A DNA stretch of 64,000 nucleotides from Rhodoferax sp. (GTDB lineage: Bacteria; Pseudomonadota; Gammaproteobacteria; Burkholderiales; Burkholderiaceae_C): contig JANNCN010000023.1 in NCBI GenBank assembly GCA_031386665.1, forward strand, positions 10,572 to 74,571. The letters are read 5' to 3'. The notes beneath the pieces were generated by a model. That model saw nothing but the letters and a program-made list of their open reading frames with translations. It was not told where the DNA came from and did no database searches. Positions 1-64,000 of the stretch are shown here, piece after piece. How positions within the stretch are numbered: position 1 is the first letter of the stretch; the number at the start of each line of letters is the position of its first letter. The position numbers and the translations under genes are program-made.

Positions 1-158
1 TGATGGACTCTGACCGCATGATCACGCACATTTGCTATGAAGTTGGGTTCAATAACGTGGCCAATTTCAACCGCCGTTTTCTTAGCGTCAAAGGCATGAC
101 GCCAAGCGAATTCAGAAAACAGGTGGACACCCGGTTTGGTGGCTCCGCACGGCATTGA
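1..158 (+). CDS. AraC/XylS-family transcriptional regulator, C-terminal fragment (5' end outside window)
   Basis: Frame 3 reads MITHICYEVGFNNVANFNRRFLSVKGMTPSEFRKQ..., the second HTH of the AraC signature. TGA at 156-158. Confidence 0.75.
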   Translation, partial: MDSDRMITHICYEVGFNNVANFNRRFLSVKGMTPSEFRKQVDTRFGGSARH

Positions 159-189
159 ATTGCCATGATCGTGAATTTCGCAATTTGCC

Positions 190-318
190 AAATCTGATAT
201 CACCGGTGATATCAGATTTCTTGTAAGGGTGGTAAAAATGTGGTTTGGGCCGATTTTTGAGCAAAATTGGCCCTTGGCCCTCTAATTTATTCATTAGTTT
301 GCTATATAAATAGTAGTA
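190..318 (-). repeat. AT-rich modular intergenic repeat, copy 1 (30-bp perfect palindrome 190-219, distal module, core)
   Basis: Reverse complement aligns with copy 29502-29624: TATAGCAAACTA..ATTAGAGGGCC core, CCAATTTTGCTCAAAAATCGGCC..CCACATTT distal module. AAATCTGATATCACC/GGTGATATCAGATTT palindrome at the far end. Confidence 0.6.
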
Positions 319-521
319 AATTGACAGATTGGTAATTTTGTTAATTTGCTACCCAACTGCCTAGCTACAAATCCATTGCCCGCGCCACGGCTTCAGCCAT
401 TCAAATCACGTCCACATCGGCTTACACCGGGCATTCCACAGTTGCCCATCACCCTCCGGGCACGAGCCCGAGACATTTTGGCTCTAGAAGTTCTGCTTGA
501 GCGCAATGTGAAATAGCAGCC

Positions 522-1961
522 TCAGATCCACTTGAATGCCGATTTCAGCGCCCGCCGCAAGTATGTCGGTACTTCGCCAGCTGAAAACAGGGTTGCTGCC
601 AATGCGAACTGCGATCGGACCACTGCTTTCTCGTGACTGAAGGCCTTAAATCCATAGTGGCCATGGGCGTTGCCCAGTCCGGAATTATTGACACCGCCAA
701 ACGGCAGTCGGCCATGCAAAAAATGCACCAGCGCGTGGTTGACGCAAGCACCGCCTGAAGCTGTCTGCTGCAGCACGCGCTGGATGTGTTCATCCGTCTG
801 GCTGTAGATATACAAAGCCAAGGGCTTGGGTGCCGCATTGATTTTTGCAATCACGTCATCCAGGCTGTTAAATGCAATGACGGGCAACAACGGGCCAAAG
901 ATTTCTTCGTCCATGATGCGGGCATCGGCCGGTATGCCATCCAGGAGCGTCGGGGCCACAAAACAACCCGACTCCGACACGCCACCGCCCACCAGCACCC
1001 GCGCGCCACGGGCGTTGGCATCTTCGAGCAGGCCTTTCACGCGGGAGGTATGGCGCGCATTCACGATGTGGGCCAGGTGCGGGCTCTTTTGCTGTTCCTC
1101 AAACGACTTGCCATACGCTTTTTCAAGGATGGCGCGACATGCGGACACCCATTGGTCCTTGATGCTTTCATGTACAAATACAAAGTCAGGTGCAATGCAG
1201 GTTTGCCCGGCATTGGCAAACTTGGCCCACATGATGTTTTGGGCAGCAAGCTGAACATTGGCACTGGCGTCCACAATCGTCGGGCTCTTGCCACCCAGCT
1301 CCAGTGTCACGCTGGCCAGATGCTTCGCGGCCGCAGTCATTACCCGTTTGCCAATGGCCGGGCTGCCCGTGAAGAATATGTGGTCAAACGGAAGGTCCAA
1401 CAACGCCTGTGCGACATCTGCTTCGCCTTCGAAAATCGCGACTTCATCGCTTGCAAACGTCTCACGCACGATCTTCGCCATCAGCGCGGAAATGTGAGGC
1501 GTCAACTCAGAAGGCTTGATGATGGCTGTGTTGCCCGCCGCAATCGCAGACACCAATGGGCCAAACGTCAGATTGACCGGGTAATTCCAAGGCGAGATGA
1601 TCAGGCAACGCCCGCGTGGCATGTACTGCACATGGCTGCGGGTGCCCAATGTAAGCAGGGTGGGCCAGACGCGCGTCGGCTTCATCCATTTCTTGAGGTG
1701 CGAAATGGCATCGTTGGCCTCGACGCAAACTGGCAAGATTTCGGCTAAATCTACTTCACCCTTTGGTTTTTTGAAATCGGCAAACGCGGCTTCATACAAG
1801 TCGTCGGTGTGGGCCAACACCGCATCCCGCAATCGCTTCAACTTCTTGATTCTTTGCTCTGCGGTGGAGCTGCGCAGTCTCAGTGCACAGGCGCCCTGAC
1901 TTTCAAAGACGCTCTGGATACTGGATATTGAAGAGGTGGTGATTGTGGGTTCGTTTGGCAT
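522..1961 (-). CDS. NAD(P)-dependent aldehyde dehydrogenase (ALDH3/coniferyl-aldehyde-DH-like)
   Basis: ELGGKSP and FANAGQTCIAPD catalytic motifs. Start moved to ATG 1961 (MPNEPT...) because the longer ORF adds a non-homologous leader. Confidence 0.9.
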   Translation of the reverse strand: MPNEPTITTSSISSIQSVFESQGACALRLRSSTAEQRIKKLKRLRDAVLAHTDDLYEAAFADFKKPKGEVDLAEILPVCVEANDAISHLKKWMKPTRVWPTLLTLGTRSHVQYMPRGRCLIISPWNYPVNLTFGPLVSAIAAGNTAIIKPSELTPHISALMAKIVRETFASDEVAIFEGEADVAQALLDLPFDHIFFTGSPAIGKRVMTAAAKHLASVTLELGGKSPTIVDASANVQLAAQNIMWAKFANAGQTCIAPDFVFVHESIKDQWVSACRAILEKAYGKSFEEQQKSPHLAHIVNARHTSRVKGLLEDANARGARVLVGGGVSESGCFVAPTLLDGIPADARIMDEEIFGPLLPVIAFNSLDDVIAKINAAPKPLALYIYSQTDEHIQRVLQQTASGGACVNHALVHFLHGRLPFGGVNNSGLGNAHGHYGFKAFSHEKAVVRSQFALAATLFSAGEVPTYLRRALKSAFKWI

Positions 1962-2142
1962 GGCCGTATTTATTGAGGGAACTGGAAATCGACAAGGCTT
2001 GAGACGGTAGTTTGGCACACCGGCAGTCGCGCTGAGAAGCGACAAAAGTCCAGCATACCAAGCCAATCAAACCTTTCTCGATTCACAACGAAATTTGCCA
2101 CAACCAACTCTACGTAAGCCGAGCAGAGCATGACTGACGAAG

Positions 2143-3816
2143 CTACAACGCCATTGCCCGCGCCACCGCCTCCGCCACCCGAATCCCATCCACACCGGCC
2201 GACAAAATGCCGCCCGCGTAGCTGGCACCTTCGCCAGCGGGGTACAAGCCCGCGATGTTGACGCTCTGAAAGTCGTCGTGCCGCGTGATTTTGATGGGCG
2301 ACGACGTGCGGGTTTCAACACCGGTCAACACCGCGTCGTCCATGTCAAAACCTTTGACTTTTTTGCCAAAGGCGGGCAGTGCTTCACGGATCGCGGCAAT
2401 GGCGTAAGCGGGCAGGGCGTTGGACAAGCTGCCCAGCTTCACGCCCGGTTGGTAAGACGGTGTGACCGTGCCCAAGCTGGTGGAAGCACGGTCTGCCAGA
2501 AAGTCACCAACCAGTTGGCCAGGTGCCTCGTAGGTGCTGCCGCCCAGCACATAAGCGTTCGATTCCAACCGCCGTTGCAACTCGATGCCAGCCAGCGGGT
2601 GATTGGCGACGCCGTCAAGCGCGGGGTAGTCGGCGGGGTCAATGCCCACCACGATGCCCGCATTGGCATTGCGTTCATTGCGCGAATACTGGCTCATGCC
2701 GTTCGTCACCACTCGGCCCACTTCAGACGTTGCAGCCACCACAGTACCGCCGGGGCACATGCAAAAGCTGTACACCGAGCGGCCTTGGGCCAAGCCGCGC
2801 GCGCCGTGGTGCACCAGTTTGTATTCGGCCGCGCCCAGCAGCGGATTGCCCGCATGGCGGCCCCAGCGTGCCCGGTCGATCAAGCCCTGCGGGTGCTCGA
2901 TGCGAAAGCCGATAGAGAAAGCTTTGGCCTGCAAAAAAACGCCGCGCACGTGCAACATGGCAAAGGTGTCGCGTGCGCTGTGGCCCAGTGCCATCACCAC
3001 CTGATCGGCGCGAAGCTCGTAGCTGGTGTTGCTGGCCACATCCAGCACGGTCACTGCGCGGATGTGCTGCGTGCGGCCCATGGCATCTGCGGGGGCGGGT
3101 TGCAACAGCATATTTGTCACCCGCTGTTCAAAACGAATTTCGCCACCCAGCGCGATGATTTCCGCACGCATGTTTTCCACCACCTTCACCAGCTTGAAGG
3201 TGCCAATGTGCGGGTGCGACTCAATCAAAATGTCTTCGGGTGCGCCAGCCTTCACAAATTCCTGCATCACCTTGCGACCCAAATGGCGCGGGTCTTTGAT
3301 CTGGCTCCACAGCTTGCCGTCTGAAAACGTGCCCGCGCCACCTTCGCCAAACTGCACATTGCTCTCAGGGTCAAGCTGGTTTTTGCGCCAAAGGCCCCAG
3401 GTGTCTTGCGTGCGATCGCGAACTTTTTTGCCGCGTTCCAGCACGATGGGTTTGAAGCCCATTTGAGCCAAAATCAGGGCGGCAAAAATTCCGCAAGGGC
3501 CAAAACCAACGACAACGGGTCGCAGCGCCACATTGGCGCCGGCCTGGGCGACGGGTCGGTACGCCATGTCTGGCGTGGGGCCGATGTGCAGGTGGCCTGC
3601 AAATTGCGCCAGCAGTGCAGCTTCTCGTGCTGGCGGTAGTGTCACGTCAACAATGTAGACCATCAGCACTTCGGCTTTGCGAGCGTCGTAGCTGCGTTTG
3701 AAGATTTGAACGGTGGCGTTGTCTGCAGATGTGACGCCCAGCGTCTTGTGCACTAGAGCGGTCAAATCATCGGGGGTGTGGTCAAGCCCCACTTTAAGTT
3801 CGGTGAGTCGGATCAT
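2143..3816 (-). CDS. FAD-dependent dehydrogenase (COG2509-like NAD(FAD)-utilizing dehydrogenase)
   Basis: Dinucleotide-binding VVVGFGPCGIFAALILAQMG and a long conserved body. AGGA 7 nt upstream of ATG 3816 (MIRLTELKVG). Confidence 0.85.
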   Translation of the reverse strand: MIRLTELKVGLDHTPDDLTALVHKTLGVTSADNATVQIFKRSYDARKAEVLMVYIVDVTLPPAREAALLAQFAGHLHIGPTPDMAYRPVAQAGANVALRPVVVGFGPCGIFAALILAQMGFKPIVLERGKKVRDRTQDTWGLWRKNQLDPESNVQFGEGGAGTFSDGKLWSQIKDPRHLGRKVMQEFVKAGAPEDILIESHPHIGTFKLVKVVENMRAEIIALGGEIRFEQRVTNMLLQPAPADAMGRTQHIRAVTVLDVASNTSYELRADQVVMALGHSARDTFAMLHVRGVFLQAKAFSIGFRIEHPQGLIDRARWGRHAGNPLLGAAEYKLVHHGARGLAQGRSVYSFCMCPGGTVVAATSEVGRVVTNGMSQYSRNERNANAGIVVGIDPADYPALDGVANHPLAGIELQRRLESNAYVLGGSTYEAPGQLVGDFLADRASTSLGTVTPSYQPGVKLGSLSNALPAYAIAAIREALPAFGKKVKGFDMDDAVLTGVETRTSSPIKITRHDDFQSVNIAGLYPAGEGASYAGGILSAGVDGIRVAEAVARAMAL

Positions 3817-3905
3817 GGTTTTCCTGGGTGGCTTGTGGTTATCAAGCAGTGCCGTCATCATAAATCCTGTGCTGTAAAGGTCTCGGTGATGTAATACACA
3901 ACGTG

Positions 3906-3939
3906 AAAAAAGTAATGATAAAACTGAGTATTACTTTTT
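3906..3939. promoter_or_regulatory. Inverted repeat upstream of vapB, putative antitoxin operator
   Basis: AAAAAGTAAT (3906-3915) and ATTACTTTTT (3930-3939) are perfect 10-nt arms just upstream of the GGAG RBS and ATG 3951. Confidence 0.4.
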
Positions 3940-3950
3940 AGGAGCCCGTC

Positions 3951-4205
3951 ATGAGTTACGCCCTGACCAGCAAAAGCCAGGTCACACTGCCCAAAAATAT
4001 GCGTTTGCACCTAGGCGTGCGCCCAGGCGACGCCGTGGATTTTGAGCCACTGCCAGATGGTCGGGTGGCTATTTCGCCAGCTCGGCCAGAGCATGCCAAG
4101 CGGCCAGTGGACAACCCGTTTCGCAAGTTTCTAGGAATTGGCCTTGCGGGGATGAGTACAGAAGATATGTTGCGCGAAACACGGGGCGAAGGCAGCCTGC
4201 GATGA
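3951..4205 (+). CDS. vapB: AbrB/SpoVT-family antitoxin (VapB-type)
   Basis: N-terminal SKSQVTLPKNMRLHLGVRPGD swapped-hairpin motif. 4-nt ATGA overlap with the downstream PIN gene. Confidence 0.8.
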   Translation: MSYALTSKSQVTLPKNMRLHLGVRPGDAVDFEPLPDGRVAISPARPEHAKRPVDNPFRKFLGIGLAGMSTEDMLRETRGEGSLR

Positions 4206-4606
4206 TTTTGGTGGACACCAGTGTTTTGATCGACGTGATCGAACAGCAGCCGGTTTGGGCTGAATGGAGCGTTGAGCGGCTCAATGATTGCGCCATGCAA
4301 CACCCGCTGGCGATCAACATCGTGATTTACGCTGAAATTTCGCGCAGCTTTGCAGATGCCATCTCACTGGATCTGTTTTTGCGCAGCGCCAATATCAAGG
4401 TTGATGCAATTTCCAACTGAGCATCGTTCGCAGCTGCCAAAGCGCATACGGCTTACCGTGCTGCAGGTGGCACACGCCAGGCCACTTTGCCTGATTTTTC
4501 CATCGGCGCGCATGCGCAAGAAGCGGGTTACGCCTTGTTGACCCGCGACCCGGTGAGAATAAAAACCTACTTTCCTGATGTGAAACTGATCTGCCCGGCG
4601 GATTGA
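4202..4606 (+). pseudogene. vapC: PIN-domain toxin VapC interrupted by an in-frame TGA at 4418-4420
   Basis: MILVDTSVLID... stops after 72 aa. The same frame continues ASFAAAKAHTAYRAAGGTRQATLPDFSIGAHAQEAGYALLTRDPVRIKTYFPDVKLI to TGA 4604-4606, which supplies the missing C-terminal acidic PIN residues. Confidence 0.7.
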
Positions 4607-4673
4607 CCTGTTTCGCGCACCAGCCACAAATGCCGCCGATGCCGCTGCCAATTCCGCTGCAGCCACTCAAGGA

Positions 4674-5591
4674 TCAAGCCGGCAAAAACCCTTCAATCGA
4701 CAAATACCGCTCTCCGGTGTCGTAGTTGAACCCTAGCACCGTGGCCCCTGCAGGCAAGTCGGGCAATTTTTGGGCGATGGCGGCAAGAGTAGCACCGCTG
4801 GAGATACCCACCAAAATACCTTCCTCGCGCGCGCAACGGCGGGCCATTTCGCGAGCCGGTTCGGCGTCGACTTGAATCACGCCGTCGAGCAGGGCGGTGT
4901 GCAAGTTTTTGGGGATGAAGCCCGCGCCAATGCCTTGGATGGGATGCGGCGAGGGCGCACCGCCCGAAATCACAGGCGACGCCAAAGGCTCTACGGCGTA
5001 AACCTTCAAATTGGGCCATTTGGCTTTTAGCACCTGCGCGCAGCCAGTCAGGTGGCCGCCCGTGCCCACGCCGGTGATCAGCGCGTCAACGCCTTGCGGG
5101 AAGTCCGCCAGTATTTCAAGCGCGGTGGTTCGCGCATGCACGTCGATATTCGCCGGGTTTTCAAATTGCTGGGGCATCCACGAGTTGGGAGTGGCGGCGA
5201 CCAATTCCATTGCGCGGGCGATCGAGCCTTTCATGCCTTTTTCACGCGGCGTCAAGTCAAACGATGCGCCATAGGCCAGCATCAAACGGCGACGCTCGAT
5301 GGACATGCTGTCGGGCATCACCAAGACCAGTTTGTGGCCCTTCACTGCTGCCACCATGGCCAGCCCAATGCCGGTGTTGCCAGAGGTGGGCTCAATGATG
5401 GTGCCGCCAGGTTTTAAATCGCCCGATTTTTCAGCCGCCTCCACCATGGCCAAAGCGATGCGGTCTTTGATCGAGCCGCCCGGGTTGCCGCGCTCTGATT
5501 TGATGTAGACGTTGTGGCCAGCGCCAAACAGGCGGTTCATGCGCACGTGCGGCGTGTTGCCAATGGTTTGTAGGATGTTTTCAGCTTTCAC
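4674..5591 (-). CDS. cysK: Cysteine synthase (O-acetylserine sulfhydrylase, PLP-dependent)
   Basis: GGSIKDR, TSGNTG and GTGGH motifs. Start set at GTG 5591, 6 nt downstream of AAGGAG; the longer ORF to 5699 would run into rnpB. Confidence 0.8.
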
Positions 5592-5648
5592 AAAAGGCTC
5601 CTTGAAGTGGGTGAGTCGCAACATTGTGGCGCACTGCGATAATCTGAG

Positions 5649-6032
5649 GGTGAAGCCTGCCAGACTGCCGCTGGTGCTAGCCGCAAGGCCGACGCGCAAG
5701 CGCCGGGTGGAAACACCGCACTGGAGGAACGTCCGGACTGCACAGGGCAGCGTAGCAGCTAACAGCTGTCCACTGAAACCCCGTCGCGCAAGCGGTGGGC
5801 ATAAGGTGAGGATCAGAGCAACAGAGACGAGTCAGGCCAGGGGTAACCTTGGTTTGGGTGAAACGGGCAATCTCTACGCGCAGCAATACCAAGTAGGCCA
5901 GCGTTGATGGGGCCCCCAGAGCTGGCGGGTAGGTAGCACCGAGCCGTTGAGCGATCAACGGCCCAGATTAATGGCAGTCACGTGAGGGGCAACTTTCACG
6001 CACAGAATCCGGCTTATCGGTGGGCTTCACAC
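5649..6032 (+). ncRNA. rnpB: RNase P RNA, bacterial type A
   Basis: GGAGGAACGTCCGGACT (P4 5' strand), CACAGAATCCGGCTTATCGG (P4 3' strand), GTGAAGCC/GGCTTCAC P1 pairing, T-run after the 3' end. Collinear with E. coli M1 RNA by eye. Confidence 0.85.
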
Positions 6033-6203
6033 TTTTTTTGAAAGCAGTTTTCGGGGCCAGACGAGCACTTTGGACGGATTTGGGGAAGATTTCGGTCCGG
6101 TTGCGGACTTTTTAAATCAAACAAATCGATTAAAACGTGTAATTTTGGGGCTATTTCACCAAACTAAGGTGGCTAGTCTAGGGAAAACCCGTATATTGAG
6201 GGC

Positions 6204-6935
6204 ATGGTAGAAACTAAAGCTCTCATCAAAGCCTCGCAAGAGGCATGCAAGGAACTTCTGCGAAACCCTGCAAATCGCCCCAGCAATGACGCTGCCGACA
6301 AACCGGCCGCGGCGATGGTGCCGATTCGTTCGCTCGGCGAAAACCATCGCGGGCGCATTTCAGCCCACTTGCTGGCGCTGGACCCGCAAGACCGTTACCT
6401 GCGCTTTGGCTATGCCGCCAGTGACGAGCAAATCGAACGCTACGTCGCCAGCCTGAATTTTGAGCGCGACGAGATTTTTGGCATTTACAACCGCAAACTG
6501 GTTCTGGTGGCGATGGCGCACCTGGCCTATGCGCCGGTGGACCACTGCGAATCTTGCGCTGAATTTGGCGTGTCCGTGTCCAAATTGGCGCGGGGTCGGG
6601 GTTATGGCTCGCGCCTGTTCGATCGGGCCGCCATGCATGCACGCAATGACAAAGTCAGCATGATGTTCATTCACGCGCTGAGTGAAAACTCGGCCATGCT
6701 CAAAATTGCGCGCAACGCCGGTGCCACGGTCGAGCGCGATGGCAGCGAGTCTGAGGCCTACTTGCGCTTGCTGCCCGCCACGCTGGACAGCCGCATGACT
6801 GAGATGGTGGAGGAGCAATTTGCCCAGGTCGACTACCGCATCAAAGTGCAGGCAAAGCAGTTTTGGGACTTTTTGTCCGAGTTGCAGGGCGTGCGCCGGG
6901 GCGTGATGGATGCCCAGCGGGACAATCCGGAGTGA
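6204..6935 (+). CDS. GNAT-family N-acetyltransferase
   Basis: Acetyl-CoA binding-like KLARGRGYGSRLF motif. Start uncertain (alternative ATG 6315). Confidence 0.65.
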   Translation: MVETKALIKASQEACKELLRNPANRPSNDAADKPAAAMVPIRSLGENHRGRISAHLLALDPQDRYLRFGYAASDEQIERYVASLNFERDEIFGIYNRKLVLVAMAHLAYAPVDHCESCAEFGVSVSKLARGRGYGSRLFDRAAMHARNDKVSMMFIHALSENSAMLKIARNAGATVERDGSESEAYLRLLPATLDSRMTEMVEEQFAQVDYRIKVQAKQFWDFLSELQGVRRGVMDAQRDNPE

Positions 6936-6992
6936 TCCAGATCAAAGTTAGGCGATGGGGCTTCTTGGCGCACCCAGCGCAATCCGTTATCC

Positions 6993-7904
6993 TTGGCGGA
7001 TCGTAACAACGGCCCCCAACGGCCCCTTTGTGTGTCCGACACCCAACCCGCGCGACTGACTGGCACCCCGCCTGACCGCGAAGACAAGCGCACTTTTTTA
7101 CAAAAGCTGGCCGAATTCATTCACCCTGGACCGGATTCGACAGACGAACTGATCGAAACCCTTGTCGAGGCGGAAGACAACAAGGTAATTGGAGCCGAGT
7201 CGCGCGCCATGCTCGAAGGCGTCATCCGCATGGCTGACATGACCGCAGGCGACGTGATGGTGCCCGCCACCCGGCTGGACTTGCTCAACATCAACGCACC
7301 GATGGACGAGTTGCTGCACTTGGTCATCGACACGGCGCACTCGCGTTTTCCGGTGTTTGAGGGTGAGCGCGAGAACATCATTGGCATTTTGATGGCCAAA
7401 GACCTGCTCAAAATGCAACGCGCGCCTGACCTGAACATTCGCGCCTTGCTGCGCCCAGCCGTTTTTGTGCCTGAAAGCAAGGGTTTGAACGACCTGCTGC
7501 GCGAATTCCGGGGCAACCGCAACCATTTGGCCATGGTGATTGACGAGTTTGGCCGCGTGGCAGGTTTGATCACCATTGAAGACGTGCTGGAGCAAATCGT
7601 CGGCGAAATTGAAGACGAATTTGACATTGCCGAGGACGAAGGCGACATTTTCGCCCTGGCCGACCGCACCTATCGCGTCAGTGGCGACACGGCCATAGAA
7701 CGGGTGGATGAAGCCTTTGCCGTCACTTTGGCCACGTCCGATTCGGCCAATGAATTCAACACTGTCGGTGGATTGATCGCCCACGAGATGGGCCATGTGC
7801 CCAAACGCGGCGAGCAGCACACCCTGGCGGGCTTGAATTTTGCCGTGCTGCACACCAAGGGAGGGGCGGTGAAGTGGTTCAAAGTGTCCCCGCAAAACCG
7901 CTGA
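6993..7904 (+). CDS. corC: CBS-domain HlyC/CorC-family Mg/Co efflux protein
   Basis: MLEGVIRMADMTAGDVMVP CBS pair plus C-terminal CorC_HlyC domain. Conserved position upstream of lnt. Start uncertain (TTG 6993 or GTG 7032). Confidence 0.85.
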   Translation: MADRNNGPQRPLCVSDTQPARLTGTPPDREDKRTFLQKLAEFIHPGPDSTDELIETLVEAEDNKVIGAESRAMLEGVIRMADMTAGDVMVPATRLDLLNINAPMDELLHLVIDTAHSRFPVFEGERENIIGILMAKDLLKMQRAPDLNIRALLRPAVFVPESKGLNDLLREFRGNRNHLAMVIDEFGRVAGLITIEDVLEQIVGEIEDEFDIAEDEGDIFALADRTYRVSGDTAIERVDEAFAVTLATSDSANEFNTVGGLIAHEMGHVPKRGEQHTLAGLNFAVLHTKGGAVKWFKVSPQNR

Positions 7905-7933
7905 CCGTAGGCTTGTAGCCTCAAACGCAAGCT

Positions 7934-9631
7934 TTGTCCTTTGACCGCTCTCGCGTGATTGGCCTCCAAGCAAATGCCCTGATTGCGGCACTGGCGGGGT
8001 TGGCCCATGCGGCTTCCATGGGTTCGCCGTGGGACGGCCAGCCTGTTGGGTGGTTGCAACTGCTGGCGATGGGCTGCTTGGTCTGGCAGCTTGACGGCAG
8101 GTTGTCTCGCCAGCCTTCGACAGATTCGACACCTTCGACACTTTCAGCACCTTTGACAAAAACCACACCTAGTTCAGCCAAAAGCGCGGGTTGGCTTGGC
8201 TGGGTGTTCACCACGGCCTGGCTTTGCGGCACGTTTTGGTGGCTCTACGTGTCCATGCACACCTATGGCGGGCTCAACTCAGTATTAACCGTTTTGGCGA
8301 TTGTTGCGTTGGCGGGCTTGCTGGCTTTGTATTACGCGGTGGCTTGCGCTGTCTATGTGCGTTGGGTACCTGCCAGTCCGGTTTGGGCGGCCGTGCTGTT
8401 TGCGGCACTCTGGACCATGGCTGAAATGTGCCGGGGCACCTGGTTTACCGGGTTTGGCTGGGGCGCAGCGGCCTATGCGCATTTGGACGGTTTGGCCGTC
8501 TTGGCACCTTTCATCGGGGCGTACGGCGTGGGGGCTGTGGCGGCTTTTGTGGCTTGCTTTGTGGCTTTGAACTTGCGCAACTGGGTGCAAGCCAAGGCCG
8601 ATTTGAAGTCAGGTTTGGTATCTGATTTGGGTCACCGCGTTGGCTGGTTCGCTCCTGCGTTGGTCGTGCTGGCGGTTGCGGTTTTGTTCCTTGATGGCGT
8701 GCGAAGTTGGGCCAGGCCCAGCTTCAGCCAGGCTGGCAACACCTTAAGCGTGGCGCTATTGCAAGGAAACATCAAGCAAAACGAGAAGTTTCAGCCCAGC
8801 ACAGGCATTGCCGATGCGCTGGCCTGGTACGGCGCTCAAATCAGCAGCGCCCAAAGCGCCTTGGTGGTGGCCCCCGAAACCGCCTTGCCGCTGCTGCCCC
8901 ACCAATTGCCAGAGGGCTACTGGCAAGCCCTGTTGGCGCAGTTTGCCAAGGGCGCTGTAGGGTCCAAGGCCCTGCTGGTTGGCATTCCGCTGGGCAGCTA
9001 CCGCGACGGTTACACCAATTCGGTGGTGGGGCTGCAAAATGGCCAAAACTACCAGTACGACAAACACCATTTGGTACCTTTTGGTGAATTCATTCCGCCT
9101 TTGTTCAAGTGGTTCACCAATTTGATGAACATTCCGCTGGGCGATTTCAATCGGGGTGCCGTGGGTCAGGCGTCGTTTGAACTGCAAGGCCAGCGCTTGG
9201 CACCCAATATTTGCTACGAAGACTTGTTTGGTGAAGAGTTGGGTGCCCGCTTTGCCAACCCGCTGCACGCGCCGACCATTTTTGTCAATGTCAGCAACAT
9301 TGGCTGGTTTGGTAACACCGTAGCGATTGACCAGCACCTGAGCATTTCGCGCCTGCGGGCCATGGAGTTCGAACGCCCGTTCATTCGCGCCACCAACACG
9401 GGGGCCACCGTCGTGATTGACCACACCGGCCGCGTCACCCATACGCTGCCGCGCCACACACGCGGCGTGCTGCTGGCCGATGTGCAGGGACGCACGGGCC
9501 AGGCAGACAACGGCTATGGTCTGACGCCGTTTGCCCACTGGGTATCGCGCTTTGGCTTGTGGCCTTATTGGCTGATCGCTTTGGGTGTTGTGCTGCTGGC
9601 GGCTGTGTTCAAACGGCACGCACCGCGCTGA
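7934..9631 (+). CDS. lnt: Apolipoprotein N-acyltransferase
   Basis: N-terminal polytopic region plus CN-hydrolase domain (VVAPETALP ... ICYEDLFG). Follows corC as in many proteobacteria. Start uncertain. Confidence 0.85.
   Translation: MSFDRSRVIGLQANALIAALAGLAHAASMGSPWDGQPVGWLQLLAMGCLVWQLDGRLSRQPSTDSTPSTLSAPLTKTTPSSAKSAGWLGWVFTTAWLCGTFWWLYVSMHTYGGLNSVLTVLAIVALAGLLALYYAVACAVYVRWVPASPVWAAVLFAALWTMAEMCRGTWFTGFGWGAAAYAHLDGLAVLAPFIGAYGVGAVAAFVACFVALNLRNWVQAKADLKSGLVSDLGHRVGWFAPALVVLAVAVLFLDGVRSWARPSFSQAGNTLSVALLQGNIKQNEKFQPSTGIADALAWYGAQISSAQSALVVAPETALPLLPHQLPEGYWQALLAQFAKGAVGSKALLVGIPLGSYRDGYTNSVVGLQNGQNYQYDKHHLVPFGEFIPPLFKWFTNLMNIPLGDFNRGAVGQASFELQGQRLAPNICYEDLFGEELGARFANPLHAPTIFVNVSNIGWFGNTVAIDQHLSISRLRAMEFERPFIRATNTGATVVIDHTGRVTHTLPRHTRGVLLADVQGRTGQADNGYGLTPFAHWVSRFGLWPYWLIALGVVLLAAVFKRHAPR
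8114..8167 (+). repeat. 3 x 18-nt imperfect tandem repeat inside lnt
   Basis: CCTTCGACA at 8114 and 8132, CCTTTGACA at 8150. Encodes PSTDST/PSTLSA/PLTKTT. Confidence 0.6.
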
Positions 9632-9674
9632 AGCGCTGAGTTAGAGGACGAATGCCTTTGAAATCAGGCATCTT

Positions 9675-9803
9675 ATTTGCTATCTTTAATATAGCAAACT
9701 ATCTATATTATTAAAGAGATAGAGGCCTATATCATTCAAAAAAAGCGAATTTTGCCTCTTTTGGGTCATCAAATACCCAATTTGGGTATTTGATGACCCA
9801 AAA
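9675..9803 (+). repeat. AT-rich modular intergenic repeat, copy 2 (core plus 45-nt perfect palindrome 9759-9803)
   Basis: ATAGCAAACTATCTATATTATTAAAGAGATAGAGGCCTAT matches copy 29502 at about 37/40 positions, followed by 22-nt perfect arms around T9781. Confidence 0.7.
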
Positions 9804-9845
9804 CGAAAAAAGAGCGGTTTTGAGCCAATTGACGCAAATTCAATC

Positions 9846-11648
9846 TCAGGTCTGCCCCATGCGTACCAGCCGCCCAGGCCGGGCCGCGGTGATCTGGCCT
9901 TCGCACTGCACTTGCTCACCGTTCACCCAGGTGCCCACATAGCCGTGCGCCTTTTGCAAAAAGCGCTTGCCACCCGCTGGAAGGTCGTGCACCAGCGCAG
10001 GCTGGCCTATAGACAGCCGGGCGGGGTCAATCAAATTCAAGTCAGCCCGCAGCCCAACTTTGATTTCCCCCCGGTCATTCAGCCCAATGTACTGGGCGTT
10101 ACGCTGCGTCATCATTTGCACCACCTGCGCCAGAGGCAATTGGCCTTGCGCCCGGTCGCGCACCCAATGCGTCAGCATGAAGGTGGTGAAGCTGGCATCG
10201 CACACGGTGCCCACGTGCGCGCCCGCGTCGCTCAAGCCAAACAGCGCCCGGGGGTGGGCCAGCATTTTGCCCACCACGTCCAAATTGCCACCGTTGTAGT
10301 TAAAAATCGGGAAGTACAGCAAATTGCTGCCATCGCCCGCGCACAGGTGGTCAAAAATCGCCTCCAGCGGTTTGATGCCCTTTTGCTTGGCCTGCACATA
10401 AAAGCTGCTGGTCACGGGCGGCTCGTAATTCAGCGTGCCTTCCAGGGCAAACATGCGCGCGCTGATCAAGTCAATGCGGGCCAGCAAAATGTCAACCAAG
10501 GGCGGCACCGACGTGCCGTCGCCCGCCATGGTGTCGGACTTTTCGGTCAAAACGCGGGCTTTGCGAGCCGGGTCGCGCAATGCGGCGGCCCGCTCTGGCA
10601 GTGGCAAATGAGCCACTTCTTTGTACGCGGGCGCACCCATGAAGGGGTGAAAACTGGCGTCCAACCCGTTGATCACGCCAATCCCCCGGGCAGCGGTTTG
10701 AAGGTAGAGCGGCAGGCCAGCGGCCACCGCGGCCTCCACCCTCAGGCGCATGGCTTCATACTGCTGCCCGCCGGGATCGCGCTGCAACCAGCTTAAGGAA
10801 AGCGGTTTGCCAGCCGCCCGCGCCAGCTGCTCTATCAGGTCAAACTCAGCGTCAAAGCGCTTTTGGGTACCCGCAGCATCGTCTGGCGCGCCGCGCAGCA
10901 AATCAAAATCGTTCACCATTTGCAGCACGCCGTGCTTCAGTCCCGTGAAGGCTTTGGCAATGCCCGTCAGTTCGGCCACACTGGCAGCGGAGGCGGGCGT
11001 TTCTTTGCCCTCTGAGGTGCGGTGGTTGTCGCTGCGCCCCGTGCTGAAGCCCGCCGCGCCTGAGACCAGCGCTTCGCGCAGCAGTTCGCGCATGGCCTCC
11101 ACATCGAGGGCCGTGGCGGCCTGGTCGGTGGCCGCTCGCTCGCCCATCACGTACATGCGCAGTGGGTCGTGCGGCACCTGCACCAGGTAGTCCAGGCTGC
11201 GCGGGGTTTTGGCCAATGAATCCATGTACTGCCCAAAACTCTCCCAGTCCCAGCGAATGCCCTCGTGCAAGGCCGCGCCCGGAATGTCTTCAACGCCTTC
11301 CATCAGCTTGACCAAGGCGTCTTCGCCACCAGGGCGTTTGGGGGCAAAGCCCACGCCGCAGTTGCCCATCATCAGGGTCGTTACACCGTGGTAAATACTG
11401 GGGGTGAAGCAGGCGTCCCAGGTGACTTGGCCATCGTAATGGGTGTGGATATCGACAAAACCTGGGGTAAGCCACAGGCCGGTGGCGTCAATGGACTGGG
11501 CGGCAGGCTGGTCGCTCAAGCTGCCAATGGCGGCAATGCGACCGCCTCGCACGCCCACATCGGCCACAAAGGGCTCGGTGCCGCTGCCGTTAACCACCAG
11601 CGCGTTTCTAAACACCCAATCAAGGGGTGAACTTTTTTTGCTTTGCAT
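9846..11648 (-). CDS. N-acyl-D-amino-acid deacylase family amidohydrolase (D-aminoacylase)
   Basis: FRNALVVNGSG...GFVDIHTHYD metal-binding start of the amidohydrolase fold. Length typical of this family. Confidence 0.85.
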   Translation of the reverse strand: MQSKKSSPLDWVFRNALVVNGSGTEPFVADVGVRGGRIAAIGSLSDQPAAQSIDATGLWLTPGFVDIHTHYDGQVTWDACFTPSIYHGVTTLMMGNCGVGFAPKRPGGEDALVKLMEGVEDIPGAALHEGIRWDWESFGQYMDSLAKTPRSLDYLVQVPHDPLRMYVMGERAATDQAATALDVEAMRELLREALVSGAAGFSTGRSDNHRTSEGKETPASAASVAELTGIAKAFTGLKHGVLQMVNDFDLLRGAPDDAAGTQKRFDAEFDLIEQLARAAGKPLSLSWLQRDPGGQQYEAMRLRVEAAVAAGLPLYLQTAARGIGVINGLDASFHPFMGAPAYKEVAHLPLPERAAALRDPARKARVLTEKSDTMAGDGTSVPPLVDILLARIDLISARMFALEGTLNYEPPVTSSFYVQAKQKGIKPLEAIFDHLCAGDGSNLLYFPIFNYNGGNLDVVGKMLAHPRALFGLSDAGAHVGTVCDASFTTFMLTHWVRDRAQGQLPLAQVVQMMTQRNAQYIGLNDRGEIKVGLRADLNLIDPARLSIGQPALVHDLPAGGKRFLQKAHGYVGTWVNGEQVQCEGQITAARPGRLVRMGQT

Positions 11649-12504
11649 CTTTTCTCCTCCACAAACTTGCCAATGTCATGCCGCTCACAATATGCCAAAT
11701 ACCCCACAAACTTGCAAGGGTCACCATGCCCAGGTCGCTGTTGAACTGCACTGCAATGATGCCCAGCGCCAAGCCCGCGTTTTGCATGCCGCCTTCAATC
11801 ATCACCGCGCGGCGGTTGGGTTCGCTCAAACCCATCGCCAGGCTGGTGACCCAGCCGAAAATCAGCCCGCAGGCGTTGTGCAGCACCACCAATAGCAGCA
11901 GAGGCAGCAGCGCCATGTTCAGCAACTGCCGCTCCTTGATCAGTCCCGCCACAATGAAAACCAGCAGCATGATCAAGGCAAATTTGGCCAGTGGCTTTTG
12001 AATTTTGGCGGTCCAGGCGGGCAAGCGTGTGGCCACCACCAGACCCAAGCTCATGGGCAGCGCCAGCAGCAGCACCAGGCTGAACCAAATGTCAGACGGG
12101 TCAATCGCCAGTTCTTTGAGCCAACTGGCCGTGTTCGGGTTGTGGGCCACCATCCAGCTGAAGTTGAGTGGCGTGGCAAACAGGGCGATCAGGCTGGCCA
12201 CCGCCGAAATGCTGACGCTCAAGGCCGTGTTGCCGCGCCCAAAATGCGTCACCACGTTGCTCAAACTGCCGCCTGGGCATGAGGCCACCAAAATCATGGC
12301 AACCTCAATATTGGCGGGCAAATCCAGCGCCAGCGTAGCGAGCCAGGTGCCCACAGGCAGCAAAATAAACTGCGGAATCAGCCCGGCCACCACTGCTCTT
12401 GGTGTTTTGGCAACGCGGGCAAAGTCGGCTGGTTTGACCTCTAACCCCATAGCAAAGACCATGGTTGCCAAAACCAGGCTCAAAATCAGTTGTTGGGTGT
12501 TCAT
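11620..12504 (-). CDS. Bile acid:sodium symporter (BASS) family transporter
   Basis: MNTQQLILSLVLATMVFAMGLEVKPADF start is typical of the family, and the protein is polytopic. Its 3' end overlaps the deacylase start by 29 nt. Confidence 0.85.
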   Translation of the reverse strand: MNTQQLILSLVLATMVFAMGLEVKPADFARVAKTPRAVVAGLIPQFILLPVGTWLATLALDLPANIEVAMILVASCPGGSLSNVVTHFGRGNTALSVSISAVASLIALFATPLNFSWMVAHNPNTASWLKELAIDPSDIWFSLVLLLALPMSLGLVVATRLPAWTAKIQKPLAKFALIMLLVFIVAGLIKERQLLNMALLPLLLLVVLHNACGLIFGWVTSLAMGLSEPNRRAVMIEGGMQNAGLALGIIAVQFNSDLGMVTLASLWGIWHIVSGMTLASLWRRKDAKQKKFTP

Positions 12505-12543
12505 CTTGCAATCTTCATTTCTTTGAGGGTAAACCAAGACAAC

Positions 12544-12630
12544 GACCGTAAAATCAAGGGTTTACGCGGTCCAATAAGCCCGTAACCCGGCCTACCCAGG
12601 CCGTAAAAAGCCCGTGAATAGACCGTAACC
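12544..12630 (+). promoter_or_regulatory. Helically phased CCGTAA direct-repeat array in the BASS/glyQ divergent intergenic region
   Basis: CCGT(A/G) at 12546, 12580, 12601, 12612 and 12623 (spacings 34, 21, 11, 11), plus an inverted copy at 12561-12569. Confidence 0.3.
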
Positions 12631-12657
12631 AGCCCTTTAAAAACCATCAAGCAGGCC

Positions 12658-13647
12658 ATGCTGACGTTTCAACAAATCATTCTCAAATTGCAGTCCTACT
12701 GGGCCGACCAGGGCTGCGCTCTGTTGCAACCCTATGACATGGAAGTAGGCGCGGGCACCTCGCACACCGCCACGTTTTTGCGCGCTTTGGGGCCAGAACC
12801 CTGGAAGTGCGCCTACGTGCAACCCAGCCGCCGTCCCAAGGATGGCCGCTACGGCGATAACCCCAACCGCCTTCAGCATTACTACCAATACCAGGTGGTG
12901 CTAAAGCCCGCGCCCAGCAATATTTTGGAGCTGTACCTGGGTTCGCTTGAAGCGCTGGGGTTCGATTTGAAAAAAAACGACATTCGCTTTGTCGAAGATG
13001 ATTGGGAAAACCCGACGCTGGGCGCCTGGGGATTGGGCTGGGAGGTCTGGTTGAACGGCATGGAAGTCACCCAATTCACCTACTTCCAGCAAGTCGGCGG
13101 CATTGACTGCCGCCCCATCACCGGAGAGATCACCTATGGCCTGGAACGCCTGGCCATGTATTTGCAGAGCGTGGACAACGTTTACAACCTGGTTTGGACC
13201 GATGGCGGGCCAGCGCAGGGCCGCTCCCAAGCAGGCCCAGCCCCCGTGGGGGGCAGCGGGCCACACGCAGTGGGTGAGCGTGGGGGCAAAATTCTCTATG
13301 GCGACGTCTACAAGCAAAACGAAGTTGAGCAATCGACCTACAACTTCGAGCACAGCGATGTGGATTTTCTGTTCACCGCCTTCACCGCGCACGAGAAACA
13401 GGCCAAACACCTGATCGAAGCGCAATTGGCATTGCCCGCGTATGAGCAAGTGCTTAAAGGGGTGCACACATTCAACTTGCTGGACGCTCGTGGAGCCATT
13501 AGTGTCACCGAGCGCGCCGCCTACATTGGGCGTTTGCGCAACCTCGCACGCACCGTCGCTCAAAGCTATTTTGAAAGCCGTGAACGCCTGGGTTTTCCGC
13601 TGGCACCGCGTGAGTGGGTGGCGCAGATGGTAGAGAAGGCGGCGTGA
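12658..13647 (+). CDS. glyQ: Glycine--tRNA ligase alpha subunit
   Basis: Near-identical to E. coli GlyQ over long stretches ([44 protein letters not shown]). Contains a ~26-aa G/P/A-rich insertion. Confidence 0.95.
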
Positions 13648-13664
13648 GAGAGTCAATAACTTAA

Positions 13665-13688
13665 AATGTAGATACGTGTATCTACATT
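13665..13688. promoter_or_regulatory. Perfect palindrome upstream of the second vapB, putative operator
   Basis: AATGTAGATAC GT GTATCTACATT sits immediately upstream of AGGAG and ATG 13700. Confidence 0.45.
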
Positions 13689-13699
13689 AGGAGTGAACT

Positions 13700-13954
13700 A
13701 TGGAACTGCAAGTTAATCGTTGGGGCAATAGCTTGGCCGTGCGCTTGCCTGCAGGGCTGGCGCGTGACATTGGAGTGAATGAAGGTTCAAGTCTGTCGCC
13801 GCAGGAGTTGGGGCAAAGGCTCTTGGCATTGCAGGATGTGCATCAGCAAGACGCCCTGTTGACGCGCAAGCAATTGCTAGAGCGCATTCGCGAACTGCAC
13901 AAACACATGCCAATCACTCAACCAGTCAGCAAAGACGAGATGAGTCGTTACTGA
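13700..13954 (+). CDS. vapB: AbrB/MazE-family antitoxin (VapB-type)
   Basis: VNRWGNSLAVRLPAGLARDIG is the classic MazE/AbrB motif. Its stop lies 1 nt before the PIN gene start. Confidence 0.8.
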   Translation: MELQVNRWGNSLAVRLPAGLARDIGVNEGSSLSPQELGQRLLALQDVHQQDALLTRKQLLERIRELHKHMPITQPVSKDEMSRY

Positions 13955-13955
13955 T

Positions 13956-14429
13956 ATGGGTGGCACGCCAGCTCGCTCCCGTCGCGTGTATGTGGATACC
14001 AGTGTGTGGGTTGCCGTGTTGACGCAAGAGCCGAGCACCGAAACGCTCATGCGTGCGCTTGAAGCGGAGGCGGGCCAGTTACTCACTGCCATCTGGACAC
14101 GCACTGAGTTGGCCAGTGCTTTGGGTATCAAGGCCAGGCGCAAGGAGCTCACGCAAGACCGTGTGCGCCAGCTGATTCAGGAATTTGAGTTATGGGTGGC
14201 TGGTGGTCTGACTGCTTTGCCGGTTGATAGCATGGACTTTTTGCTGGCTGCGCGCCTGTGCGAAAACATTGACACCGAGCTGCGCGGCGGTGATGCCTTG
14301 CATTTGTCTGTCGCCAAACGCTGCCGGGCCACACACCTGATGTCTCTGGATAAAGACATGCTGGAAAACGCCAGCAGCCTAGGTATGCAATTGATTGATT
14401 ACGATGACAACAAAAAACTTACTCATTGA
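13956..14429 (+). CDS. vapC: PIN-domain ribonuclease toxin (VapC-type)
   Basis: VYVDTSVW, TRTELASAL, GGDALHLSVA and LMSLDKDM supply the four acidic PIN positions. Its 3' end overlaps glyS by 26 nt. Confidence 0.8.
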   Translation: MGGTPARSRRVYVDTSVWVAVLTQEPSTETLMRALEAEAGQLLTAIWTRTELASALGIKARRKELTQDRVRQLIQEFELWVAGGLTALPVDSMDFLLAARLCENIDTELRGGDALHLSVAKRCRATHLMSLDKDMLENASSLGMQLIDYDDNKKLTH

Positions 14430-16602
14430 ACTGTTCGTTGAAGAGCTGCCCCCTAAGGCGCTCAAGAAACTGGGCGAAGCGTTTGCTTCTGCCTTGGCAG
14501 ATTCGCTTAAGGCCCAAGGGTTGGCGGCTACTGATGCTGTCGCTACCAATTTTGCGTCGCCGCGTCGTTTGGCGGCGCATGTGACTGATGTGTCGCCTCA
14601 AGCTGCCGACAAGCAACTTGTGCAAAAGGTCATGCCCGTGAGTATCGGATTGGATTTGAATCAACAGCCCTCTGAAGCTTTGGTAAAGCGGTGGGCTACT
14701 CTCGGGGCATCACTAACGCCCTTGCAGCAGCTGGTTTCTGCTGTTCGAGAGACAGCTACCCAGCAAATTCATGATGCGCTCATAGCAAGGCCTGAACAAG
14801 TATTACTACGCGCATTGGATGGAAAAGTTGAGACTCTATTTATTCGAAAAACCGAACGCGGTTCGACGCTAGCCGTTGGCTTGCAAAAGGCAATTGAAGA
14901 TGCGATTGCCAAGTTGCCGATTCCTAGAGTCATGAGCTACCAGCTAGAAAGTGGCTGCGAATTGCCCGGCTGGACCAGTGTGAGCTTTGTACGGCCTGCG
15001 CATGGGTTGCTGGCCTTGCACGGGGCAGACGTGGTGCCCGTGCAGGTGCTTGGGTTGACCTCTGGCAACCGCACGCAAGGCCATCGTTTTGAGGCGGCAG
15101 TGTCACCGGTTGTGATTGCAGACGCCGACAGTTATGCCGCGACTTTGTTGAATGACGGCGCAGTCATCGCCAGTTTTGCAGAGCGCCGCGCAGAAATTGT
15201 TCGCCAGTTGGCGGCAGCGGCTAGCAAAATCGGCGGGGGTGTCAAAGCAATTGACGACGACGCACTGCTGGACGAAGTAACCGCCTTGGTCGAGCGTCCC
15301 AATGTTCTGGTGTGCGAGTTTGAGCGTGAATTTTTGGATGTGCCGCAAGAGTGCCTGATTCTCACCATGAAGGCCAATCAAAAGTATTTCCCGCTGCTGG
15401 ATTCGGCAGGCAAATTGACGAACCAATTTTTGGTGGTCAGCAACATCAGCCCGGCAGACGCCGGTGCAGTGATTCAAGGCAATGAGCGCGTGGTGCGCCC
15501 GCGCCTGGCCGATGCGAAATTCTTCTTTGACCAGGATCGCAAAAAAACCTTGGAATCGCGTGTTGAAGGCTTAGCCAAAGTCGTGTACCACAACAAATTG
15601 GGCACGCAAGGCGAACGCATGGCCCGTGTCTGCGCAATTGCCAAGGCGATTGGCCAGCAATTGGGTGGCGACTGTCTGGCAAAGCAAGCTGAAACAGCAG
15701 CGCGATTGGCCAAGACTGATTTGGTGACCGACATGGTGGGCGAATTCCCCGAATTACAAGGCATCATGGGCGGCTATTACGCAAGGCACGATGGCCTGTC
15801 GACTGAGGTTGCACAAGCCATTGAAGACCATTACAAACCGCGTTTTGCGGGTGACGAGTTGCCGCGCAACCCAGTGGGTGTGGTTGTCGCATTGGCAGAC
15901 AAATTGGAAACCTTGGTGGGCATGTTCGGCATTGGCAACTTGCCCACGGGCGACAAGGACCCGTTCGCCTTACGACGCCATTCGCTGGGCCTGGTTCGCA
16001 TGTTGATCGAGCGAAATTTAAACCTGTCGCTGCCTGACCTCGTGCAACAGGCCAGTACCAGTTTTGGCAGCAAGTTGGCAGACACCGCAACCAGCAACGC
16101 GCAACTGCTGCAATTTGTCTACGAGCGCGTTTCTGGCTATTTGCGGGACTTGAGTTATTCAGCCCAGGAGGTTGATGCAGTGATTGCATTGCGACCCATG
16201 TGGGGTGAATTTCCAAAGCGTTTGGCCGCGGTGCGGGCCTTTGCCGCCCTGCCTGAAGCACCGGCTTTGGCCGCAGCCAACAAGCGGATTGGCAACATCC
16301 TGAAAAAGACTGACGCCGTAGACGCCCATGTGAGTCCAGTGTTGCTTCAGGAGCCCGCCGAAATTTCGCTTTATGCAGCATTGCAAGAGGTCGGCTCAAA
16401 GGCCGATTCCCAGTTTCACGCGGGCGATTACGCGGCGTCTTTGCAAACGCTGGCAGCCTTGCGAACGCCTGTTGACGCCTTTTTTGATGGCGTCATGGTC
16501 AATGCCGAAGCCTTGGATTTGCGTTTGAATCGCTTGGGTTTGCTCACTTCTTTGCATGCGGCCATGAACCGTGTGGCAGACTTGTCGAAACTCGCAGCCT
16601 AA
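14404..16602 (+). CDS. glyS: Glycine--tRNA ligase beta subunit
   Basis: MTTKNLLIELFVEELPPKAL matches the GlyS N-terminus (E. coli FLVEIGTEELPPKAL). Start placed at ATG 14404. Confidence 0.95.
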   Translation: MTTKNLLIELFVEELPPKALKKLGEAFASALADSLKAQGLAATDAVATNFASPRRLAAHVTDVSPQAADKQLVQKVMPVSIGLDLNQQPSEALVKRWATLGASLTPLQQLVSAVRETATQQIHDALIARPEQVLLRALDGKVETLFIRKTERGSTLAVGLQKAIEDAIAKLPIPRVMSYQLESGCELPGWTSVSFVRPAHGLLALHGADVVPVQVLGLTSGNRTQGHRFEAAVSPVVIADADSYAATLLNDGAVIASFAERRAEIVRQLAAAASKIGGGVKAIDDDALLDEVTALVERPNVLVCEFEREFLDVPQECLILTMKANQKYFPLLDSAGKLTNQFLVVSNISPADAGAVIQGNERVVRPRLADAKFFFDQDRKKTLESRVEGLAKVVYHNKLGTQGERMARVCAIAKAIGQQLGGDCLAKQAETAARLAKTDLVTDMVGEFPELQGIMGGYYARHDGLSTEVAQAIEDHYKPRFAGDELPRNPVGVVVALADKLETLVGMFGIGNLPTGDKDPFALRRHSLGLVRMLIERNLNLSLPDLVQQASTSFGSKLADTATSNAQLLQFVYERVSGYLRDLSYSAQEVDAVIALRPMWGEFPKRLAAVRAFAALPEAPALAAANKRIGNILKKTDAVDAHVSPVLLQEPAEISLYAALQEVGSKADSQFHAGDYAASLQTLAALRTPVDAFFDGVMVNAEALDLRLNRLGLLTSLHAAMNRVADLSKLAA

Positions 16603-16669
16603 GAGCAATGCATTTTTTATCCAATATTGCCCAACCCTGTCGACACCTCATAGCCCATAGTTCTTCACC

Positions 16670-17245
16670 ATGAAGCTAGTCATTCTTGACCGCGACGGCA
16701 CCATCAATGCCGACAGCAACGAGTACATCAAGTCGTTCGACGAATGGATGCCATTGCCGGGTGCGCTTGAGGCCATCGCCCGACTCAACCATGCGGGCTG
16801 GCATGTGGTGGTTGCCACCAACCAGTCTGGGTTGGGGCGGGGTTTGTTCGATGTGGCTTCGCTGAACGCCATGCACACCAAAATGCACAAACTTCTGGCA
16901 GCGGTGGGTGGGCGAATTGATGCTGTTTTTTACTGCCCCCATACACCCGACGACGGCTGCCATTGTCGCAAGCCGGCGCCTGGGCTTTTTGAGCAAATTG
17001 GCGAGCGTTATGGCATTGACCTCAAAGGTGTTCCGGTCGTAGGCGATGCCAACCGCGACATCGTCGCTGGTGCTGTCGCAGGTTGTGAGCCCCATTTGGT
17101 GTTGACGGGCAACGCGGGCGTTTACCGGGGGCAAGACCTGCCTTCAACCTTCCCGGCGCACACCCGCGTTCATGAAGATTTGGGTGCCTTTGCCGACTGG
17201 CTGGTCGCCAAGCATCTGCCAGCACCGGCAATGGTTGCGACTTGA
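16670..17245 (+). CDS. gmhB: D-glycero-beta-D-manno-heptose-1,7-bisphosphate 7-phosphatase
   Basis: HAD motif ILDRDGTIN, zinc-binding CPHxPxxxCxCRKP, TNQSG. Confidence 0.9.
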   Translation: MKLVILDRDGTINADSNEYIKSFDEWMPLPGALEAIARLNHAGWHVVVATNQSGLGRGLFDVASLNAMHTKMHKLLAAVGGRIDAVFYCPHTPDDGCHCRKPAPGLFEQIGERYGIDLKGVPVVGDANRDIVAGAVAGCEPHLVLTGNAGVYRGQDLPSTFPAHTRVHEDLGAFADWLVAKHLPAPAMVAT

Positions 17246-17303
17246 CCGATGTAGCACGCCGCCTCGCAGAATCCACCTAGAAATTAGAATTGTTTTAAGC
17301 ACC

Positions 17304-18050
17304 ATGGCCGCCATCAGATCGTTCATTCATATGCTCTGGATGCTGATCACAGTGATCCCGGTTGCCTTCTGGATGGTGGCCGCCGCACCATTTGCCAGCC
17401 CTAAACACTTGCTGGCTTCTGCAAACGGTTTTCTGGCCTGTGCCATGTATGGCTTGCGTGCTATTTGTGGGGTGAACTGGAAGGTGATGGGTCTTGAAAA
17501 CCTGCCAGGGCTTGACGCCAATGGCAAGGTGTTGCCGGCCATTTTGTTGGTCAAGCACCAGTCCACGCTCGAGACTTTTTTGATGCCCTTGATCATGCCA
17601 AGACCCTTGGCCTACGTGTTCAAAAAAGAGATTCTGTACATTCCCTTTTTTGGCTGGGGCATTGGCCGTTTGGAAATGGTGCACATCGACCGCAAGCTGG
17701 GCAAGCAGGCGTTTCAAAAGGTGGCCGAGCAAGGTCGCGAGTTATTGGACAAGGGCACCTGGGTCATCATGTTTCCTGAGGGCACCCGCATCCCACGTGG
17801 CAAGGTCGGGCAGTACAAGTCGGGCGGCACCCGCTTGGCAGTGGAAACCGGCGCGCCGGTTGTTCCAATTGCGGTAACGTCTGCCAAGTGCTGGCCGCGC
17901 AAGGCTTTTATCAAGACGCCGGGCACGATAGAGGTGTCCATCGGCAAACCCATTCCCAGCCAGGGCAGAAAGCCCGATGAGTTGATGGTCGAGGTGCAAA
18001 CCTGGATTGAAGCTGAAATGCGTCGACTTGACCCACAGGCCTATCGATGA
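17304..18050 (+). CDS. plsC: 1-acyl-sn-glycerol-3-phosphate acyltransferase
   Basis: VKHQSTLE (HX4D/E block), FPEGTR, N-terminal TM helix. Start at ATG 17304, downstream of the gmhB stop. Confidence 0.85.
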   Translation: MAAIRSFIHMLWMLITVIPVAFWMVAAAPFASPKHLLASANGFLACAMYGLRAICGVNWKVMGLENLPGLDANGKVLPAILLVKHQSTLETFLMPLIMPRPLAYVFKKEILYIPFFGWGIGRLEMVHIDRKLGKQAFQKVAEQGRELLDKGTWVIMFPEGTRIPRGKVGQYKSGGTRLAVETGAPVVPIAVTSAKCWPRKAFIKTPGTIEVSIGKPIPSQGRKPDELMVEVQTWIEAEMRRLDPQAYR

Positions 18051-18117
18051 TGACTTTCAAGGTCGATTATCTTCAAATCATTTGGGTCGCGCGCTAAATT
18101 CATTGGTTCAACCCTGC

Positions 18118-19227
18118 ATGTTTCGCCTGCTGCAATTCACGCTCGACTTGTTTGACTCAAGCGCTTCTGCTGTGCCCAAGCAGACAGTGAAACGGACGCG
18201 AGCAAGGCGAGCGCCCAAGTCGAAGACGCCTCCCGACGCGGCGCTGTTTGATTTTGCTGTTCCAATTGTTCCAATTGATTCAATGGAACCAGTTGGCGCA
18301 TTTGGCCCAGTCGACATGCCGGTCCCAGCGGTCAACGTTCAAAACCTCACGGCAAGTTCAATCCAAGCGGTGACCGAGACATCTGCTCAACAGCTCGCTG
18401 ATGTGGTTTTGCCAGCCAATTTTCGGCACCCCAAAGCCAACCGCGAATCCCGCCTAGGCAGCGCTCAGGTGGCCTACCATTTCAGGCGCGCCAAGCGCCG
18501 GACTATTGGATTTTCTGTTGGCCCTGACGGCTTGGTCGTGAGCGCTCCCAATTGGGTGCCTTTGTACGAGGTTGAGGCTGCACTCAAAGAAAGGGCCCAG
18601 TGGATCCTGAAAAAACTGGGCGAAACGCGCGAACGGCGTGACCGGCTGGAATCTGCGCGAATTGAATGGCGTGATGGAACCCAGATTCCCTTTTTGGGTG
18701 AGCAAGTGAGGGTTGTTTTGGATCCTGAGCACTCGTTCAAAGCCAGTGGCGCCGAGCTGACTTTGGACGCCCCTCTGGGTGGCGCTGCAATTGCTGCGGG
18801 GAATGATGTCGGCAGGGACATCGTTGTAGCGGCACAAAAAACTTTGCGGGTAGCGCTGCCACACAACGCTGCGCCAGAGCAAGTGCGGGACGCCGTGCAG
18901 GCGTGGCTGATGCGACAAGCCAAGGCTATTTTCATCCAGCGGCTAGAGCATTTTGCGCCGCAACTCAAAGTGCATTGGACTAAGCTTTCACTAAGCAGCG
19001 CGGGCACCCGGTGGGGCAGTGCCAGTTCCAACGGCTCAATTCGATTGAATTGGCGGCTGATTCATTTCAAACAATCGGTGATCGACTACGTGGTGGCCCA
19101 TGAATTGAGCCATTTGCAAGTCATGGACCATAGCCCCCGGTTTTGGGACACAGTTCGCACGGTGATGCCCGACTACGCAATTTTGCGCGCCCAACTGAAA
19201 GACGACAGCTTGCCGCGTTGGACGTGA
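18118..19227 (+). CDS. YgjP/DUF45 (M48-like) zinc metallohydrolase with long N-terminal extension
   Basis: HELSHLQVMDHSPRFW HExxH motif near the C-terminus. The DUF45 body begins around VAYHFRRAKRRTIGFSV. Start uncertain. Confidence 0.75.
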   Translation: MFRLLQFTLDLFDSSASAVPKQTVKRTRARRAPKSKTPPDAALFDFAVPIVPIDSMEPVGAFGPVDMPVPAVNVQNLTASSIQAVTETSAQQLADVVLPANFRHPKANRESRLGSAQVAYHFRRAKRRTIGFSVGPDGLVVSAPNWVPLYEVEAALKERAQWILKKLGETRERRDRLESARIEWRDGTQIPFLGEQVRVVLDPEHSFKASGAELTLDAPLGGAAIAAGNDVGRDIVVAAQKTLRVALPHNAAPEQVRDAVQAWLMRQAKAIFIQRLEHFAPQLKVHWTKLSLSSAGTRWGSASSNGSIRLNWRLIHFKQSVIDYVVAHELSHLQVMDHSPRFWDTVRTVMPDYAILRAQLKDDSLPRWT

Positions 19228-19234
19228 ATTCATT

Positions 19235-21430
19235 TCAATGCAGCGAATTTGGCCCGGTATCGCTTGCTGAATCCGCTAGCAAGGCGGACGACAGGCGCAC
19301 CCGCTGCGACAGCTCCCGGGCAATATTGCGAGTGATTTTGAGCGCCGCCAGCGGCTGCAGCTCAAGCAATGTCGAAATCGCCTGATTGTCAAGCAGCAGG
19401 GCCTGCACGGGACTGTCTGCCCAGGCTGTGGCCGAGCGGGTTTTGCCGTCAATGAAGCCCATTTCACCGACAAACTGACCTGGGCCAAAAGTGGCCAAGC
19501 GAGTCGACGCGTCGCCCTGGCCGGTCAAAATGCTGACACCGCCCGACTCCAGGAGCCAGATGCCATCTGCCAAGGCGTCTTTGCGAAAAAGCACCTCCCC
19601 TTTGGTGACGATCCGGTGCTGTCCCAATGCCAGCACCGCGTCGAGTTCGTCGGGTAGCAGGTCCTGAAGCAAGTTGTTGGCGGGCAGAGGGCGCGACAGC
19701 AAACCGCCGGTCATGACAGTTGAATTCATCAGTACCGAGTCTTCGCAGGCCTCAATGCCACGGTCTAGGTCAATGCAAAACTTGACGTCAATGGCAGACT
19801 GAAGCCGAAGGCGCAGGTGGGTTGCCCGAGTTTTTTGCAGCCCCGTCAGGATGACCTTCAGGCGCCGATCTGTCAGTGCTTTGACCAACCAACCCACAGC
19901 GTCCACGCCGCTGGGGTCTACGTCATGCACTTGGCTCACATCGATCACGACCACGGTGGCCTCCGGGTGTAAGTCATCAGCGAGCTGCATCAAACGGGAA
20001 CTGTTGCCAAAAAACAGATGGCCGTTGAGTTTCAAAACGCCCGCCCGGTGAAATGTCCGTGCCAGATTTTGGGTCTCACTAGCGCTTCTGACCCGCCGAG
20101 AATGGTGTTGATCCAGGTAGCCCCATTGCGCCGTCAAATTGCCAGAAACCCTTCGCAGCACTGCCAGACAAGATAAGGCCACTCCAATCCCGCAGGCCCA
20201 GATCAAATTGCCAAAAAAGGCGACGAGCGTGATAGCAAAGGTGATCCAAAACCCAAGATCCTGTGTGCCGGATACGCCCCTTTGCCGGGTGCCTACCATG
20301 GTGCGCAAGCGGCGCATGAAGGCTGGGTCGGCCATCACCATCGCCTGCATGAAGAACAGCCCCGCAACCACGCCAGCAGGCAACGCCATAAGCCAGGGCC
20401 CAAGCGTCAACAACACAGCACCAGTCATCACAAGGCAAAGGGCCGACGCCAAAGGGCCTCGCCCTCCGTCAAGCCAGCTAGAAACACTTCGAACCGGGCT
20501 GCCGCTGCTGGGTACGCCACCGAGCAAAGCGCTGAATGAGTTGGCGCCACCCAATACAAACAATTCACGGTTGGCGTTGTAGCGTGCCCCAAATCGTGTT
20601 TCCATGACGGCGGCGGCAGTGAAGGTTTCAAGAATCATGACCAAGGCCAGCGTCACGGCACCGGGCAGACCGATGGTTGCCAGCCGCACAAAGTCTTGCC
20701 CAGTCAATGAAGGCCACAACATCACCGACACCCAATTGGGCTGCCAGTCGGGTCTGATGCTGGTGCCTGGTGCCAGCGCTACGGGTTGAAGATAAAAAGC
20801 AATTGCGATCCCAATGAGAGGTGCCACGATGACAGCGGGCACTGCCCCCAGTGCGCGAACTCGGGTTGTGAGGTACGGCCAAACTGCATAGACTGAAATC
20901 ATCACGCCCGCAATCAGCGCTGCCATCGCACCATGAGGCACTATTTTTTGAACGGCCAAAGCGATGAGTACCAAGGCAATGCCTGTGCTGATGCCAGACG
21001 TCACCGGTGTAGGAATCATCTTAAAGACATTGCCAAGTTTCAAAACGCCTGAGAGCAGCACCAGCCCGCTCGCCAGCAAAAACATGAGACTGCCCGCCGC
21101 AAGGCCCAGCATAAGTTGCTGCGTTGAAAGATTCACAACGCCTGTGGTTGGTGCGCCCGTGGCCAGACACAACTGCCAAATCAGCCCGATGTAGGCGACC
21201 AAAGATGCCGTTCGAGCGCTGGGCATGACCGCAGCCTGGCCCCTGAGCAGCAATGCGGCCAGATGAATGACGGTAGCGGTGACCAGGGTCGCCCAAAACC
21301 CGGCGGCCATGGCCTGCGGACCTAAAAAACTGACAAATAACAAGAGTGGGCTGATCACGTTGATCAAGCCTTGCAAAGACGCAGCAACTGCGCCTTTTAG
21401 CTCTGAGACGAACTTGGTTTGGGTAGCCAT
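19235..21430 (-). CDS. SulP-family anion transporter fused to STAS and cyclic-nucleotide-binding domains
   Basis: Polytopic SulP core; STAS (VLKLNGHLFFGN...VVVIDVSQVHDVD); C-terminal cNMP-binding fold (FGPGQFVGEMGFIDGKTRSATAWA). Confidence 0.85.
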   Translation of the reverse strand: MATQTKFVSELKGAVAASLQGLINVISPLLLFVSFLGPQAMAAGFWATLVTATVIHLAALLLRGQAAVMPSARTASLVAYIGLIWQLCLATGAPTTGVVNLSTQQLMLGLAAGSLMFLLASGLVLLSGVLKLGNVFKMIPTPVTSGISTGIALVLIALAVQKIVPHGAMAALIAGVMISVYAVWPYLTTRVRALGAVPAVIVAPLIGIAIAFYLQPVALAPGTSIRPDWQPNWVSVMLWPSLTGQDFVRLATIGLPGAVTLALVMILETFTAAAVMETRFGARYNANRELFVLGGANSFSALLGGVPSSGSPVRSVSSWLDGGRGPLASALCLVMTGAVLLTLGPWLMALPAGVVAGLFFMQAMVMADPAFMRRLRTMVGTRQRGVSGTQDLGFWITFAITLVAFFGNLIWACGIGVALSCLAVLRRVSGNLTAQWGYLDQHHSRRVRSASETQNLARTFHRAGVLKLNGHLFFGNSSRLMQLADDLHPEATVVVIDVSQVHDVDPSGVDAVGWLVKALTDRRLKVILTGLQKTRATHLRLRLQSAIDVKFCIDLDRGIEACEDSVLMNSTVMTGGLLSRPLPANNLLQDLLPDELDAVLALGQHRIVTKGEVLFRKDALADGIWLLESGGVSILTGQGDASTRLATFGPGQFVGEMGFIDGKTRSATAWADSPVQALLLDNQAISTLLELQPLAALKITRNIARELSQRVRLSSALLADSASDTGPNSLH

Positions 21431-21598
21431 GGCGCTACATCAATGGGAACTTGGTGGGCAAGGTTAAGGTGTGATGGCGTGGCAATGCAGCCCCAAGTAT
21501 CGTGCAAAGATTGAGGGAAATCTTGCAATGATCGCGCAGGTACCCTGCAAGCGACGTGGCCGAAGTCAACGCCTGACTTTTATCAGCCCCGAGTTTGA

Positions 21599-22690
21599 TC
21601 AGACCCGTGAAAACCGCAAGGTGCCTTTGGCGTCACGGTGCCGCTTCAGCTTGCCTTCAAACCATAGCTTGTGCAAGTGCGCGACTGCTTCGCCCATGGC
21701 AAAGGTTATTTGGTGTAAGTCCAACTCGCGCTTGAACATGATGGGAACGATATCGGCGCCACTGCAAGGCTGGGCTGCACAGGCTTGCATCACTTCTTCC
21801 AGACGGTCATTGTGGTGATCATGCAATTGCCGAATTCGGATGTGCAGGCCGGTGAAAGGTTTGCCGTGCGCGGGCAGGGTTAGGGTGTCAGGGTGCAACG
21901 GATCAAACTTGTCAACAGAGTCGAGAAACTGCTTTAACGGGTTGGCCTCTGGCTCGTTCTCGTGAACGCTGACATTAGTTGAAATGCGAGGCAGCATCAT
22001 GTCGCCACCTATAAGAATACGGCTTTCTGCGCAATACAGGGCGATGTGTTCAGGCGCATGGCCATAGCCGCTGATGCATGCCCAGTTGCGTCCGCCAATG
22101 ACAACCGTATCGCCGTCTTGCATGCGCTTGAAGTTGCGGGGAACTTCGGGCACCAGGTTGCTAAAGTAATTCGTGCGCGCTCGAATCTGCCTGAGGTAAT
22201 CGGCGTTGAAAAGTCCGTGGGACTCAAAAAACGCGGCCGAATGATCACCGCCGCCGAAGCCCGTAGGGCTGATAGAAGCCAACCTTGCAACACCATAGTC
22301 GGTTGCGCTGATCCATAGGCGGCAGTCGTGATCAGGTGTTGTCCAGTGGTCGCAGATCCAGGCTGCCAAGCCGATATGGTCTGGATGCATATGGGTGCAA
22401 ATGACACGCAAAATAGGCAAGCCTTCCAGCGAGCCGTCAAATATTTGCTGCCACTGAGCTTTGGACTCGTCGCGCGAGATGCAACAGTCCACAACTGTCC
22501 AGCCTTGTTGCTTGCCATTCGGGCCGTCCAATTCGTCACGCAGCAGCCACAAGTTAATATGGTTCAACGCGAAGGGCAGCGCCATGCGAATCCATTTCAC
22601 ACCTGGAGCCACCGTGTACGTTGCGCCAGGCTCTGGCAGAGTGTCCCCTAGTGGGTAGCAAAGCTCTTTTTCAAGTTCATTCATGGACAA
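21599..22690 (-). CDS. MBL-fold metallo-hydrolase
   Basis: THMHPDHIG (HxHxDH) motif. Divergent from liuR. Confidence 0.8.
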   Translation of the reverse strand: MSMNELEKELCYPLGDTLPEPGATYTVAPGVKWIRMALPFALNHINLWLLRDELDGPNGKQQGWTVVDCCISRDESKAQWQQIFDGSLEGLPILRVICTHMHPDHIGLAAWICDHWTTPDHDCRLWISATDYGVARLASISPTGFGGGDHSAAFFESHGLFNADYLRQIRARTNYFSNLVPEVPRNFKRMQDGDTVVIGGRNWACISGYGHAPEHIALYCAESRILIGGDMMLPRISTNVSVHENEPEANPLKQFLDSVDKFDPLHPDTLTLPAHGKPFTGLHIRIRQLHDHHNDRLEEVMQACAAQPCSGADIVPIMFKRELDLHQITFAMGEAVAHLHKLWFEGKLKRHRDAKGTLRFSRV

Positions 22691-22718
22691 AATAAATTGA
22701 GTGATAATCCATCAACTA

Positions 22719-22749
22719 ATTGACGTTTACGTAAACGTCAACCGGAAAA
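22719..22749 (+). promoter_or_regulatory. 22-bp perfect palindrome within a MerR-type promoter (putative LiuR operator)
   Basis: TTGACGTTTAC/GTAAACGTCAA (22719-22740). TTGACG as -35, a 19-nt spacer, then GAAAAT (22744-22749) as -10, the suboptimal spacing typical of MerR-regulated promoters. Confidence 0.55.
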
Positions 22750-22844
22750 TCAATTGTAGAGTGCGCTCAAAATTGCGCTGTCACCTTGGGGTTTCTCCTC
22801 ACAATTCAATCCATGCGGGCCTCTCCAAAACACCATTCGACGTC

Positions 22845-23288
22845 ATGAGTCAGACCTACAGCATCAGTGATTTAGCCCGAGAGTTTGACTTGACCACGCG
22901 GGCAATGCGGTTTTATGAAGACATGGGGCTTTTGCAGCCAACCCGTTCAGGGCCGCAACTTAGAAATCGTGTTTATAGCGGTCGTGACCGAACGCGTCTT
23001 AAGCTGACTTTGCGGGCCAAGCGCTTGGGCTTGTCGCTGACTGAGGCCAAAGAAATCATTGACATTTATGACAGTCCCCGTGACACCGGAGCGCAGCTGA
23101 AAAAGTTTTTGGCTATTTTGCACGACCATCGCGCAGAGCTTGAGGGGCAAATGGCAGAATTGCAGGCCAACCTGGATGAAGTGAAGACGCACGAAAAAGA
23201 AGCGAAAACACTGCTTGCCAAAACTGAAATCAAATTGAATTCCAAAACAAAGCCGGAACCAGCATCGAAATTGGAGGAAAAACAATGA
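22845..23288 (+). CDS. liuR: MerR-family transcriptional regulator of leucine/isovalerate catabolism
   Basis: [26 protein letters not shown] MerR HTH plus coiled-coil C-terminus. ATGA overlap with isovaleryl-CoA dehydrogenase. Confidence 0.8.
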
Positions 23289-24475
23289 ACCTACCTGGCC
23301 TGAATTTCCAATTGGGTGAAGACGTGGACGCGCTGCGCGACGCAGTGCGGGAATTTGCCCAAACCGAGATAGCACCGTGCGCCAGCGACATTGACAGCAA
23401 AGATCAATTTCCGATGGATTTGTGGGTCAAGTTGGGCAGTTTGGGCGTTTTGGGCATTACCGTCAGCGAAGAATACGGCGGCGCCAACATGGGCTATTTG
23501 GCCCACATGGTGGCGATGGAAGAAATTTCTCGTGCATCAGCATCAGTGGGTTTGAGCTACGGTGCCCACAGCAACTTGTGCGTGAACCAGATCAAGCGCA
23601 ACGGAAGTGCTGAACAGCGCCAAAAGTACCTGCCCAAATTGATCAGCGGCGAGCATGTCGGCGCGCTTGCCATGAGCGAACCCGGTGCGGGCTCTGACGT
23701 GATCAGCATGAAGTTAAAGGCCGAAGACAAAGGCGGCTACTACTTGTTGAACGGCAGCAAAATGTGGATCACCAATGGTCCAGATGCCGACACGCTGGTC
23801 GTGTATGCCAAAACGGAGCCTGAGCTGGGTGCGCGGGGGGTCACGGCCTTTTTGATTGAAAAATCGATGAAAGGCTTTTCTGTAGCGCAAAAGCTTAATA
23901 AATTAGGCATGCGCGGCAGCCATACCGGTGAGCTGGTGTTTGACAACGTGGAAGTGCCTGCCAGTCAAATATTGGGTGGCTTGAACAGTGGCGCCAAAGT
24001 GCTAATGAGTGGTTTGGACTATGAACGCGCTGTGTTGACTGGCGGACCGCTAGGCATCATGCAAAGCGTAATGGACAGCGTTGTCCCCTACATTCATGAA
24101 CGCAAGCAATTCGGCCAAAGCATTGGCGAGTTTCAGTTGATTCAGGGCAAAGTTGCAGACATGTACACCGTGCTGCAGGCTGGAAGGTCGTTTGCCTACA
24201 CCGTTGCAAAAAATCTGGATTTGCTGGTTCAGCAAAACAATGGCGAGCACGTGCGCCATGTCCGCAAAGACTGCGCCTCGGTCATTTTGTGGTGTGCAGA
24301 GAAAGCCACCTGGATGGCGGGCGAGGGCGTGCAAATTTTCGGTGGCAATGGCTACATCAATGACTACCCGTTAGGGCGCTTGTGGCGTGACGCCAAGCTC
24401 TACGAAATTGGCGCAGGCACCAGCGAAATTCGTCGAATGTTGATTGGGCGAGAGCTGTTTGCGGAGACGATGTGA
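23285..24475 (+). CDS. liuA: Isovaleryl-CoA dehydrogenase
   Basis: Acyl-CoA dehydrogenase fold with an IVD-like N-terminus ([26 protein letters not shown]) and context next to liuR. Confidence 0.9.
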
Positions 24476-24517
24476 GTTCGTTGCTTGGGGCGAGTACTTC
24501 AAAATTTCACTGAATAA

Positions 24518-25177
24518 ATGAGCAATTCAATTCAAGACCTCTTTGTCCACAACCGGGCGTGGGCAGCACAAATGGAGCGCGAGCGGCCGGGGTTTTTCAC
24601 CAATCTCAAAAGCCAGCAATCGCCCAAGTACATGTGGATTGGTTGCTCTGACAGCCGCGTTCCGGCCAACCAGATCACGGGATTGGAGCCTGGCGAAGTG
24701 TTTGTGCACCGCAATGTCGCCAACGTGGTGGTGCATTCGGATTTGAATGCGCTGTCCACCATTCAGTTTGCAGTGGAACGCCTGAAAGTGCAGCACGTGA
24801 TGGTGGTAGGCCACTATGGCTGTTCGGGCGTGCAAGCAGCGTTGGAAGGGGCTCGCATCGGTTTGGCAGACAACTGGCTGCGGCACATAAAGGACGTTCG
24901 CGATCGACATCGCAATTTACTGGACGCCATACCCGAGCGTGCGCGTCACGATGCCTTGGTGGAGCTCAACGTGATTGAACAAGTGATCAACGTAGCTCAA
25001 AGCACTGTGCTTCAAGACGCGTGGAGTCGAGGCCAAACCGTCAGCCTGCACGGTTGGGTTTATGGCGTGCATGACGGCTTGCTCAAGGATTTAATGTTGA
25101 CCGTGTCTGCCAACGAATCGCTTGACCAGTATTACAAATCGGCGATAGACGGTGTCGCCCTCGCCCTTCGCCATTGA
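24518..25177 (+). CDS. can: Beta-class carbonic anhydrase
   Basis: CSDSRVP and VVGHYGCSGV zinc-ligand motifs. Confidence 0.9.
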   Translation: MSNSIQDLFVHNRAWAAQMERERPGFFTNLKSQQSPKYMWIGCSDSRVPANQITGLEPGEVFVHRNVANVVVHSDLNALSTIQFAVERLKVQHVMVVGHYGCSGVQAALEGARIGLADNWLRHIKDVRDRHRNLLDAIPERARHDALVELNVIEQVINVAQSTVLQDAWSRGQTVSLHGWVYGVHDGLLKDLMLTVSANESLDQYYKSAIDGVALALRH

Positions 25178-25198
25178 TTCCCAAGACGAGCTGAAACC

Positions 25199-27046
25199 AT
25201 GGCAGAAGTCAACAATTTCCCTCAACGCCTTGATTCGTCGCTAGCCTACGACATCGCCAAAGCCATGATGGATGGCTTCAATCGGCACTATCGACTGTTT
25301 CGCACCGAATCGTCGCGTGCCAAGCACCGTTTTGAAACCGCGGACTGGCACGGCCAGCAGCGAGCGCAGCGTGAACGCATTGAGTTTTACGACCTTCGCG
25401 TCAAAGAATGTTCGATTCGGTTGGAGCGTGAATTCAAAGCGGGCGATCAGCCCATGGACATTTGGCAGCAAGTCAAGTTGCACTACATCGGGCTTTTGGT
25501 CAACCACCATCAGCCTGAACTGGCTGAGACATTTTTCAATTCGGTGACCACCAAAATCCTGCACCGCACGCATTTTCACAACGACTTTATCTTTGTTCGA
25601 CCGGCTGTCAGCACCGAGTATATTGAAAACGGCGAGCCAGAAGCCCGCCCTACGTACCGCGCGTACTACCCCACCCGTGAAAGCATGGTGGAGGTGATGG
25701 TCACCATGGTGCAAGACTTTGACTTGCGGGTGCCTTTTTCAGACCTCAAGCGCGATGCCGCTTATGTCGTCAAGGCGATGGACGGCAAGCTGCTGGATGC
25801 GAAGCTGCGGGCCAATTTTCAGATCCAGGTGCTGACCAGCTTGTTCTACCGCAACAAAGGGGCCTATCTGGTTGGTAAGTTGATCAATGGATTTAACGAA
25901 TTTCCATTTGCTTTGCCTATTCTTCATGACGGCCATGGCAAGCTGGCAATCGATGCCGCCCTGTTTGGCGAAGACGATTTGCTGATGCTGTTCAGCTTCG
26001 CCCGCGCCTACTTCATGGTGGACATGGAAATTCCGTCGGCGTATGTTCAGTTCTTGCGCAGCATGATGCCGCGAAAGCCGCGCAATGAAATTTATAGCGC
26101 GCTGGGCCTGCAAAAGCAGGGCAAGACGCTTTTCTACCGCGATTTTTTGCACCACCTTCGCCACTCCAGTGACAAGTTTCGCATCGCTCCGGGCATCAAA
26201 GGCATGGTCATGCTGGTGTTTGATCTGCCTTCATTTCCCTATGTGTTCAAGGTCATCAAAGACTATTACCCGCCTCAAAAAGACACCACCCGCGAACAAA
26301 TCAAGGGCAAGTACCTATTGGTGAAGCAACACGACCGCGTGGGGCGCATGGCCGACACGCTGGAGTACAGCGAGGTGGCTTTCCCCCGCGAGCGTTTTGA
26401 CGAAGAACTCATTGCCGAAATTGAAAAGTTCGCCCCCAGTCAGCTTGAGATCAGTGACCGCGATGGCGATGGCCAAAATGAGGTCATCATCAAGCACGTC
26501 TACATTGAGCGGCGCATGATTCCGCTGAACATTTACCTGCAAGAGGCGTTTGATGCAGGTGGCGCTGACCCGCGCCTGCCCGCTTCGGGTGCCCGCGCCC
26601 GGGAGCAAATTGAACGTGGCGTGGTTGAGTATGGCAACGCCATCAAAGACCTGGTTGCCGCGAATATTTTCCCAGGCGACATGCTTTGGAAAAATTTTGG
26701 CATCACACGCCACGGCAAGGTTGTTTTTTACGACTACGACGAGATCGAGTACATCACCGACTGCAACTTCCGCGTGGTTCCGTCGCCGCGCAATGAAGAA
26801 GATGAAATGAGTGGCGAGGTTTGGTACAAAGTCGGGCCCAAAGACGTGTTTCCAGAAACGTTTGGCCCCTTTTTGCTGGGCAACCCGGCCGTGCGCAGTG
26901 TTTTCATGAAGCACCATGCCGACTTGCTGGAAGCCAAGTTCTGGCAAGGCCATAAAAACCGAATATTGGAGGGGCATGTTTTTGACGTGTTCCCCTATGA
27001 GCGTGAAAAGAGATTTGTCAACTTTGAGGAGCACACCAGTGTCTGA
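25199..27046 (+). CDS. aceK: Isocitrate dehydrogenase kinase/phosphatase
   Basis: N-terminus collinear with E. coli AceK (GFNRHYRLF...RFETADWHG). Length ~615 aa. Confidence 0.9.
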
Positions 27047-28271
27047 CCCCCTAAAGCAAGCCCAAGGCCAAGCCCAAGCCAACTCAGCTGCCGACCCCGT
27101 TGTCATCGTCGGGGCCGCCCGTACGCCTATGGGTGGCTTTCAAGGCGATTTTTCGTCGCTGGCAGCGCACGATCTGGGTGGCGCTGCAATCAAAGCGGCC
27201 GTCGAACGTGCTGGCGTTGGTGCCAGTTTGGTGACTGAAGTGCTGTTTGGCAATTGCCTGATGGCTGGGCAGGGCCAGGCGCCCGCGCGGCAAGCGGTGT
27301 TCAAAGGCGGTTTGCCGATCAGCGCGGGCGCGGTTACCTTGTCCAAAATGTGTGGCTCTGGCATGAAGGCGGCTATGATGGCGCACGACATGCTACTGGC
27401 CGGCAGCCATGATGTGATGGTGGCAGGCGGTATGGAGAGCATGACCAACGCCCCACATTTGCTGCTGAAAGGGCGCAGTGGCATTCGCATTGGCCATGAC
27501 CGCGTGATGGACCACATGATGCTGGATGGGCTGGAAGATGCCTACGAGGCGGGTCGTTCCATGGGCACGTTTGGTGAAGACTGCGCGGCCAAATACAGCT
27601 TCACCCGCGCGCAGCAAGATGCGTTTGCCACCGCCAGCGTGCAGCGTGCACAAGCAGCCACCACGTCCGGCGCATTTGCCGCCGAGATCACGCCCGTGAC
27701 AGTCAAGGGCCGTGCTGGCGACACCGTGATTTCTATCGATGAAGGGCCAGGCAAGATCAAGCTGGACAAAATCCCTGCGTTGAAACCAGCGTTCAAAAAG
27801 GAAGGCACGATCACCGCAGCCAGCAGTTCCAGCATCAACGATGGCGCGGCCGCGATGGTGCTGATGCGGGCATCAACCGCGGCCAAACTGGGCCTGAAAC
27901 CGCTGGCCAAAATTGTGGCCCACGGCACGCATGCGCAAGAACCCAACTGGTTTGCCACAGCCCCGCTCGGTGCCGTGAACAAGGTCTTGGCCAAAGCGGG
28001 CTGGTCGGTGAAAGACGTGGATCTGTGGGAAGTGAATGAGGCCTTCGCTGTGGTGCCCATGGCCCTGATGCACGAACTGAAGTTAGGCCACGACATTGTG
28101 AATGTGAACGGCGGTGCTTGCGCTTTGGGTCACCCGATTGGTGCCAGTGGCGCGCGCATCATGGTGACTTTGATGTACGCCCTGAAGGCCCGCGGGCTGA
28201 AAAAAGGCGTAGCCACCCTGTGCATTGGTGGCGGCGAGGGAACCGCCGTTGCGATTGAAATGCTGGGATGA
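27039..28271 (+). CDS. Acetyl-CoA C-acetyltransferase (thiolase II)
   Basis: [46 protein letters not shown] 27039 follows GAGGAG and overlaps the aceK stop. Confidence 0.9.
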
Positions 28272-28323
28272 TTTCAGTCTGTAGCGTTAGACCTTCTGCC
28301 CAGAGCCCAAGCCGGAGCCTGCC

Positions 28324-29451
28324 TTGATCCTGAATTCTGACCAAGAAATGATTCGCGATGCGGTGCGCAGCTTTGCGCAGACCGAGTTGTGGCCCAACGC
28401 CGCAAAATGGGACAAAGACCATCATTTCCCGCGTGAAGCGCACAAGGGATTGGCGGCACTGGGGGCTTACGGCATTTGTGTACCCGAAGAGTTTGGCGGG
28501 GCCAATCTGGACTACGTCACCCTGGCCCTGGTGTTGGAAGAAATTGCGGCGGGGGACGGTGGTACCAGCACGGTCATCAGCGTGACGAACTGCCCAGTTA
28601 ATGCTATTTTGCTTAATTTTGGCAATGCGGCGCAAAAGAAAAAATGGCTTGAACCCTTGGCGCAAGGCCACCTGTTGGGCGCGTTTTGTCTGACCGAGCC
28701 GCATGTGGGCTCTGACGCGTCAGCGCTCAAAACCACGGCTGTGAAAGATGCCAATGGCTATGTGATCAACGGCGTCAAGCAATTCATTACCAGCGGCAAA
28801 AATGGCGACGTGGCCATTGTGATTGCCGTGACTGACAAAGCGGCGGGCAAGCGTGGCATGAGCGCTTTCATTGTGCCCACCAACGCGCCAGGCTATGTGG
28901 TGGCCCAACTGGAAGATAAACTGGGTCAGCACTCCAGCGACACCGCGCAAGTCAATTTTGACAATTGCCGCATTCCCGCTGAGAACCTGATTGGCCAGGA
29001 AGGCGAGGGCTACAAAATTGCACTCGGGGGGCTGGAGGGAGGTCGCATTGGCATCGCCGCGCAAAGCGTGGGCATGGCCCGCAGTGCATTTGACTGCGCT
29101 TTGGCCTATGCCAAACAACGCGAAAGTTTTGGTCAGCCCATTTTCAACCACCAAGCGGTGGGTTTCAGGCTGGCCGATTGCGCCACCCAAATCGAAGCGG
29201 CCCGTCAGTTGATTTGGCATGCAGCGTCATTGCGCGACGCGGGCCGCCCCTGCCTGAAAGAAGCGGCGATGGCCAAGCTGTTTGCGAGCGAGATGGCCGA
29301 GCAAGTTTGCAGCGCAGCCATTCAAACCTTGGGCGGCTATGGTTATGTGAGCGACTTCCCGGTAGAACGCATTTACCGCGACGTGCGGGTGTGCCAAATT
29401 TACGAAGGAACCAGCGATGTGCAAAAAATCATCATCCAGCGCAGTTTGTAA
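28324..29451 (+). CDS. Acyl-CoA dehydrogenase (short/branched-chain type)
   Basis: Full ACAD fold with C-terminal YEGTSDVQKIIIQRSL. Confidence 0.9.
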   Translation: MILNSDQEMIRDAVRSFAQTELWPNAAKWDKDHHFPREAHKGLAALGAYGICVPEEFGGANLDYVTLALVLEEIAAGDGGTSTVISVTNCPVNAILLNFGNAAQKKKWLEPLAQGHLLGAFCLTEPHVGSDASALKTTAVKDANGYVINGVKQFITSGKNGDVAIVIAVTDKAAGKRGMSAFIVPTNAPGYVVAQLEDKLGQHSSDTAQVNFDNCRIPAENLIGQEGEGYKIALGGLEGGRIGIAAQSVGMARSAFDCALAYAKQRESFGQPIFNHQAVGFRLADCATQIEAARQLIWHAASLRDAGRPCLKEAAMAKLFASEMAEQVCSAAIQTLGGYGYVSDFPVERIYRDVRVCQIYEGTSDVQKIIIQRSL

Positions 29452-29501
29452 GCGCTTCGCCCATGATCGGTGCTGTCCAGCGTGGCACGCAGTCAGCTAA
29501 G

Positions 29502-29624
29502 ATTGCTATAATATAAATAGCAAACTATCTATATTATTAGAGAGCTAGAGGTCTATTCCGTTCATAAATAGGCAAAGAATCCAATTTTACTCCAAATTTG
29601 CCACATTTGTGGTAAAAATGGCAC
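29502..29624 (+). repeat. AT-rich modular intergenic repeat, copy 3 (reference copy)
   Basis: ATTGCTATAATATAAATAGCAAACTATCTATATTATTAGAGAGCTAGAGGTCTAT core plus CCAATTTTACTCCAAATTTGCCACATTTGTGGTAAAAATGGCA distal module. Confidence 0.7.
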
Positions 29625-29660
29625 TCTTTCATCAATTCGCCCAACCAGAGCCAGCCCACC

Positions 29661-30083
29661 ATGCCCATTACCAAAAGCGCCATGCAACTCGTTGACGAGG
29701 CCATGAAAGAGGTCAAAACCTATTCGGTCGATTCTGTTCGCGCCCGCATGGGCTCGGCCGACCTGCTGATTGTCGATATTCGTGACGTGCGCGAGCTTAG
29801 CGACGGCACCGTCAAAGGCGCGTTTCATGCGCCGCGCTGCATGCTCGAATTTTGGGTAGACCCCGCGTCGCCGTACCACAAGAAGTTATTTGCCGATGAA
29901 AGCAAAGAGTTCGTCATGTTTTGTGGCGCGGGCTGGCGCAGTGCATTGGCCGCCAAAACCCTGCAAGACATGGGCATGACCAACGTTGCGCACATTGACG
30001 GTGGGTATGCTGAGTGGGTCAAATTGGGTGGGCCGACCGAGACGTTGGAAGAGCGCAAAGCGCAGCGCAGCAAGCCGGCATGA
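29661..30083 (+). CDS. Rhodanese-domain sulfurtransferase
   Basis: Active-site loop FCGAGWRS within a single rhodanese fold. Confidence 0.8.
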   Translation: MPITKSAMQLVDEAMKEVKTYSVDSVRARMGSADLLIVDIRDVRELSDGTVKGAFHAPRCMLEFWVDPASPYHKKLFADESKEFVMFCGAGWRSALAAKTLQDMGMTNVAHIDGGYAEWVKLGGPTETLEERKAQRSKPA

Positions 30084-30745
30084 AATACCAAGCCGTGCTG
30101 TTTGACTGTGATGGCGTGCTGGCCGACAGTGAACCGCTGACCAACGGCGTTCTGCGCGATATGCTGCATGAGCTGGGTTGGGAACTGTCGGTCGAAGAAT
30201 GCATGCGCCTCTTTGTTGGCAAGGCTGTCAAAGACGAGATGGCCCAAATCGCTGTTCAAACCGGGCAGACTTTAACTGCCGACTGGCAGGCCGAATTTGT
30301 GCGTCGGCGCAACCTGGCGTTGCAGACCAGTTTGCAGGCGATTCCGCAAATTCACGGTGCTGTTAAGCAGATTCATGCGCAGCAGAATGGGGCCATCGCC
30401 TGCGCGTCAGGGGCAGACCGCTTCAAAGTTGAAATGATGCTGCGCCACTTGAAGTTGATCGACTATTTTGAAGGCCGCATTTTCAGTGGCTATGAAATGC
30501 CGCGCTCTAAACCTTTCCCTGATGTTTACCTGGCCGCAGCGTTGGCGCTGGACGCAGTGCCCGAGCAATGTGCCGTGATTGAAGACACGGTGACGGGTGT
30601 GCGCGCAGGCGTGGCCGCGGGTGCGACAGTGTTTGCCTATTCACCTATCACCACTTTGCACGTGAGCGGGGCAGAACTGAAGGCTGCAGGTGCCCACCAT
30701 ATTTTCAATAACATGGCCGAGCTGCCCGCCCTACTAGCTGGCTAA
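30080..30745 (+). CDS. HAD-superfamily hydrolase (beta-phosphoglucomutase-like subfamily IA)
   Basis: VLFDCDGVLADSE motif I and EDTVTGVRAGVAAG motif IV. ATGA overlap with the rhodanese gene. Confidence 0.8.
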   Translation: MKYQAVLFDCDGVLADSEPLTNGVLRDMLHELGWELSVEECMRLFVGKAVKDEMAQIAVQTGQTLTADWQAEFVRRRNLALQTSLQAIPQIHGAVKQIHAQQNGAIACASGADRFKVEMMLRHLKLIDYFEGRIFSGYEMPRSKPFPDVYLAAALALDAVPEQCAVIEDTVTGVRAGVAAGATVFAYSPITTLHVSGAELKAAGAHHIFNNMAELPALLAG

Positions 30746-30796
30746 GCTGCAAAGCAATTGAATGCCTCGAACGTCTTCAAAAAAGTGATCTAGACC

Positions 30797-32419
30797 ATGC
30801 CCCTTATCGAGTCCAAACTCAACGCCCGCTCTGCGGAGTTTCAGGCCAATGCAGCAGCCCTTCGTGCGGCGGTCAATGACCTGAATGCCAAGCTAGTGGT
30901 CTCCTTCAAAGGCGGTGGCGACGCGGCGCGGGCCAAGCACACCGCACGCGGCAAGCTGCTGCCGCGAGAACGAGTGCAAATGTTGCTTGACCCTGGCACG
31001 CCGTTTTTGGAACTGTCGCCCTTGGCCGCACTCAGCATGTACCCTGACCGCGACGGCACGGACAGCGCGCCTTGCGCAGGCGTCATCACCGGCATTGGCC
31101 GTGTCAGCGGTGTCGATTGTCTGATTGTCTGCAATGACGCGACAGTGAAAGGCGGCACTTACTACCCCATGACGGTCAAAAAGCATTTGCGTGCGCAAGA
31201 AATTGCTCAGCAAAACAACCTGCCGTGCATTTACCTGGTCGATTCTGGCGGTGCCAATTTGCCCAACCAGGATGATGTGTTTCCAGACCGCGATCACTTT
31301 GGCCGAATTTTCTTCAACCAGGCCAATATGAGCGCCCAAGGCATCGCGCAGATCGCGGTGGTCATGGGTTCGTGCACAGCGGGCGGTGCCTACGTGCCCG
31401 CAATGAGCGATGAGACCATCATCGTCAAAGGACAAGGCACCATATTTTTGGGTGGCCCGCCCTTGGTTAAAGCGGCAACGGGTGAGGTGGTGTCGGCTGA
31501 AGATTTGGGCGGTGGCGACGTGCACACGCGCTTGTCGGGTGTGGCAGACCACTTGGCGTCCAACGACCCGCATGCACTGGCCTTGGCGCGCAATGTGGTC
31601 AAAACCCTGAACCGCCAAAAGCGCTTGCCGCTCAAAGTTCAGCAGGCTACCGCGCCAAAGTATGCGCCAGAAGAAATGTACGGCGTGATTCCGGCCGATA
31701 CCCGCAAGCCTTACGACGTTCGTGAAGTGATCGCCCGCATTGTGGATGGCTCCGAGTTTGATGAATTCAAAGCCCGTTTTGGCTCCACCCTGGTTTGCGG
31801 CTTTGCGCACATTGAAGGCATGCCCGTGGGCTTTGTGGCCAACAACGGCATTTTGTTTTCAGAATCCGCACAAAAGGGAGCGCATTTCATTGAGCTGTGC
31901 TGCCAGCGCAAAGTGCCCCTGGTGTTTTTACAAAACATAACGGGTTTCATGGTGGGGCGCAAATACGAAAACGAGGGCATTGCCCGCCACGGTGCAAAGA
32001 TGGTGACAGCCGTGGCCACCGCGCAGGTGCCCAAATTCACCATCATCATTGGTGGCAGCTATGGCGCAGGCAACTACGGCATGTGTGGGCGGGCTTACTC
32101 GCCGCGCTTTTTGTGGATGTGGCCCAATGCTCGCATTTGCGTGATGGGCGGCGAGCAAGCCGCTGGCGTTTTAGCAACCGTCCGCCGCGATGGCATTGAA
32201 GCCAAAGGCGGCAGTTGGAGTGCCGACGAAGAAGCCCAATTCAAACAACCCGTGCTTGACCAATTCGCGCACCAGTCGCACCCCTACTATGCCAGTGCCC
32301 GGGTGTGGGACGATGGCGTGATCGACCCCGCCGACACCCGCCGCGTGCTAGGTTTGGCGCTGTCTGCCAGTTTGAATGCACCGATTGAGGACACCAAGTT
32401 TGGTGTCTTTCGGATGTAA
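30797..32419 (+). CDS. liuB: Methylcrotonyl-CoA carboxylase, carboxyltransferase (beta) subunit
   Basis: Carboxyl-transferase family, ~540 aa, conserved throughout. liu context. Confidence 0.9.
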
Positions 32420-32451
32420 CTCGTCGTTCACCTTTCAGTTCAAAACCGCCC

Positions 32452-33585
32452 ATGGACAACATTTACGTCACCGCCGAGCACGAGCAGTTGCGCGAGCAAA
32501 TCGCGCGCTTCATTGCCCGTGAGGTCGAGCCCTTTGGCGCAACCTGGGAAGACGCTGGAAGCACACCGCGCGAGGTGCTGCGCAAAATGGGCCAAAACGG
32601 TTTGCTGGGCTTGATGTACGAGTCGCAGTATGGCGGCGCCGACGCTGATGCGCTGACCAACCTGGTGTTTGCCGAGGCGCTGTCGCAGTCCACCTTTGGC
32701 GGCTTCATCATCACGGTGCTGGTTCATACCGACATGGCCAGCCCGCATTTGCACCATGCTGGCAGTGCGGCGCAAAGGGCGCGCTACTTGCCAAGCGTGA
32801 TTGCGGGCGAAACGATTACTGCAGTCGGCATATCAGAGCCAGGAGCCGGGTCCGACGTGGCAGGCATGCGCATGACCGCTCGACGCGATGGTGACGAATG
32901 GGTGTTGAACGGTACCAAAATGTTCATCACTAACGGTGTGCTGGCCAACCTGTACTTCATTGCTGCCAAAACTGGCCTAGCTCGGCATGACGTGTCGATG
33001 TTCATTGTCGAAAAAGGCACACCTGGCTTCAGTGTGGGGCGGGCCTTGAAAAAAACCGGCTGGCTGTCCAGCGACACGGCCGAGCTGATTTTTGACAACT
33101 GCCGCATTCCCGCTGACAACTTGTTGGGCGAAGAAGGCAAAGGTTTTTATTCGGTGATGAAGAATTTTCAAACCGAACGCATTGCCTTGGCAGCCATGGC
33201 GGTGGGCCATTGCACCCAGGCCATCAAGCTGACGCTGGACTACGTGCGTCAGCGCCAAGCCTTTGGCGTAACGCTGTGGGATCAGCAAACCATCCGCCAG
33301 CGCATCGCCATGCTGGACGCCAAAACCCGCGCCGCCCGCCAGTTTATGTACCACTGCGCTTGGAGCGTGACCCAAGAGCGTGACATTGTGCAAGAAGTGT
33401 CGATGCTCAAAGCCCTGACCGGTGAACTGGTGAACGAGGTGCTGCAAACTTGCCAGCAGTTTCACGGTGGCATGGGCTACATGCGTGAGACCGCCATTGA
33501 GCGCCTTTGGCGTGATGCCCGCGTGTTGGGCATTGGCGGTGGTGCGACCGAAGTCATGCTGGAAGAAGTCGCTAAGCGCTATTGA
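32452..33585 (+). CDS. Acyl-CoA dehydrogenase
   Basis: ACAD fold ([30 protein letters not shown]). Confidence 0.85.
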   Translation: MDNIYVTAEHEQLREQIARFIAREVEPFGATWEDAGSTPREVLRKMGQNGLLGLMYESQYGGADADALTNLVFAEALSQSTFGGFIITVLVHTDMASPHLHHAGSAAQRARYLPSVIAGETITAVGISEPGAGSDVAGMRMTARRDGDEWVLNGTKMFITNGVLANLYFIAAKTGLARHDVSMFIVEKGTPGFSVGRALKKTGWLSSDTAELIFDNCRIPADNLLGEEGKGFYSVMKNFQTERIALAAMAVGHCTQAIKLTLDYVRQRQAFGVTLWDQQTIRQRIAMLDAKTRAARQFMYHCAWSVTQERDIVQEVSMLKALTGELVNEVLQTCQQFHGGMGYMRETAIERLWRDARVLGIGGGATEVMLEEVAKRY

Positions 33586-33645
33586 ACAGACCTTCAATGA
33601 CCCACCAACATCCCTCGCATCGCGCATCACTTAGGAAAATCATTC

Positions 33646-34422
33646 ATGGCAGTGCTTGAAGTCACTCGCGCGGGCACGGTGTGCACCGTCACGCTCAACC
33701 GCCCCGAGTTTCGCAATGCCTTCAATGCGGAATTGATTGCCGCGTTGACCCAGACCTTCGCAGAGCTTTCAAAACAAGCAGACCTGCGCGCCATTGTGCT
33801 CAGCGCCAACGGACGGGCCTTTTGCGCGGGTGCCGACCTGAATTGGATGCAAACCATGGCCCACTACGACTGGGTAGAAAATTTTGAGGATGCCCAAAAG
33901 CTGGCCACCATGCTGTGCACCTTGGATCAATGCCCCATTCCCATCATCGGGCGTATTCAGGGCGACTGTTACGCAGGCGGCATGGGCCTGGCGGCTGTGT
34001 GCGATGTGTTGGTAGCCTCTGACAACGTGAGCTTTTGCCTGTCAGAAGCCCGCATTGGCTTGCTGCCGGCCACCATCAGCCCTTACGTTTTGCGGGCGAT
34101 GGGCATGCAGGCCAGCAGGCGCTACATGGTGACAGCAGAGCGTTTTAGCGCAGCGCAGGCGTTGGCGATGGGTTTTGTGCATGAGGTTTGCAGAGCTGCA
34201 GAGCTTGACGCTAAGGTTGCAGGGCTGGTTGAAACCGTGGTGGCCAACGGCCCCGCAGCTTCCAGGGCATGCAAATTGTTGGTGCGTGACATCGCAGGCC
34301 AACCGATTGCCGATGAGCTGCGTTATGAGACGGCCCGCCGCATTGCCGACATTCGCGCAAGTGACGAAGGCAAAGAGGGATTGCAGTCATTTTTGCAAAA
34401 GCGCAAACCCAACTGGGTTTAA
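33646..34422 (+). CDS. liuC: Enoyl-CoA hydratase family (methylglutaconyl-CoA hydratase candidate)
   Basis: Crotonase fold (FCAGADLNWM, oxyanion region). Position between liuB and liuD. Confidence 0.8.
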   Translation: MAVLEVTRAGTVCTVTLNRPEFRNAFNAELIAALTQTFAELSKQADLRAIVLSANGRAFCAGADLNWMQTMAHYDWVENFEDAQKLATMLCTLDQCPIPIIGRIQGDCYAGGMGLAAVCDVLVASDNVSFCLSEARIGLLPATISPYVLRAMGMQASRRYMVTAERFSAAQALAMGFVHEVCRAAELDAKVAGLVETVVANGPAASRACKLLVRDIAGQPIADELRYETARRIADIRASDEGKEGLQSFLQKRKPNWV

Positions 34423-34454
34423 AACGCAGCAGCACACTTCAACACAAGGCGTTC

Positions 34455-35132
34455 ATGGACACATTACTTCAGCTTTGGCAATCTCTAACCGGCGTAGCTC
34501 AAAAAGGCACCAGTTCAATGGACATGGCGCAGCTTTTAGCGCTGGCTGCTGCCTTGGGTTGGGCCAGCGGCCTGCGCCTTTACGCGGTGGTTTTTATGAC
34601 CGGCCTGGCGGGTTGGCTGGGGTGGTTGTCATTGCCCCAAGGCTTAGCGGTGTTGCAGCACCCGGCGCTCCTGGCAGGCAGTGTGTTCATGCTGTTTGTT
34701 GAATTTTTTGCTGACAAAATTCCGGGTGTCGACACGGTATGGGACTTGGTGCATTCAGTCATTCGCGTACCGGCGGGTGCGGCACTTGCCGCAGGGGTGT
34801 TCGGGGCTGACAGCGCGACCATGGGCGTCATGGCAGGCTTGCTGGGCGGCACGTTGGCGGCGACTTCGTTTGCAACCAAGGCGACCACCCGCGCTGCCAT
34901 CAACACATCGCCCGAACCGTTTTCGAACATCGCCATGAGTCTGGTTGAAGACGGTGCAGTGATTGGCATGATGTGGTTGGCTACCAACTACCCTGTGAGC
35001 TTTGGCATTGCCCTGACGATCGTCTTGGTCTTGAGTATTTGGCTGCTGATCGTGCTGTTGCGGTTCTTGAAGTCGTTGGTGGCGCGGGTGCGTGGCTGGG
35101 TGGGTGGTGCCACCGTGAGTGAGGCACGCTAG
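34455..35132 (+). CDS. DUF4126-family integral membrane protein
   Basis: FVEFFADKIPGVDTVWD motif and 4-5 TM segments. Start uncertain (alternative ATG about 34518). Confidence 0.65.
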   Translation: MDTLLQLWQSLTGVAQKGTSSMDMAQLLALAAALGWASGLRLYAVVFMTGLAGWLGWLSLPQGLAVLQHPALLAGSVFMLFVEFFADKIPGVDTVWDLVHSVIRVPAGAALAAGVFGADSATMGVMAGLLGGTLAATSFATKATTRAAINTSPEPFSNIAMSLVEDGAVIGMMWLATNYPVSFGIALTIVLVLSIWLLIVLLRFLKSLVARVRGWVGGATVSEAR

Positions 35133-35135
35133 GCC

Positions 35136-36284
35136 GTGCAGCGTCGTGACTTATTGGGCTGGGCCAGTGGCGCCTGCATGGCGAGCGCGTGTCGTGGCGC
35201 GGCCAATGGGCAGACGCTGCCTGACATTCCCGCAACCAACCTGCCAGCGGAGCGTTTGGACATGTTAGCCCGCAGTAGTAGCCGACGCTATGGGTTTGCT
35301 GTGCATCCTAGCTATGCCGACAAAGAGCCAGTGCGCAGCCTCTTGCATCAGCATGCTGGCATCATCACCGCTGAAAACGCCATGAAGTGGCGCAACATTG
35401 AGAATGCTTTCGGCAGGCGCGATTACACGCAAGCGGACCGGGTGGTGGCTATTGCAACCGAACTGAATGTGCCTTTGCGCGGCCACACAGTGGCTTGGCA
35501 TCAAGCCACCCCAGGTTATTTGGCGAACGCTACACCTGAACAGTTCACCCAGGCGCAGACGGCGCACTTGCAAGCGCTGATGCTGAGGTACAAGGGCGGT
35601 ATTCACACGTGGGACGTGCTCAATGAAGCGATAGATGCAGATTCCAAAACCGCCAACGGCATGCGGGATTCGGTGCTGTCGCGTCTATGGGGTGTTGACC
35701 GGTATGGCGCACTTTTCGAGCTTGCCCGTGAGGCAGATCCAGCGGCCAAGCTCGCCTACAACGACTACGGGGTTGAGCAAGACGAGCCCTGGTGCGATGC
35801 GCGCCGTGAGGTCTTGCTGCGCTTGGTTGAAGGCTGGGTCAAGCGCGGCACTCCCATTGACGTAGTGGGCATACAAGCCCATCTGGATTTGTCACGCCGA
35901 TTTTCTGCGGTCAAGTTGTTGCGGTTTTTTGACCAGCTGCAGGACTTGGGCCTGAGCGTTCAAATCACCGAGTTGGACGTGCGCGACACGGCGCTCCCAG
36001 GTGATGTACCCACGCGCGATAACGCTGTCGCGGCGCTGTACCAAGCTTTTCTGGATGCGTGTTTGAGCCACCCGGCCGTAGAAATGGTGGTGATGTGGAA
36101 TGTGACCGATGATGACAGCTGGGTTAACCGCTGGACGCAGGGCCAGCAACGCCCAGACAGAACCCCTCAGCGTCCCACTTTGTTCGATCCGCAGGGTCAA
36201 CCCAAACCTTCGTTCCATGCGGTCGTGCGTAGTTTGCGCGACGCTTCAGTCAAGTTTGATAGTAAGAAGGCCAGACATGTTTAA
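35136..36284 (+). CDS. Glycoside hydrolase family 10 (endo-1,4-beta-xylanase-like) with Tat-type signal
   Basis: AENAMKWRNIE, GHTVAWHQ, WDVLNEAID (acid/base Glu), ITELDVRD (nucleophile Glu). N-terminal QRRDLLGWA twin-arginine motif. Confidence 0.8.
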   Translation: MQRRDLLGWASGACMASACRGAANGQTLPDIPATNLPAERLDMLARSSSRRYGFAVHPSYADKEPVRSLLHQHAGIITAENAMKWRNIENAFGRRDYTQADRVVAIATELNVPLRGHTVAWHQATPGYLANATPEQFTQAQTAHLQALMLRYKGGIHTWDVLNEAIDADSKTANGMRDSVLSRLWGVDRYGALFELAREADPAAKLAYNDYGVEQDEPWCDARREVLLRLVEGWVKRGTPIDVVGIQAHLDLSRRFSAVKLLRFFDQLQDLGLSVQITELDVRDTALPGDVPTRDNAVAALYQAFLDACLSHPAVEMVVMWNVTDDDSWVNRWTQGQQRPDRTPQRPTLFDPQGQPKPSFHAVVRSLRDASVKFDSKKARHV

Positions 36285-38313
36285 AAAAATACTGATTGCC
36301 AACCGGGGTGAAATCGCCTGCCGGGTGGCCGCTACCTGCAAGCAAATGGCTATCAAAACGGTGGCTGTTTATTCAGATGCCGACGCCAATGCCAAGCATG
36401 TCAGCGTGTGTGACGAAGCCGTGCACGTGGGCAGTAGCGCCCCCAAAGACAGCTATTTGAAGTGGGAACGCATTCTGGCCGCCGCCAAGGCCACGGGTGC
36501 GCAGGCGGTTCACCCTGGCTATGGTTTTTTAAGCGAGAACGAAGAGTTCGCCCAAGCCTGCGCTGACGCTGGACTGGTGTTCATCGGCCCGCCGCCCTCA
36601 GCCATCAGGGCCATGGGTTTGAAGGCTGAAAGCAAACAGCTGATGGGCCAAGCCGGGGTGCCCTTGGTGCCTGGCTATCACGGTGCCGATCAAGACCCGG
36701 CCTTGCTGCAACGCGAAGCCGATACCATGGGCTACCCGGTGTTGATCAAAGCCAGCGCAGGCGGTGGCGGCAAAGGCATGCGCGCGGTGGATCGCACTGA
36801 AGACTTTGCGCCGGCCTTGGCATCCTGCAAGCGGGAAGCGCTTAACAGTTTTGGCGATGACGCGGTGCTGATCGAAAAGTACGTGCAACGCCCCCGCCAC
36901 ATTGAGATTCAGGTGTTTGGCGACACCCATGGCAACTATGTTTACCTGTTTGAACGCGATTGCTCAGTGCAGCGCCGTCACCAAAAGGTGTTGGAAGAAG
37001 CCCCCGCGCCGGGCATGACCGAGGCCATGCGCTGCCAAATGGGAGAAGCTGCGGTGGCGGCGGCCCGTGCTGTGGCGTATGTGGGCGCAGGTACGGTGGA
37101 GTTTATTGTGGAGCAGCAAGCCGACGGCCGTATGACGTTCTACTTCATGGAAATGAACACGCGTCTCCAGGTGGAGCACCCGGTGACGGAGGCAATTACT
37201 GGGCTGGATCTGGTCGAATGGCAGCTTCGCATTGCCTTTGGCGAGAAACTGCCGCTCTCGCAAGATCAACTGCAAATTCAGGGCCACGCCATCGAGGCGC
37301 GCATCTGCGCTGAAAACCCCGACAAGAACTTTCTGCCCGCCACGGGCGCGCTGCAGGTGTACGACTTGCCTGATTGCGCCCAATTCGAACGTGCTGAATT
37401 TGGCGTGCGGGTGGACTCGGGCGTTCGCGCGGGCGATGCGATATCGCCCTATTACGATTCCATGATCGCCAAGTTGATCGTGCATGGTGCAACCCGGCAA
37501 GAAGCGCTGCAGCGCATGTACGATGCCTTGGCCAAGACGCACATTGTGGGTTTGCACACCAATGTGCAGTTTTTACGAAACGTTGTGCAAAGTGAATCCT
37601 TTGCCAAGGCCAATCTGGACACGGCTTTGATTCCGCGAGAAGCCGCTGTGCTATTCAATCAAGAAAAAATTGGCTTGCATTGGGCGGTGGCTGCCGTTGT
37701 GGCGCAAACGTTGCTCAATGACCAGGTTCAGGGCGGCTCCACTGCCATGACAGCAGCCAACGGCTGGCAAGACCCGTGGGCTCGTCGCGATGGATGGCGC
37801 TCGCACGGACTGACCCAGCGCAAGTTTCAATTTGAGTTTCAGGGCCAGGCATATGCCGCTGTGTTGACCTACCAGCACGATGGCGCGGTGCAACTCGCCA
37901 TTGAAGGCTCGAGGCAAATGGCGGGTGTTTTGGGGTTTGCACTCGCTGGCGGCGAGATCGACCTGCAATTCAATGGCCAGAGGCGTCGTATCAAGGTTCA
38001 TCAGCGAGGCGATGTGGCCCATGTGTTTGGCCCTGACGGTGCCACCCAAATCACGGTTGTGGATGTGCTGGCCCACGCGGGCGACGGCCAGGCCGACACG
38101 GGCCGTTTGACCGCACCCATGCCCGGCAAGTTGGTGTCTTTTGCCGTGAAGGTGGGTGAGAAGGTGGCCAAAGGCCAGCCGTTGGCCATCATGGACGCCA
38201 TGAAAATGGAGCACACCATTGCGTCACCCGCAGTTGGCACTGTGGCTGAGCTGTTGTACGCCCCCGGCGACCAAGTGGCCGAAGGTGCCGAACTGCTGAA
38301 GTTGGCCCCCTGA
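36277..38313 (+). CDS. liuD: Methylcrotonyl-CoA carboxylase, biotin carboxylase/BCCP (alpha) subunit
   Basis: MFKKILIANRGEIACRV, ATP-grasp, C-terminal biotinylation motif AMKMEH. Start overlaps the GH10 stop by 8 nt. Confidence 0.9.
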   Translation: MFKKILIANRGEIACRVAATCKQMAIKTVAVYSDADANAKHVSVCDEAVHVGSSAPKDSYLKWERILAAAKATGAQAVHPGYGFLSENEEFAQACADAGLVFIGPPPSAIRAMGLKAESKQLMGQAGVPLVPGYHGADQDPALLQREADTMGYPVLIKASAGGGGKGMRAVDRTEDFAPALASCKREALNSFGDDAVLIEKYVQRPRHIEIQVFGDTHGNYVYLFERDCSVQRRHQKVLEEAPAPGMTEAMRCQMGEAAVAAARAVAYVGAGTVEFIVEQQADGRMTFYFMEMNTRLQVEHPVTEAITGLDLVEWQLRIAFGEKLPLSQDQLQIQGHAIEARICAENPDKNFLPATGALQVYDLPDCAQFERAEFGVRVDSGVRAGDAISPYYDSMIAKLIVHGATRQEALQRMYDALAKTHIVGLHTNVQFLRNVVQSESFAKANLDTALIPREAAVLFNQEKIGLHWAVAAVVAQTLLNDQVQGGSTAMTAANGWQDPWARRDGWRSHGLTQRKFQFEFQGQAYAAVLTYQHDGAVQLAIEGSRQMAGVLGFALAGGEIDLQFNGQRRRIKVHQRGDVAHVFGPDGATQITVVDVLAHAGDGQADTGRLTAPMPGKLVSFAVKVGEKVAKGQPLAIMDAMKMEHTIASPAVGTVAELLYAPGDQVAEGAELLKLAP

Positions 38314-38344
38314 TGAATGGCCCTTCTGTTTTGGATTTGAACCA

Positions 38345-39265
38345 ATGAGAATTAGTTTCTGCTGCACTGGCACCAAACCCGAACCCTGGCTGGACGGACT
38401 GCGCGCCGCTTTGCCACAGGCCAGCGTTGAGCTTTGGGCGCCCGGTGCGCCCTTGGCCGACTACGCCGTGGTGTGGGCGCCGCCCCAACAATTTGTGGAT
38501 GAGCAAACCGCGCTGAAGGCCATGTTCAACATTGGGGCGGGAGTTGACGCGCTGATGCGCTTGCGAATTCAACCGCAGACGCAACTGGTGCGCTTGGACG
38601 ATGCAGGCATGTCGGTGCAAATGGCCGAGTACGTGTGCCATGCCGTTATCCAGCATTTTCGGGATTTCGACGGCTACCAAGCCGATGTGGGCGCGGGCAA
38701 ATGGTCTTACCGCAAGCCGCGCCTGCGGTCTGAATTTCCAATTGGCGTGATGGGACTTGGCGTTTTGGGCGAGCGGGTGGCGCGCGCACTGACACAATTT
38801 GATTTCTCCGTGTCGGGTTGGAGCCAGTCCCCCAAAACCATTGCGGGCGTTCGCAGTTTCGCAGGTGCTGCTCAATTTAATGAATTTTTGGCGGGCTGCA
38901 AAGTGTTGGTTTGTTTGTTGCCGCTGACCGATTCAACGCAAAACGTGATGAATTTGACCAGCCTGTCCAAGTTGCAAGCCGGTGCCTACGTGATCAACGT
39001 AGCGCGTGGGGCGCATTTGGTCGATGCTGATTTGATCCACCTGCTTGACAGCGGCCATTTGGCAGGGGCCACGCTGGACGTGTTTCGCACCGAGCCACTG
39101 CCCGCAGTGCACGCGTTTTGGCAGCACCCCAAAATTCGCATCACGCCGCACACTTCGGCGCGCACCCTGCGGCACGAGTCCATTGCGCAAATTGTCGGCA
39201 AAATACAAGCCATGGAGCAAGGCTTGCCAATTGCTGGCGTGGTCAACCCGATTCGAGGCTATTGA
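38345..39265 (+). CDS. D-2-hydroxyacid dehydrogenase (glyoxylate/hydroxypyruvate reductase A-like)
   Basis: Collinear with E. coli GhrA by eye (WLDGLRAALPQASV, LKAMFNIGAGVD, GVMGLGVLG). Confidence 0.75.
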   Translation: MRISFCCTGTKPEPWLDGLRAALPQASVELWAPGAPLADYAVVWAPPQQFVDEQTALKAMFNIGAGVDALMRLRIQPQTQLVRLDDAGMSVQMAEYVCHAVIQHFRDFDGYQADVGAGKWSYRKPRLRSEFPIGVMGLGVLGERVARALTQFDFSVSGWSQSPKTIAGVRSFAGAAQFNEFLAGCKVLVCLLPLTDSTQNVMNLTSLSKLQAGAYVINVARGAHLVDADLIHLLDSGHLAGATLDVFRTEPLPAVHAFWQHPKIRITPHTSARTLRHESIAQIVGKIQAMEQGLPIAGVVNPIRGY

Positions 39266-39319
39266 TAGTGAACAGACGCTTGAACGAGCTTTCTCGCAGC
39301 GTCAACCCAAGGAGTTTTG

Positions 39320-40267
39320 ATGAGCTTACCCACCAAAGTCAAACTGGTTGATGTCGGCCCCCGCGACGGACTGCAAAATGAAAAGCAAACGGTGCCCTCG
39401 GCTGTCAAAGTTGAGCTGGTTCATCGCTTGCAAGCGGCTGGCTTGACCGAGATTGAAGTCACCAGCTTCGTCAGCCCCAAATGGGTGCCGCAAATGGCCG
39501 ACAACGCGCAAGTGATGGCTGGCATTGTGCGCAAACCAGGCGTGCGCTATTCGGTTTTAACGCCAAACAGCAAAGGGCTTGACGCCGCCATGGCCGCACC
39601 GCGCCACCTGTGGCCGGATGAAATTGTGGTGTTTGCCGCAGCCAGCGAATCGTTTAGCCAACGCAATATCAATTGCTCACTTGAAGAGAGCATTGAACGC
39701 TTTCGCCCTGTGGCGGAGGTGGCCCGCGCCAACGGTATTTTTGTGCGCGGGGCGATTTCTTGCGCGGTGGGTTGCCCCTATGAGGGTGACGTTGCCCCCG
39801 CCAGCGTTGCCAACGTGGCGCGCCTACTCAAAGGCATTGGCGTGCAGCACGTTGGGGTGGCAGACACCATTGGCGTGGGCACGCCAGTCAAAGTGCAGCG
39901 TGCGCTGGAGGCGACCCTGCAACACTACGCGCTCAACGATGTGTCAGGCCATTTTCACGATACCTACGGTCAGGCCCTGGCCAACACGCTCATCGCCCTG
40001 CAAATGGGCATTTGGCAGTTTGACACCTCGGTCGCTGGCCTGGGCGGCTGCCCCTTCGCCAAGGGCGCAACAGGCAATGTGGCCTCAGAAGACGTGGTTT
40101 ACATGCTGCACGGCATGGGCATTGACACCGGCATTGACCTTGAAAAGCTCATTGATGCGGGCCACTACATCAGCGATTTTTTGCAACGCAAACCGAATTC
40201 TCGGGCAGCTACCGCGCTTTTGAACAAGCGACTGGCTCAAACTGCTGAAGTCGCGGAATCGGCTTGA
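39320..40267 (+). CDS. liuE: Hydroxymethylglutaryl-CoA lyase
   Basis: VKLVDVGPRDGLQNE, HFHDTYGQALAN, GLGGCPFA. AAGGAG lies 5 nt upstream of ATG 39320. Confidence 0.9.
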   Translation: MSLPTKVKLVDVGPRDGLQNEKQTVPSAVKVELVHRLQAAGLTEIEVTSFVSPKWVPQMADNAQVMAGIVRKPGVRYSVLTPNSKGLDAAMAAPRHLWPDEIVVFAAASESFSQRNINCSLEESIERFRPVAEVARANGIFVRGAISCAVGCPYEGDVAPASVANVARLLKGIGVQHVGVADTIGVGTPVKVQRALEATLQHYALNDVSGHFHDTYGQALANTLIALQMGIWQFDTSVAGLGGCPFAKGATGNVASEDVVYMLHGMGIDTGIDLEKLIDAGHYISDFLQRKPNSRAATALLNKRLAQTAEVAESA

Positions 40268-40310
40268 TGTCCCCGAACGAATTGGACTGCACAACCCCTT
40301 TGACTCTGGC

Positions 40311-40550
40311 ATGACCTCTCCCAGCGCTGCGCCCAATTACGACTTTTTCACCAAGGCCACTACGCACTTGGTGGCGTCGCCCTGCACCTCGGTTTGCAAA
40401 ATCAACGTTTCAAGCCAATTGTGTGAAGGCTGTTTTCGCACCATCGACGAAATCGTCGCTTGGTCGCGCATGGACAACGACGCCAAACGCGCCATCTGGG
40501 TGCAAATTGGCATGCGGGCGTCAGGGGTGGCCAAACCCTCAGCGACATGA
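40311..40550 (+). CDS. DUF1289-family small Cys-rich protein
   Basis: SPCTSVCKI...CEGCFRTIDEIVAWS motif. Confidence 0.7.
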   Translation: MTSPSAAPNYDFFTKATTHLVASPCTSVCKINVSSQLCEGCFRTIDEIVAWSRMDNDAKRAIWVQIGMRASGVAKPSAT

Positions 40551-41179
40551 AACACATCACTTTTTATTTAGACTTCATTTCGCCCTATGCCTATTTGGCG
40601 TTTGAGGCGCTACCGCAGGTGCTCATGGGGACCAGCTACACAGTGACTTACAAGCCAATTCTGTTCGCAGCTTTGCTTAAACACCACGGCCAGTTGGGCC
40701 CCGCTGAAATTCCGACCAAACGCGAATGGACTTACCGACAAGTGCAGTGGCTCGCCCAGCGTCAGGGGGCTCCGCTTCAAATGCCTGCCGCGCATCCATT
40801 CAACCCGCTGGGTCTACTTCGTTTGGCGCTGGCCTGCGCGCCCGCCAATCGCTACGTGTGCGAGGTCATTTTCAAGCACGCTTGGGTGGGTGGCGCGGAC
40901 GCCTCTGGTGCAAATCGCCTGCAAGAGCTGGCTCAGCGTCTCGCGCCTCGTCTGGATGTGAACAGCTCCGAGGTGAAGGATTTGCTCAAAGCCAACACCG
41001 ACGAAGCGATTCAAAATGGCGTATTTGGCGTGCCAACACTGCAGGTGGATGGTAAAAATTTTTGGGGACTTGACGCTTTGCCCATGCTGCGCGACTATAT
41101 GCAGGGCGATGCGGGGTTTGATTCAGATGCCTGGGCCAATGCCGCTTTGCTGCCGATAGGCACTGCCAGGCGGAATTGA
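40547..41179 (+). CDS. 2-hydroxychromene-2-carboxylate isomerase family (DsbA-like thioredoxin fold)
   Basis: ITFYLDFISPYAYLA N-terminus and FGVPTLQVDGKNFWG. ATGA overlap with the DUF1289 gene. Confidence 0.8.
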   Translation: MKHITFYLDFISPYAYLAFEALPQVLMGTSYTVTYKPILFAALLKHHGQLGPAEIPTKREWTYRQVQWLAQRQGAPLQMPAAHPFNPLGLLRLALACAPANRYVCEVIFKHAWVGGADASGANRLQELAQRLAPRLDVNSSEVKDLLKANTDEAIQNGVFGVPTLQVDGKNFWGLDALPMLRDYMQGDAGFDSDAWANAALLPIGTARRN

Positions 41180-41222
41180 ACGGGCGCTGGTTCAGTTTGG
41201 CGTTGAATGGGTAGAATTGGAG

Positions 41223-41249
41223 AAAAAAGAACCTGCAGGTTCTTTTTTT
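41223..41249. terminator. Bidirectional rho-independent terminator-like hairpin
   Basis: AAAAAAGAACC TGCA GGTTCTTTTTTT, with A-run and T-run flanks. Confidence 0.65.
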
Positions 41250-41264
41250 CCAAAGGGTGCTGTA

Positions 41265-41333
41265 GGAACCCGTATTTTGAATCATTTAAGCCTCTAGCTC
41301 TCGAATAATATAGGTTTATTGCTATTAATAATA
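41265..41333 (-). repeat. AT-rich intergenic repeat, copy 4 (core only)
   Basis: Reverse complement AATGCTATATTATTAATAGCAATAAACCTATATTATTCGAGAGCTAGAGGCTTAAATGATTCAAA aligns with copies 2 and 3. Confidence 0.65.
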
Positions 41334-41352
41334 TAGCATTTTGAGGTTGATC

Positions 41353-41655
41353 ATGTTGTTGGCGGTGGTTGTCCTGAAAAGCCTGGTCGAAATCACCTTG
41401 ATGGTGATCTTCGGGCGTTTTGTATTGGGCCGTCTGATTGGCGTCCAACGCCAGAGCAATATCATTTGGCAGCTTTTGGACATTACTGCCAAGCCTGCGC
41501 TTCGGCTGACTCGCGCGCTCAGCCCTGGTTTTATTCTGGACTGCTACATTCCCTGGCTCGCAGCAAGCTGGCTGGCAGCCGTCTGGCTCATTGCCTTGAA
41601 GCTGAAAATCGGCATTTGCTTGCAAATCGGGCTTCTGGCCTGCAAAGTCAATTGA
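41353..41655 (+). CDS. Small integral membrane protein (YggT-like, tentative)
   Basis: Hydrophobic ~100-aa protein. GAGG lies 5 nt upstream of ATG 41353. Stop overlaps the TTG start of the DUF4212 gene. Confidence 0.45.
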   Translation: MLLAVVVLKSLVEITLMVIFGRFVLGRLIGVQRQSNIIWQLLDITAKPALRLTRALSPGFILDCYIPWLAASWLAAVWLIALKLKIGICLQIGLLACKVN

Positions 41656-41906
41656 ACCCCAAGCACCGCTCCTCGTGGAACAGAAACCTTTGGGTGATCA
41701 GCCTGCTGCTGGGTTTGTGGTTTGTTTTGAGCTTTGTGTTGATGTACTTTGCCCGCGAGCTGACCTTCAATTTTTTTGGGTGGCCGTTTTCGTTTTGGGT
41801 TGCTGGGCAAGGCGCACCGTTTGCGTACTGCCTCATCATCTTTTTTTATGCCCGGTACATGAATCGGCTGGATGCCGAACATGACCGCGCAGAGGCGGAG
41901 GCTTAG
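41652..41906 (+). CDS. DUF4212 small membrane subunit associated with sodium:solute symporters
   Basis: NLWVISLLLGLWFVLSFVLMYFARELTFNFFGWPFSFWVAGQGAPF..YARYMNRLD is the DUF4212 pattern. Only in-frame start near the domain is TTG 41652. Confidence 0.65.
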   Translation: MNPKHRSSWNRNLWVISLLLGLWFVLSFVLMYFARELTFNFFGWPFSFWVAGQGAPFAYCLIIFFYARYMNRLDAEHDRAEAEA

Positions 41907-43999
41907 TGCCCATTCTGGCCAATGAAAAGAGCTCTGATGCCGAGTTCGGCCGTGGGTTGAACCGGCTTTACACGCGGTACACCATTGGCCTGCTGATTTT
42001 CGTTCTGGCGGTTGCGCTGCTAGAGCGCGCAGGCCTGTCCCGAAACAGCATTGGCTACCTTTTTCTGGCAGCAACCGTGCTGCTGTACGCGGGTATCGGC
42101 ATGATGGGTCGCACCAGTGACCTCGATGAATACTATGTCGCTGGGCGGCGGGTGCCCGCCTTCTACAACGGCATGGCCACGGCTGCAGACTGGATGTCTG
42201 CGGCGTCGTTCATCAGCATGGCCGGAACCCTCTACCTGAGTGGATTTGCCGGGCTTGCCTTTGTGATGGGATGGACGGGTGGCTTTTGCCTGATTGCTCT
42301 GCTTTTGGCGCCGTACCTGCGCAAGTTTGCAGGGTTCACGATCCCCGATTTTCTGGGAGCTCGATATGACGGCAATTTGCCTCGCGTCATTGGTGCGCTA
42401 GGGGCTATTTTGTGTTCGTTTATTTACGTGGTCGCCCAAGTCTACGGAATCGGCTTGATCACCACGCGCTTGACGGGACTGGCCTTCGAAATGGGAATCG
42501 TCGCAGGCTTGGCCGGCATTCTTGTCTGCTCATTTCTGGGTGGCATGCGAGCCGTGACCTGGACACAAGTAGCCCAGTACATCGTGCTGATCGTGGCCTA
42601 CCTCATTCCGGTCATCTGGTTGTCCGTCAAGCACACGGGGTACCCGGTACCGCAATTGGTTTACGGTTACACGCTGGAACAGGTGGGGACCAAGGAAAAG
42701 CAGATTTTCAACAACTCCAAGGAGCTTGAGGTTCGTGAAATATTTAGAGCCCGCTCTGCAGAGGCTCGTGAAAAGCTCAAAGATGTCCCCGCCTCCATGG
42801 CCATCGACCGGGCGCAGGCCAAAAAGCGGGTAGACGACATCAAAAGCTCATCTGCGTCGTTCACAGAGGTCAGGGCCGCTGAATCTGCATTGGTCGCCTT
42901 GCCGCGTGACGTGCCGTCTGCCAACGTGGCTTACACCGCCGCCCTGGTTGGCAATGCTGCTCGGGCAAACCCGCCCGTTCCCCACGCCCAGGCGTTTGTT
43001 GGTATCGACGAGGCTGCGCAAAGCGTTGCGCGCAAGAACTTTTTGGCCTTGATCTTTTGCCTGATGATTGGCACCGCTGCTTTGCCGCATATCCTCACGC
43101 GCTCTTACACCACACCGACCGTCCGCGCCGCGCGGGAGTCTGTGGGCTGGACAATATTTTTCATCTTTTTGTTGTATTTCACGGCCCCGGCCTTGGCGGT
43201 GCTCGCCAAATTTGAGATCTACACCGTGCTGGTGGATACGCCCTTTGATCGACTGCCTGAATGGATTGCCCGATGGAGCGCGGTCGACAAATCTCTGGTG
43301 TCCGCGGTTGATGTGAACAAAGACGGCATCTTGCAACTGGCCGAACTCACCTTGGGCGGTGACGTCATCATGCTGGCGGCCCCTGAGATCACGGGCTTGC
43401 CATACGTCGTGTCTGGCATGGTCGCGGCGGGTGGTTTGGCCGCTGCGCTGTCGACCGCTGACGGCCTGTTGCTCACCATTTCCAACGCGCTGTCCCACGA
43501 CATTTATTTCAAAGTTCTCAATCCAAAAGCGTCAAGTGCCAGTCGGGTCATCGCATCCAAAATGTTGCTGCTGGTCACGGCGTTGGTCGCCGCCTATGTT
43601 GCAGCTCAGCGGTCGGCAGATATCTTGTTCCTCGTGTCCGCTGCATTTTCGCTGGCTGCGGCAACCTTTTTCCCGGTGTTGACGTTGGGCATCTTCTGGA
43701 AGCGGGCAAACAAATGGGGCGCATCAGCCGGCATGGTGGCTGGCCTGGCGACAACGCTCTATTACATGTGTCAAACGCAACGGTGGCTCTTTTCTTTAAC
43801 CCATTCGGAGTTACCCACGCCAGAGCTGCTCAGGGCGAATATTTGGTGGGACATTGAGCCAATTTCTGCAGGACTTTTTGGCGTGCCCGTCGCCTTTGTT
43901 GTGATCATCGTGGTTTCGCTCTTCACACGGCCACCGCCTCAGCACGTGGTCGAACTGGTTGAATTTCTGCGCTCACCTGGCAATCGATCGCTCCGATAA
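41906..43999 (+). CDS. Sodium:solute symporter family transporter (DUF4212-partnered subfamily)
   Basis: SSS-family polytopic protein with a long cytoplasmic insert. GTG 41906 follows GGAGG and overlaps the TAG of the DUF4212 gene. Confidence 0.85.
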   Translation: MPILANEKSSDAEFGRGLNRLYTRYTIGLLIFVLAVALLERAGLSRNSIGYLFLAATVLLYAGIGMMGRTSDLDEYYVAGRRVPAFYNGMATAADWMSAASFISMAGTLYLSGFAGLAFVMGWTGGFCLIALLLAPYLRKFAGFTIPDFLGARYDGNLPRVIGALGAILCSFIYVVAQVYGIGLITTRLTGLAFEMGIVAGLAGILVCSFLGGMRAVTWTQVAQYIVLIVAYLIPVIWLSVKHTGYPVPQLVYGYTLEQVGTKEKQIFNNSKELEVREIFRARSAEAREKLKDVPASMAIDRAQAKKRVDDIKSSSASFTEVRAAESALVALPRDVPSANVAYTAALVGNAARANPPVPHAQAFVGIDEAAQSVARKNFLALIFCLMIGTAALPHILTRSYTTPTVRAARESVGWTIFFIFLLYFTAPALAVLAKFEIYTVLVDTPFDRLPEWIARWSAVDKSLVSAVDVNKDGILQLAELTLGGDVIMLAAPEITGLPYVVSGMVAAGGLAAALSTADGLLLTISNALSHDIYFKVLNPKASSASRVIASKMLLLVTALVAAYVAAQRSADILFLVSAAFSLAAATFFPVLTLGIFWKRANKWGASAGMVAGLATTLYYMCQTQRWLFSLTHSELPTPELLRANIWWDIEPISAGLFGVPVAFVVIIVVSLFTRPPPQHVVELVEFLRSPGNRSLR

Positions 44000-44048
44000 G
44001 CCTGCGCGATTTATTGAACGGGCTATCGGGCGGCCTTCGTGGAAAATC

Positions 44049-44107
44049 GTCAGTTAGCTGTCAGGTATCTGTCAGTTGCTGTTGGTTTCGTGTCAGAGCT
44101 TGGTCAG
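44049..44107 (+). promoter_or_regulatory. Phased GTCAG repeats including a Pho-box-like CTGTCAG-GTAT-CTGTCAG
   Basis: GTCAG at 44049, 44060, 44071, 44092 and 44103 (spacings 11, 11, 21, 11), upstream of the MFS gene. Confidence 0.3.
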
Positions 44108-44172
44108 TGCGGTGCCCAACAATGCAGCAGCCCCAAAGCCTTGAGGGCCTTTATACATTTGGAGACAACACT

Positions 44173-45828
44173 ATGGCAACAACGGCTATCGACAAGCCCA
44201 TGTCGCAGACCGACAAGACGGTGATTTTCGCGTCTTCCCTCGGCACGATATTTGAGTGGTACGACTTCTATCTCTTTGGCGTGATGTCCGCCATCATCGC
44301 CGCCAACTTTTTCTCTGCGCTTGACGAAAGCACCCGCAACATCTTCGTGTTGCTGGCGTTTGCGGCTGGTTTTGCGGTTCGTCCCTTTGGCGCTTTGGTG
44401 TTCGGTCGCCTGGGCGACATGATTGGTCGCAAATACACGTTCCTGATCACCATTGTGATCATGGGCTTGGCAACCTTCCTGGTGGCGTTTTTACCCACCT
44501 ACAAATCGGCGGGCATCATTGCTCCCATCATGCTGATTGCGCTACGCATGTTCCAAGGTTTGGCTTTGGGCGGCGAGTACGGTGGTGCAGCCACCTACGT
44601 GGCAGAGCATGCGCCTCATGGCAAACGCGGTTTCTACACTTCGTGGATTCAAACCACAGCCACGGTCGGATTGATGCTGGCCTTGATGGTGATCCTTGGC
44701 GTTCGCACGTACTTTGGCGAAAAAGAGTTTGCTGAGTGGGCCTGGCGCGTTCCCTATGCACTGTCGGGCATTTTGTTGATCGTATCGATCTGGATTCGCC
44801 TGAAATTGAACGAGTCCCCTGCGTTTGCCAAAATGAAGGCCGAAGGCAAGACTTCCAAGTCACCCCTGTCAGAGTCATTTGGTCAGTGGAAAAACCTCAA
44901 GATCGTGATCTTGGCCCTGATCGGCCTGACTGCTGGTCAAGCAGTGGTTTGGTATACAGGTCAGTTCTATGCCTTGTTCTTCTTGCAAACCTTCCTGAAG
45001 GTTGACGGCCCAACAGCCAACGTGTTGATCGCTGTGTCCTTGATCATCGGCACGCCTTTCTTCATCTTCTTTGGTTCGCTGTCTGACAAGATTGGTCGCA
45101 AGCCCATCATCATGGCGGGTTGCTTGTTGGCCTTGGCGACCTACTTCCCGCTGTTCAACGCGTTGACGACTTATGCCAATCCCAAGTTGCAGGCAGCAAT
45201 CCAAAAATCTCCTGTCACTGTGGAGTCTGATGCGGCCAACTGCGGACTGATCCTGAATTTGACAGGTACCGCCAAGTTCACCAATGCCTGTGACCTGGCC
45301 CGGGTTTACCTCTCCAACGCAGGTATCAACTACGACAGCGTGACAAAACCAGGCGCTGTTGCCACCGTGAAGGTAGGCGACAAGGCCATTGCCAGCTACG
45401 ATGCCAAGGCACCCACGGCCAAGGAAGACAAAGCCCGGTTCGAGAAGGAAGTGCGTGAAGCGCTCAACACGGCGGGCTACCCTGCCAAGGCAGATCCAAT
45501 TCCGCTGGGATCCAGCAATTGGCTGATGTTGGTGGCGATTTTGACCATCCTCGTGATTTACGTGACGATGGTGTACGGGCCAATCGCAGCCATGCTGGTT
45601 GAAATGTTCCCAACCCGAATCCGCTACACATCGATGAGCTTGCCTTACCACATTGGCAACGGCTGGTTTGGCGGTTTCCTGCCAGCCATTTCGTTCTCAA
45701 TCGTTGCTGCGCAAGGTAACATTTACAGCGGTCTTTGGTACCCCATCATCATTGCAGCCATGACATTCGTTATCGGCGTGATCTTTGTCAAGGAAACCAA
45801 AGACGTTGACATTTACGCTAAGGATTAA
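44173..45828 (+). CDS. MFS transporter, metabolite:H+ symporter (MHS) family with large central loop
   Basis: FEWYDFYLFG and GRLGDMIGRK MHS motifs. GGAGA RBS before ATG 44173. Confidence 0.9.
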   Translation: MATTAIDKPMSQTDKTVIFASSLGTIFEWYDFYLFGVMSAIIAANFFSALDESTRNIFVLLAFAAGFAVRPFGALVFGRLGDMIGRKYTFLITIVIMGLATFLVAFLPTYKSAGIIAPIMLIALRMFQGLALGGEYGGAATYVAEHAPHGKRGFYTSWIQTTATVGLMLALMVILGVRTYFGEKEFAEWAWRVPYALSGILLIVSIWIRLKLNESPAFAKMKAEGKTSKSPLSESFGQWKNLKIVILALIGLTAGQAVVWYTGQFYALFFLQTFLKVDGPTANVLIAVSLIIGTPFFIFFGSLSDKIGRKPIIMAGCLLALATYFPLFNALTTYANPKLQAAIQKSPVTVESDAANCGLILNLTGTAKFTNACDLARVYLSNAGINYDSVTKPGAVATVKVGDKAIASYDAKAPTAKEDKARFEKEVREALNTAGYPAKADPIPLGSSNWLMLVAILTILVIYVTMVYGPIAAMLVEMFPTRIRYTSMSLPYHIGNGWFGGFLPAISFSIVAAQGNIYSGLWYPIIIAAMTFVIGVIFVKETKDVDIYAKD

Positions 45829-45847
45829 TCCTAGGCTTGTTGACACG

Positions 45848-45872
45848 AAGGCCCCTCCTGGGGCCTTTTTTT
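45848..45872 (+). terminator. Rho-independent terminator
   Basis: AAGGCCCC TCCT GGGGCCTT followed by a T-run. Confidence 0.7.
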
Positions 45873-45888
45873 ATGATCGGAGATGGAC

Positions 45889-46044
45889 ATGTGGAAAATT
45901 GCAATCGGATTCGTATTGTTTGCAGCGGTGGCCTTGTGGATGCTAAGCAAGGGCGGTGACGTTGACATGGGTGGCGAGAAACACGGTGCGGACATCTTGC
46001 ATGCACCCGCGCCCGTGCCTGCGCAGGCGGCGTCAAAACCCTGA
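45889..46044 (+). CDS. Small (51 aa) single-TM protein, hypothetical
   Basis: Below the ORF-track cutoff. GGAG lies 6 nt upstream of ATG. MWKIAIGFVLFAAVALWMLSKGG... has one TM helix. Confidence 0.35.
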   Translation: MWKIAIGFVLFAAVALWMLSKGGDVDMGGEKHGADILHAPAPVPAQAASKP

Positions 46045-46125
46045 TTTATCCGTCGGGGCCCCACTTTGGGGCGCTTTAAGGGATTAGTGGTTGCTTTTCT
46101 TGGGGGCCAAGCCCTAGAATTGGGG

Positions 46126-46644
46126 ATGGCATATTCCAAAACAGGCAAGGGAAGCGTAGCTTTCAAAGAGCGGTCAGAGGCGTTGTCTAATCGCCAAAGA
46201 TCGCTTTTTCTACTTTTTGACGGGGTCAAAACGGTCGAACAGGTGTTGAGCATCACCAAGCCTTTGAATATCACGCAGACTGATATTGATCATTTGATCG
46301 CCTGCGAATTCATTCGCGATGCTGACCCGATTGGCACGGCTTTGGTGGCAACACCCCCCGCTACTGAGTTATCAGCCGTGGCAGCGGCACCTGTCACCAG
46401 CGGTACGCCAATTGCTCCAGTCAGTTCGGTTGTCGTATCTTCGAAGTCGCATCAAGAACGCTTTGCCGAAGCTTGGCCTTTGGCGACTCAGTTGACCGCT
46501 GGTATGGGCTTGCGAGGATTTCGCCTGAATTTGTCGATAGAAGCGGCCAGTGGCTATGACGATTTGTTGGCTTTGTTTCCGAAAATCCAGGCTGCTGTGG
46601 GCGCAGAAAAGTGCAAAGCATTGGAAAAGGCGCTCAAGTTCTAA
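46126..46644 (+). CDS. Hypothetical protein, paralogue A of a convergent pair
   Basis: KTGKGSVAFKERSEALSNRQRSLFLLFDG... N-domain, P/A/T/V linker, helical C-domain. Same layout as 46713..47219. Confidence 0.55.
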   Translation: MAYSKTGKGSVAFKERSEALSNRQRSLFLLFDGVKTVEQVLSITKPLNITQTDIDHLIACEFIRDADPIGTALVATPPATELSAVAAAPVTSGTPIAPVSSVVVSSKSHQERFAEAWPLATQLTAGMGLRGFRLNLSIEAASGYDDLLALFPKIQAAVGAEKCKALEKALKF

Positions 46645-46712
46645 TGGCCACACCTTCAATCTGCCAAATTGCCACATCAAAAATTGGCCTAACAACCCTA
46701 TAAACAATCGGC

Positions 46713-47219
46713 CTAACGCCCGAGGGCAGCGACTTCAAAAAGTTGAGACCTGGCAATCCAGCCAGAAGCAGCCAGGCGGGTTTTGATTTCATGCACGGTG
46801 GCCTCAAATTCAGTCAGGCTTTCGCAGCTTTCAAGCTGTTGGCGATACGGTTCGCTTGCTGAACCCATCCAGCCGTCCAGAAAATTGGTCGCCGCGTTGA
46901 TTGAGTCTGTCAACACCTCCCTATTGGTTTGAATGAGCACTGCCACCACAGGAGCAGTCGGGCTGGGAGCAATGCCATGGGTAGCCAAGGGTGCACCATC
47001 GACAATCTCGGCGAACCCAGCTGCGATCAATTCAACCAACAAAAGCAAGCTCTCGTCGGCGTTTGGGCTGAATGCTGCAAGCTCTGAGGCCTTGCGGTTC
47101 CCGTCAATCAGAATAAGCAGGGTTCTCGCCCGGGCTGAAAGCGCCTTGTCTCTTGTTTTGAGGGCCAGCGCCCCTGCGCTGGTTTTGCGAAGTCGGTGGC
47201 TCTGGCTTAGTTGGGGCAT
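46713..47219 (-). CDS. Hypothetical protein, paralogue B of a convergent pair
   Basis: KTSAGALALKTRDKALSARARTLLILIDG... aligns with paralogue A. Confidence 0.55.
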   Translation of the reverse strand: MPQLSQSHRLRKTSAGALALKTRDKALSARARTLLILIDGNRKASELAAFSPNADESLLLLVELIAAGFAEIVDGAPLATHGIAPSPTAPVVAVLIQTNREVLTDSINAATNFLDGWMGSASEPYRQQLESCESLTEFEATVHEIKTRLAASGWIARSQLFEVAALGR

Positions 47220-47470
47220 TGAATTTCCAGCTTTAACGGCAATACAGTCGCCAACCGCAAAGCGCCTCTACCGGCTGCCAAAGCACAGTTCTCTCTGAAA
47301 ATCGACGACTCAAAAAAGTTCTCCTATTTGAATTTGACATTCGAGAAGGCCAGGTGCCCAAAAGAACTTGGGTGGCGTTGGAATTGATCGCAGAACCTCC
47401 AACTTGAACCGATCGCTGTCTAGAATGTTAGTCCTTTGCCCGATCCGTATCAACCCCAGTAAGTAATTTC

Positions 47471-50400
47471 ATGCCTCAGGGAATCATTCGAATTCGCGGT
47501 GCCCGTCAGCACAACCTAAAAAACCTCGATCTGGACATCCGCACGGGCGAATTGACCGTGGTGACAGGGCCCAGTGGTTCCGGCAAGTCAAGCCTGGTGT
47601 TCGACACGCTTTTCGCCGAAGGCCAAAGGCGCTACGTCGAAACTTTCTCGGCTTACGCGCGGCAGTTTTTAGACCGGATGGACAAACCCGCGGTGGATCG
47701 CGTGGATGGGGTGCCGCCCGCGATTGCGATTGACCAAACCAACCCGGTTCGATCGTCACGCTCGACGGTCGGCACCATGACCGAGTTGAACGACCACCTG
47801 AAGCTGCTATTCGCCCGCGCCGCACACTTGTTTGACCGAGACACCGCACGGCCAGTGTGCCACGACACGCCAGAGAGCATTTATGCCGAGTTGCAGGCTC
47901 GGTCTGCCAGCAATTCGGAGATGCGCCTTGCCATCACCTTTTCAGTCGAGTTGCCCGCCAGCGCAACGGCTGAAGAGGTTGAGCAATGGCTGTCGGTGAG
48001 TGGCTTCACGAAGGTTCAAGCGCAACGTGAGGTGGCGTCTGTCACTGGACCACGCAAAGTGATTGACGTGGTGGCCGACCGGTTTCGTTTGAGCGGCGTG
48101 GAGCGCGGTCGCGCGATTGAAGCCATTGAAGTCGCACTAAAGCACGGCAGCGGAAGGCTGTCTGTGTATGCGCTGGGCAGTGGCACTGATGCCACGTCTG
48201 ACATCTGGCGTTTTTCGACAGGCTTGCACTGCGCCGATAGCGACATTCGCTACACCGATCCCATTGCGTCCATGTTCTCGTTCAATTCTGCCGTGGGAGC
48301 CTGCGAAACCTGCCGGGGCTTTGGTCGAGTGATCGGTGTGGACTATGGCTTGGTCATTCCCAATGACAAGTTGACCTTGCGCGCCGGGGCGATCAAGCCC
48401 ATGCAAACTCCGGCCTGGAAAGAATGCCAAGGCGACCTGATGCGCCATGCGGAAAGCGCTGGCATTCCACGCGACACCGCCTGGAACAAGCTCACGCCCG
48501 AGCACCAACGCTGGGTTATCAACGGCTCGCCCAATTGGAATGGCAAGTGGAACCAGCACTGGTTTGGTATCAAACGTTTCTTTGAATACCTGGAAACTAA
48601 GGCCTACAAAATGCACATTCGCGTGCTGCTGTCCAAGTACCGCAGTTACACGCCGTGCGGCACTTGCGGCGGCGCTCGACTGAAGACGGACAGCCTGTTG
48701 TGGCGCTTGGGCAGCAAGGCCGAAGCCGACAGTGTTTTGGCCGCGAACCTTCGCCAATTGCCCCAGGGTGCCAAGTGGAGCCGCGAGCAACTGGAAGTCC
48801 TGCCAGGTCTGAATTTACACGATTTGATGCTGCTGCCCATTGATCGCCTCAGGCGGTTTTTTAGCGCCATGCAGACACAGCAAACAGATTTGACCCTGGG
48901 TGCAAAATCGAATTCAGAAAAGCCAAGTCAGGGCGAAGCGCAGGCGCTGAAACTGCTGTTTGAAGAAATCACGACGCGGCTCAAATACCTGTGCGATGTG
49001 GGCATTGGCTACCTGACGCTGGATCGCCAAAGCCGCACGCTCTCAGGCGGCGAAGTGCAACGGATCAATCTGACCACGGCGCTCGGTACCTCTTTGGTCA
49101 ACACGCTCTTCGTGCTGGATGAGCCCAGTATCGGTTTGCACCCGCGCGACATGCACCGCATTATTGAGGCCATGCATCGCTTGCGCAACGCAGGCAACAC
49201 GCTGGTGGTGGTGGAACACGACCCAGCGGTCATGTTGGCGGCAGATCGCATGATTGACATGGGGCCTGGGCCCGGCGAGCGCGGTGGGCAAATTGTGTTT
49301 GACGGCACGACGCAAGACCTGCGACAAGCCAACACCCTCACGGGGGTCTACTTGGGCGGACGCAAGCATGTTGGCCTGGGCTTCAAACGCCTAGTGGCTG
49401 ACAACACACCGCGTTTGATTTTGGAGAAGGCGTCTGACCACAATTTGAAGAACGTTACCGTCGAATTCCCATTGCAGCGGCTGGTGTGCGTCACGGGCGT
49501 CAGCGGTTCAGGCAAGTCAACGCTGATTCAAGACGTGCTGGCCCCCGCTTTGTTGCGCCACTTTGGCAAAGCCACAGAAACCCCGGGCGCGCATGAGCGG
49601 CTGCTGGGCGCGGACCATCTGAGTGAAGTGGTGTTTGTCGATCAGTCGCCGATTGGCAAAACTGCACGCTCCAACCCGGCAAGCTACGTCGGCGCTTGGG
49701 ATGCGATTCGAGAGATTTTTGCGAACGCTTACTTGGCTCGCCAGCGAAGCTACACCGCCAGCAAGTTCAGCTTTAACAGTGGCGATGGGCGCTGCCCGAC
49801 CTGCGGCGGCTCGGGCTTTGAGCACGTCGAAATGCAATTTTTAAGCGACGTTTACCTGCGCTGCCCAGACTGCGATGGCAAACGCTACCGGCCAGAGATT
49901 TTGGAAGTCATGATTGAGCGGCGCTCGGCGTTGGACGCGCGGCTGATCAGCCTGAACGTGGCTGACGTGCTGAACCTGACCGTGAGCGAAGCCGCACTGG
50001 TTTTCGAAAAAGACCGTGACGTGATTCGCGCCTTGCAGCCCATCGTTGATGTTGGCTTGGAGTACGTCAAATTGGGCCAACCCGTTCCCACGCTGTCGGG
50101 CGGGGAAGCCCAGCGTCTCAAACTGGCCGGGTTTCTGGCCGAGGCAGCCAAATCGTCAAGCGCCAGCCGCCAGGGCGTGGGGCGTCGGGGGACCTTGTTC
50201 ATGTTTGATGAGCCCACCACCGGCCTGCACTTTGACGACATCGCCAAACTGATGCGGGCCATGCGCAAACTACTGGATGCGGGCAATTCCTTGATCGTGA
50301 TTGAACACAACCTGGATGTGATTCGCGCCAGTGATTGGTTGATTGACCTGGGGCCAGAAGGCGGGGATGCAGGTGGTGAAATCGTGGCGGTGGGCACGCC

Positions 50401-50590
50401 TGACGACGTGAAGCTGCATTTGACGTCGCACACGGGCCGAGCGCTGCGCGACTATGAGCAGGCGCTGGGGGCGGGGTCGCACCAGGCGCAGGAACACGGA
50501 GTGAATTGGCAACTGGGTCAGGGGTTGAAATTGGGGTCAGATCGCAATTTTTCTGCGCAGCACCCGCAGGGTCGTCAAAAGGACGAGTAA
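47471..50590 (+). CDS. uvrA: UvrA-like ABC ATPase, module 1 of a tandem UvrA-UvrA frame (ends at TAA 50588-50590)
   Basis: IRIRGARQHNLKNL, two Walker A motifs (GPSGSGKSS, GVSGSGKST), two LSGGE(V/A)QR signatures, Cys clusters CETCRGFG / CGTCGGARL and CPTCGGSG / CPDCDGKRY. Confidence 0.85.
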   Translation: MPQGIIRIRGARQHNLKNLDLDIRTGELTVVTGPSGSGKSSLVFDTLFAEGQRRYVETFSAYARQFLDRMDKPAVDRVDGVPPAIAIDQTNPVRSSRSTVGTMTELNDHLKLLFARAAHLFDRDTARPVCHDTPESIYAELQARSASNSEMRLAITFSVELPASATAEEVEQWLSVSGFTKVQAQREVASVTGPRKVIDVVADRFRLSGVERGRAIEAIEVALKHGSGRLSVYALGSGTDATSDIWRFSTGLHCADSDIRYTDPIASMFSFNSAVGACETCRGFGRVIGVDYGLVIPNDKLTLRAGAIKPMQTPAWKECQGDLMRHAESAGIPRDTAWNKLTPEHQRWVINGSPNWNGKWNQHWFGIKRFFEYLETKAYKMHIRVLLSKYRSYTPCGTCGGARLKTDSLLWRLGSKAEADSVLAANLRQLPQGAKWSREQLEVLPGLNLHDLMLLPIDRLRRFFSAMQTQQTDLTLGAKSNSEKPSQGEAQALKLLFEEITTRLKYLCDVGIGYLTLDRQSRTLSGGEVQRINLTTALGTSLVNTLFVLDEPSIGLHPRDMHRIIEAMHRLRNAGNTLVVVEHDPAVMLAADRMIDMGPGPGERGGQIVFDGTTQDLRQANTLTGVYLGGRKHVGLGFKRLVADNTPRLILEKASDHNLKNVTVEFPLQRLVCVTGVSGSGKSTLIQDVLAPALLRHFGKATETPGAHERLLGADHLSEVVFVDQSPIGKTARSNPASYVGAWDAIREIFANAYLARQRSYTASKFSFNSGDGRCPTCGGSGFEHVEMQFLSDVYLRCPDCDGKRYRPEILEVMIERRSALDARLISLNVADVLNLTVSEAALVFEKDRDVIRALQPIVDVGLEYVKLGQPVPTLSGGEAQRLKLAGFLAEAAKSSSASRQGVGRRGTLFMFDEPTTGLHFDDIAKLMRAMRKLLDAGNSLIVIEHNLDVIRASDWLIDLGPEGGDAGGEIVAVGTPDDVKLHLTSHTGRALRDYEQALGAGSHQAQEHGVNWQLGQGLKLGSDRNFSAQHPQGRQKDE

Positions 50591-50625
50591 ATTTGGGCTC
50601 TGCCCCCAATTTCGACCCCTGACCC
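50515..50625. repeat. Composite palindromic element in the UvrA inter-module linker
   Basis: The 36/37-nt arms (50515-50550 and 50589-50625) differ by 4 mismatches and 1 indel, with a 38-nt spacer. TAA overlaps the inner edge of the right arm. Confidence 0.75.
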
Positions 50626-50689
50626 TGACTCGAACCCAGCCGCCAACGCCATCCAGATCATCAACGCCAAAGAGCACAACCTCAAGTCT

Positions 50690-53488
50690 TTGAGCGTCAA
50701 CATTCCACGCGGCAAATTCAACGTGGTCACGGGGGTGAGCGGCTCGGGAAAGTCCACCCTGGCGTTTGACATTTTGTTCAACGAAGGTCAGCGCCGCTAT
50801 TTGGAGTCGCTCAATGCCTACGCCCGCAGCATCGTGCAACCTGCGGGCAGGCCTGAAGTTGACGCGGTGTACGGCATTCCGCCAACGGTGGCAATAGAGC
50901 AGCGGCTGTCTCGCGGCGGGCGCAAAAGTACGGTCGGCACCACCACCGAGGTGTGGCACTTTTTGCGCCTGCTGTATGTGAAGCTGGGCACCCAGCATTG
51001 CATTCACGATGGCGCTGCCGTGGCCCCCCAAACGCCTGACAGCATCGCCGCGCAACTTCTCAAAAGCTTTCGGGGGCAGCACATTGGTTTGCTGAGTCCG
51101 TTGGTGATGAACCGCAAAGGCGTGTACACAGAACTGGCCGACTGGGCGCGCCCGCGCGGCTTCACCCACCTGCGGGTGGATGGCAACTTTTTGCCCACCA
51201 CCAATTTCCCGCGCATTGATCGCTTCAAAGAACACACGATTGAGCTGCCTGTGGCCAGTTTTGACGTGCTGCCTGACAAAGAATCGCGTCTGCGCGAAGC
51301 ACTGGCCAGTGCTCTGGTGCATGGTAAGGGCGTTGTGCATGTGCTCAGCGATTTGGGTGCCCTGCGTGCGGCAATGTTGGCGGGTACGCCCACGGCTGCC
51401 GTTGGCAAGCTCGATGTTTTTTCAACCAAGAGGGCCTGCCCGGTTTGCAGCACCAGCTATGCCGAGCTGGACCCGCGCCTGTTCAGTTACAACAGCAAAC
51501 ATGGGTGGTGCCCAGACTGCGTGGGCACGGGCGTCAAGCTGACCAAAGAGCAGCGCAAGGTGTTCGACGACTCGGTGAAAGACGATGACAACAAGGGCCG
51601 CGAGCAAACCTTTGCCGAACCCGAGGTCGAAGATCTGGTAGATGCCGCTTGCCCCACCTGCCACGGCGCCCGCCTGAACGCCAACGCTCGTGCGGTCACA
51701 TTCGCGAAAGTCGGCATCACGGACATTGCACGTTTGAGCGTGACCGACATCCGCAAATGGGTCGAGACGCTGCAAGCGGCGGGCGGTATGTCGTCGCGCG
51801 AAACCGACATTGCCCGAGACTTGATTCCCGAGATCAAAAGCCGCCTGGCGTTTTTAGAAGAAGTTGGGCTGGGCTACCTCACGCTAGACCGTGGTGCGCC
51901 CACGTTAAGCGGTGGCGAAGCCCAGCGTATTCGCCTAGCAGCCCAGTTGGGTAGCAACCTGCAAGGCGTGTGCTACGTGCTGGACGAGCCGACCATTGGC
52001 CTGCATGCGCGGGACAACAAAATTTTGCTGAGCGCCCTGCAAAGTTTGAGCGAAAAAGGCAACACCTTGGTGGTGGTGGAACATGATGTAGACACCATTC
52101 GCCATGCCGATCACATCATCGATATTGGCCCCAGCGCGGGCAAGCGCGGCGGGCGGCTGGTGGCCGAGGGTTCGGTGGCCGACATTCAAAACGCCGCCGA
52201 ATCGCAAACTGGCCGCTACTTGCTGCACGCGATGAAGCACCCGGTGCAAGCGCGCAGAGCCGTGATCTGGCCACCAGTCGAAGTCGGTCCATTGAAATTG
52301 CGGTCAGAGCCCAAATTCGCCGCACCTTTGGTGCGCCCTTTGGGTAAAGCGCTTCGCACTTCAGCGAAATTGCGATCTGCCCCCAATTTGGCCGCCGGCG
52401 ACCCCAGTTCCATCGCGGTGTCAAAACCGGCCTGGCTCACCGTTCAGTCCGCCAATTTGCACAACCTGCAGTCCGTCACCGCCAACATCCCCCTGCAGCG
52501 CCTGGTCGCCATTACGGGCGTGTCCGGCTCTGGCAAGTCAACGCTAGCCCGCGATGTGATGCTGGCCAACGTGCAAACTGCTGTTCAAAAACGCAGTACC
52601 AAAGCCGGTCGCGATGCGATTGCTGCAGGTGAAAAATTCAATTGGGTGGGCTGCCAAGGCGTCGAGGGATTTGAGGTGGTTGACCGCGTGCTCGAGGTCG
52701 ATCAAACGCCAATTGGGAAAACCCCGCGCAGTTGCCCCGCCACCTACATCGGCTTTTGGGACATCATTCGCAAGCTCTTTGCCGATACGCTAGAGGCCAA
52801 AGCACGTGGCTACGCAGCTAACCGGTTCAGCTTTAACACGGGCGAAGGTCGCTGCCCGAGTTGTGAGGGCCAAGGCATTCGCACCATCGCCATGAGTTTT
52901 TTGCCCGATGTGAAAGTGCTGTGCGAAACCTGCCGCGGCGCCCGGTTTAATCCCGAGACGCTGGCCGTCACCTGGCGCGGCAAAAACATTGGCGACGTGC
53001 TGCAAATGGAAGTTGACGAAGCGGTCGATTTTTTTGCCGCCATGCCCAACATCGGCCATCCCGTGCAGTTGCTCAAAGACGTGGGGTTGGGGTATTTGAC
53101 GTTGGGGCAACCATCGCCCACGCTGTCGGGCGGTGAAGCGCAGCGCATCAAGTTGGTGACCGAACTTAGCAAAGTGCGTGACGACATCACCAGGCGCGGC
53201 CAAAAGCCGCCGCACACCTTGTACGTGCTGGACGAGCCGACGGTGGGCCTGCACATGGCAGACGTTGAAAAGCTGATCAAAGTGCTTCACCGCCTGGTCG
53301 ATGGCGGCCACAGCGTGGTGGTGATTGAGCATGACCTGGACGTCATCGCCGAAGCCGATTGGGTGATTGACTTGGGACCCGACGGTGGCAATGCGGGCGG
53401 TCAGATTGTGGCGGCAACCACGCCCGAGAAGGTGGTGAAACTGGGAACGCACACGGGCGTCGCGCTGAAGGCGGTCTTGGCCAGATGA
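50690..53488 (+). CDS. uvrA: UvrA-like ABC ATPase, module 2 (same frame as module 1; conserved N-terminus extends upstream to 50591 with no canonical start)
   Basis: Two GVSGSGKST, two LSGGEAQRI, CPVCS..CPDCVGTG, CPTCHGARL, CPSCEGQG..CETCRGARF. The upstream in-frame sequence encodes AIQIINAKEHNLKSL. Confidence 0.75.
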   Translation: MSVNIPRGKFNVVTGVSGSGKSTLAFDILFNEGQRRYLESLNAYARSIVQPAGRPEVDAVYGIPPTVAIEQRLSRGGRKSTVGTTTEVWHFLRLLYVKLGTQHCIHDGAAVAPQTPDSIAAQLLKSFRGQHIGLLSPLVMNRKGVYTELADWARPRGFTHLRVDGNFLPTTNFPRIDRFKEHTIELPVASFDVLPDKESRLREALASALVHGKGVVHVLSDLGALRAAMLAGTPTAAVGKLDVFSTKRACPVCSTSYAELDPRLFSYNSKHGWCPDCVGTGVKLTKEQRKVFDDSVKDDDNKGREQTFAEPEVEDLVDAACPTCHGARLNANARAVTFAKVGITDIARLSVTDIRKWVETLQAAGGMSSRETDIARDLIPEIKSRLAFLEEVGLGYLTLDRGAPTLSGGEAQRIRLAAQLGSNLQGVCYVLDEPTIGLHARDNKILLSALQSLSEKGNTLVVVEHDVDTIRHADHIIDIGPSAGKRGGRLVAEGSVADIQNAAESQTGRYLLHAMKHPVQARRAVIWPPVEVGPLKLRSEPKFAAPLVRPLGKALRTSAKLRSAPNLAAGDPSSIAVSKPAWLTVQSANLHNLQSVTANIPLQRLVAITGVSGSGKSTLARDVMLANVQTAVQKRSTKAGRDAIAAGEKFNWVGCQGVEGFEVVDRVLEVDQTPIGKTPRSCPATYIGFWDIIRKLFADTLEAKARGYAANRFSFNTGEGRCPSCEGQGIRTIAMSFLPDVKVLCETCRGARFNPETLAVTWRGKNIGDVLQMEVDEAVDFFAAMPNIGHPVQLLKDVGLGYLTLGQPSPTLSGGEAQRIKLVTELSKVRDDITRRGQKPPHTLYVLDEPTVGLHMADVEKLIKVLHRLVDGGHSVVVIEHDLDVIAEADWVIDLGPDGGNAGGQIVAATTPEKVVKLGTHTGVALKAVLAR
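52294..52393. repeat. Second copy of the palindromic element, in frame inside UvrA module 2
   Basis: GAAATTGCGGTCAGAGCCCAAATTCGC (52294-52320) and the reverse complement of 52364-52393 (GGCCAAATTGGGGGCAGATCGCAATTTCGC) share the unit found at 50531-50550 and 50589-50615. Confidence 0.7.
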
Positions 53489-53527
53489 TTTCAGCGCAAA
53501 GGCATGCGGTTATCGATGCACCGCAAA

Positions 53528-54325
53528 CTAGCTCGCAACCTTCCGCTTTCGATCCATAAACGCTTTCATGTACCGCTGCGGTTCCCCCGTGGCAAAGGCG
53601 CGGCCAAATTCAGGCACGGTGGCTTCAATCGCCGCATCGGGCGGCAGACTTTGCCAACTGCGCATCAACTGCTTTTGTTGGCGCAAAGCGGCGGGGCCAA
53701 AACCTGCCAGTTTGGCAGCCAAAGTTGCAATGCGAATGTCGAGTTGATCCACCGCATCTATTGGGCAAACTTCATGCACCAAACCCCAGTTCAGGGCGGT
53801 GGAAGCGTCGATGATTTCACCGGTTATCAGCAGCCAGGTGGCGCGCGAATGCCCAATTAGCAAAGGCAGCAGCACGGCGTGAATCACCGACGGAATTCCC
53901 ACCGCGACCTCGGGCATGCCAAAGCGTGCGTCGGCACGACAGATGCGCAAATCACAAGCCAGCGCCACCTCCAGGCCTCCGCCCAGGGTGTAGCCCGACA
54001 GACGCGCAATCACGGGGGCGGGAAAACTGCGCACAGCCTCGCACAGGTTTTTCAAACGGGTAATAAAAGCTTCGGCTAAGGGCGGCGTCAGCTTGGCCAT
54101 TTCGTTGATATCGGCACCGCCTATGAAGGCCTTGTCGCCATCACCGCGCAAGATCAACACCTTCACATCGCCGCGCGCGCTTAAGTTGTGCAAGGCGGCA
54201 GTCAGTTCCAAGATCGCAGCGGTGCCGACAATGTTGAGCGTTTTGGCATTACGCAAACTCAGTGTGGCGACACCTTGGTCCGTTAGCGTGGCCAGGGTTT
54301 GGTGGGTTTCAATCAGCAGGGTCAT
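53528..54325 (-). CDS. Enoyl-CoA hydratase/isomerase family protein
   Basis: Crotonase fold (VLILRGDGDKAFIGGADINEM, GYTLGGGLEVALACD). Confidence 0.85.
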   Translation of the reverse strand: MTLLIETHQTLATLTDQGVATLSLRNAKTLNIVGTAAILELTAALHNLSARGDVKVLILRGDGDKAFIGGADINEMAKLTPPLAEAFITRLKNLCEAVRSFPAPVIARLSGYTLGGGLEVALACDLRICRADARFGMPEVAVGIPSVIHAVLLPLLIGHSRATWLLITGEIIDASTALNWGLVHEVCPIDAVDQLDIRIATLAAKLAGFGPAALRQQKQLMRSWQSLPPDAAIEATVPEFGRAFATGEPQRYMKAFMDRKRKVAS

Positions 54326-54334
54326 GGGGCAAGC

Positions 54335-55423
54335 CTACCAGTCGACCAGGCTCAAGCCGATGCTCAGCGTGGTGCGGTGCCGGTTGTAGTCCAGCAAACT
54401 GTCGCCAAAGCCGCTGAAAACTTGGGTGTGGAAGCGCAAACCGTTGCGGCCGTTGCGCGGGTCGGTGTCGCCAAAGCTTTTCAACCACTCGAGCTTGAAT
54501 GAGCCGTTGGCCGTGCTGCCCAGTGAGTGGCGCACGGTGATGCCCAGGGTATTGAAGGCGTTCACGTCCCAAAAGCCTGCCAGTTCGGCGCGGCCAATTT
54601 TGTCGGCGATTTCGGGGTTGTCATCGTCAGCGCCCTTTTCTGGCAGGCGCTGCCAAAGCCGTGCGGTCATGCGCAAATTGTGGCCGTTTTCCATGCCCGC
54701 CATCAGCACTGTGCGGTTCCAACTGCGCGACAGGGGCAGGGCCTGTCCGTTGGACTGGTGCACCACGCTGATACCGCTGTAACGCAAGCGCCAGCCACCC
54801 GGCAAATCGGCTTCGGAAGGGTAGATGTAGGTGATCTCGGGCTCGTGGTCGGTGTTGCGAAACGGGCGCGACAGCTCGCTGTTGAACAGCTGCCAATACG
54901 ATTGCTGGGTGTAGCCAAACCAGAGTGAGTCGCGCAGGCGGTCATTGCCCTGGGTCAGCAAACCCGAGGCAATTTTGGTGCGCACCGACAGTTGAATGCG
55001 AGTTTCAACCTGGCTGTAGGGCGTGGCCACCAAGGCAGTGTGCCCCGCTGTAGGGGACGACGGTTGGGTGTTCACGCCGTCCGATGCAATGACTGACAGG
55101 CTCAATGGGTGGTAGCCGCGAATGCCAAAGGTGCCGCAGTCGCTGCCCGACTCCAGCTCCCAAAAGCGCGAAAGATTGGAGAGCTTGGGGCTTTTGCACT
55201 CGCGCAGATCGGTCGCCCGGCCCGTTGGGGGAGTGGGTGTGGGCGTTGGGCTGGACGCATTGGAAGCGGCCGCGCTCGGTGTACCTTGATCCGTCTGAGC
55301 CCCCGCTGTTCCCGTCGCCCCAAAGAGGACGAGCACCCCCAAGGCGATCAGCCCCTTCAGTCCCAACCCGCAGATTTTCGAAGGACGAATTTGTGACTTG
55401 TGCTGTTGCTGAAGTTGTTCCAT
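54335..55423 (-). CDS. pldA: Outer-membrane phospholipase A (OMPLA)
   Basis: YHPLSLS, LWFGYTQQSYWQ, VVHQSNG (catalytic His-Ser), SWNR, C-terminal beta-barrel ending LSLVDW. Start uncertain (an internal TTG would reduce the 67-nt overlap). Confidence 0.85.
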   Translation of the reverse strand: MEQLQQQHKSQIRPSKICGLGLKGLIALGVLVLFGATGTAGAQTDQGTPSAAASNASSPTPTPTPPTGRATDLRECKSPKLSNLSRFWELESGSDCGTFGIRGYHPLSLSVIASDGVNTQPSSPTAGHTALVATPYSQVETRIQLSVRTKIASGLLTQGNDRLRDSLWFGYTQQSYWQLFNSELSRPFRNTDHEPEITYIYPSEADLPGGWRLRYSGISVVHQSNGQALPLSRSWNRTVLMAGMENGHNLRMTARLWQRLPEKGADDDNPEIADKIGRAELAGFWDVNAFNTLGITVRHSLGSTANGSFKLEWLKSFGDTDPRNGRNGLRFHTQVFSGFGDSLLDYNRHRTTLSIGLSLVDW

Positions 55424-55923
55424 GTTCCGCTTATTTCTTTACCGCAAGACCCCGCCACAACCTGGCCCGTCCAGGTGGCTGAAATCGATTTTCCGTCGTT
55501 TGATTCTTCTAGCGCCAAGACACCATTGTCCACGTCGCCCGCGCACTGCGATTTGACGTTGCCGCGCTGAATGCTGCCCATCACGCTGCCAGACAGCTCG
55601 GGGTGCTTTTCGAAGCGCAGGGTGACAGGTTGGGGCGCTGTCGGAGACCCGGTTGGACTGGCGCTTTTAGGGCTGCCTTCAACCTCGCCCCGCCACAATC
55701 CATAAAGATGTATGGGTTCGACTTGGTCGGGGCTGGGGCAGACCGCAGGTTTGGAAAGGGGCGCGACAGTTTGCGCCAGTGCCAATTTGGCGAATGGGCC
55801 TGTGAACGCGGTGACGAGCAAAACGGCTGAAACAAAGGCAAAGACAAAGGCAAACGGAATTTTCAAAAAAATTCGCGCCCTAGTTTTCAAAGCGCTGGGG
55901 GACAGAAGGTTGATCTGCGTCAT
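55357..55923 (-). CDS. Hypothetical secreted protein
   Basis: N-terminal signal-like hydrophobic segment. ATGA overlap with the rep stop. No family recognised. Confidence 0.55.
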   Translation of the reverse strand: MTQINLLSPSALKTRARIFLKIPFAFVFAFVSAVLLVTAFTGPFAKLALAQTVAPLSKPAVCPSPDQVEPIHLYGLWRGEVEGSPKSASPTGSPTAPQPVTLRFEKHPELSGSVMGSIQRGNVKSQCAGDVDNGVLALEESNDGKSISATWTGQVVAGSCGKEISGTWNNFSNSTSHKFVLRKSAGWD

Positions 55924-58058
55924 GGCGACTTTGCCAATGCAGCCGTGTCCGCCTCATCGCGTGACTGTTGTGAGGTTTGCGCTTTTTTGGCAAATTCGGC
56001 GCGCAAGGCCTTGAGTTTTTCACGCGGGTCTTCGCGCACCGTGGCTTTGTCCAAACCCATTTCTGCAATGAAGCGGCTGGGTAGGGCTGCCACCATTTCG
56101 CGGCCCTTTTTACGTTTGCGCACCCAGCTCACTGCCAGGCTGCGCTGCGCCCGGGTGATGCCTACATACATCAGGCGGCGCTCCTCCTCCAGGCGCTCTT
56201 GCAGGTTGTCGCCTTCCAGTTTGAACGGCAGCATGCCTTCGATCACGCCGACCAGCATCACGTGCGGCCACTCAAGCCCTTTGGCAGCGTGCAAGGTACT
56301 CAAGGTCACCACATTTTGGTCGGTTTCCCGCTCAGAAATGGTGGACAACAGCGACACCGTTTGAGCCACGTCCAGTAGAGATTTCACCTCGTTCATGCTA
56401 TTGGCACCCGCCATATCGTCAATCTGGCCGCCGCAGCGCCCTGCCATCCAATCGCAAAAATCCATCACATTGGACCAACGCGCTGCCGCCAGTTTTTCGC
56501 TGTCTTCGCCGTCGTACAGGTGTTTTTCGTAGCCAATTTCTTTCAGCCAATCCAGCAAGAATTCTTTGGCAGCTTCTGCGCCGATGGTATGGCGGGCGCG
56601 AAACTCCAGATCATTCACGTACCTGCCAAATTCGTGCAAACTGCCAACGGCTTTAGCGCTCAAACTACTGCCAAGCGAGGGCGAAAAAAGCGCCTCAAAC
56701 AAGCTGACTTTGTAGGCCGATGAAAACCCGCCCAACTGCTGCAAAGTCTGGTGGCCAATGCCGCGTTTGGGGGTGGTCACGGCGCGCAAAAAAGCTGGGT
56801 CGTCATTGTTGTTGATCCACAGCCTGAACCAACCGCACAGGTCCTTGATTTCAGCCCGGTCAAAAAAGCTGGTGCCGCCCGACACCTTGTACGGAATTTG
56901 CGCTTTGCGCAGGGCTTTCTCGAACGGTTTGGCCAAATGGTTGGCGCGGTACAGCACGGCAAAGTCTCTGAACTCTTTGTGTTGACTGGCCGCAGGGGCA
57001 CCGGTTGCACCACCGGCAATCACCTCAGTACCCGCGCGCAGGCTTTGGATGCGCGCCACAGTGCGCTCGGCCTCATGCTCTTCGCTGTCGGCATCGACCG
57101 CGCGCACGGGTTCGCCTTCGCCCAAATCGCTCCACAAATTCTTAGGAAAGAGCTTGGGGTTGGGGCCAATCACGTTGTTGGCCGCGCGCAAAATCGCACC
57201 GGTCGATCGGTAGTTTTGCTCTAGCTTGATGACTTTCAGCGCGGGGAAGTCGAGGGGCAGTCTTTTTAGATTGTCCAAGGTGGCACCGCGCCAGCCGTAA
57301 ATGCTTTGGTCGTCGTCGCCCACGGCAGTAAACCGCGCACCGCTGGCCGGGTTGCCGCCCACCAGCAGTTTCAAAAATTCGTACTGCGTGGCGTTGGTGT
57401 CCTGGTACTCATCCACCAGCACGTGCCCCGCCAGCGACTGCCACTTTTGGCGCACGGTTTCATGGTTTTGCATCAGCTTCAGGGGCAGGCTGATCAGGTC
57501 GTCAAAGTCGACGCTTTGGTAGGCGGTCAGCCGTTCTTCGTAGCGCGCCATCACGCGGGCGGCAATTTTTTCGGAGTCGTCCTTTGCCAGCGCTTCGGAC
57601 TGCGCAGCGTTCAGCCCCATGTTCTTCCACAGGCTGATTTGCCACTGCCATGACCGCGCTGTCGCCGCGTCGGTCGTGCCGCCCGCGTCTTTCAAAATGC
57701 TGGTCACGTCGTCGCTGTCCAGAATCGAAAAATTGGGTTTCAGGCCCAGTGCCTGTCCGTCAGCTCGCATCATGCGCACGCCCAACGCATGAAAAGTGCA
57801 AACCACCACGTTTTTGGCCACCTTGCCAATCAGCCCCTTGGCCCGCTCGCGCATTTCAGCCGCCGCTTTGTTGGTGAAGGTGATGGCAAAAATGCGCTGC
57901 GGCTCCAACCCCATTTGAATCAAACGCCCCACTTTGTGCGTGATCACCCGCGTTTTGCCCGACCCCGCCCCCGCCAGCACCAAACACGGGCCGTGCATGT
58001 AGTTCACGGCCTCTTGCTGGGCGATGTTGAGACTGAGGGCGGGGGCAAGAGACGACAT
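55920..58058 (-). CDS. rep: ATP-dependent DNA helicase Rep (UvrD/Rep superfamily 1)
   Basis: GPCLVLAGAGSGKTRVIT, TFTNKAAAEMRER, VLVDEYQDTN, TLHAAKGLEW. Start at ATG 58058 (MSSLAP). Confidence 0.9.
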   Translation of the reverse strand: MSSLAPALSLNIAQQEAVNYMHGPCLVLAGAGSGKTRVITHKVGRLIQMGLEPQRIFAITFTNKAAAEMRERAKGLIGKVAKNVVVCTFHALGVRMMRADGQALGLKPNFSILDSDDVTSILKDAGGTTDAATARSWQWQISLWKNMGLNAAQSEALAKDDSEKIAARVMARYEERLTAYQSVDFDDLISLPLKLMQNHETVRQKWQSLAGHVLVDEYQDTNATQYEFLKLLVGGNPASGARFTAVGDDDQSIYGWRGATLDNLKRLPLDFPALKVIKLEQNYRSTGAILRAANNVIGPNPKLFPKNLWSDLGEGEPVRAVDADSEEHEAERTVARIQSLRAGTEVIAGGATGAPAASQHKEFRDFAVLYRANHLAKPFEKALRKAQIPYKVSGGTSFFDRAEIKDLCGWFRLWINNNDDPAFLRAVTTPKRGIGHQTLQQLGGFSSAYKVSLFEALFSPSLGSSLSAKAVGSLHEFGRYVNDLEFRARHTIGAEAAKEFLLDWLKEIGYEKHLYDGEDSEKLAAARWSNVMDFCDWMAGRCGGQIDDMAGANSMNEVKSLLDVAQTVSLLSTISERETDQNVVTLSTLHAAKGLEWPHVMLVGVIEGMLPFKLEGDNLQERLEEERRLMYVGITRAQRSLAVSWVRKRKKGREMVAALPSRFIAEMGLDKATVREDPREKLKALRAEFAKKAQTSQQSRDEADTAALAKSP

Positions 58059-58209
58059 AGGAGCCAGTTGTTTGCAGCTGAATGGAAGGCGAGCCAGCAA
58101 ACCGGAATCTGCGCGAATTGGCAATGTTCGAATCATACCCAGCGCCCTGCGATGCCGATTTCACGTTGTGACTTCGAATTGGCGCAAAAATACCGACGAA
58201 AATCGAGCC

Positions 58210-59175
58210 GTGCTGCCCATCCTCCTCGTCACCTTTCCCTTCTTCGCCCTGGTTCTGGCCGGTTTTGTCGCGGGCCAGCGGGGTTGGTTGCCGTTGGAGG
58301 CGATTCCAGGCTTGAATGGATTTGTGCTCTTTTTTGCGCTGCCTTGCATGTTGTACCGCTTTGGGGCCAGCATACCGGTGGCGCAACTGCTGGATGCGAG
58401 TGTGTTTTTCACCTACCTGGTTTGTGGGCTGGTGATGGTGGCGTTTGCGATTGCGATCAGCTTCAACCCTCGCATTCGCTGGAACGATGCGTCGTTTGGG
58501 GCGCTGGTGGGGGCTTTTCCCAACACCGGGTTCATGGGCGTTCCGCTGCTGGTCGCCTTGCTTGGCCCGCAAGCTGCAGGCCCCGCTATCGTGACCATCT
58601 TGGCGGATTTGGTGGTGATCACCTCGCTATGCATTGCCTTGTCTCGCTTGGATGGTGCCGACGAACATGGTGCTGCCAAGGCCGCCAAAATTGCGCTCAA
58701 GGGCGTCGCGATGAACCCCATGCCCTGGGCCATTTTGGCCGGTGCCGTCGCGTCCGCCGTCAGCTTGGAGTTGCCCAAGCCAGTGTTGCAAACCTTGGGC
58801 ATGTTGGCCGACGCCGCATCGCCCGTCGCCTTGTTCACGATTGGCGCGGTGCTGGCTCGCAGCCAGATTCTGACGGCCCGGGGCCATGCCGAACCCATGG
58901 TGCTGGGCGACTACCTGCCCGTGGCTTTAATGAAGCTGCTGTTGCACCCGGTCTTGGTGTTGCTGGTCGGTGTCACCGCCATCAGCCTGGGCGTGCCCTT
59001 GAGCAAATTTGCCCTCACCGTGATGGTGCTGGTGGCCGCCCTGCCCAGCGCCAGCAACGTCGCCATGCTGGCCGAGCGCTATGAAGCCGATAGCGCCCGC
59101 GTGGCCCGCATCATCATGGTGACAACTGCAGCGGCATTTTTGACGTTTTCGCTGGCGGTGGCGGCGTTGACTTGA
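58210..59175 (+). CDS. AEC (auxin efflux carrier) family transporter
   Basis: VLPILLVTFPFFALVLAGFVAG N-terminus, about 10 TM segments. GTG 58210 gives the family-typical ~320 aa. Confidence 0.8.
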   Translation: MLPILLVTFPFFALVLAGFVAGQRGWLPLEAIPGLNGFVLFFALPCMLYRFGASIPVAQLLDASVFFTYLVCGLVMVAFAIAISFNPRIRWNDASFGALVGAFPNTGFMGVPLLVALLGPQAAGPAIVTILADLVVITSLCIALSRLDGADEHGAAKAAKIALKGVAMNPMPWAILAGAVASAVSLELPKPVLQTLGMLADAASPVALFTIGAVLARSQILTARGHAEPMVLGDYLPVALMKLLLHPVLVLLVGVTAISLGVPLSKFALTVMVLVAALPSASNVAMLAERYEADSARVARIIMVTTAAAFLTFSLAVAALT

Positions 59176-59195
59176 GGGCTTGGATGGGTTGCGGT

Positions 59196-60335
59196 TTAAG
59201 CGACTCCGTTTTCAGTCGGGTCATACTTCAGCAGGTCAATCAAGCGGTGGTTCAAATAGAGGCGTTCGCGCCCATTTTCCTGAGACTGCAATAGCCCGGT
59301 GCTCACCAGCGTTTGCAGGTAAATGGCCGCTGTTTGCCGCTTAGCAATTTGCGCCAGCACCACGTCGGCAACGCGGCAATAGGGCAAACGAAAGATCAAT
59401 TCCACTAGGCCCCTTTGGTTGCCCAGTTTGGTGTCGCGCTGAATTTGTTCATGCGTACTCTCCATCAGACGTGAAATCGCTTTGATTTTTTCCAGTGTCC
59501 AAACCGCCGTTTCTCGTACCGCTTCCAGCATGTACAGCAGCCATTGCTGCCAGGCTTCTGCGCTGCCTTCACGCGAGACAGCCAGCAACAACGCGTAATA
59601 CCTACTGCGGTGGTTCAAGATGTAGCGCGAAAGGTAAAGCCCGGGCGACGTCAGCAGCCCCTTATCGACCAAATAAAGCAGGTTCAGCACCCGCCCAGTG
59701 CGGCCATTGCCATCCAGAAACGGATGAATCGCTTCAAACTGGTAGTGCAGTACCGCCATGCGAACCAGCGGGTCAAGTTCGGGGCCGCGCGCAACGTCGC
59801 TGTCGTCGGCATGGCAAAAACGTTCCCAATCTGCTAGTTTTTCACGCAACACGGTCTCGCCTTGGGGCGGCGTGTAAATCGTCTCCTGCGTGCGCGCATT
59901 GACCAAGGCCGTGCCCGGCACCCTGCGCACCTGCATTTCCATGCCTTTGGTTTTGCTGCAAATCTCTTCGATCAGCCGGGTGGCCAGCGGGCGTGTGCGC
60001 AATTGGTTTAAGCCGTGGTAAAGCGACTCGCGGTATTGAAGGGTTTCTTTAACCGCCAAGTCGGCGCGGGCCGGGTCTTTGGCGACGTATTGGAACAATT
60101 CGTCTGTGGTGGTCACAATGTTTTCAATTTCTGAACTGGCCTTGGATTCGAGCAATACCAAAGAACTTAGCAGCACGTCTGGGTTGGGCAGCAAGGCGGT
60201 CGCCTCTTTCAGGGCTGCCAAAGCTTTGTTGGCCTGGATGCAAGCCCGAAGGACGGTCGCGGTTTCCCATTGCCCCATAGGCACGCTCCCGCTCAAAAGC
60301 GGTGGCAAGTCAAAGGCTTGTTTTGGGTTGAACAT
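59196..60335 (-). CDS. Fic-family protein (AMPylase type) with N-terminal inhibitory helix and C-terminal wHTH
   Basis: HPFLDGNGRTGR active-site motif. SSEIEN matches the (S/T)xxxE(G/N) inhibitory motif located N-terminal to the core. Confidence 0.85.
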   Translation of the reverse strand: MFNPKQAFDLPPLLSGSVPMGQWETATVLRACIQANKALAALKEATALLPNPDVLLSSLVLLESKASSEIENIVTTTDELFQYVAKDPARADLAVKETLQYRESLYHGLNQLRTRPLATRLIEEICSKTKGMEMQVRRVPGTALVNARTQETIYTPPQGETVLREKLADWERFCHADDSDVARGPELDPLVRMAVLHYQFEAIHPFLDGNGRTGRVLNLLYLVDKGLLTSPGLYLSRYILNHRSRYYALLLAVSREGSAEAWQQWLLYMLEAVRETAVWTLEKIKAISRLMESTHEQIQRDTKLGNQRGLVELIFRLPYCRVADVVLAQIAKRQTAAIYLQTLVSTGLLQSQENGRERLYLNHRLIDLLKYDPTENGVA

Positions 60336-60432
60336 GTCGATGAAAATGGCAAATCATAGCGAAATTCTAATTTATTGTCGATAAAATTAGAATATATCGA
60401 CGATACAACGTCAACGTGTCGATTGAATCGAC
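60334..60432. promoter_or_regulatory. AT-rich fic upstream region with nested inverted repeats and a recurring GTCGAT hexamer
   Basis: ATTCTAATTT/AAATTAGAAT (60364-73 and 60384-93), GTCGATA/TATCGAC (60377-83 and 60395-401), GTCGATTGAATCGAC (60418-32). Confidence 0.35.
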
Positions 60433-60516
60433 AAGTCAAAGTGAATCTGTAGATAAATCTAGAAACCTTCGACATTCTTTGACTTTCCCCATTCAACCTG
60501 TTTTCGGGCGCTGCTA

Positions 60517-61917
60517 TCAAATCCGCCGGATCGGCTTCTTCTTCCAAACCACGCGGTAATAAGCGGTTTGCAAGCTGAGAGACGTTAAAAACGAGATCGG
60601 GTAGGCGGCCCAAATGCCGTTGATACCGAAGCGGTTGCTTAAAGCCCAGGCCACCGGAATCAGCACCAACAAAATGCAGCCCATGCCAATCGCGGTGGGC
60701 CACAGCACGGTGCCGCTGGCGCGCATCAGGCCCGACAGCACCATCGACATGCCCATGATCACGCAACTCCAAAGCATGATGTGCAGCAGGGTTTGGGCCA
60801 GTTCCACCACAGCCGCGTCTGTGATGAACAAGCCGACGATGTGGCGAGAAAAAACGTAGCCCAACACAACCAGAAAGCCAGTTAAAAGTATGTTCAAACC
60901 GATGCCGGTTTTGGCGATTTTGCCCAAGGTGTGGCCCCGGCCCGCGCCAATCGCTTGCGCACCCAAAATTGACGCGGTGATCGCAATCGACATAGCCGGA
61001 AATTGCACATACGAGATGATTTGGTTCACCGCGCCATACGCCGCTGTGGCTTGCGAGCCATAGCGGTTCACCAAGAACAGCACCGCCACTTCAGACAGCG
61101 CCATGGTGCCCACGGTCAACGCGGTGGGCAAGCCTATTTTGAGCACTTTGACCATGATGGCTGCGTCAAACTTCAGGTAACGCACCATAGCCGCGTCGGG
61201 GGCCAAAGGCGAGCCGATGCGCTTGAGCTGCCAGCCCATGTATATCAAACCCACCACATAAGCCACCACCGACGCATAGGCACCGCTTGCCACCCCCATT
61301 TGCGGCAAACCACCCCAACCGCGAATGAGCGCTGGCGTGAGCACCATGCCAATGACAGTGCCAATCAGCAGCGTTTTAAGCGGTGTTTTCGTGTCGCTTA
61401 CGCCACGCAGCATGGACGTGGTGAGCAAGTACACAAACAAAAAAGGTGCAGCGATGAACATGACCCGCGCGTAGGTGGTGGCGCCCACCAAAATGTCAGG
61501 CGGCGTGCCCATGGCGCGCAGTAGCGGCTCGGTCAAAAAGCTGCCCAGCACGGCCACGGCCAAACCCGAGCTAAACCCCACCACCACGGTGGTGCCCACA
61601 ATGGCTTTGACGCGTTCGGGCTCTTTGGCCCCCCAGGCTTGGCCAATCAAAATCGATGCGCCCGCACCCAGGCCGATCATGAAGGAAATCAAAAAAAACA
61701 GCACTGGAAAAAACGCCGACACCGACGCCAGCGCGTTCACGCCGAGCATTTGCCCCAGGTAAATGTTGGTGATGGTGCCAGAGGCCGCTTGCAAAATGTT
61801 GCTGGCGATCATGGGCATCAAAAACGCCAAGTAGACCTTCCATAATTTACCGGGCGCAGCAGCTTGGGGTGCCAGCCTGACGGAGGATGAGGCGGTGGTT
61901 GGAGTGTCGGGTTTCAT
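60517..61917 (-). CDS. MATE-family efflux transporter
   Basis: 12-TM profile, about 466 aa from ATG 61917 (MKPDTP). Confidence 0.85.
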   Translation of the reverse strand: MKPDTPTTASSSVRLAPQAAAPGKLWKVYLAFLMPMIASNILQAASGTITNIYLGQMLGVNALASVSAFFPVLFFLISFMIGLGAGASILIGQAWGAKEPERVKAIVGTTVVVGFSSGLAVAVLGSFLTEPLLRAMGTPPDILVGATTYARVMFIAAPFLFVYLLTTSMLRGVSDTKTPLKTLLIGTVIGMVLTPALIRGWGGLPQMGVASGAYASVVAYVVGLIYMGWQLKRIGSPLAPDAAMVRYLKFDAAIMVKVLKIGLPTALTVGTMALSEVAVLFLVNRYGSQATAAYGAVNQIISYVQFPAMSIAITASILGAQAIGAGRGHTLGKIAKTGIGLNILLTGFLVVLGYVFSRHIVGLFITDAAVVELAQTLLHIMLWSCVIMGMSMVLSGLMRASGTVLWPTAIGMGCILLVLIPVAWALSNRFGINGIWAAYPISFLTSLSLQTAYYRVVWKKKPIRRI

Positions 61918-61981
61918 GGGGCAGTTTGGGGCGGTGAGATGTGATGCGATAGGGGGCAAAGGGCTTGTAGCGCAGGAGCGT

Positions 61982-62674
61982 TCAATCCGCAAAAGCCTCA
62001 GCCAATATTTTTTTTAAATGGCTCTGAACATCAACCGGCCAGGTGGCAATCAGCTCGAAAAACCTGGTTTGGTCGCCTGCAAACAGCGCCCGGCTGGCTT
62101 CTTCAAAACCCGGCTCGTGCCCCGCGATGGTGGACATGAATTTGTAGCCCACCGCGCTGGCTTGGCGCACCCGGTCTTTCACCTCGGACGAACGCCTGGC
62201 CATTTCAACCAGTTTGCGCAGCGCCACCGACGCGCCGCCCGGCTGGCTTGCCAGCCATTCCCAATGGCGCGGCAGCAAAGTGATTTCGCGCGGCACCACA
62301 CCCATGCGCGGGCGACCCGGGCCGCGCGGGGAAGTGCCAGAATCCGACGCCTTGTCCAAAAGGGTCTGCCCATCGCGCGCCATTTCGGCACCCATTTCTG
62401 CACCCATTTCTGCACCTATTTGTGCAATTGCCGGGTACTGCGCCTCAAGTCGGGCCACAAAGTCAGCCTTTGAGCCGCGCCAATCCAGCTCAATGATGTC
62501 GCTGGTGGCGTCGTCAAAAATCAAAACAGGCAAAGCCGACAAACTATCAGCGGTCTGGTCGATGGCGGCTTTGGCAGCTAGTGCCACGCTGCCTAGCCCG
62601 CCTGAGGCGATGCATGTTTGGCCTTCAAAGGCGGTGCAAGGTGTGGATGAGTGGACGCTGGAGATGGTTTGCAT
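61982..62674 (-). CDS. DUF2239-like conserved hypothetical protein
   Basis: PRGPGRPRMGVVPREITLLPRHWEWL central motif, recalled as DUF2239. Contains a GAEM tandem repeat. Confidence 0.6.
   Translation of the reverse strand: MQTISSVHSSTPCTAFEGQTCIASGGLGSVALAAKAAIDQTADSLSALPVLIFDDATSDIIELDWRGSKADFVARLEAQYPAIAQIGAEMGAEMGAEMARDGQTLLDKASDSGTSPRGPGRPRMGVVPREITLLPRHWEWLASQPGGASVALRKLVEMARRSSEVKDRVRQASAVGYKFMSTIAGHEPGFEEASRALFAGDQTRFFELIATWPVDVQSHLKKILAEAFAD
62376..62423 (-). repeat. 12-nt tandem repeat (about 4 units) in the DUF2239-like gene
   Basis: GCACCCATTTCT x2 flanked by degenerate units. Encodes GAEMGAEMGAEMA. Confidence 0.6.
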
Positions 62675-62676
62675 AA

Positions 62677-62748
62677 TATTACCCGGATTTAATCCTTGAG
62701 CGAATTATATCCGGGTAATAAGCGTTGGATATTTTTATCCGGGTCTTA
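62677..62748. promoter_or_regulatory. Perfect 12-nt inverted repeat plus a third half-site abutting the DUF2239 gene start
   Basis: TATTACCCGGAT (62677-88) and ATCCGGGTAATA (62709-20), with ATCCGGGT again at 62737-44. Confidence 0.4.
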
Positions 62749-62822
62749 TTTTTTTAGGCAAATGACATGCGCCCCTTCATTGCCACACTCACTGCCGAAT
62801 TTGGGCGGTTCAGCCAGACTTC

Positions 62823-62938
62823 ATATCACCGGTGATATCACTTTGCCCTGAAAGTCGCAAAAAGTTAAAAATATGGGTTAAATATGCCTCTAGCTCTCGA
62901 ATTAATTCAATAGTTTGCTATTATAAATATAGCATTTT
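62823..62938 (-). repeat. AT-rich modular intergenic repeat, copy 5 (16-bp palindrome plus core)
   Basis: ATATCACCGGTGATAT (62823-38), then CCTCTAGCTCTCGAATTAATTCAATAGTTTGCTATTATAAATATAGCATTTT. Confidence 0.65.
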
Positions 62939-63022
62939 AGCGATCTCACAAGGTGTTGCACAAAGCCTGTTAACCCTAGTTTTAGCGCTTCAGCAGCGCT
63001 GTTCACCCCATCCACCCACCCC

Positions 63023-64000
63023 TCAAATCGCCAGCGGATCCACATCAATCGCCCAGCGAATCAGGCCTTTGCCTACTGGGGTTTGGCGCGTGGTGTGCAA
63101 CACGGTTTGCCAGTCGGACAGAAAGCGCTGCAGGTGCGCGCGCGATAGGCTTTCGACCAGCATTTGGGCGCGCTCGATGTTGGCCACGCGCTGAATGCTC
63201 ATGGGCACGCAGGGGTAGAGCGTGACAAACGGGGCGTCGGGCAGGTCCAGCGCAGCGACGCTGGCCGCCGTTAAAAAGGCCTGCGCCACGGCTTGCTCGC
63301 GTGCCTCGGCCCGCACCAGCGCCTGAAAGCTAAAGGGCGGCATCATGGCTTGCTGGCGCTCTTGCAGTTGCGCAGCCGCAAAGGCCGGGTAGTCGTGACT
63401 TTTAAGTGCCGCAAACAGCGGGTGCTGCGGATGAAAAGTTTGCAGCCACATTTCGCTGGTGGATTCGATGCTGGCATCGCGCCCGGCACGGCCTGCGGCT
63501 TGCATCAACAGGCTAAAGAGCCGCTCGGGCGCGCGAAAGTCGCTGGAGAACAGCGCCCCGTCGGGGTTGATGGCGGCCACCAGCGTGATGCGCCGAAAGT
63601 CGTGGCCTTTGGCGATCATCTGCGTGCCCACCAGCACATCGACCTCACCCGCATGCACTTTGGCCAGTTGCTTTTCCAAATCGCCTTTGGCTTTGGTGCT
63701 GTCGGCATCAATCCGCACGATGCGCAGCGGCTCGCCCTCGGGGTGCAGCGCCGACACGGTGTTGGGGCGGCGCACGTCCACCAGCAGCTCGGCCAAGTGC
63801 TCTTCCAGCCGCTCGGTGCCCCGGCCAACGGGTTGAATATCGACATTGCCGCACTCGGGGCAGGCGCGGGGCACGCGCTCGGTGTAGCCGCAGTGGTGGC
63901 AGCGCAGGGTGCGGTCGATTTTGTGAAACACGCGGTAGGCGCTGCAATGCGGGCATTCGCTCTTCCAGTCGCAGGCGGTGCAGGCCAGCACGGGCGCGTA
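63023..64000 (-). CDS. priA: Primosomal replication-restart helicase PriA, C-terminal part (5' end outside window)
   Basis: Cys-rich zinc region CTACDWKSECPHCSAYRVFH...CHHCGY...CPECG, helicase C-terminal motifs (VLVGTQMIAKGHDF, QAAGRAGR). The frame is open to the window edge. Confidence 0.9.
   Translation of the reverse strand, partial: YAPVLACTACDWKSECPHCSAYRVFHKIDRTLRCHHCGYTERVPRACPECGNVDIQPVGRGTERLEEHLAELLVDVRRPNTVSALHPEGEPLRIVRIDADSTKAKGDLEKQLAKVHAGEVDVLVGTQMIAKGHDFRRITLVAAINPDGALFSSDFRAPERLFSLLMQAAGRAGRDASIESTSEMWLQTFHPQHPLFAALKSHDYPAFAAAQLQERQQAMMPPFSFQALVRAEAREQAVAQAFLTAASVAALDLPDAPFVTLYPCVPMSIQRVANIERAQMLVESLSRAHLQRFLSDWQTVLHTTRQTPVGKGLIRWAIDVDPLAI

Follow-up and report, generated by a model that had tools for sequence, protein, structure and literature searches.

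A new AT-rich interspersed mosaic repeat family, nearest to REP/BIME, in the intergenic DNA of a Rhodoferax genome

The described systems closest to the repeat family reported here are REPs and BIMEs. In the account of Nunvar (2010, PMC2817692), a REP is a short palindrome, imperfect and headed by a conserved GT(A/G)G, and the roles which that article mentions as proposed for REPs and BIMEs are protein binding, chromosome organisation and termination. As far as they are treated there and in Ton-Hoang (2012, PMC3333891) and Bertels and Rainey (2011, PMC3116915), REPs and BIMEs are sequences of Enterobacteria and Pseudomonas, and REPINs are mobilised by RAYT transposases. It is a long-standing question whether REP-like repeats are selfish DNA or do work for the genome, and the present family contributes an unusually clear signal to it. 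A literature search by sequence and by taxon found no published description of it. The family is a new interspersed mosaic repeat family, nearest to REP/BIME.

The likeness to REPs and BIMEs concerns several features. The element has hundreds of extragenic copies (more than 100), concentrated at gene ends and in convergent gaps. Its palindrome shows compensated changes and is combined with other conserved motifs into a mosaic, of which there are species-specific versions. As known for REPs, the palindrome is also targeted by an insertion sequence. Unlike in REPs, the palindromes of the element (types A to D) are flanked by A and T runs and lack a GTAG/GTGG head, and the best-conserved part is not the palindrome but a 70-nt non-palindromic core. 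In contrast to both REPs and BIMEs, four unrelated palindromes are combined with one core, at helically phased distances. Whereas a BIME consists of regularly spaced, alternating REPs together with linker motifs, each element holds one palindrome. A different repeat is described for Comamonadaceae including Rhodoferax ferrireducens and Polaromonas, namely the mostly intergenic BRE, whose function is unknown (Hot et al. 2011, PMC3110155). BREs are GC-rich (69%), about 90 bp long and arranged in variable-number tandem arrays, with up to 29 copies per genome (PMC3110155). Going by this description the two are distinct, as the present element is AT-rich and occurs in about 390 dispersed single copies.

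The window, a stretch of 64,000 nucleotides, is part of contig C176 of a draft genome (G000; 4.46 Mb, 229 contigs, 57% G+C). A preliminary description of the window had listed five copies of an AT-rich repeat and had extrapolated their density to hundreds of copies per genome. All five copies are present, and an nhmmer profile built from the five window cores places the cores at the positions given. Applied to the whole 4.46 Mb draft genome, the profile yields 387 matches (E<1e-3), in agreement with the extrapolation. The matches are distributed over the two strands in numbers of 202 and 185. The median element length is 124 bp and the family totals 47.4 kb, or 1.06% of the genome, with a density of about one element per 11.5 kb. 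Two exact copies of the 22-mer ATAGCAAACTATCTATATTATT are present in the window, against none in 100 shuffles. The family accounts for many of the AT-rich islands in these genomes.

The anatomy of the element was read from an alignment of 368 copies with their flanks. Similarity sets in sharply, about 3 nt 5' of the motif TTGCTAT, and fades about 125 nt further on. The element consists of three modules in fixed order: the 70-nt non-palindromic core, a T-tract spacer, and one of four interchangeable palindromes (A to D). The core consensus of about 70 nt is AAATTGCTAT-N7-ATAGCAAACTAT-nn-ATATTATTCGAGAGCTAGAGGCC-TATTTTATTCAT, in shorthand TTGCTAT-N7-ATAGCAAACTAT..ATATTATTCGAGAGCTAGAGGCC..TTCAT, with free variation in the N7 and a few other positions. 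The GCTAT-N7-ATAGC inverted repeat noticed earlier within the core is real. A comparison across genera detected only a lineage signal and no base-pair covariation in the core; it is the sequence of the core that is conserved, not a structure. The T-tracts of the spacer repeat at intervals of 10-11 nt. The palindrome consensus sequences are AAAAAAGAACC-TGCA-GGTTCTTTTTT (type A), ATATCACCGGTGATAT (type B), ATACCCAA(A)TTGGGTAT (type C) and TTTACCACA-AT-TGTGGTAAA (type D), and the four types are unrelated in sequence to one another. Allowing up to 2 mismatches, a palindrome is found 3' of the core in 370 of the 387 elements (A 179, D 74, C 62, B 55). Exact palindrome sites lie on the 3' side of the core in 136 of 137, 50 of 57, 52 of 54 and 53 of 54 cases for types A to D, respectively. 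The preliminary description had seen a single distal module shared between copies. The sequence so described does exist, but it comprises the spacer and one of four alternative palindromes rather than one module, and the fragment of that module proposed for positions 46660-46700 is a weak palindrome only, with no profile match.

The distance from the end of the core to the centre of the palindrome is 31-32 nt in 49 copies, 40-42 nt in 274 copies and 52 nt in 37 copies, regardless of palindrome type. The spacing therefore shifts by one helical turn (approximately 10.5 nt) at a time. The palindrome stems have a mean length of 13-14 bp, with 97% Watson-Crick pairs. In type A the loop is variable (TGCA, TGTA, TACA, TCCA, CCCC) and the arms are kept. 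The outer arms are copy-specific, yet their pairing exceeds that of shuffled controls (0.58 vs 0.33 at position 14 of type D), and orthologous palindromes show compensated double changes. G.T and A.C mismatches are equally rare in the stems, and their balance is independent of the gene that reads into the hairpin. This balance fits a use of both strands, or a constraint at the level of DNA, and not an RNA made from one strand. The core sequences do not cluster by the type of palindrome attached to them (0.344 observed vs 0.317 expected), which suggests recombination between copies.

Copy 3 of the window, on the + strand, has its core at 29500..29565, identified from the sequence and by nhmmer (E=1.4e-16, the best match of the genome). 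The core reads TTGCTAT at 29503-29509, followed by ATAGCAAACTAT, ATATTATTAGAGAGCTAGAGGTC and TTCAT. The T-tract spacer, assigned from the sequence and the spacer classes, extends over 29566..29596 and leads to a type D palindrome at 29597..29616 (TTTGCCACA-TT-TGTGGTAAA, with one G.T pair). The cores of copies 2, 4 and 5 were likewise placed by sequence and nhmmer profile. Copy 2 (+ strand) consists of a core at 9674..9739 and a type C palindrome at 9763..9799, whose 17-bp perfect stem is GGGTCATCAAATACCCA-ATT-TGGGTATTTGATGACCC and whose outer arms are copy-specific. A small separate hairpin, ATGCCTTTGAAATCAGGCAT, is found at 9652-9671 (+), in the gap that separates the stop codon (9631) of the gene preceding copy 2 from the first base of the element (9674). 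A simple terminator scan flags it as terminator-like, and the gene upstream of copy 2 may thus have had a terminator of its own before the element was there. Copy 4 (- strand) has a core at 41277..41343 and a type A palindrome at 41221..41251, AAAAAAAGAACC-TGCA-GGTTCTTTTTT, with the shape of a two-way terminator; the hairpin is present in the minimum-energy fold, and the fold of the element strand has z = -3.3. The DNA 5' of copy 4 contains only weak overlapping ORFs, at 41341-41655 (+) and 41095-41625 (-), of which the gene caller chose the former at low score. Copy 5 (- strand) combines a core at 62873..62939 with a type B palindrome at 62823..62838 (ATATCACCGGTGATAT). The core of copy 1 (- strand, 257..323, nhmmer E=1.5e-13) is degenerate, as TTTACTAC replaces TTGCTAT and GAGGGCCAAGGGCC replaces GAGAGCTAGAGGCC; its type B palindrome at 190..219 is perfect over 30 bp. 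The window also holds, at 5652-6032 (+), an RNase P RNA of bacterial class A (Rfam RF00010, 193 bits), which is its sole Rfam match at gathering score.

For the genomic context, genes were called with a crude codon-usage caller of our own (4046 genes, 89% of the genome coding). The intergenic siting reported for the window copies applies throughout the genome, where 97% of copies are outside predicted genes and 13 of 387 are inside. A convergent gene pair surrounds 140 copies and a divergent pair 43, and tandem genes flank 80 copies that point in the direction of the genes and 86 that point in the opposite direction. An element is present in 131 (60%) of the 217 convergent gaps that measure 120 nt or more. 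The orientation of the element is unbiased in tandem gaps and unrelated to local GC skew (67 vs 72). The edge of the hairpin is located at a median of 42 nt from the stop codon of the gene running into it.

A scan of our own for terminator-like hairpins (6 or more perfect stem pairs, a loop of 3-8 and TTTT directly after) places 199 of the 345 intergenic hits (58%) inside elements. Type A (179 copies) provides a stem-loop with a T run on both strands and is the only palindrome type with a clear T run. The other, simple terminator scan, which flags the hairpin upstream of copy 2, left the hairpins of types B, C and D in the window copies unflagged, and the terminator form is therefore firm for type A only. 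Head-to-head pairs of elements within 100 nt of each other occur only twice. Pairs of elements also bracket single genes of 200-375 codons, for example the pair formed by C176:743-805 and C176:2195-2245 just upstream of the window, and there are about 10 similar places. Such bracketing is expected if elements mark the ends of single-gene transcription units. Judged by translation the bracketed genes are unrelated (pseudouridine-synthase-like, ProQ-like, a Bug/TctC-type binding protein, nitronate-monooxygenase-like), and a tie to a particular gene family was rejected on this ground.

The age of individual copies can be judged from orthologous sites. The site of copy 3, between an acyl-CoA dehydrogenase gene and a rhodanese-like gene, is filled in four genomes (G000, G004, G001 and G002), in all of them with a type D palindrome in the same orientation. 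It is empty in at least seven other genomes of the genus, where the gap measures 10-55 nt. Filled and empty alleles, for which the preliminary description had suggested looking in related strains, are thus found at orthologous sites. A further comparison was made with a MAG at about 90% identity, for which about 40 loci were taken from a scan for the signature pattern. Of approximately 30 comparable sites, 28 are filled in both genomes; one site (C26:12026 in G000) lacks the element that the relative has there (L021). Across the 28 ortholog pairs, identity is 90.1% in the coding flanks and 72.7% in the non-coding flanks. The 20 variable core positions are 71% identical (47% in non-orthologs), the spacer is 79% identical (45% in non-orthologs), and the 31 conserved core positions are 95.9% identical, the relative being off consensus at 2.2%. 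As the variable positions and the spacer are more alike in orthologs, the pairs share an ancestral insertion. The variable core positions and the spacer have drifted at about the neutral rate, and the conserved positions have hardly changed. Conserved and variable positions alternate within a few bases, which rules out gene-conversion tracts as the cause. The ortholog pattern points to site-specific purifying selection on each copy as its simplest explanation. Without such selection one could hardly account for 31 bases kept at 96% identity and those interleaved with them at 71%.

Over longer distances, orthologous copies follow the consensus of their own species. One apparently orthologous site (C161:6994 in G000, L063 in the MAG OTE_1_metabat_22) holds type A in the former genome and type C in the latter. 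Each of the two cores matches the consensus of its own species, and the right flank alone aligns well. The difference indicates either a replacement of modules or a repeated insertion at one site. A slower process is also at work: copies recombine with one another, or elements insert anew, or the family co-evolves with a trans-acting factor.

The distribution across taxa was assessed with a signature of the core, ATAGCWAACTAT-N13-GRGCTASAGG, or its non-degenerate form. With up to 3 mismatches, 23 of the 25 genomes of the genus contain the signature, each between once and about 360 times; several have 0-6 matches. In the family, 20 of 301 genomes (17 of 201 sampled genera) contain it with up to 2 mismatches, and at the same threshold 89 genomes drawn from 60 other families of the order gave no match. 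Two consensus sequences had no BLAST match among 72,556 plasmids. The carriers, uncultured 'Rhodoferax sp.' and Comamonadaceae MAGs, come from lakes, streams and groundwater. The internal spacing of 13 nt is fixed across the 17 genera, and the core exists in lineage-specific versions such as TATATAATACGAGGGCTAGAGG (one species group) and GACCATTTGACGGGGGCTAGAGG (another genus). Beyond close relatives the core occurs alone, over about 80 nt, with higher G+C and no A-D palindrome. The core is therefore the older part, onto which the three-part composite was built later.

Core-only elements are found in all intergenic contexts including divergent promoter regions, and some are located 4-35 nt upstream of a start codon. 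In low-copy genomes of other genera, for instance, four of them (L139, L149 (G112), L132, L147 (G213)) stop 8-35 nt upstream of start codons and have the same orientation as the downstream gene. The downstream genes are unrelated; from their N-termini we take them to be serC-like, pcm-like, pqqD-like and an aminotransferase. In some core-only elements the AGAGG or ACAGG of the conserved GGGCTAGAGG box is at the position of a ribosome-binding site, and in L132 AGAGG is followed after 8 nt by ATG.

Our preferred reading, which we hold tentatively and on the basis of comparative sequence evidence, is that an old REP/BIME-like mosaic repeat may now be kept as a boundary cassette, composed of a two-way terminator and a protein-binding core. 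A non-autonomous family would have spread long ago through the intergenic DNA of a Rhodoferax-like Comamonadaceae lineage, and its individual copies would now be held in place by purifying selection. The palindrome, bordered by an A run on one side and a T run on the opposite side, would serve as a hairpin terminator in both directions, and the core would be a sequence-specific binding site for a host protein. Through the phased and probably bent T-tract spacer, core and palindrome would keep a constant rotational setting on the helix. What is shown here is how the elements are built, how many there are, where they lie, that they have no preferred orientation, that their spacing is phased, and that orthologous copies are retained under constraint at specific sites; that they terminate transcription, bind a protein and bend the DNA is what we infer. 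The proposed roles of REPs and BIMEs agree with this scheme. A putative protein site, which the preliminary description had considered as a nucleoid-protein site, is compatible with the conservation of sequence and not of structure, with the fixed spacing of blocks, with the helical phasing and with purifying selection. The palindrome-less core of other genera occurs in all intergenic contexts, and the role of the core is therefore not termination as such. Further observations sit less well with a boundary cassette: a clear T run is confined to type A, a perfect stem of 13-14 bp is longer than a terminator needs, 31 constrained positions exceed the need of one ordinary DNA-binding protein, and the 10.5-nt steps in spacing could be mere slippage of a repeated spacer unit.

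A more specific proposal, which is possible but which we regard as rather doubtful, is that the core may be the recognition site of a chromosome-associated Comamonadaceae protein that co-evolves with its hundreds of sites. In this genus the core would be coupled, at fixed helical phase via the bent T-tract spacer, to interchangeable cruciform or terminator palindromes, and the elements would serve as genome-wide transcriptional or topological boundary elements, about one per 11 kb. Co-evolution of sites and protein would explain why the consensus is species-specific even in orthologous copies. If this proposal is true, the family is a functional part of genome architecture and a clean case of REP-like repeats under host-level selection. 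The phased three-part architecture predicts a protein on one face of bent DNA beside a hairpin; should this hold, gene boundaries in the lineage would be largely built from one repeat family.

The family may, alternatively, represent a purely selfish miniature mobile element, MITE- or REPIN-like and with no host role, whose uniformity would result from recent bursts or gene conversion. A high copy number with a wide range (0 to about 360) among species within one genus would suit such an element, as would orthologous sites that are filled in some genomes and empty in others, a consensus of its own in each species, the change of palindrome type at one orthologous site, and cores that do not cluster by palindrome type, suggestive of recombination between copies. 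We nevertheless consider this explanation unlikely. The relative at 90% identity has 28 of about 30 comparable sites in common with G000. The conserved positions are about 4% diverged and the interleaved variable ones about 29%, whereas fixed selfish copies are expected to decay evenly. The lack of an orientation bias relative to GC skew also argues against a selfish element, as do the termini. Across the 368 copies, the 5' end (AAATTGCTAT...) and the 3' end (palindrome and T run) have no inverted similarity that would constitute a TIR. A check for target-site duplications, likewise suggested in the preliminary description, revealed none of at least 4 bp at a fixed offset: no 4-mer recurs on both sides of the element at a fixed pair of offsets more than the conserved internal sequence accounts for, although a TSD of 2 bp may exist. 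One comparison of a filled with an empty site likewise gave no clean target-site duplication.

A partnership with a RAYT was rejected as well. The genome encodes a single RAYT-like Y1_Tnp protein (C8:11354-12061, PF01797, 45.5 bits, 235 aa), whose gene has a different inverted repeat on its two sides, AATTGGGGTCAGATTCCAATT and its reverse complement, with the nearest element 7 kb off. This repeat belongs to a separate small family, with 38 occurrences of AATTGGGGTCAGA. Of the 25 genomes of the genus, 23 carry a homologue of the RAYT-like gene, regardless of the copy number of the element. The suggestion of a MITE/REP-type element is thus to be divided: the element is of the REP/BIME kind in being abundant, extragenic, palindromic and present or absent at given sites, and it is neither a MITE, having no TIR and no TSD of at least 4 bp, nor a RAYT-linked REP.

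Several MITEs are known to carry functional cargo. Correia/NEMIS of Neisseria, ERIC, RUP and BOX, the last with modules boxA, boxB and boxC, are of this kind, and some of their copies are terminators or protein-binding sites. The element resembles them in its length of about 100-150 bp, in being non-coding, intergenic and modular, and in its presence or absence at orthologous sites. It differs from these MITEs in that TIRs, a TSD and a parent IS with matching ends were not detected, and in that its copies are old and constrained, not recent. MITE-type small elements have been reviewed by Delihas (2011, PMC3184786).

The element could also be a small independent transcription unit, that is, an sRNA gene with a promoter in the core and a terminator in the palindrome, or else a 3'-UTR RNA module; both had been considered in the preliminary description, and we judge them improbable. 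The invariant order of core, spacer and palindrome, the independence from the orientation of neighbouring genes that would suit a self-contained gene, purifying selection on every copy, and a consensus that folds better than shuffled sequence (z = -3.3 to -4.3) speak for an sRNA. A promoter of the sigma-70 type is, however, found at no fixed position on either strand of the 368 copies, and none is found in the window copy; at any given place, a promoter-like site occurs in at most about 7% of copies on either strand. The element matches no Rfam family at gathering score. With the threshold relaxed to E 10 it gives RT-14 only, at chance level (E=4.6, 16.7 bits against a cut-off of 48.1). The core displays no Watson-Crick covariation, and G.T pairs are not in excess on either strand when sorted by gene context; the asymmetry of wobble pairs (G.T vs A.C), used as a test for a strand-specific RNA hairpin, thus gave no signal. 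A 3'-UTR module requires one orientation, and the two orientations are equally common in tandem gaps (80 vs 86).

Other candidate motifs were rejected. Compared by eye, the sigma-54 consensus does not fit because GG and GC are too close by one base, nor does the IHF consensus, whose TTR part coincides with variable positions. A mini-ORF on the reverse strand (ATG AAY AAA ATA GGC CTC TAG) has a poorly conserved start codon, and its frame is broken in several copies.

Uptake signals offer a further parallel. In Haemophilus uptake sequences a conserved core is followed by helically phased AT tracts, and terminator palindromes are often formed. USS of Pasteurellaceae and DUS of Neisseriaceae reach a density of about one per kb, with many copies inside genes, and their inverted pairs often form terminators; the element resembles them in its conserved core with AT tracts in helical phase and in its lineage dialects. 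That it is such a DNA-level signal for a DNA-handling machine, e.g. a DNA-uptake sequence, is nonetheless highly improbable: the conserved 12-mer and 10-mer at fixed spacing, the lineage 'dialects', the T-tracts phased at about 10.5 nt and the orientation-independent position at gene ends would agree with it, but the element is ten times sparser (about one per 11.5 kb) and nearly absent from genes (3% inside predicted genes), its constrained sequence is far longer than any known uptake signal, and several genomes of the genus have 0-6 matches.

The insertion sequence that targets the palindromes is a member of the IS1595 family. A complete copy of 1.05 kb is located outside the window (C50:632-1681) and encodes the Pfam domains DDE_Tnp_IS1595 and Zn_ribbon_IS1595. 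A kinship of the IS1595 ends with the element itself is unsupported, as the sequence in common is GGGCTA only. The IS has terminal inverted repeats GTGGGCTATCCCCTTAGCTCCAC and is accompanied by an 8-bp duplication, CCTGCAGG in consensus and CCTGCAAG for the complete C50 copy. It is inserted at the exact centre of type A palindromes and thereby splits at least 13 elements. This insertion parallels the known targeting of REP sequences by IS elements (PMC1525189). Ends of this IS are found at about 23 contig ends of the MAG assembly (e.g. C146:94, C131:113 and C145:94), which are explained by the IS that targets the palindromes and breaks the assembly there.

What the first reader, a model, noticed from the sequence alone, without database searches (positions are those of the whole stretch)
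47471..53488. Tandem UvrA-UvrA (four-NBD, ~2,005-codon) reading frame broken by one in-frame TAA
ORFs 47471..50590 and 50690..53488 are in the same frame. After the TAA at 50588-50590 the frame stays open and reads IWALPPISTPDPDSNPAANAIQIINAKEHNLKSLSVNIPRGKFNVVTGVSGSGKST. AIQIINAKEHNLKSL is the conserved strand that precedes Walker A in UvrA (module 1: IIRIRGARQHNLKNL; E. coli UvrA from memory: IEVRGARTHNLKNI). No ATG or GTG occurs between the TAA and the TTG at 50690 used by the ORF track, and that TTG would delete this strand. Module 2 therefore has no credible start of its own. The locus reads as a single gene with 4 Walker A and 4 LSGGExQR motifs, interrupted by a single stop. The two modules are not equivalent: module 1 has a long segment between its first two Cys clusters, and module 2 has a short one. 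Possible explanations are a recent pseudogene, a split gene with non-canonical re-initiation (AAGGA 50579-50583, then ATT 50591 or CTG 50600), stop readthrough, or a sequence error.
Basis: partly seen in the sequence, partly recalled or inferred. Interest (0 to 1): 0.7.

Follow-up and report, generated by a model that had tools for sequence, protein, structure and literature searches.

The report
Flipped palindrome breaks a double uvrA gene
A normally single, double-length DNA-repair gene (two UvrA units fused in one chain) is cut in two here by one stop codon, which sits in a small hairpin-forming repeat in the flexible linker that lies in the opposite orientation to its closest relative; the break is very recent or an artefact, not a new kind of gene.

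Summary
Positions 47471-53488 form one frame of 2006 codons with a single internal TAA (50588-50590), four Walker A motifs and four LSGGExQR motifs. There is no in-frame ATG, GTG or TTG before TTG 50690, and that start would remove the conserved first strand of module 2.

The fusion is the normal state. All 120 best protein hits are single chains of 1908-2328 aa (Rhodoferax and other Comamonadaceae, named UvrA). None of about 100 related loci has a stop in the linker.

New here: the TAA lies in an 85-nt hairpin-forming doublet of a 23-nt palindrome. This doublet is inverted relative to the closest relative (92% identity as reverse complement, 74% in the same orientation). Flipping it in silico removes the stop and reproduces the relative's linker peptide. 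Module 2 shows dN/dS of about 0.01 on the window's branch, so the break is very recent, tolerated, or an assembly or population artefact. Only one draft contig carries it.

The same palindrome occurs 42 times inside uvrA genes of 22 relatives and never in 756 kb of flanking DNA. That enrichment is unexplained.

The gene family is known; the break is ordinary apart from the flip.

The parts
47471..50590 (+). Module 1 of the tandem uvrA gene (1039 codons plus TAA). It is a full UvrA unit with two ABC ATPase sites, an insertion domain (about aa 278-399, nt 48302-48667) and a degenerate UvrB-binding-domain region (aa 130-254).
   Evidence: TIGR00630 915 bits; PF17755 39.2 bits; PF17760 only 22.8 bits (cut-off 23.3). 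It aligns with 2r6f over residues 6-994.
50588..50590 (+). The in-frame TAA, the only interruption of the 2005-codon frame.
   Evidence: It is the first codon of the right arm of the inverted repeat. It disappears when the element is inverted in silico. The equivalent codon in the flipped L001 element is AAA.
50515..50625 (.). Palindromic element in the inter-module linker. It has 40-nt arms (50515-50554 and 50586-50625, 85% complementary, 31 nt between them). It is built from two 23-nt units (50528-50550 and 50590-50612) and a 39-nt spacer (50551-50589).
   Evidence: -71.4 kcal/mol, z = -5.3; the only inverted repeat of this kind in the 64 kb; the one other pair listed is a 26-nt self-overlapping palindrome at 27829-27870, 73% complementary.
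50591..53488 (+). Module 2 reading frame (965 codons plus stop). UvrA homology starts at 50648. It has a strong UvrB-binding domain (nt 51029-51346) and no insertion domain.
   Evidence: TIGR00630 968 bits; PF17760 87.4 bits. dN/dS on the window branch is 0.010.
50579..50593 (+). Candidate re-initiation site: AAGGA (50579-50583), a 7-nt gap, then ATT 50591 directly after the stop. This is speculative.
   Evidence: anti-SD duplex -5.3 kcal/mol, but 15% of random window positions do as well. ATT is a non-canonical start.
50690..50692 (+). First canonical in-frame start (TTG) after the stop. It is the start used by the gene call on record for this contig (932-aa product P0510).
   Evidence: It lies 14 residues inside the conserved core and has weak SD complementarity (-2.1 kcal/mol).
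52295..52389 (.). Second copy of the palindromic doublet (units at 52295 and 52367), in frame in the linker between the two ATPase halves of module 2. It is stop-free in both orientations.

Best explanation
This is the tandem (double) uvrA gene typical of Rhodoferax and other Comamonadaceae. It is normally one polypeptide of about 1900-2300 aa in which two non-identical UvrA units are joined by a hypervariable linker. By inference, the single chain plays the part of the usual UvrA dimer, the damage sensor of nucleotide excision repair. The N-terminal unit keeps the insertion domain but has a degenerate UvrB-binding domain. The C-terminal unit keeps the UvrB-binding domain but lacks the insertion domain.

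In this window the frame is broken by one TAA inside an 85-111-nt hairpin-forming doublet of a 23-nt palindrome that sits in frame in the linker. Relative to the closest relative, the whole doublet is inverted. Read on the flipped strand, the frame meets TAA; read in the other orientation, the linker is open. The stop is therefore a by-product of a small hairpin-associated inversion (or an opposite-orientation insertion) plus a one-base difference, in a segment under no protein-level constraint.

Shown: the fusion is the universal state, the element is inverted, flipping restores the ORF, and module 2 has been under strong purifying selection along nearly the whole branch.

Inferred: the event is very recent. 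Its consequence is either a fresh loss of function or a two-chain UvrA, in which module 1 is made as a 1039-aa protein and module 2 only through inefficient re-initiation or readthrough.
For: Fusion is the norm: 120 of 120 best hits are 1908-2328 aa; 64 loci open for at least 986 codons upstream, 14 more open across the junction, 0 of 80 with a linker stop; 20 of 20 metagenome loci open across the junction; no other complete gene call among the shorter products on record ends in the linker; P0407 does, but it is a partial call on a 4,553-bp contig; the intact orthologue scores 1907.6 against the PRK00349 cut-off of 1147.

The stop lies in a palindrome.

Inversion: reverse complement of window 50528-50612 against L001 6070-6154 is 78/85 identical, against 63/85 in the same orientation; spacer 85% against 62%; inversion at any symmetric breakpoints from 50505/50635 to 50552/50588 gives zero stops and the linker ...KLGAEPKFTRPFDDPAGAAQKNCDLTPIS..., against L001's ...KLGSEPKFSRPSADPSGAAQKNCDLTPIS...; L001 flipped in silico reads ...KLGSDRNFSAQHPRGRPKDEKIWALTPIS..., matching the window's ...KLGSDRNFSAQHPQGRQKDE*IWALPPIS....

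Recency or retained function: (module 2 core on the window branch: S = 67, N = 2, dN/dS = 0.010, with about 206 nonsynonymous changes expected if neutral; module 1 is 0.037).

The linker tolerates anything: (26-107 aa in 115 orthologues).

The hairpin is a real property of the element family: (94% of cells paired, 8 pairs with compensatory changes, 0 of 500 shuffles reach this).

Other genes look intact: (9 of 9 checked).
Against: Only one assembly carries this sequence (P0242 and P0510: one member each, one 77.6-kb contig, no names). Neither the flip nor the T at 50588 is independently confirmed, and no reads are available.

The direction of change cannot be polarised, because only the window and L001 share this doublet.

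The flanks of the element differ between the two: the window has 6 extra nt on each side. Two independent insertions in opposite orientations are therefore not excluded.

Nothing shows whether module 2 is translated. The SD-like AAGGA is no better than 15% of random positions.

Whether this is the only uvrA of the genome was not tested.
Confidence: 0.6

Rival explanations
1. Assembly or consensus artefact. The organism really has an intact 2005-codon gene, and the flipped orientation and/or the T at 50588 comes from mis-assembly of a palindrome, an amplification chimera, or a minority variant captured in a metagenome-derived consensus.
For: The sequence exists in one draft contig only (77,594 bp). 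Close relatives come from MAG projects. Palindromes are error-prone. Module 2 shows no relaxation at all. This long gene appears broken elsewhere in a few other assemblies (L012, L071, L088; several truncated products on long contigs).
Against: The arms are only 85% complementary, with perfect runs of at most 11 nt. The whole element is 111 nt, so ordinary 150-nt reads or large k-mers would span it and fix its orientation. The flipped copy differs from L001's at 7 of 85 positions, like the rest of the gene, as expected for real divergence. Nine neighbouring genes look intact.
Confidence: 0.25
2. Functional split. The stop is real and tolerated, because the break falls in the disordered linker between two complete UvrA units. 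Module 1 terminates at TAA, and ribosomes re-initiate nearby (ATT 50591, 7 nt after AAGGA; or CTG 50600). The two chains then associate like an ordinary UvrA dimer.
For: UvrA normally works as a dimer of separate chains (established knowledge; PDB 2r6f, 9gxk matched). The break is exactly between the modules. dN/dS is 0.010 in module 2. An SD-like AAGGA lies at ideal spacing and ATT abuts the stop. In-frame stops in bacterial genes often keep a low dN/dS (PMC7918605).
Against: No canonical start precedes the conserved core. The SD match is weak (15% of random sites match as well). ATT and CTG initiate poorly (general knowledge). No relative is split in this way. A low dN/dS is equally expected if the stop is simply very young. 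An untranslated 2.9-kb tail would be exposed to Rho-dependent polarity (general knowledge).
Confidence: 0.15
3. Programmed intragenic inversion switch. The doublet flips back and forth within a population, toggling uvrA between a single-chain ON form and a truncated or split form, like premature-stop intragenic invertons.
For: Inverted repeats lie wholly inside the gene. The two orientations are seen in two close relatives. One orientation is open and the other has a stop placed between folding units. Intragenic invertons of the premature-stop type that separate domains are described (bioRxiv 10.1101/2023.03.11.532203).
Against: Both orientations have not been seen in one population. The invertible segment (about 85 nt) is very short for invertase-mediated synapsis. 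No invertase was looked for or found. The flipped L001 copy would be open (AAA), so the stop is not intrinsic to the orientation. Stop-freeness of other doublets in both orientations is not more than palindromy predicts.
Confidence: 0.06
4. Stop-codon readthrough restores a full-length chain at useful levels.
For: Few UvrA molecules per cell suffice in E. coli (general knowledge). Widespread short-lived in-frame stops have been interpreted as read through (PMC7918605).
Against: TAA is the least leaky stop, and that paper's examples of leakiness concern TGA. No recoding signal or Rfam family lies at the site. No relative has a stop here.
Confidence: 0.03

Closest known systems
Canonical class I UvrA homodimer (E. 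coli, G. stearothermophilus, T. maritima; PDB 2r6f, 3pih, 9gxk)
   Same: Each module is a complete UvrA unit with two ABC ATPase sites, signature motifs and Cys clusters. Both score above the TIGR00630 cut-off, and both align end to end with solved UvrA structures.
   Different: Two non-identical units (34-42% identity) sit in one reading frame. Only module 2 has a good UvrB-binding domain, and only module 1 has the insertion domain.
Double-length 'excinuclease ABC subunit UvrA' of Rhodoferax, Curvibacter, Acidovorax and Variovorax (for example the 2098-aa protein of R. ferrireducens T118, P0096)
   Same: It is the orthologue: 74-91% identity over the whole 2005 aa, with downstream synteny to the closest relative L001 (enoyl-CoA hydratase, phospholipase A1, UvrD-like helicase).
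   Different: The window copy alone carries a stop in the inter-module linker.
Chlamydia-type double UvrA (NCBIfam PRK00635, 1809 aa)
   Same: It is also a tandem UvrA with four nucleotide-binding sites.
   Different: Scores are far below the curated cut-off (534, 546 and, for the intact orthologue, 1081 bits against 3054). It is a separate lineage of tandem UvrA.
Class II UvrA (UvrA2, DrrC, Ecm16)
   Same: Module 1 resembles it in having poor UvrB-binding-domain and first-zinc-module signatures (class definition from PMC9328131).
   Different: The segment is still present at full length (aa 130-254 aligns with 2r6f), and module 1 is covalently paired with a class-I-like unit.
REP doublets / REPINs, and hairpin-associated minute inversions
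   Same: There is an imperfect 23-nt palindrome, with two copies in inverted orientation 45-72 nt apart forming a long hairpin. Complementarity is kept by compensatory changes. The hairpin-bounded segment is inverted between relatives.
   Different: The element was found only inside one gene (42 hits in uvrA ORFs, 0 in 756 kb of flanks), not in intergenic DNA. No associated transposase was examined.
Rickettsia palindromic elements (in-frame selfish DNA in coding genes; PMC10969869)
   Same: A palindromic element inserted in frame is read as peptide in several frames (KLGSDPNF, NWGQTPI, EIGVRS) and is tolerated in surface or linker regions.
   Different: RPEs hit many unrelated genes; this element is so far specific to one gene and belongs to a different lineage (Comamonadaceae).
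Premature-stop intragenic invertons (bioRxiv 10.1101/2023.03.11.532203)
   Same: Inverted repeats lie inside a gene, and one orientation introduces a stop between folding units.
   Different: Reversibility within a population and an invertase are not shown. The segment is much shorter than typical invertons.

Membership tests
UvrA (TIGR00630 / PRK00349 equivalog) | Score above the curated whole-protein cut-off | tested here: met
   TIGR00630: 915.2 bits (module 1) and 967.6 bits (module 2) against 729.8. PRK00349 (cut-off 1147) is not reached by either half alone (923.9, 989.9), but the intact orthologue P0001 reaches 1907.6.
UvrA (class I) | Two ABC ATPase sites per unit (Walker A, LSGGQ-type signature, H-loop) | tested here: met
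   four Walker A motifs, four LSGGExQR motifs and four VxEH[DN] motifs, two of each per module.
UvrA (class I) | UvrB-binding domain (PF17760) | tested here: inconclusive
   Module 2: 87.4 bits over the full profile, so met. Module 1: 22.8 bits against a cut-off of 23.3, partial match, and only C130 and C254 at the first zinc module.
UvrA (class I) | Insertion (DNA-binding) domain between the second pair of CxxC motifs (PF17755) | tested here: inconclusive
   Module 1: 39.2 bits, with a 118-residue CxxC spacing, so met. Module 2: no match, a 47-residue spacing, and the region is missing in the alignment to 9gxk, so not met.
UvrA (class I) | Dimerises, senses DNA damage and loads UvrB | not testable with these tools
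   Inferred from homology only.
Comamonadaceae-type tandem UvrA | One uninterrupted ORF of about 1900-2300 codons spanning both modules | tested here: not met
   The window has TAA at 50588-50590. Relatives are uninterrupted at the junction. Sequence orthology itself is met (74-91% identity, about 100% coverage).
Chlamydia-type double UvrA (PRK00635) | Score above the curated cut-off of 3054 bits | tested here: not met
   534.1, 545.6 and (P0001) 1081.4 bits.
REPIN / REP doublet | Two imperfect palindromic units in inverted orientation forming a hairpin | tested here: met
   19 pairs, 94.1% of cells paired, 8 pairs with compensatory changes, and 0 of 500 shuffles as high.
REPIN / REP doublet | Many copies, mostly intergenic | tested here: not met
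   There are 0 hits in 756 kb of flanking DNA and 0 in the other 58 kb of the window, against 42 hits in uvrA ORFs. Whole genomes could not be scanned.
REPIN / REP doublet | Cognate RAYT (Y1) transposase in the genome | not tested
   Only a 64-kb window was available, and not all of its ORFs were scanned.
Intragenic inverton (premature-stop type) | Inverted repeats within a gene, with one orientation giving a stop | tested here: met
Intragenic inverton (premature-stop type) | Both orientations coexist in one population; recombinase-dependent | not testable with these tools
   No reads are available. The two orientations are seen only in two different assemblies (window and L001).

The most novel reading that the evidence does not exclude
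The hairpin doublet in the linker is a reversible flip-flop, an intragenic inverton or hairpin-driven minute inversion. It would toggle the only UvrA of these bacteria between a single-chain form and a truncated or split form, giving phase-variable nucleotide excision repair. The family of palindromes that colonises only the variable loops of this one gene would be the substrate of that switching.
Probability: 0.07. Interest if true: 0.75.

Novelty: new variant of a known kind. Interest (0 to 1): 0.35.

Why it matters
The gene itself is a known, routinely annotated tandem UvrA, and an isolated in-frame stop in one draft contig is an ordinary event. Two things go beyond that.

First, the break has a specific cause: a small palindromic element read on the wrong strand. 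This shows how hairpin repeats sitting in frame in protein linkers can switch a long fusion protein into two pieces in one step. If the break is real, it is a natural test of whether a single-chain UvrA pseudo-dimer still works as two chains.

Second, a covarying hairpin repeat was found 42 times inside this one gene in 22 relatives and never in the surrounding DNA. This is not what REP-like or MITE-like elements normally do and deserves a genome-wide census. For annotation, the locus should be treated as one uvrA gene with an internal stop, not as two genes.

Tried and rejected
1. Old pseudogene: rejected. Module 2 core has S = 67 and N = 2 on the window branch. An apparent excess of nonsynonymous changes (dN/dS 0.12) came entirely from the module 2 internal linker, where another palindromic doublet is read differently.

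2. Plain AAA-to-TAA point mutation, taken from a same-strand alignment with L001: superseded. The same-strand alignment pairs non-orthologous units, and the element is inverted.

3. Linker 2 as a simple inversion of the relatives' linker 2: rejected. The in-silico flip does not reproduce their peptides.

4. Search for the same allele elsewhere:
- An exact pattern around the TAA in metagenome contigs gave 0 hits.
- A conserved 26-mer gave 20 loci, none from the same species and all open across the junction.
- The genome scan's best match was 95%.
- Look-ups of the window's own products returned no contig, although both products are in the protein collection as singletons.

5. A generic REP, plasmid or phage origin for the element: there was no match in plasmids or viral contigs, and none in the flanks.

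6. Internal promoter, terminator or known RNA family at the junction: none found.

7. Selection for doublets being open in both orientations: 13 of 16 are, but only the roughly 12-codon spacer differs between orientations, so this is not significant.

8. Literature on a named class of tandem UvrA in beta-proteobacteria: nothing was found in the held library. My recollection of a 'class III' UvrA remains unverified.

9. The second homologue search returned only proteins under 700 aa and was uninformative. The tool appears to limit hit length relative to query length.
Full report
**Observation**

Positions 47471-53488 on the + strand translate as one frame of 2006 codons. The frame has a single internal stop, TAA at 50588-50590, and a terminal stop at 53486-53488.

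Both halves are full UvrA units:
- TIGR00630 scores 915 and 968 bits against a curated cut-off of 729.8.
- There are four Walker A motifs, four LSGGExQR signatures and four H-loops.
- No in-frame ATG, GTG or TTG lies between the stop and TTG 50690.
- Alignment to solved UvrA structures puts the start of module 2 homology at nt 50648. AIQIINAKEHNLKSL aligns with the N-terminal strand of 9gxk and 2r6f. The TTG start would therefore remove 14 conserved residues.

**What the gene is**

A search with the conceptual 2005-aa product returned 120 best hits that are all single polypeptides. They are 1908-2328 aa long and 74-91% identical, nearly all with full-length coverage. They come from Rhodoferax, Curvibacter and other Comamonadaceae and are named excinuclease ABC subunit UvrA. 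One of them is the 2098-aa protein of R. ferrireducens T118.

The DNA evidence agrees:
- In 80 species-representative genomes, 64 are open for at least 986 codons upstream of module 2.
- Another 14 run off their contig but are open across the junction.
- Two have stops inside module 1.
- None has a stop in the linker.
- Twenty further metagenome loci are also open across the junction.

A library-wide profile-free search shows that double-length UvrA proteins form a very large and diverse group. The fusion is thus the ordinary, already annotated state. The intact orthologue P0001 passes NCBI's UvrA model at 1907.6 bits.

The two modules are 34-42% identical and complementary in domain content:
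- Module 1 has the insertion domain but only a marginal UvrB-binding-domain match.
- Module 2 has a strong UvrB-binding domain and lacks the insertion domain.

That the single chain acts as an asymmetric pseudo-dimer in nucleotide excision repair is an inference from homology.

**Where the stop sits**

The inter-module linker is hypervariable, ranging from 26 to 107 aa in 115 orthologues.

In the window the linker contains the only inverted repeat of this kind in the 64 kb. It has 40-nt arms at 50515-50554 and 50586-50625, 85% complementary, with 31 nt between them. It folds at -71.4 kcal/mol (z = -5.3). The TAA lies at the start of the right arm. The scan's one other pair is a 26-nt self-overlapping palindrome at 27829-27870, 73% complementary.

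The repeat is made of two copies of a 23-nt palindrome (consensus about AAATTGGGGTCAGACCCCAATTT) and a 39-nt spacer. A second such doublet sits in frame in the linker between the two ATPase halves of module 2, at 52295-52389.

**The key result**

The closest relative is L001 (P0001, a MAG), 91% identical in protein and 88-89% in DNA. It carries the same doublet in the same linker, but in the opposite orientation.
- The reverse complement of window 50528-50612 matches L001 6070-6154 at 78 of 85 positions without gaps.
- The same-strand comparison gives 63 of 85.
- For the spacer alone the figures are 85% and 62%.

Inverting the window element in silico, at any symmetric breakpoints from 50505/50635 to 50552/50588, removes the stop. 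The linker then reads ...KLGAEPKFTRPFDDPAGAAQKNCDLTPIS..., close to L001's native ...KLGSEPKFSRPSADPSGAAQKNCDLTPIS....

Conversely, flipping L001's element gives ...KLGSDRNFSAQHPRGRPKDEKIWALTPIS.... This is almost the window's native text, with Lys (AAA) where the window has TAA.

The stop is therefore the product of a flip plus a one-base difference. In the unflipped orientation that base would be a harmless Ser/Thr change. Only the window and L001 share this doublet, so the ancestral orientation cannot be assigned. Two independent insertions in opposite orientations are not excluded.

**Age of the break**

I used a four-taxon comparison of the window, L001 and two outgroups. On the window's own branch the results are:

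| Region | Synonymous changes | Nonsynonymous changes | dN/dS |
|---|---|---|---|
| Module 2 core | 67 | 2 | 0.010 |
| Module 1 core | 64.5 | 7.5 | 0.037 |

About 206 nonsynonymous changes would be expected in module 2 under neutrality. Module 2 has therefore not been a pseudogene for any appreciable time. The break is very recent, not real, or tolerated.

**Is it real?**

The window's own gene products are in the protein collection (P0242, 1039 aa; P0510, 932 aa from TTG 50690). Each is a singleton from one 77.6-kb NCBI contig without names. No independent assembly confirms the allele, and reads are not available.

Some points argue against a simple mis-assembly:
- The arms are imperfect, with perfect runs of at most 11 nt.
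- The element is short enough to be spanned by single reads.
- The flipped copy has diverged from L001's like the rest of the gene.
- Nine neighbouring genes look intact.

I put about 0.25 on an artefact or a minority variant.

**Can module 2 still be made?**

There is no promoter-like or terminator-like site and no known RNA family at the junction.

ATT 50591 abuts the stop and lies 7 nt after AAGGA. The predicted anti-SD pairing (-5.3 kcal/mol) is matched by 15% of random positions, and ATT is a poor initiator (general knowledge). Re-initiation after termination is possible but unproven.

TAA readthrough is expected to be very low (general knowledge; the leaky examples in PMC7918605 are TGA). 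That paper also reports that most in-frame stops in bacterial genes are short-lived polymorphisms with low dN/dS, which fits this case.

**The element family**

The 23-nt unit (4 or fewer mismatches) occurs 42 times in the uvrA ORFs of 22 related loci. The positions are the inter-module linker, the module 2 internal linker and several variable loops of module 1. One partial gene carries at least 7 units.

It does not occur in 756 kb of flanking DNA, of which 132 kb belong to the element-positive loci. It does not occur in the other 58 kb of the window either.

The unit is translated in all three frames and both orientations, so it is a DNA-level feature and not a protein motif.

Across 17 doublets the two units covary to keep a 19-pair hairpin:
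- 94.1% of cells are paired.
- 8 pairs have changes on both sides.
- 0 of 500 shuffles reach this value, and slid controls are far lower.
- There are almost no one-sided G-U changes, which points to DNA-level symmetry rather than RNA selection.

No copy was found in plasmids or viral contigs.

The architecture resembles REP doublets (REPINs), and the in-frame tolerance resembles Rickettsia palindromic elements (PMC10969869). The apparent restriction to one gene fits neither and remains unexplained.

**Comparison with known systems and verdict**

The gene is a member of the known tandem-UvrA group of Comamonadaceae, apart from the interrupted frame. It is not the Chlamydia-type PRK00635 family.

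The break resembles premature-stop intragenic invertons, which separate folding units (bioRxiv 10.1101/2023.03.11.532203). However, reversibility and a recombinase are not shown, and the segment is very short. I give that reading about 0.07.

The stop is most likely a very recent accident of a flipped palindromic element, or an artefact. The gene-specific hairpin repeat is the only unusual part.

Noticed in passing
window 50528-50550, 50590-50612, 52295-52317, 52367-52389; loci L001-L089 (22 element-positive loci): A 23-nt palindrome (about AAATTGGGGTCAGACCCCAATTT), usually as inverted doublets 45-72 nt apart, occurs 42 times (4 or fewer mismatches) inside tandem-uvrA ORFs. It never occurs in 756 kb of flanking DNA or in the other 58 kb of the window. 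The two units covary to keep a hairpin. The gene-specific enrichment is unexplained.
   Followed up: partly
L014 (uncultured Rhodoferax MAG, contig k141_1912961), whole 4.4-kb locus: One partial uvrA gene carries at least 7 palindrome units (three or more doublets) at different variable loops, all in frame. This is the densest case seen.
   Followed up: partly
window 47471-53488 (module 1 aa 130-254 and 278-399; module 2 nt 51029-51346 and 51509-51661): The two UvrA modules are complementary. Module 1 keeps the insertion domain but has a degenerate UvrB-binding domain and first zinc module. Module 2 keeps the UvrB-binding domain and lacks the insertion domain. The single chain would be an asymmetric pseudo-dimer with one copy of each accessory domain.
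   Followed up: partly
window 55920-58136 (- strand): A UvrD-type helicase gene (738 aa, PF00580 and PF13361) lies 2.4 kb downstream of uvrA. It comes after an enoyl-CoA hydratase (53528-54325) and a phospholipase A1 (54335-55423). The same order is seen in L001.
   Followed up: partly
L012 (UBA2176), L071 (UBA4409), L088 (JACCDY010046387.1): Three other assemblies have a stop inside module 1 of the tandem uvrA (345, 648 and 297 codons upstream of module 2). Several truncated products also sit on long contigs (for example P0302, P0312, P0305). This very long gene is broken fairly often in draft assemblies.
   Followed up: no
window 45799-45882 (+ strand): There is a weak Rfam match to the Rhizobiales sRNA Atu_C8 (31.4 bits, gathering score 50, E = 0.004). 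It is probably chance.
   Followed up: no
window 47430-47470: The genuine start of the tandem uvrA (ATG 47471) has almost no Shine-Dalgarno complementarity (-0.9 kcal/mol). This is weaker than the AAGGA upstream of the internal ATT 50591.
   Followed up: no
L082/L084 (metagenome relatives P0002/P0003), inter-module linker: These outgroups have a single palindrome unit (read as NWGQTPI or NWGQNPI) where the window and L001 have a whole doublet nested in the centre of that unit. This suggests insertion into the palindrome's own centre.
   Followed up: partly

Follow-up and report, generated by a model that had tools for sequence, protein, structure and literature searches.

A probable REP-doublet element in the linker of a double-uvrA gene, and a one-base change that supplies its internal stop codon

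Palindromic repeats that lie in frame within protein genes and are tolerated there as extra peptides are known in Rickettsia as Rickettsia palindromic elements (RPEs); we know of no cognate transposase for them. The closest described systems to the repeat reported here are REPIN/RAYT (Bertels & Rainey 2011, PMC3116915) and TIR/TIRYT, in which the TIRs of RAYT-like genes share the motif GGGGWSAS (Di Nocera et al. 2013, PMC3733652). The same survey recorded REPs inside genes, many of them replication or repair genes, and listed among the hosts the uvrA gene of Thioalkalivibrio, with two REP dimers, and both uvrA genes of Opitutus terrae, with REP singles or dimers (PMC3733652). REP termini were also found often to supply the stop codons of ORFs (Di Nocera et al. 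2013, PMC3733652).

The gene considered here lies in a 64-kb window (the whole stretch of DNA that was analysed), encodes two UvrA-like modules and is interrupted by an in-frame stop within a palindromic insertion. The account we favor, and consider likely to be correct, is that the insertion is a REP-doublet (REPIN-like) non-autonomous element of a Rhodoferax/Comamonadaceae family and that a one-base change from AAA to TAA within it cut the double-uvrA gene.

A composite palindrome between two UvrA modules

The ORF list and a domain search divide the host gene as follows.

47471-50590, plus strand: ORF 1 (1039 aa), UvrA-like module 1 followed by an element-encoded tail, ending at TAA
50591-53488, plus strand: open frame of 965 codons plus stop, UvrA-like module 2 with a UvrA_inter domain

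These two intervals share a reading frame, so the TAA is in frame, and four G-x-SGSGKS (Walker A) sites lie in that one frame, which is interrupted only where TAA occupies 50588-50590. Module 1 has two ABC ATPase domains and a UvrA_DNA-bind domain; the domain search returned no UvrA_inter match in it. Each half is by itself a complete UvrA-like module. Owing to the TAA the locus does not encode a fused double UvrA, that is, two complete modules in one polypeptide. The first canonical start in the module 2 frame is the TTG at 50690, already within the first ATPase domain, and module 2 shows no other defect over its 965 codons. Compared with the closest relative (locus L121), module 1 has a dN/dS of 0.061 and module 2 one of 0.064, at a dS of about 0.56-0.61; these values are pairwise averages over both lineages at dS ~0.6 and as such are blind to recent loss. 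With dN/dS near 0.06 in both modules and module 2 intact, the break appears to be recent, or else tolerated, or an error.

The stop codon lies within a large inverted repeat whose parts, defined by repeat and pattern searches, folding, translation, linker comparison and alignment, are these.

50515-50527, plus strand: outer inverted repeat, left half, GGGTCAGGGGTTG, pairing with 50613-50625 (repeat search, alignment)
50528-50612, minus strand: core of the composite palindromic element, short form, 85 nt (alignment of eight family copies and pattern matches)
50528-50550, plus strand: hairpin unit "arm B", AAATTGGGGTCAGATCGCAATTT, read in frame as K-L-G-S-D-R-N-F (repeat search, pattern search)
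50551-50589, plus strand: central spacer with two small stems (CTGCG...CGCAG and GTCGTC...GACGAG), conserved in family copies (fold, alignment)
50588-50590, plus strand: in-frame TAA at the junction of spacer and arm A (translation, linker comparison, alignment)
50590-50612, minus strand: hairpin unit "arm A", AAATTGGGGGCAGAGCCCAAATT on the minus strand (repeat search, alignment)
50613-50625, plus strand: outer inverted repeat, right half, CGACCCCTGACCC (repeat search, alignment)

A preliminary description of this DNA had placed the left arm at 50515-50550 (GGGTCAGGGGTTGAAATTGGGGTCAGATCGCAATTT) and the right arm at the reverse complement of 50589-50625, with four mismatches and one indel between the arms, a spacing of 38 nt, a small palindrome inside each arm and the TAA overlapping the inner edge of the right arm. 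The arm sequences given there agree base for base with the window, the divergence, spacing and stop position are likewise correct, and the stop is physically within the element. Our repeat search recovers one small palindrome per arm and extends the arms to 40 nt each (50515-50554 and 50586-50625) at 85% complementarity; the 22-nt arm pattern has a chance expectation of 0.00 in the window. The predicted fold of 50500-50640 is a strong hairpin both as DNA and as RNA. As single-stranded DNA it reaches −40.1 kcal/mol, compared with −19.6 ± 3.1 for shuffled sequences (z = −6.6), and none of 200 shuffles folded equally well; as RNA, z = −5.5.

The core at 50528-50612 is reversed relative to the canonical order of the family (arm A, centre, arm B). 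Outside it, 13 nt to the left (50515-50527) and 13 nt to the right (50613-50625) form a local inverted repeat that is missing from other family copies and is probably the remnant of a resident hairpin. The palindrome reaches still further, past the element: TTGGCAACTGGGT at 50506-50518 mirrors ACCCAGCCGCCAA at 50634-50646, which encodes N-P-A-A-N, and P-A-A-N is also found in the nearest relatives. The L121 copy likewise mirrors its own flank, and this mirroring points to template switching, with one arm serving as the pattern for the other. Promoter and terminator scans of 50200-50900 gave nothing promoter-like or terminator-like and no T run, which argues that the hairpin is not an intrinsic terminator and that the element brings no obvious promoter. 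An Rfam scan of 50300-52600 at E <= 10 returned noise only, in the form of miRNA-precursor-like matches far under their gathering scores. Elsewhere in the window, at 9759-9803, there is a perfect 22+22-nt palindrome (TTTTGGGTCATCAAATACCCAA and TTGGGTATTTGATGACCCAAAA, with 1 nt between the arms) of a sequence unrelated to that of the uvrA-linker element.

A 16-nt unit-core search and alignment located a second copy in the same gene, overlooked in the preliminary description.

52295-52389, plus strand: second composite, long form, 95 nt, canonical orientation

This copy is in frame and stop-free, encodes KLRSEPKFAAPLVRPLGKALRTSAKLRSAPN, and sits in the linker separating the two ATPase domains of module 2. 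Decay has gone further here (fold z = −2.7) than in the copy at 50528-50612. These two are the only copies in the 64-kb window, and in the syntenic contigs (two or three, 111 kb) every unit-like match is likewise inside the double-UvrA gene. For a mainly extragenic repeat it is unusual that all copies near the locus should be intragenic, and this counts against the REPIN-like reading.

The repeat family, its spread and its intragenic copies

The family element consists of two 23-nt units, AAATTGGGGKCAGAKCSCAAWTT (containing GGGGTCAG), inverted around a conserved centre of about 40-50 nt. The unit is self-complementary, as the short imperfect palindromes of REPs and REPINs are, and the pair forms the long hairpin expected of an inverted REP doublet, with arms 85% complementary and the same architecture in eight copies; GGGGTCAG fits the GGGGWSAS motif of TIRYT-associated TIRs. 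The alignment of the eight composites spans 85 nt in the short form and 95 nt in the long form, the centre GACCCTGCGGGTGCTGCGCAGAAAAATTGCGATCTG included, and composites with the conserved centre of the window copy were found in Rhodoferax/Comamonadaceae MAGs at L008, L066, L089 (twice) and L120 as well as at L121. Scanning GTDB representative genomes with AAATTGGGGNCAGANCNCAANTT gave at least 120 unit loci, mostly from Comamonadaceae among the matches listed, where the genera are Rhodoferax, Limnohabitans, Variovorax, Polaromonas, Ramlibacter, Brachymonas and Ottowia and several MAGs hold many loci each. That the element belongs to a dispersed palindromic repeat family, as had been proposed, is borne out by these loci and by composites that Rhodoferax/Comamonadaceae MAGs carry in further genes and in DNA that appears to be non-coding. 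Neither GTAG nor CGTC, the end tags of the superfamilies of Di Nocera et al. (2013), is conserved in the aligned copies, the flanks of which are variable.

The perfect palindrome AAATTGGGGTCAGACCCCAATTT also occurs in distant phyla. It was found in Actinomycetes, Gaiellales, Desulfurivibrio and Alphaproteobacteria MAGs, and in two Clostridia MAGs (L114 2211-3085 and L027 3938-4816) a near-identical hairpin, GAGAAATTGGGGACAGACCCCAATTTCTC, brackets Y1 transposase genes; such a spread is unusually broad for one REP-like unit. In JGI metagenome contigs a search for the present copy with either allele at the stop (AAGGACGAGNAAATTTGGGCTCTG) gave no matches, and a broader composite pattern gave two, both at contig ends, a rarity that counts against the preferred reading. 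A literature search for the unit sequence or for the peptides KLGSDPNF and NWGQTPI found no relevant paper.

An IS200-like transposase domain (Y1_Tnp, PF01797) was found within a few hundred bases of a unit in five of the 120 loci listed (L033, L078, L064, L114 and L027), some of them bracketed by units on both sides; together with L125 these are the relatives in which a candidate cognate Y1/HUH gene has the unit at its ends. Homologues of the L033 protein occur in a conserved context, aroB-dgt-Y1_Tnp-gltB. At L125 the hairpin units start at the transposase stop codon, and at L124 diverged units follow the gene. More broadly, a single-copy Y1 transposase between dgt and gltB is conserved in Burkholderiales (L033 3437-4480; L078 1298-2220; L124/L125/L126 4001-4900), with hairpin units of the family at or just past its stop codon. 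The 64-kb window itself contains no Y1 transposase, which counts against the reading, and the apparent link between unit and transposase is one of relatives only.

To call a copy intragenic we required an open frame of 80 codons and a GC3 signature on both sides. By this combined test 17 of the 114 unit matches evaluated, taken from the matches listed, are intragenic and 97 are not. The KLGSDPNF-like frame is the one read in 14 of the 17, and nine of the 17 are in double-uvrA genes: six Limnohabitans/Comamonadaceae genomes share a common site in module 1, L097 has a different site, and the copies of L013 and L108 occupy the site of the second copy in the window. The remaining intragenic hosts are hrpA and genes for a penicillin acylase, an acyl-CoA dehydrogenase, mnmA and an HlyB-type exporter; a gspE copy (L120) is intragenic by its spanning ORF alone. 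Our first census, which required only a spanning ORF of at least 900 nt, had put 67 of 130 matches in genes and was dropped because spurious ORFs, arising in GC-rich DNA, had inflated the count.

All frames of the unit are free of stop codons, and its KLGSDPNF frame is hydrophilic. A stop-free unit with one hydrophilic frame, together with selection against disruptive insertions, would be the most economical explanation of the in-frame pattern. A separate case is the HlyB-type ABC exporter gene of a Comamonadaceae MAG (L089 6406-8000, JAYVNK010000619.1), which contains three copies of the composite. Of these, the first keeps the frame, the second causes a frameshift and takes the place of about 25 transmembrane-helix codons, and the third starts near 7940; the gene is probably dead or misassembled.

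Orthologous linkers and the origin of the stop codon

With the joined window protein as query, every one of the best 120 homologues is a single fused polypeptide (1908-2328 aa), and those with a named source are mostly labelled Rhodoferax. In the alignment of 121 sequences, length varies at eight hot spots, which lie near window residues 147, 189, 234, 465, 819, 1009, 1412 and 1599, and the inserts found there are largely palindromic-repeat peptides. KLGSDPNF and NWGQIPI come from the family of the present unit, and at least four other insert types recur (SLRGTKQSMP...ARND, SPGASDASSTSLPG, LPLPxGEGRGEG and VRPELVEG). The two copies in the window fill two of the eight hot spots, and at that of the 52295-52389 copy the subfamily in the window is not the one in L121, and the two lie in opposite orientation. 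The sequence TCTGACCACAATTTGAAAAAC (49433-49445), which encodes the conserved UvrA motif SDHNLKN, is a near copy of the right half of the hairpin, CTGACCCCAATTT. Similar motif codons encode EHNLKS (about 50669-50686) and NLHNLQS (about 52455-52475), and both window insertions are roughly 12-25 codons upstream of a motif of the EHNLKS/NLHNLQS type, by chance or through target mimicry.

At the inter-module linker the orthologue alignment identifies the block as an insertion and not an ancient linker, the block being missing in most orthologues and P0002 having only a single 21-nt hairpin there. P0002-P0006 (86% identity) all carry a single hairpin at this position, with the peptide NWGQTPI or NWGQNPI. 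The suggestion that excision of about 110 nt would restore a normal short linker is therefore only approximately right, since the ancestral linker of the clade probably already had a hairpin unit encoding NWGQTPI. Around the window and L121 copies the flanks form inverted rather than direct repeats, and comparison with the single-hairpin state of L122 likewise shows no target-site duplication of the kind expected of a MITE. Nor could a clean empty site be reconstructed among the relatives compared. Both results count against the preferred reading, and can be attributed to flanks that are themselves palindromic and that diverge between relatives.

The closest relative (P0001, 91% identity, syntenic locus L121) carries the same short-form composite in the same linker in the opposite orientation, and there the gene reads through it as KLGSEPKFSRPSADPSGAAQKNCDLTPI. 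This argues against the suggestion in the preliminary description that the insertion of hairpin DNA was itself what split the gene. Nor is insertion sufficient to bring in a stop, since family copies are stop-free in frame at 52295-52389 and in hrpA, gspE, mnmA and the HlyB-type exporter gene. On the canonical strand five of the eight aligned copies have AAATTT-T-CTCG after arm A, where the window copy has A in place of the single T. On the plus strand of the window this turns GAG AAA ATT into GAG TAA ATT, so that the TAA is one base from a lysine codon, and with the consensus base the frame would continue as ...GRQKDEKIWALPPISTPDPDSNPAAN.... As read from these alignments, the element supplies a stop only by a one-base departure from its own consensus, in this orientation. 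Given the open L121 copy and a TAA one base off consensus, a point change, possibly accompanied by inversion, appears to have split the gene, and not insertion alone.

From these comparisons we infer the transposition mechanism, the inversion and the following order of events. The units were presumably spread by a single-copy IS200-like Y1 transposase of the RAYT/TIRYT type acting on hairpin DNA, a step suggested by published related systems and by the association of gene and repeat in relatives. Copies landing in the flexible linkers of the long double-UvrA gene would survive if they kept the frame and contained no stop, and with a stop-free unit and permissive linkers the gene would have become a sink for such repeats. 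The linker copy of the window would then have come to lie in the orientation opposite to that of L121 and to bear the AAA to TAA change at the junction of spacer and arm. As a consequence ORF 1 would terminate just past module 1, and module 2 would be left without a proper start.

Whether the window copy is the L121 copy inverted is less certain. The central stem contains CGTCC in the window and L121 linker copies only, where other copies have CGGC, and this shared derived substitution is weak evidence for one insertion that was later inverted. A serious alternative, to which we assign a substantial though lesser chance, is that the window copy is an independent insertion at a hot spot, targeted to the resident hairpin. 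The flanks of the two copies do differ, the window having 6 extra nt on each side (GGGTTG and CGACCC) as well as a right flank that is longer; the window copy resembles copies in unrelated genes about as closely as it does the L121 copy; and the different subfamilies and opposite orientations at the second site imply that turnover is fast. The choice between inversion and independent insertion turns on the one CGTCC substitution.

It is unlikely, but worth stating, that the TAA is a sequencing or assembly error and that the true gene is a continuous ORF of 2004 codons in which the element is read as ...GRQKDEKIWALPPI.... A stop that is a single base off the family consensus, flanks in the same frame, a module 2 without decay and 120 best homologues that are all fused would each be expected of such an error. 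Broken copies or assembly errors are in fact common at the double-uvrA locus in public assemblies: many of the sequences P0241-P0360 are short calls of the gene on long contigs with out-of-frame tails, one of which (...SASSTRASTT) is a frameshifted reading of IQIINAKEHNL, so assembly errors do hit the locus. A junction-focused protein search for naturally split orthologues gave mostly fragmentary calls, several with frameshifted tails, that are indistinguishable from assembly errors. Against an error here, the defects in other assemblies look like frameshifts and not substitutions, and the window sequence shows no sign of low quality at this point.

Canonical UvrA works as a dimer, and the two halves of the split gene could be imagined as separate functional polypeptides that associate as UvrA subunits do, with re-initiation at ATT 50591, CTG 50600 or TTG 50690. 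One feature bears on this, found by reading the sequence.

50579-50593, plus strand: AAGGA at 50579-50583, 7 nt before the ATT (50591-50593) directly after the TAA

Speculatively, AAGGA and this ATT may form a weak re-initiation site; the break also falls in the linker between the modules, where it would do least harm, and module 2 is as constrained as module 1. We nevertheless find a functional split improbable: there is no canonical start before the ATPase domain and no promoter-like site in 50200-50900, none of the best 120 homologues has the arrangement, and a pairwise dN/dS at dS ~0.6 cannot detect recent loss.

More speculative still, and very improbable in our estimation, is the proposal that the linker doublet flips by way of its inverted arms, through recombination or template switching, and so acts as a switch between a fused and a truncated repair paralogue, with UvrA-type genes being preferred and not merely permissive targets. 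One orientation would then be read through and the other would terminate translation, in a heritable manner; the target preference could follow from the mimicry of half a hairpin by the HNLKN-motif codons. An ancient conserved linker or a structured regulatory RNA, for which the strong hairpin might speak, is rejected because most orthologues lack the block and other genomes carry copies of it both in unrelated genes and in non-coding DNA, and neither an Rfam match above noise nor a terminator-like T run was found.

Comparison with known systems

The element together with its one-base change remains our preferred reading of the locus, which would be a clear and datable example of the remodelling of a protein gene by REP-type hairpin repeats. 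Such repeats appear to add linker peptides and to turn over fast at a few sites, and one more base change is then enough to truncate a 2000-residue repair protein. The wider hot-spot pattern is the more useful result: a length spread of 420 residues among the double-UvrA proteins of relatives can be traced to at least five palindromic repeat families in eight linkers. That uvrA genes repeatedly host intragenic REPs was observed in 2013, and the present locus extends this to an independent lineage. For annotators, "split" or oversized uvrA paralogues of Comamonadaceae may reflect repeat insertions.

With REPIN/RAYT (Bertels & Rainey 2011, PMC3116915) and TIR/TIRYT (PMC3733652) the family shares a short imperfect palindrome dispersed as a family, an inverted pair of units forming a hairpin of about 85-110 nt, and, in relatives, a unit abutting a single-copy Y1 (HUH) transposase in a conserved chromosomal context, and with the TIRs of TIRYTs it shares the GGGGWSAS motif. 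It differs in that the unit lacks the GTAG/CGTC tag, the transposase link comes from relatives, the copies near the locus are all intragenic and the unit occurs also in distant phyla. The intragenic uvrA REPs of Di Nocera et al. are similar in being in-frame REP dimers at more than one site per gene, in adding some 20-30 residues and in supplying stop codons; the repeat family, the taxon and the fused double-UvrA host are different. Moreover, the REP stops of that study end an ORF at its normal terminus, whereas the stop described here is internal and cuts an otherwise continuous gene.

Like RPEs, the element is inserted in frame into coding genes, but its host lineage is a different one (Comamonadaceae, not Rickettsia) and its sequence is presumably unrelated to theirs. 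MITEs, for example the Correia elements of Neisseria, resemble it in small size, terminal inverted repeats, non-autonomy and effects on adjacent or host genes. Unlike MITEs, it shows no direct target-site duplication, and its arms are themselves hairpins, as in REPs; among the loci retrieved there was no parent IS whose ends match. By its unit, its inverted pair and the Y1 link in relatives, the element is REP/REPIN-like. What is new at this locus is the repeat family, its host lineage and a striking host gene, and not a new kind of element, mechanism or principle.

Follow-up and report, generated by a model that had tools for sequence, protein, structure and literature searches.

The window, i.e., the whole stretch of 64,000 nucleotides of a Rhodoferax sp. 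contig that was analysed, contains a double UvrA gene with two pairs of inverted repeat units, one at the junction of its modules and one inside module 2, where it is read in frame between the two ATPase halves. This raises the question of what kind of repeat entered a DNA-repair protein, how it came to be read in frame, and whether the gene merely tolerates it, has been broken, or makes use of it. The features on which the answer rests are listed in Table 1.

Table 1. Features of the double UvrA gene and its repeat copies (positions in the window)
Feature	Position	Strand	Remarks
Double UvrA, four ATPase domains	47471..53488	+	2005 codons and terminal stop; single in-frame TAA
Module 1 ORF, 1039 residues	47471..50590	+	ends at TAA inside first repeat copy
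First repeat copy, between modules 1 and 2	50515..50625	.	40-nt inverted-repeat arms, 85% complementary
Module 2 open frame, 965 codons and stop	50591..53488	+	first listed start TTG at 50690
Module 2 linker, 63 codons	52244..52432	+	between ...LHAMKHP and WLTV...; anchors by tblastn
Decayed REPIN (REP doublet), ~97 nt	52294..52390	.	read as codons 1608-1640, (L)KLRSEPKFAAPLVRPLGKALRTSAKLRSAPNL
5' REP unit GAAATTGCGGTCAGAGCCCAAATTC	52294..52318	+	family consensus CAAATTGGGGTCAGAKCSCAAW
Central part, seen in one group of copies	52321..52344	+	hairpin CGCACC-TTT-GGTGCG (52321-52335), then palindrome CCCTTTGGG (52336-52344)
3' REP unit GAAATTGCGATCTGCCCCCAATTTG	52366..52390	+	inverted relative to the 5' unit

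Both halves of the gene are matched by Pfam and NCBIfam UvrA models, and relatives have it as one uninterrupted frame of 1900-2040 residues; a canonical uvrA is present elsewhere in the genome (contig C151). The sequence-only reading had placed two units around a small hairpin in module 2 and quoted their translation, and it was right in both respects: GAAATTGCGGTCAGAGCCCAAATT (52294-52317) and GAAATTGCGATCTGCCCCCAATTT (52366-52389) flank the hairpin, and the frame from 47471 reads ...GPLKLRSEPKFAAPLVRPLGKALRTSAKLRSAPNLAAG..., exactly as quoted. It had also set this tolerated copy against a disruptive one at the junction, which agrees with the position of the sole in-frame stop of the double-UvrA frame, a TAA (50588-50590) inside the first copy, in a frame that is open elsewhere. 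The first copy is itself composite, with an inner REPIN (50527-50613) nested within outer arms (GGGTCAGGGGT / ACCCCTGACCC), and at the junction site relatives have either a 21-nt palindrome or elements that are in frame and without stops. The assembly is of the metagenome type and has 229 contigs; a chimera at the repeat was rejected, because in about 20 relatives the same gene is collinear with both flanks.

The two copies belong to a family that is dispersed through the genome. A genome-wide census, as proposed by the sequence-only reading, recovered the 13-mer core AATTGGGGTCAGA (at most one mismatch) 62 times at 41 loci, against 4.2 occurrences expected from base composition, and nhmmer gave about 24 family loci. 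Units are arranged as dimers, and the copies fold as long hairpins (-0.46 to -0.71 kcal/mol per nt). The family is not confined to extragenic sites: 52294-52390 and at least four other copies occur inside long open frames, namely at the UvrA junction and, read in frame, in DnaE2, HrpA and a NasA-like nitrate reductase, and about one fifth of the full-length copies are in frame inside large genes. An nhmmer profile built from 11 other genomic copies, with both UvrA copies left out, matched 52295-52389 with a genome-wide E value of 1.2e-12, and the same profile matched 50528-50612 (E 6.9e-16, genome-wide), so that the resemblance between the two copies, which the sequence-only reading had noted, is far above chance. 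A degenerate unit pattern matched eight times in the window, i.e., four units on both strands each (0.01 in shuffles). The element in module 2 can be aligned over its full length with copies on contigs C219, C222 and C112 (73 of 98 positions with the C219 copy); its central part aligns with GGCC-GTT-GGCC / CCCTGTGGG in these copies, relative to which the pairing of the internal stem is preserved by compensated changes. The family is REP/REPIN-like. A permissive Rfam scan of 50300-52700 matched no family. Other classes of repeat fit less well: a MITE derived from an insertion sequence was rejected because no target-site duplications or other direct repeats flank the copies (where their flanks are related they are inverted and prolong the palindrome), and the REP class with a GTAG or CGTC tag was rejected because neither tetranucleotide occurs in the aligned units.

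A REPIN consists of two inverted REP units round a short structured spacer and cannot move alone; its mobility is attributed to a REP-associated tyrosine (HUH/Y1) transposase, which would act on it in trans while it forms a single-stranded DNA hairpin. The sole Y1_Tnp match in the genome (G000:C8:11696-12022; PF01797, 46.8 bits, above the Pfam cut-off) contains the HFH and YIDLNPV motifs and is bracketed by TAATTGGGGTCAGATTCCAATTA and its inverse; among NCBIfam families it fits the REP-associated tyrosine transposase best (NF047646, 71.3 bits, under the curated cut-off of 80). Orthologues of this gene with 71-94% identity are present in the same genus, and in 10 of the 11 inspected the REP core stands on both sides in inverted orientation, whereas in G009 it stands on one side only. 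Judging from these comparisons, the transposase gene and its association with REPs are inherited vertically within the genus, one gene per genome. The assignment of the peptide words to a translated REP-type repeat is thus borne out by a family with a Y1/RAYT-type gene flanked by a matching unit.

Far from being a fresh insertion, the copy in module 2 is old and has decayed. It keeps the doublet layout, but its arms now pair poorly, and at -0.36 kcal/mol per nt its hairpin is weaker than any other in the family, the next weakest being that of the first copy of the same gene (-0.38). As RNA its fold is not significantly beyond that of shuffled sequences (z -1.7; 7 of 200 shuffles equally stable), and a stable mRNA hairpin, though true of other family members, is unsupported for 52294-52390. 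In the sister genome G004, REP units occupy the same position, and a REP pair that stood there in the common ancestor probably either gave rise to the present copy or was replaced by it. Where the insertion begins and ends is impossible to fix exactly, because no target-site duplication is visible and the linker is too divergent to align well.

As had been proposed, the site of the element is the linker that joins the two ATPase halves. Where the tandem UvrA has 62-63 residues, about 10 residues are unaligned in solved UvrA chains, and same-genus homologues have linkers of 11-14 residues in several genomes (L009, L011, L013, L014, L016 and L018) and of 18 in L007, within a range of 11-92 among relatives. 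The direction of this change in length is not fully settled: some of the short linkers may be deletions and not empty sites, because Comamonadaceae commonly have long, lysine-rich linkers of 50-65 residues. The canonical UvrA on C151 was considered as a short-linker control and set aside, its own linker having about 55 residues and no visible REP signature. In the AlphaFold2 model residues 547-596 of module 2 (52274-52423) are coil with a pLDDT of 26-29 and no secondary structure, and the repeat, residues 553-586, lies inside this low-confidence stretch, in keeping with the suggestion that the insert maps to a surface linker. The domains on both sides are under strong purifying selection, whereas the linker is nearly free to change: relative to G004, dN/dS is 0.022 for module 1 and 0.026 and 0.023 for the flanks of the linker, against 0.41 for the linker itself, a value from 73 poorly alignable codons with saturated dS. 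The sequence-only reading had named a similar linker in distant taxa as an observation that would speak against an insertion. Units coding for LGSDPNF do occur in this linker in other genera; they are REP palindromes at the nucleotide level, varying in number and position, and so do not refute the insertion on that ground. Close relatives are without them, and a conserved ancestral linker was rejected as the main reading. In the linker of L005, nested copies lie inside the arms of older units, and nesting was also seen at the junction of L005, L014, L015 and the present genome and in DnaE2. Short-linker, filled, nested and decayed states are thus visible side by side within one genus.

We therefore interpret 52294-52390 as an old, decayed REPIN in a flexible UvrA linker that is read in frame as a near-neutral passenger, and give this reading a probability of roughly 0.85. 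The C8 transposase would have mobilised the REPIN in trans, and the element would have landed in the linker of module 2 or replaced an earlier REP pair there. The REP core is free of stops in all six frames; with it and with a net change in length that preserved the reading frame, the element would simply have been translated and have lengthened the disordered surface linker by about 33 residues. It may since have persisted as a passenger that is almost neutral, with strong purifying selection still acting on the folded domains to either side.

The linker might be a preferred landing site and not just a tolerant one, either because a resident REP hairpin draws further REPINs or because repair genes are hit non-randomly; we consider this possible but rather unlikely. 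It would account for the nesting in arms of older units described above, and for sister genomes whose copies at these two sites (linker and junction) differ in their central parts; at least three other genuine dispersed repeat families are found in the same linker in other Comamonadaceae genera, which brings the separate families there to at least four, and REPs are known from uvrA, dnaE2, helicases and recBCD across phyla (PMC3733652). However, survivorship gives the same pattern, because an insertion escapes selection only where a large, weakly constrained protein has a long disordered linker; moreover, the different repeat families have no common target motif, and this genome has only about five intragenic cases. 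It is rather doubtful that linker and junction are true hot spots, at which a resident hairpin would seed nested insertions and unrelated families would converge across genera and even phyla. If they were, REP traffic would be a regular source of linker-length variation in UvrA, DnaE2 and HrpA, and the copies seen would not be chance survivors.

In this genome the TAA in the first copy could also have turned the gene into a pseudogene, in which case the content of the linker would be inconsequential and there would be no tolerance to explain. The stop may block normal translation of module 2, upstream of whose conserved N-terminal strand there is no ATG or GTG; two relatives (G007 and G023) each have a single TAG in the same gene, and the canonical uvrA on C151 is present. 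Nevertheless, apart from the stop the two modules are intact, and relative to the sister genome their dN/dS is 0.02-0.03 over a dS of about 0.57, so that the REP-bearing gene was working during nearly the whole of this period. In G004 and others the same linker has still larger REP inserts within uninterrupted frames of 1900-2040 residues, and the TAA itself could be an error of the assembly consensus. Loss of the gene is thus an improbable explanation. Very improbable is an exaptation, i.e., recruitment of the REP-encoded peptide as a functional linker extension (for spacing, flexibility or as a contact surface) kept by selection: although the same layout (unit, lysine-rich spacer, unit, always LGSDPNF) recurs in numerous congeneric species and also in neighbouring genera, the linker dN/dS is 0.41 and not 1, and this UvrA subfamily commonly has long linkers, the intact genes of close relatives make do with 11-14 residues, the sequence, the length and even the repeat family of the predicted disordered linker vary freely between lineages, shared ancestry alone would give a constant reading frame, and the dN/dS value suffers from the poor alignment and saturation mentioned above.

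The passenger reading makes this gene a well-controlled example of a bacterial protein that gained linker sequence from selfish hairpin DNA. It also has practical consequences, in that peptide words such as LGSDPNF, NWGQTPI and IGVRPQF reveal a translated REP when they turn up in an annotated protein of this group, and the sites of translated REPs also break metagenome assemblies.

The finding reveals no new mechanism, as events of this kind have already been described. The sequence-only reading had compared the insert with the Rickettsia palindromic elements, families of 100-150 bp from an obligate intracellular alphaproteobacterium (Ogata et al. 2000; as summarised in PMC10969869 and PMC3733652), and the analogy is a fair one for behaviour, not for family. 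As with these elements, palindromic repeats stand in frame at places that the fold allows, in genes whose proteins seem to be functional, and the UvrA gene has such an insertion while still bearing the marks of function (flanks with dN/dS of 0.02-0.03, uninterrupted frames in relatives); whereas no transposase is named for the Rickettsia elements in these summaries, the present family has a cognate Y1 gene. Also comparable are the REPIN-RAYT systems described by Bertels and Rainey 2011 (PMC3116915), with which it shares the inverted REP hairpin doublet, tens of dispersed copies and one REP-flanked transposase gene per genome. It differs from them in that REPINs were described as extragenic (PMC3116915), against the in-frame fraction reported here, and in that 52294-52390 has lost much of its pairing.

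The closest precedent is the work of Di Nocera, De Gregorio and Rocco 2013 (PMC3733652), who found single REPs and REP dimers in frame in DNA-repair genes, adding 20-40 residues, already suggested flexible linkers as the site of such inserts, and speculated on non-random insertion into repair genes. Their table includes dnaE2 genes with REP dimers, as in the present genome, and a double UvrA of Opitutus terrae (Oter_2709, 1995 residues, 'excinuclease ABC, A subunit') with a REP dimer at residues 1601-1623 (PMC3733652); by proportion this dimer probably lies in the same linker as ours (1608-1640 of 2005). A GGGGWSAS motif was reported for repeats flanking 'TIRYT' transposase genes (PMC3733652), and the family described here has both features of such TIR repeats, the motif, which is fitted by GGGGTCAG, and dispersed dimers. 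Our results support the published repeated decoration of uvrA and dnaE2 by REPs and extend it to a GGGGTCAG-type REP family in Comamonadaceae. Compared with PMC3733652, the repeat family is without a GTAG or CGTC tag, the host is Rhodoferax-like and belongs to the Comamonadaceae, and only here are empty and filled states, nesting, decay and selection compared across a genus.

The sequence-only reading had proposed that a palindromic element is read in frame within the linker between the two ATPase halves of UvrA module 2, and this observation is confirmed: two inverted units flank a small hairpin (see table), and the frame starting at 47471 runs through them to give the peptide GPLKLRSEPKFAAPLVRPLGKALRTSAKLRSAPNLAAG. 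A degenerate pattern of the unit matched only these two units in the window and the two of a first element, at the junction between modules 1 and 2 (eight matches over both strands versus 0.01 expected from shuffles). We built an nhmmer profile from 11 other genomic copies, with both UvrA copies excluded, and searched it against the whole genome; it matched 50528-50612 (E 6.9e-16) and 52295-52389 (E 1.2e-12), so the likeness to the first copy (50515-50625) goes beyond chance.

Features of the double UvrA gene, its elements and related repeats (bare coordinates refer to the window; G, genomes, G000 being the one under study; C, contigs; L, extracted loci)
Feature	Location	Strand	Remarks
Double UvrA frame	47471-53488		2005 codons; single stop TAA 50588-50590
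First element, two units	50527-50550, 50589-50612		junction between modules 1 and 2
5' unit GAAATTGCGGTCAGAGCCCAAATT	52294-52317		sequence, inverted-repeat search
Hairpin CGCACC-TTT-GGTGCG	52321-52335		between both units
3' unit GAAATTGCGATCTGCCCCCAATTT	52366-52389		sequence, inverted-repeat search
DnaE2 (L102)	G000:C219:2478-5888	minus	element C219:3259-3353
HrpA (L103)	G000:C37:30364-34491		element C37:31976-32053
NasA/NasC-like nitrate reductase (L104)	G000:C140:12193-15321		element C140:13911-13986
RAYT-type Y1 transposase gene	G000:C8:11357-12061 (L021 1159-1866)	minus	235 residues; outside window
Linker with other palindromic repeat	L056 1677-1817		100 motif copies in G041
Linker with other palindromic repeat	L091 3715-3966		38 motif copies in G042
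Linker with other palindromic repeat	L059 3730-3879		12 motif copies in G043
Linker with other palindromic repeat	L023 3763-3987		107 motif copies in G044
Linker with other palindromic repeat	L029 3760-3861		motif left out of the search

Both halves of the host frame are UvrA-like (Pfam, NCBIfam; PDB alignments) and the homologous frame is open over 1900-2040 residues in same-genus genomes, so the gene is a tandem double UvrA, interrupted in this genome by a stop within the first element. The lone TAA falls inside that element, in line with the claim that one copy is tolerated in frame and the other is disruptive. The genome is a metagenome-type assembly (4.46 Mb, 229 contigs, 57% G+C) whose closest named records are Rhodoferax-like Comamonadaceae; a single in-frame TAG was also seen in the double-UvrA genes of two genus members (G007:C18:904-1956, G023:C666:500-2149), and such breaks may be recurrent or may be consensus errors of metagenome assemblies. 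The canonical uvrA is located elsewhere (G000:C151:304-3606); its linker is also long (~55 residues between GKYL and LRVIGATGHNLKS), and no REP signature was visible in it on inspection. In module 2 (50636-53485), residues 303-336 align to the UvrB-binding (interaction) domain region of solved UvrA, i.e., ~33 residues versus ~118 in the solved chain (307-425), and the bulk of the insertion domain seems to be absent.

Bounded by the conserved blocks ...RYLLHAMKHP and WLTV..., the linker of module 2 comprises 63 residues in this genome (52244-52432). With the same anchors, the linkers of same-genus genomes measured 11 (L013, L014, L016), 14 (L009, L011, L018), 18 (L007), 35 (L010), 52 (L003), 58 (L006), 63 (L002), 76 (L004), 84 (L012) and 92 residues (L005), and among 80 Comamonadaceae loci the linker likewise spans 11-92. 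Relative to the 11-14-residue homologues, the element is an insert; in alignments to solved UvrA structures, the blocks stop at query residue 537 and restart at 600, where the chain has ~10 residues between. Units of the same family, translated NLGSDPNF, occur in the linkers of L004, L005, L006, L010 and L012, and L005 carries a full element nested within an older unit. In a tree built from 1.5 kb of flanking sequence, this genome was sister to G004 (locus L005) with full support, and REP-bearing linkers were confined to one of two genus clades, interspersed with short-linker genomes. The 5' and 3' units of the element align to the older-unit positions in L004, L005 and L006, and its spacer is closer to that of copies grouping with contig C219 (73/98 positions) than to those three loci (62/99), pointing either to later overwriting of an ancestral REP pair or to another insertion at that spot.

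An AlphaFold2 model of module 2 (72-sequence alignment, mean pLDDT 73) put the insert, residues 553-586, inside a coil (residues 547-596, pLDDT 26-29, without secondary structure) flanked by the final helix of the first ATPase half and the initial strand of the second, as the sequence-only reading had anticipated. Against the sister genome G004, dN/dS was 0.022 in module 1, 0.026 in module 2 before the linker and 0.023 after it, at a dS of ~0.57 in the folded domains, so the gene with its REP-filled linker stayed functional for almost the whole divergence; the linker itself (0.41 over 73 alignable codons, poorly aligned) appears close to unconstrained.

The element belongs to a dispersed family. 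Fuzzy searches and nhmmer found ~24 loci of a 77-96-nt element, and the 13-nt core AATTGGGGTCAGA (at most one mismatch) gave 62 matches at 41 loci versus 4.2 expected in the whole genome; with four cores at most 150 nt from a contig end, the real count is probably higher. An element is made up of two 24-nt units (consensus CAAATTGGGGTCAGAKCSCAAW) in inverted orientation, with a structured spacer of 30-50 nt between them. Sorted by spacer type, the first UvrA copy falls with those on C30, C32 and C116, and the element under study with those on C219, C222 and C112, a group sharing the motif CCCTNNGGG and a small hairpin whose stem is conserved through paired changes (GGCC/GGCC versus GCACC/GGTGC). 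Of all family members, the element under study folds into the least stable hairpin (-0.36 kcal/mol per nt, z -1.7, RNA folding), which fits an old copy that is probably immobile now. Many copies (C30, C32, C116, C136, C140, C168) show a fixed arm mismatch, GATC in the 5' arm versus GCTC in the 3' arm, which could be a strand or orientation mark for the transposase.

The genome has one Y1_Tnp gene over the Pfam cut-off (G000:C8:11696-12022); its top NCBIfam family is the REP-associated tyrosine transposase (RAYT; 71.3 bits, below the cut-off of 80), and HFH and YIDLNPV motifs are present in its sequence. One side of the gene carries TAATTGGGGTCAGATTCCAATTA and the opposite side its inverse, and in same-genus orthologues (71-94% identity) the core was inverted on both sides in 10 of the 11 inspected, G009 showing it on one side only. 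Inverted REPs on either side of a RAYT are what defines a REP/REPIN family together with its transposase, and the surmise that the repeats are REP-type is borne out.

Most likely, the REPIN was moved in trans by the RAYT and landed in the disordered linker. The transposase would carry it as a single-stranded hairpin into, or beside, an earlier REP. The REP core AATTGGGGTCAGACCCCAATT is stop-free in every frame, and all three readings (NWGQTPI, IGVRPQ, LGSDPN) occur among intragenic copies, so a frame-keeping insertion would simply be translated as extra residues. Selection would remove copies that disrupt folded domains or the frame, leaving survivors in linkers of large multidomain proteins, and the element itself would be neutral.

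In-frame copies were also found in three other genes of this genome. In DnaE2 (error-prone polymerase), a REPIN (residues 846-877, QLGSDRNF...NLGSDPNW) is nested in an older REP; in nine genus relatives the flanks adjoin directly, with no insert, and four others align through the site. Copies in the HrpA helicase (residues 538-564, EIGVRAQS...DLTPIS) and in the NasA/NasC-like nitrate reductase (residues 573-598) have strong hairpins, and the family profile matches are interrupted at exactly those positions. The dnaE2 and double UvrA genes lie on separate contigs here (C219, C176); in G001 they are ~1.4 kb apart, convergent, on one contig (G001:C354:17137-18072, 19476-22214). The junction between the UvrA modules is a second variable site: the element is absent in eight relatives (L002, L003, L010, L011, L013, L016, L017, L018), four (L007, L008, L019, L020) have the bare 21-nt palindrome AATTGGGGTCAGACCCCAATT, translated NWGQTPI, and five (L005, L009, L012, L014, L015) have full elements, in frame and stop-free, nested between outer GGGGTCAG/CTGACCCC arms. 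At the site of this genome's stop-bearing copy, G004 has one with a different central part. Nesting at the linker, the junction and DnaE2 hints that a hairpin already in place promotes new insertions, though survivorship could also account for it.

Insertion of repeats into the linker is not confined to this family. Units of the LGSDPNF type occur in linkers of Rhodoferax-like, Polaromonas and Limnohabitans records among the 80 loci, and other Comamonadaceae lineages have different palindromic peptides (RLRGNDG, GEGRGEG, IARSEATRQS); a further one, MDPRVKPEDD, was seen in L029. Three of the corresponding DNA motifs, searched in their own genomes, were all dispersed repeats (12-107 copies; reversed-pattern controls 0 every time), so at least four separate families, this one included, have settled in the linker.

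In-frame REPs in uvrA are already known. The table of Di Nocera et al. 2013 (PMC3733652) lists dnaE2 genes with REP dimers and, for O. terrae, the 1995-residue excinuclease A subunit Oter_2709, in which a REP occupies 638-644 and a REP dimer 1601-1623; by proportion, we infer that this dimer lies in the same linker as the element under study (1608-1640 of 2005). These authors suggested that intragenic REP inserts may sit in flexible linkers (PMC3733652). Unlike their REPs, the unit in this genome lacks a GTAG or CGTC tag, and it fits the GGGGWSAS motif of the repeats that flank their 'TIRYT' genes (PMC3733652). The resemblance to Rickettsia palindromic elements, the classic in-frame case (PMC10969869, PMC3733652), is one of behaviour, not of family; the interpretation of the sequence-only reading is supported. 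What has been found is a GGGGTCAG-type REPIN lying in frame in a UvrA linker, and it adds to the known cases by setting insertion states side by side across one genus and by showing several separate repeat families using one linker.
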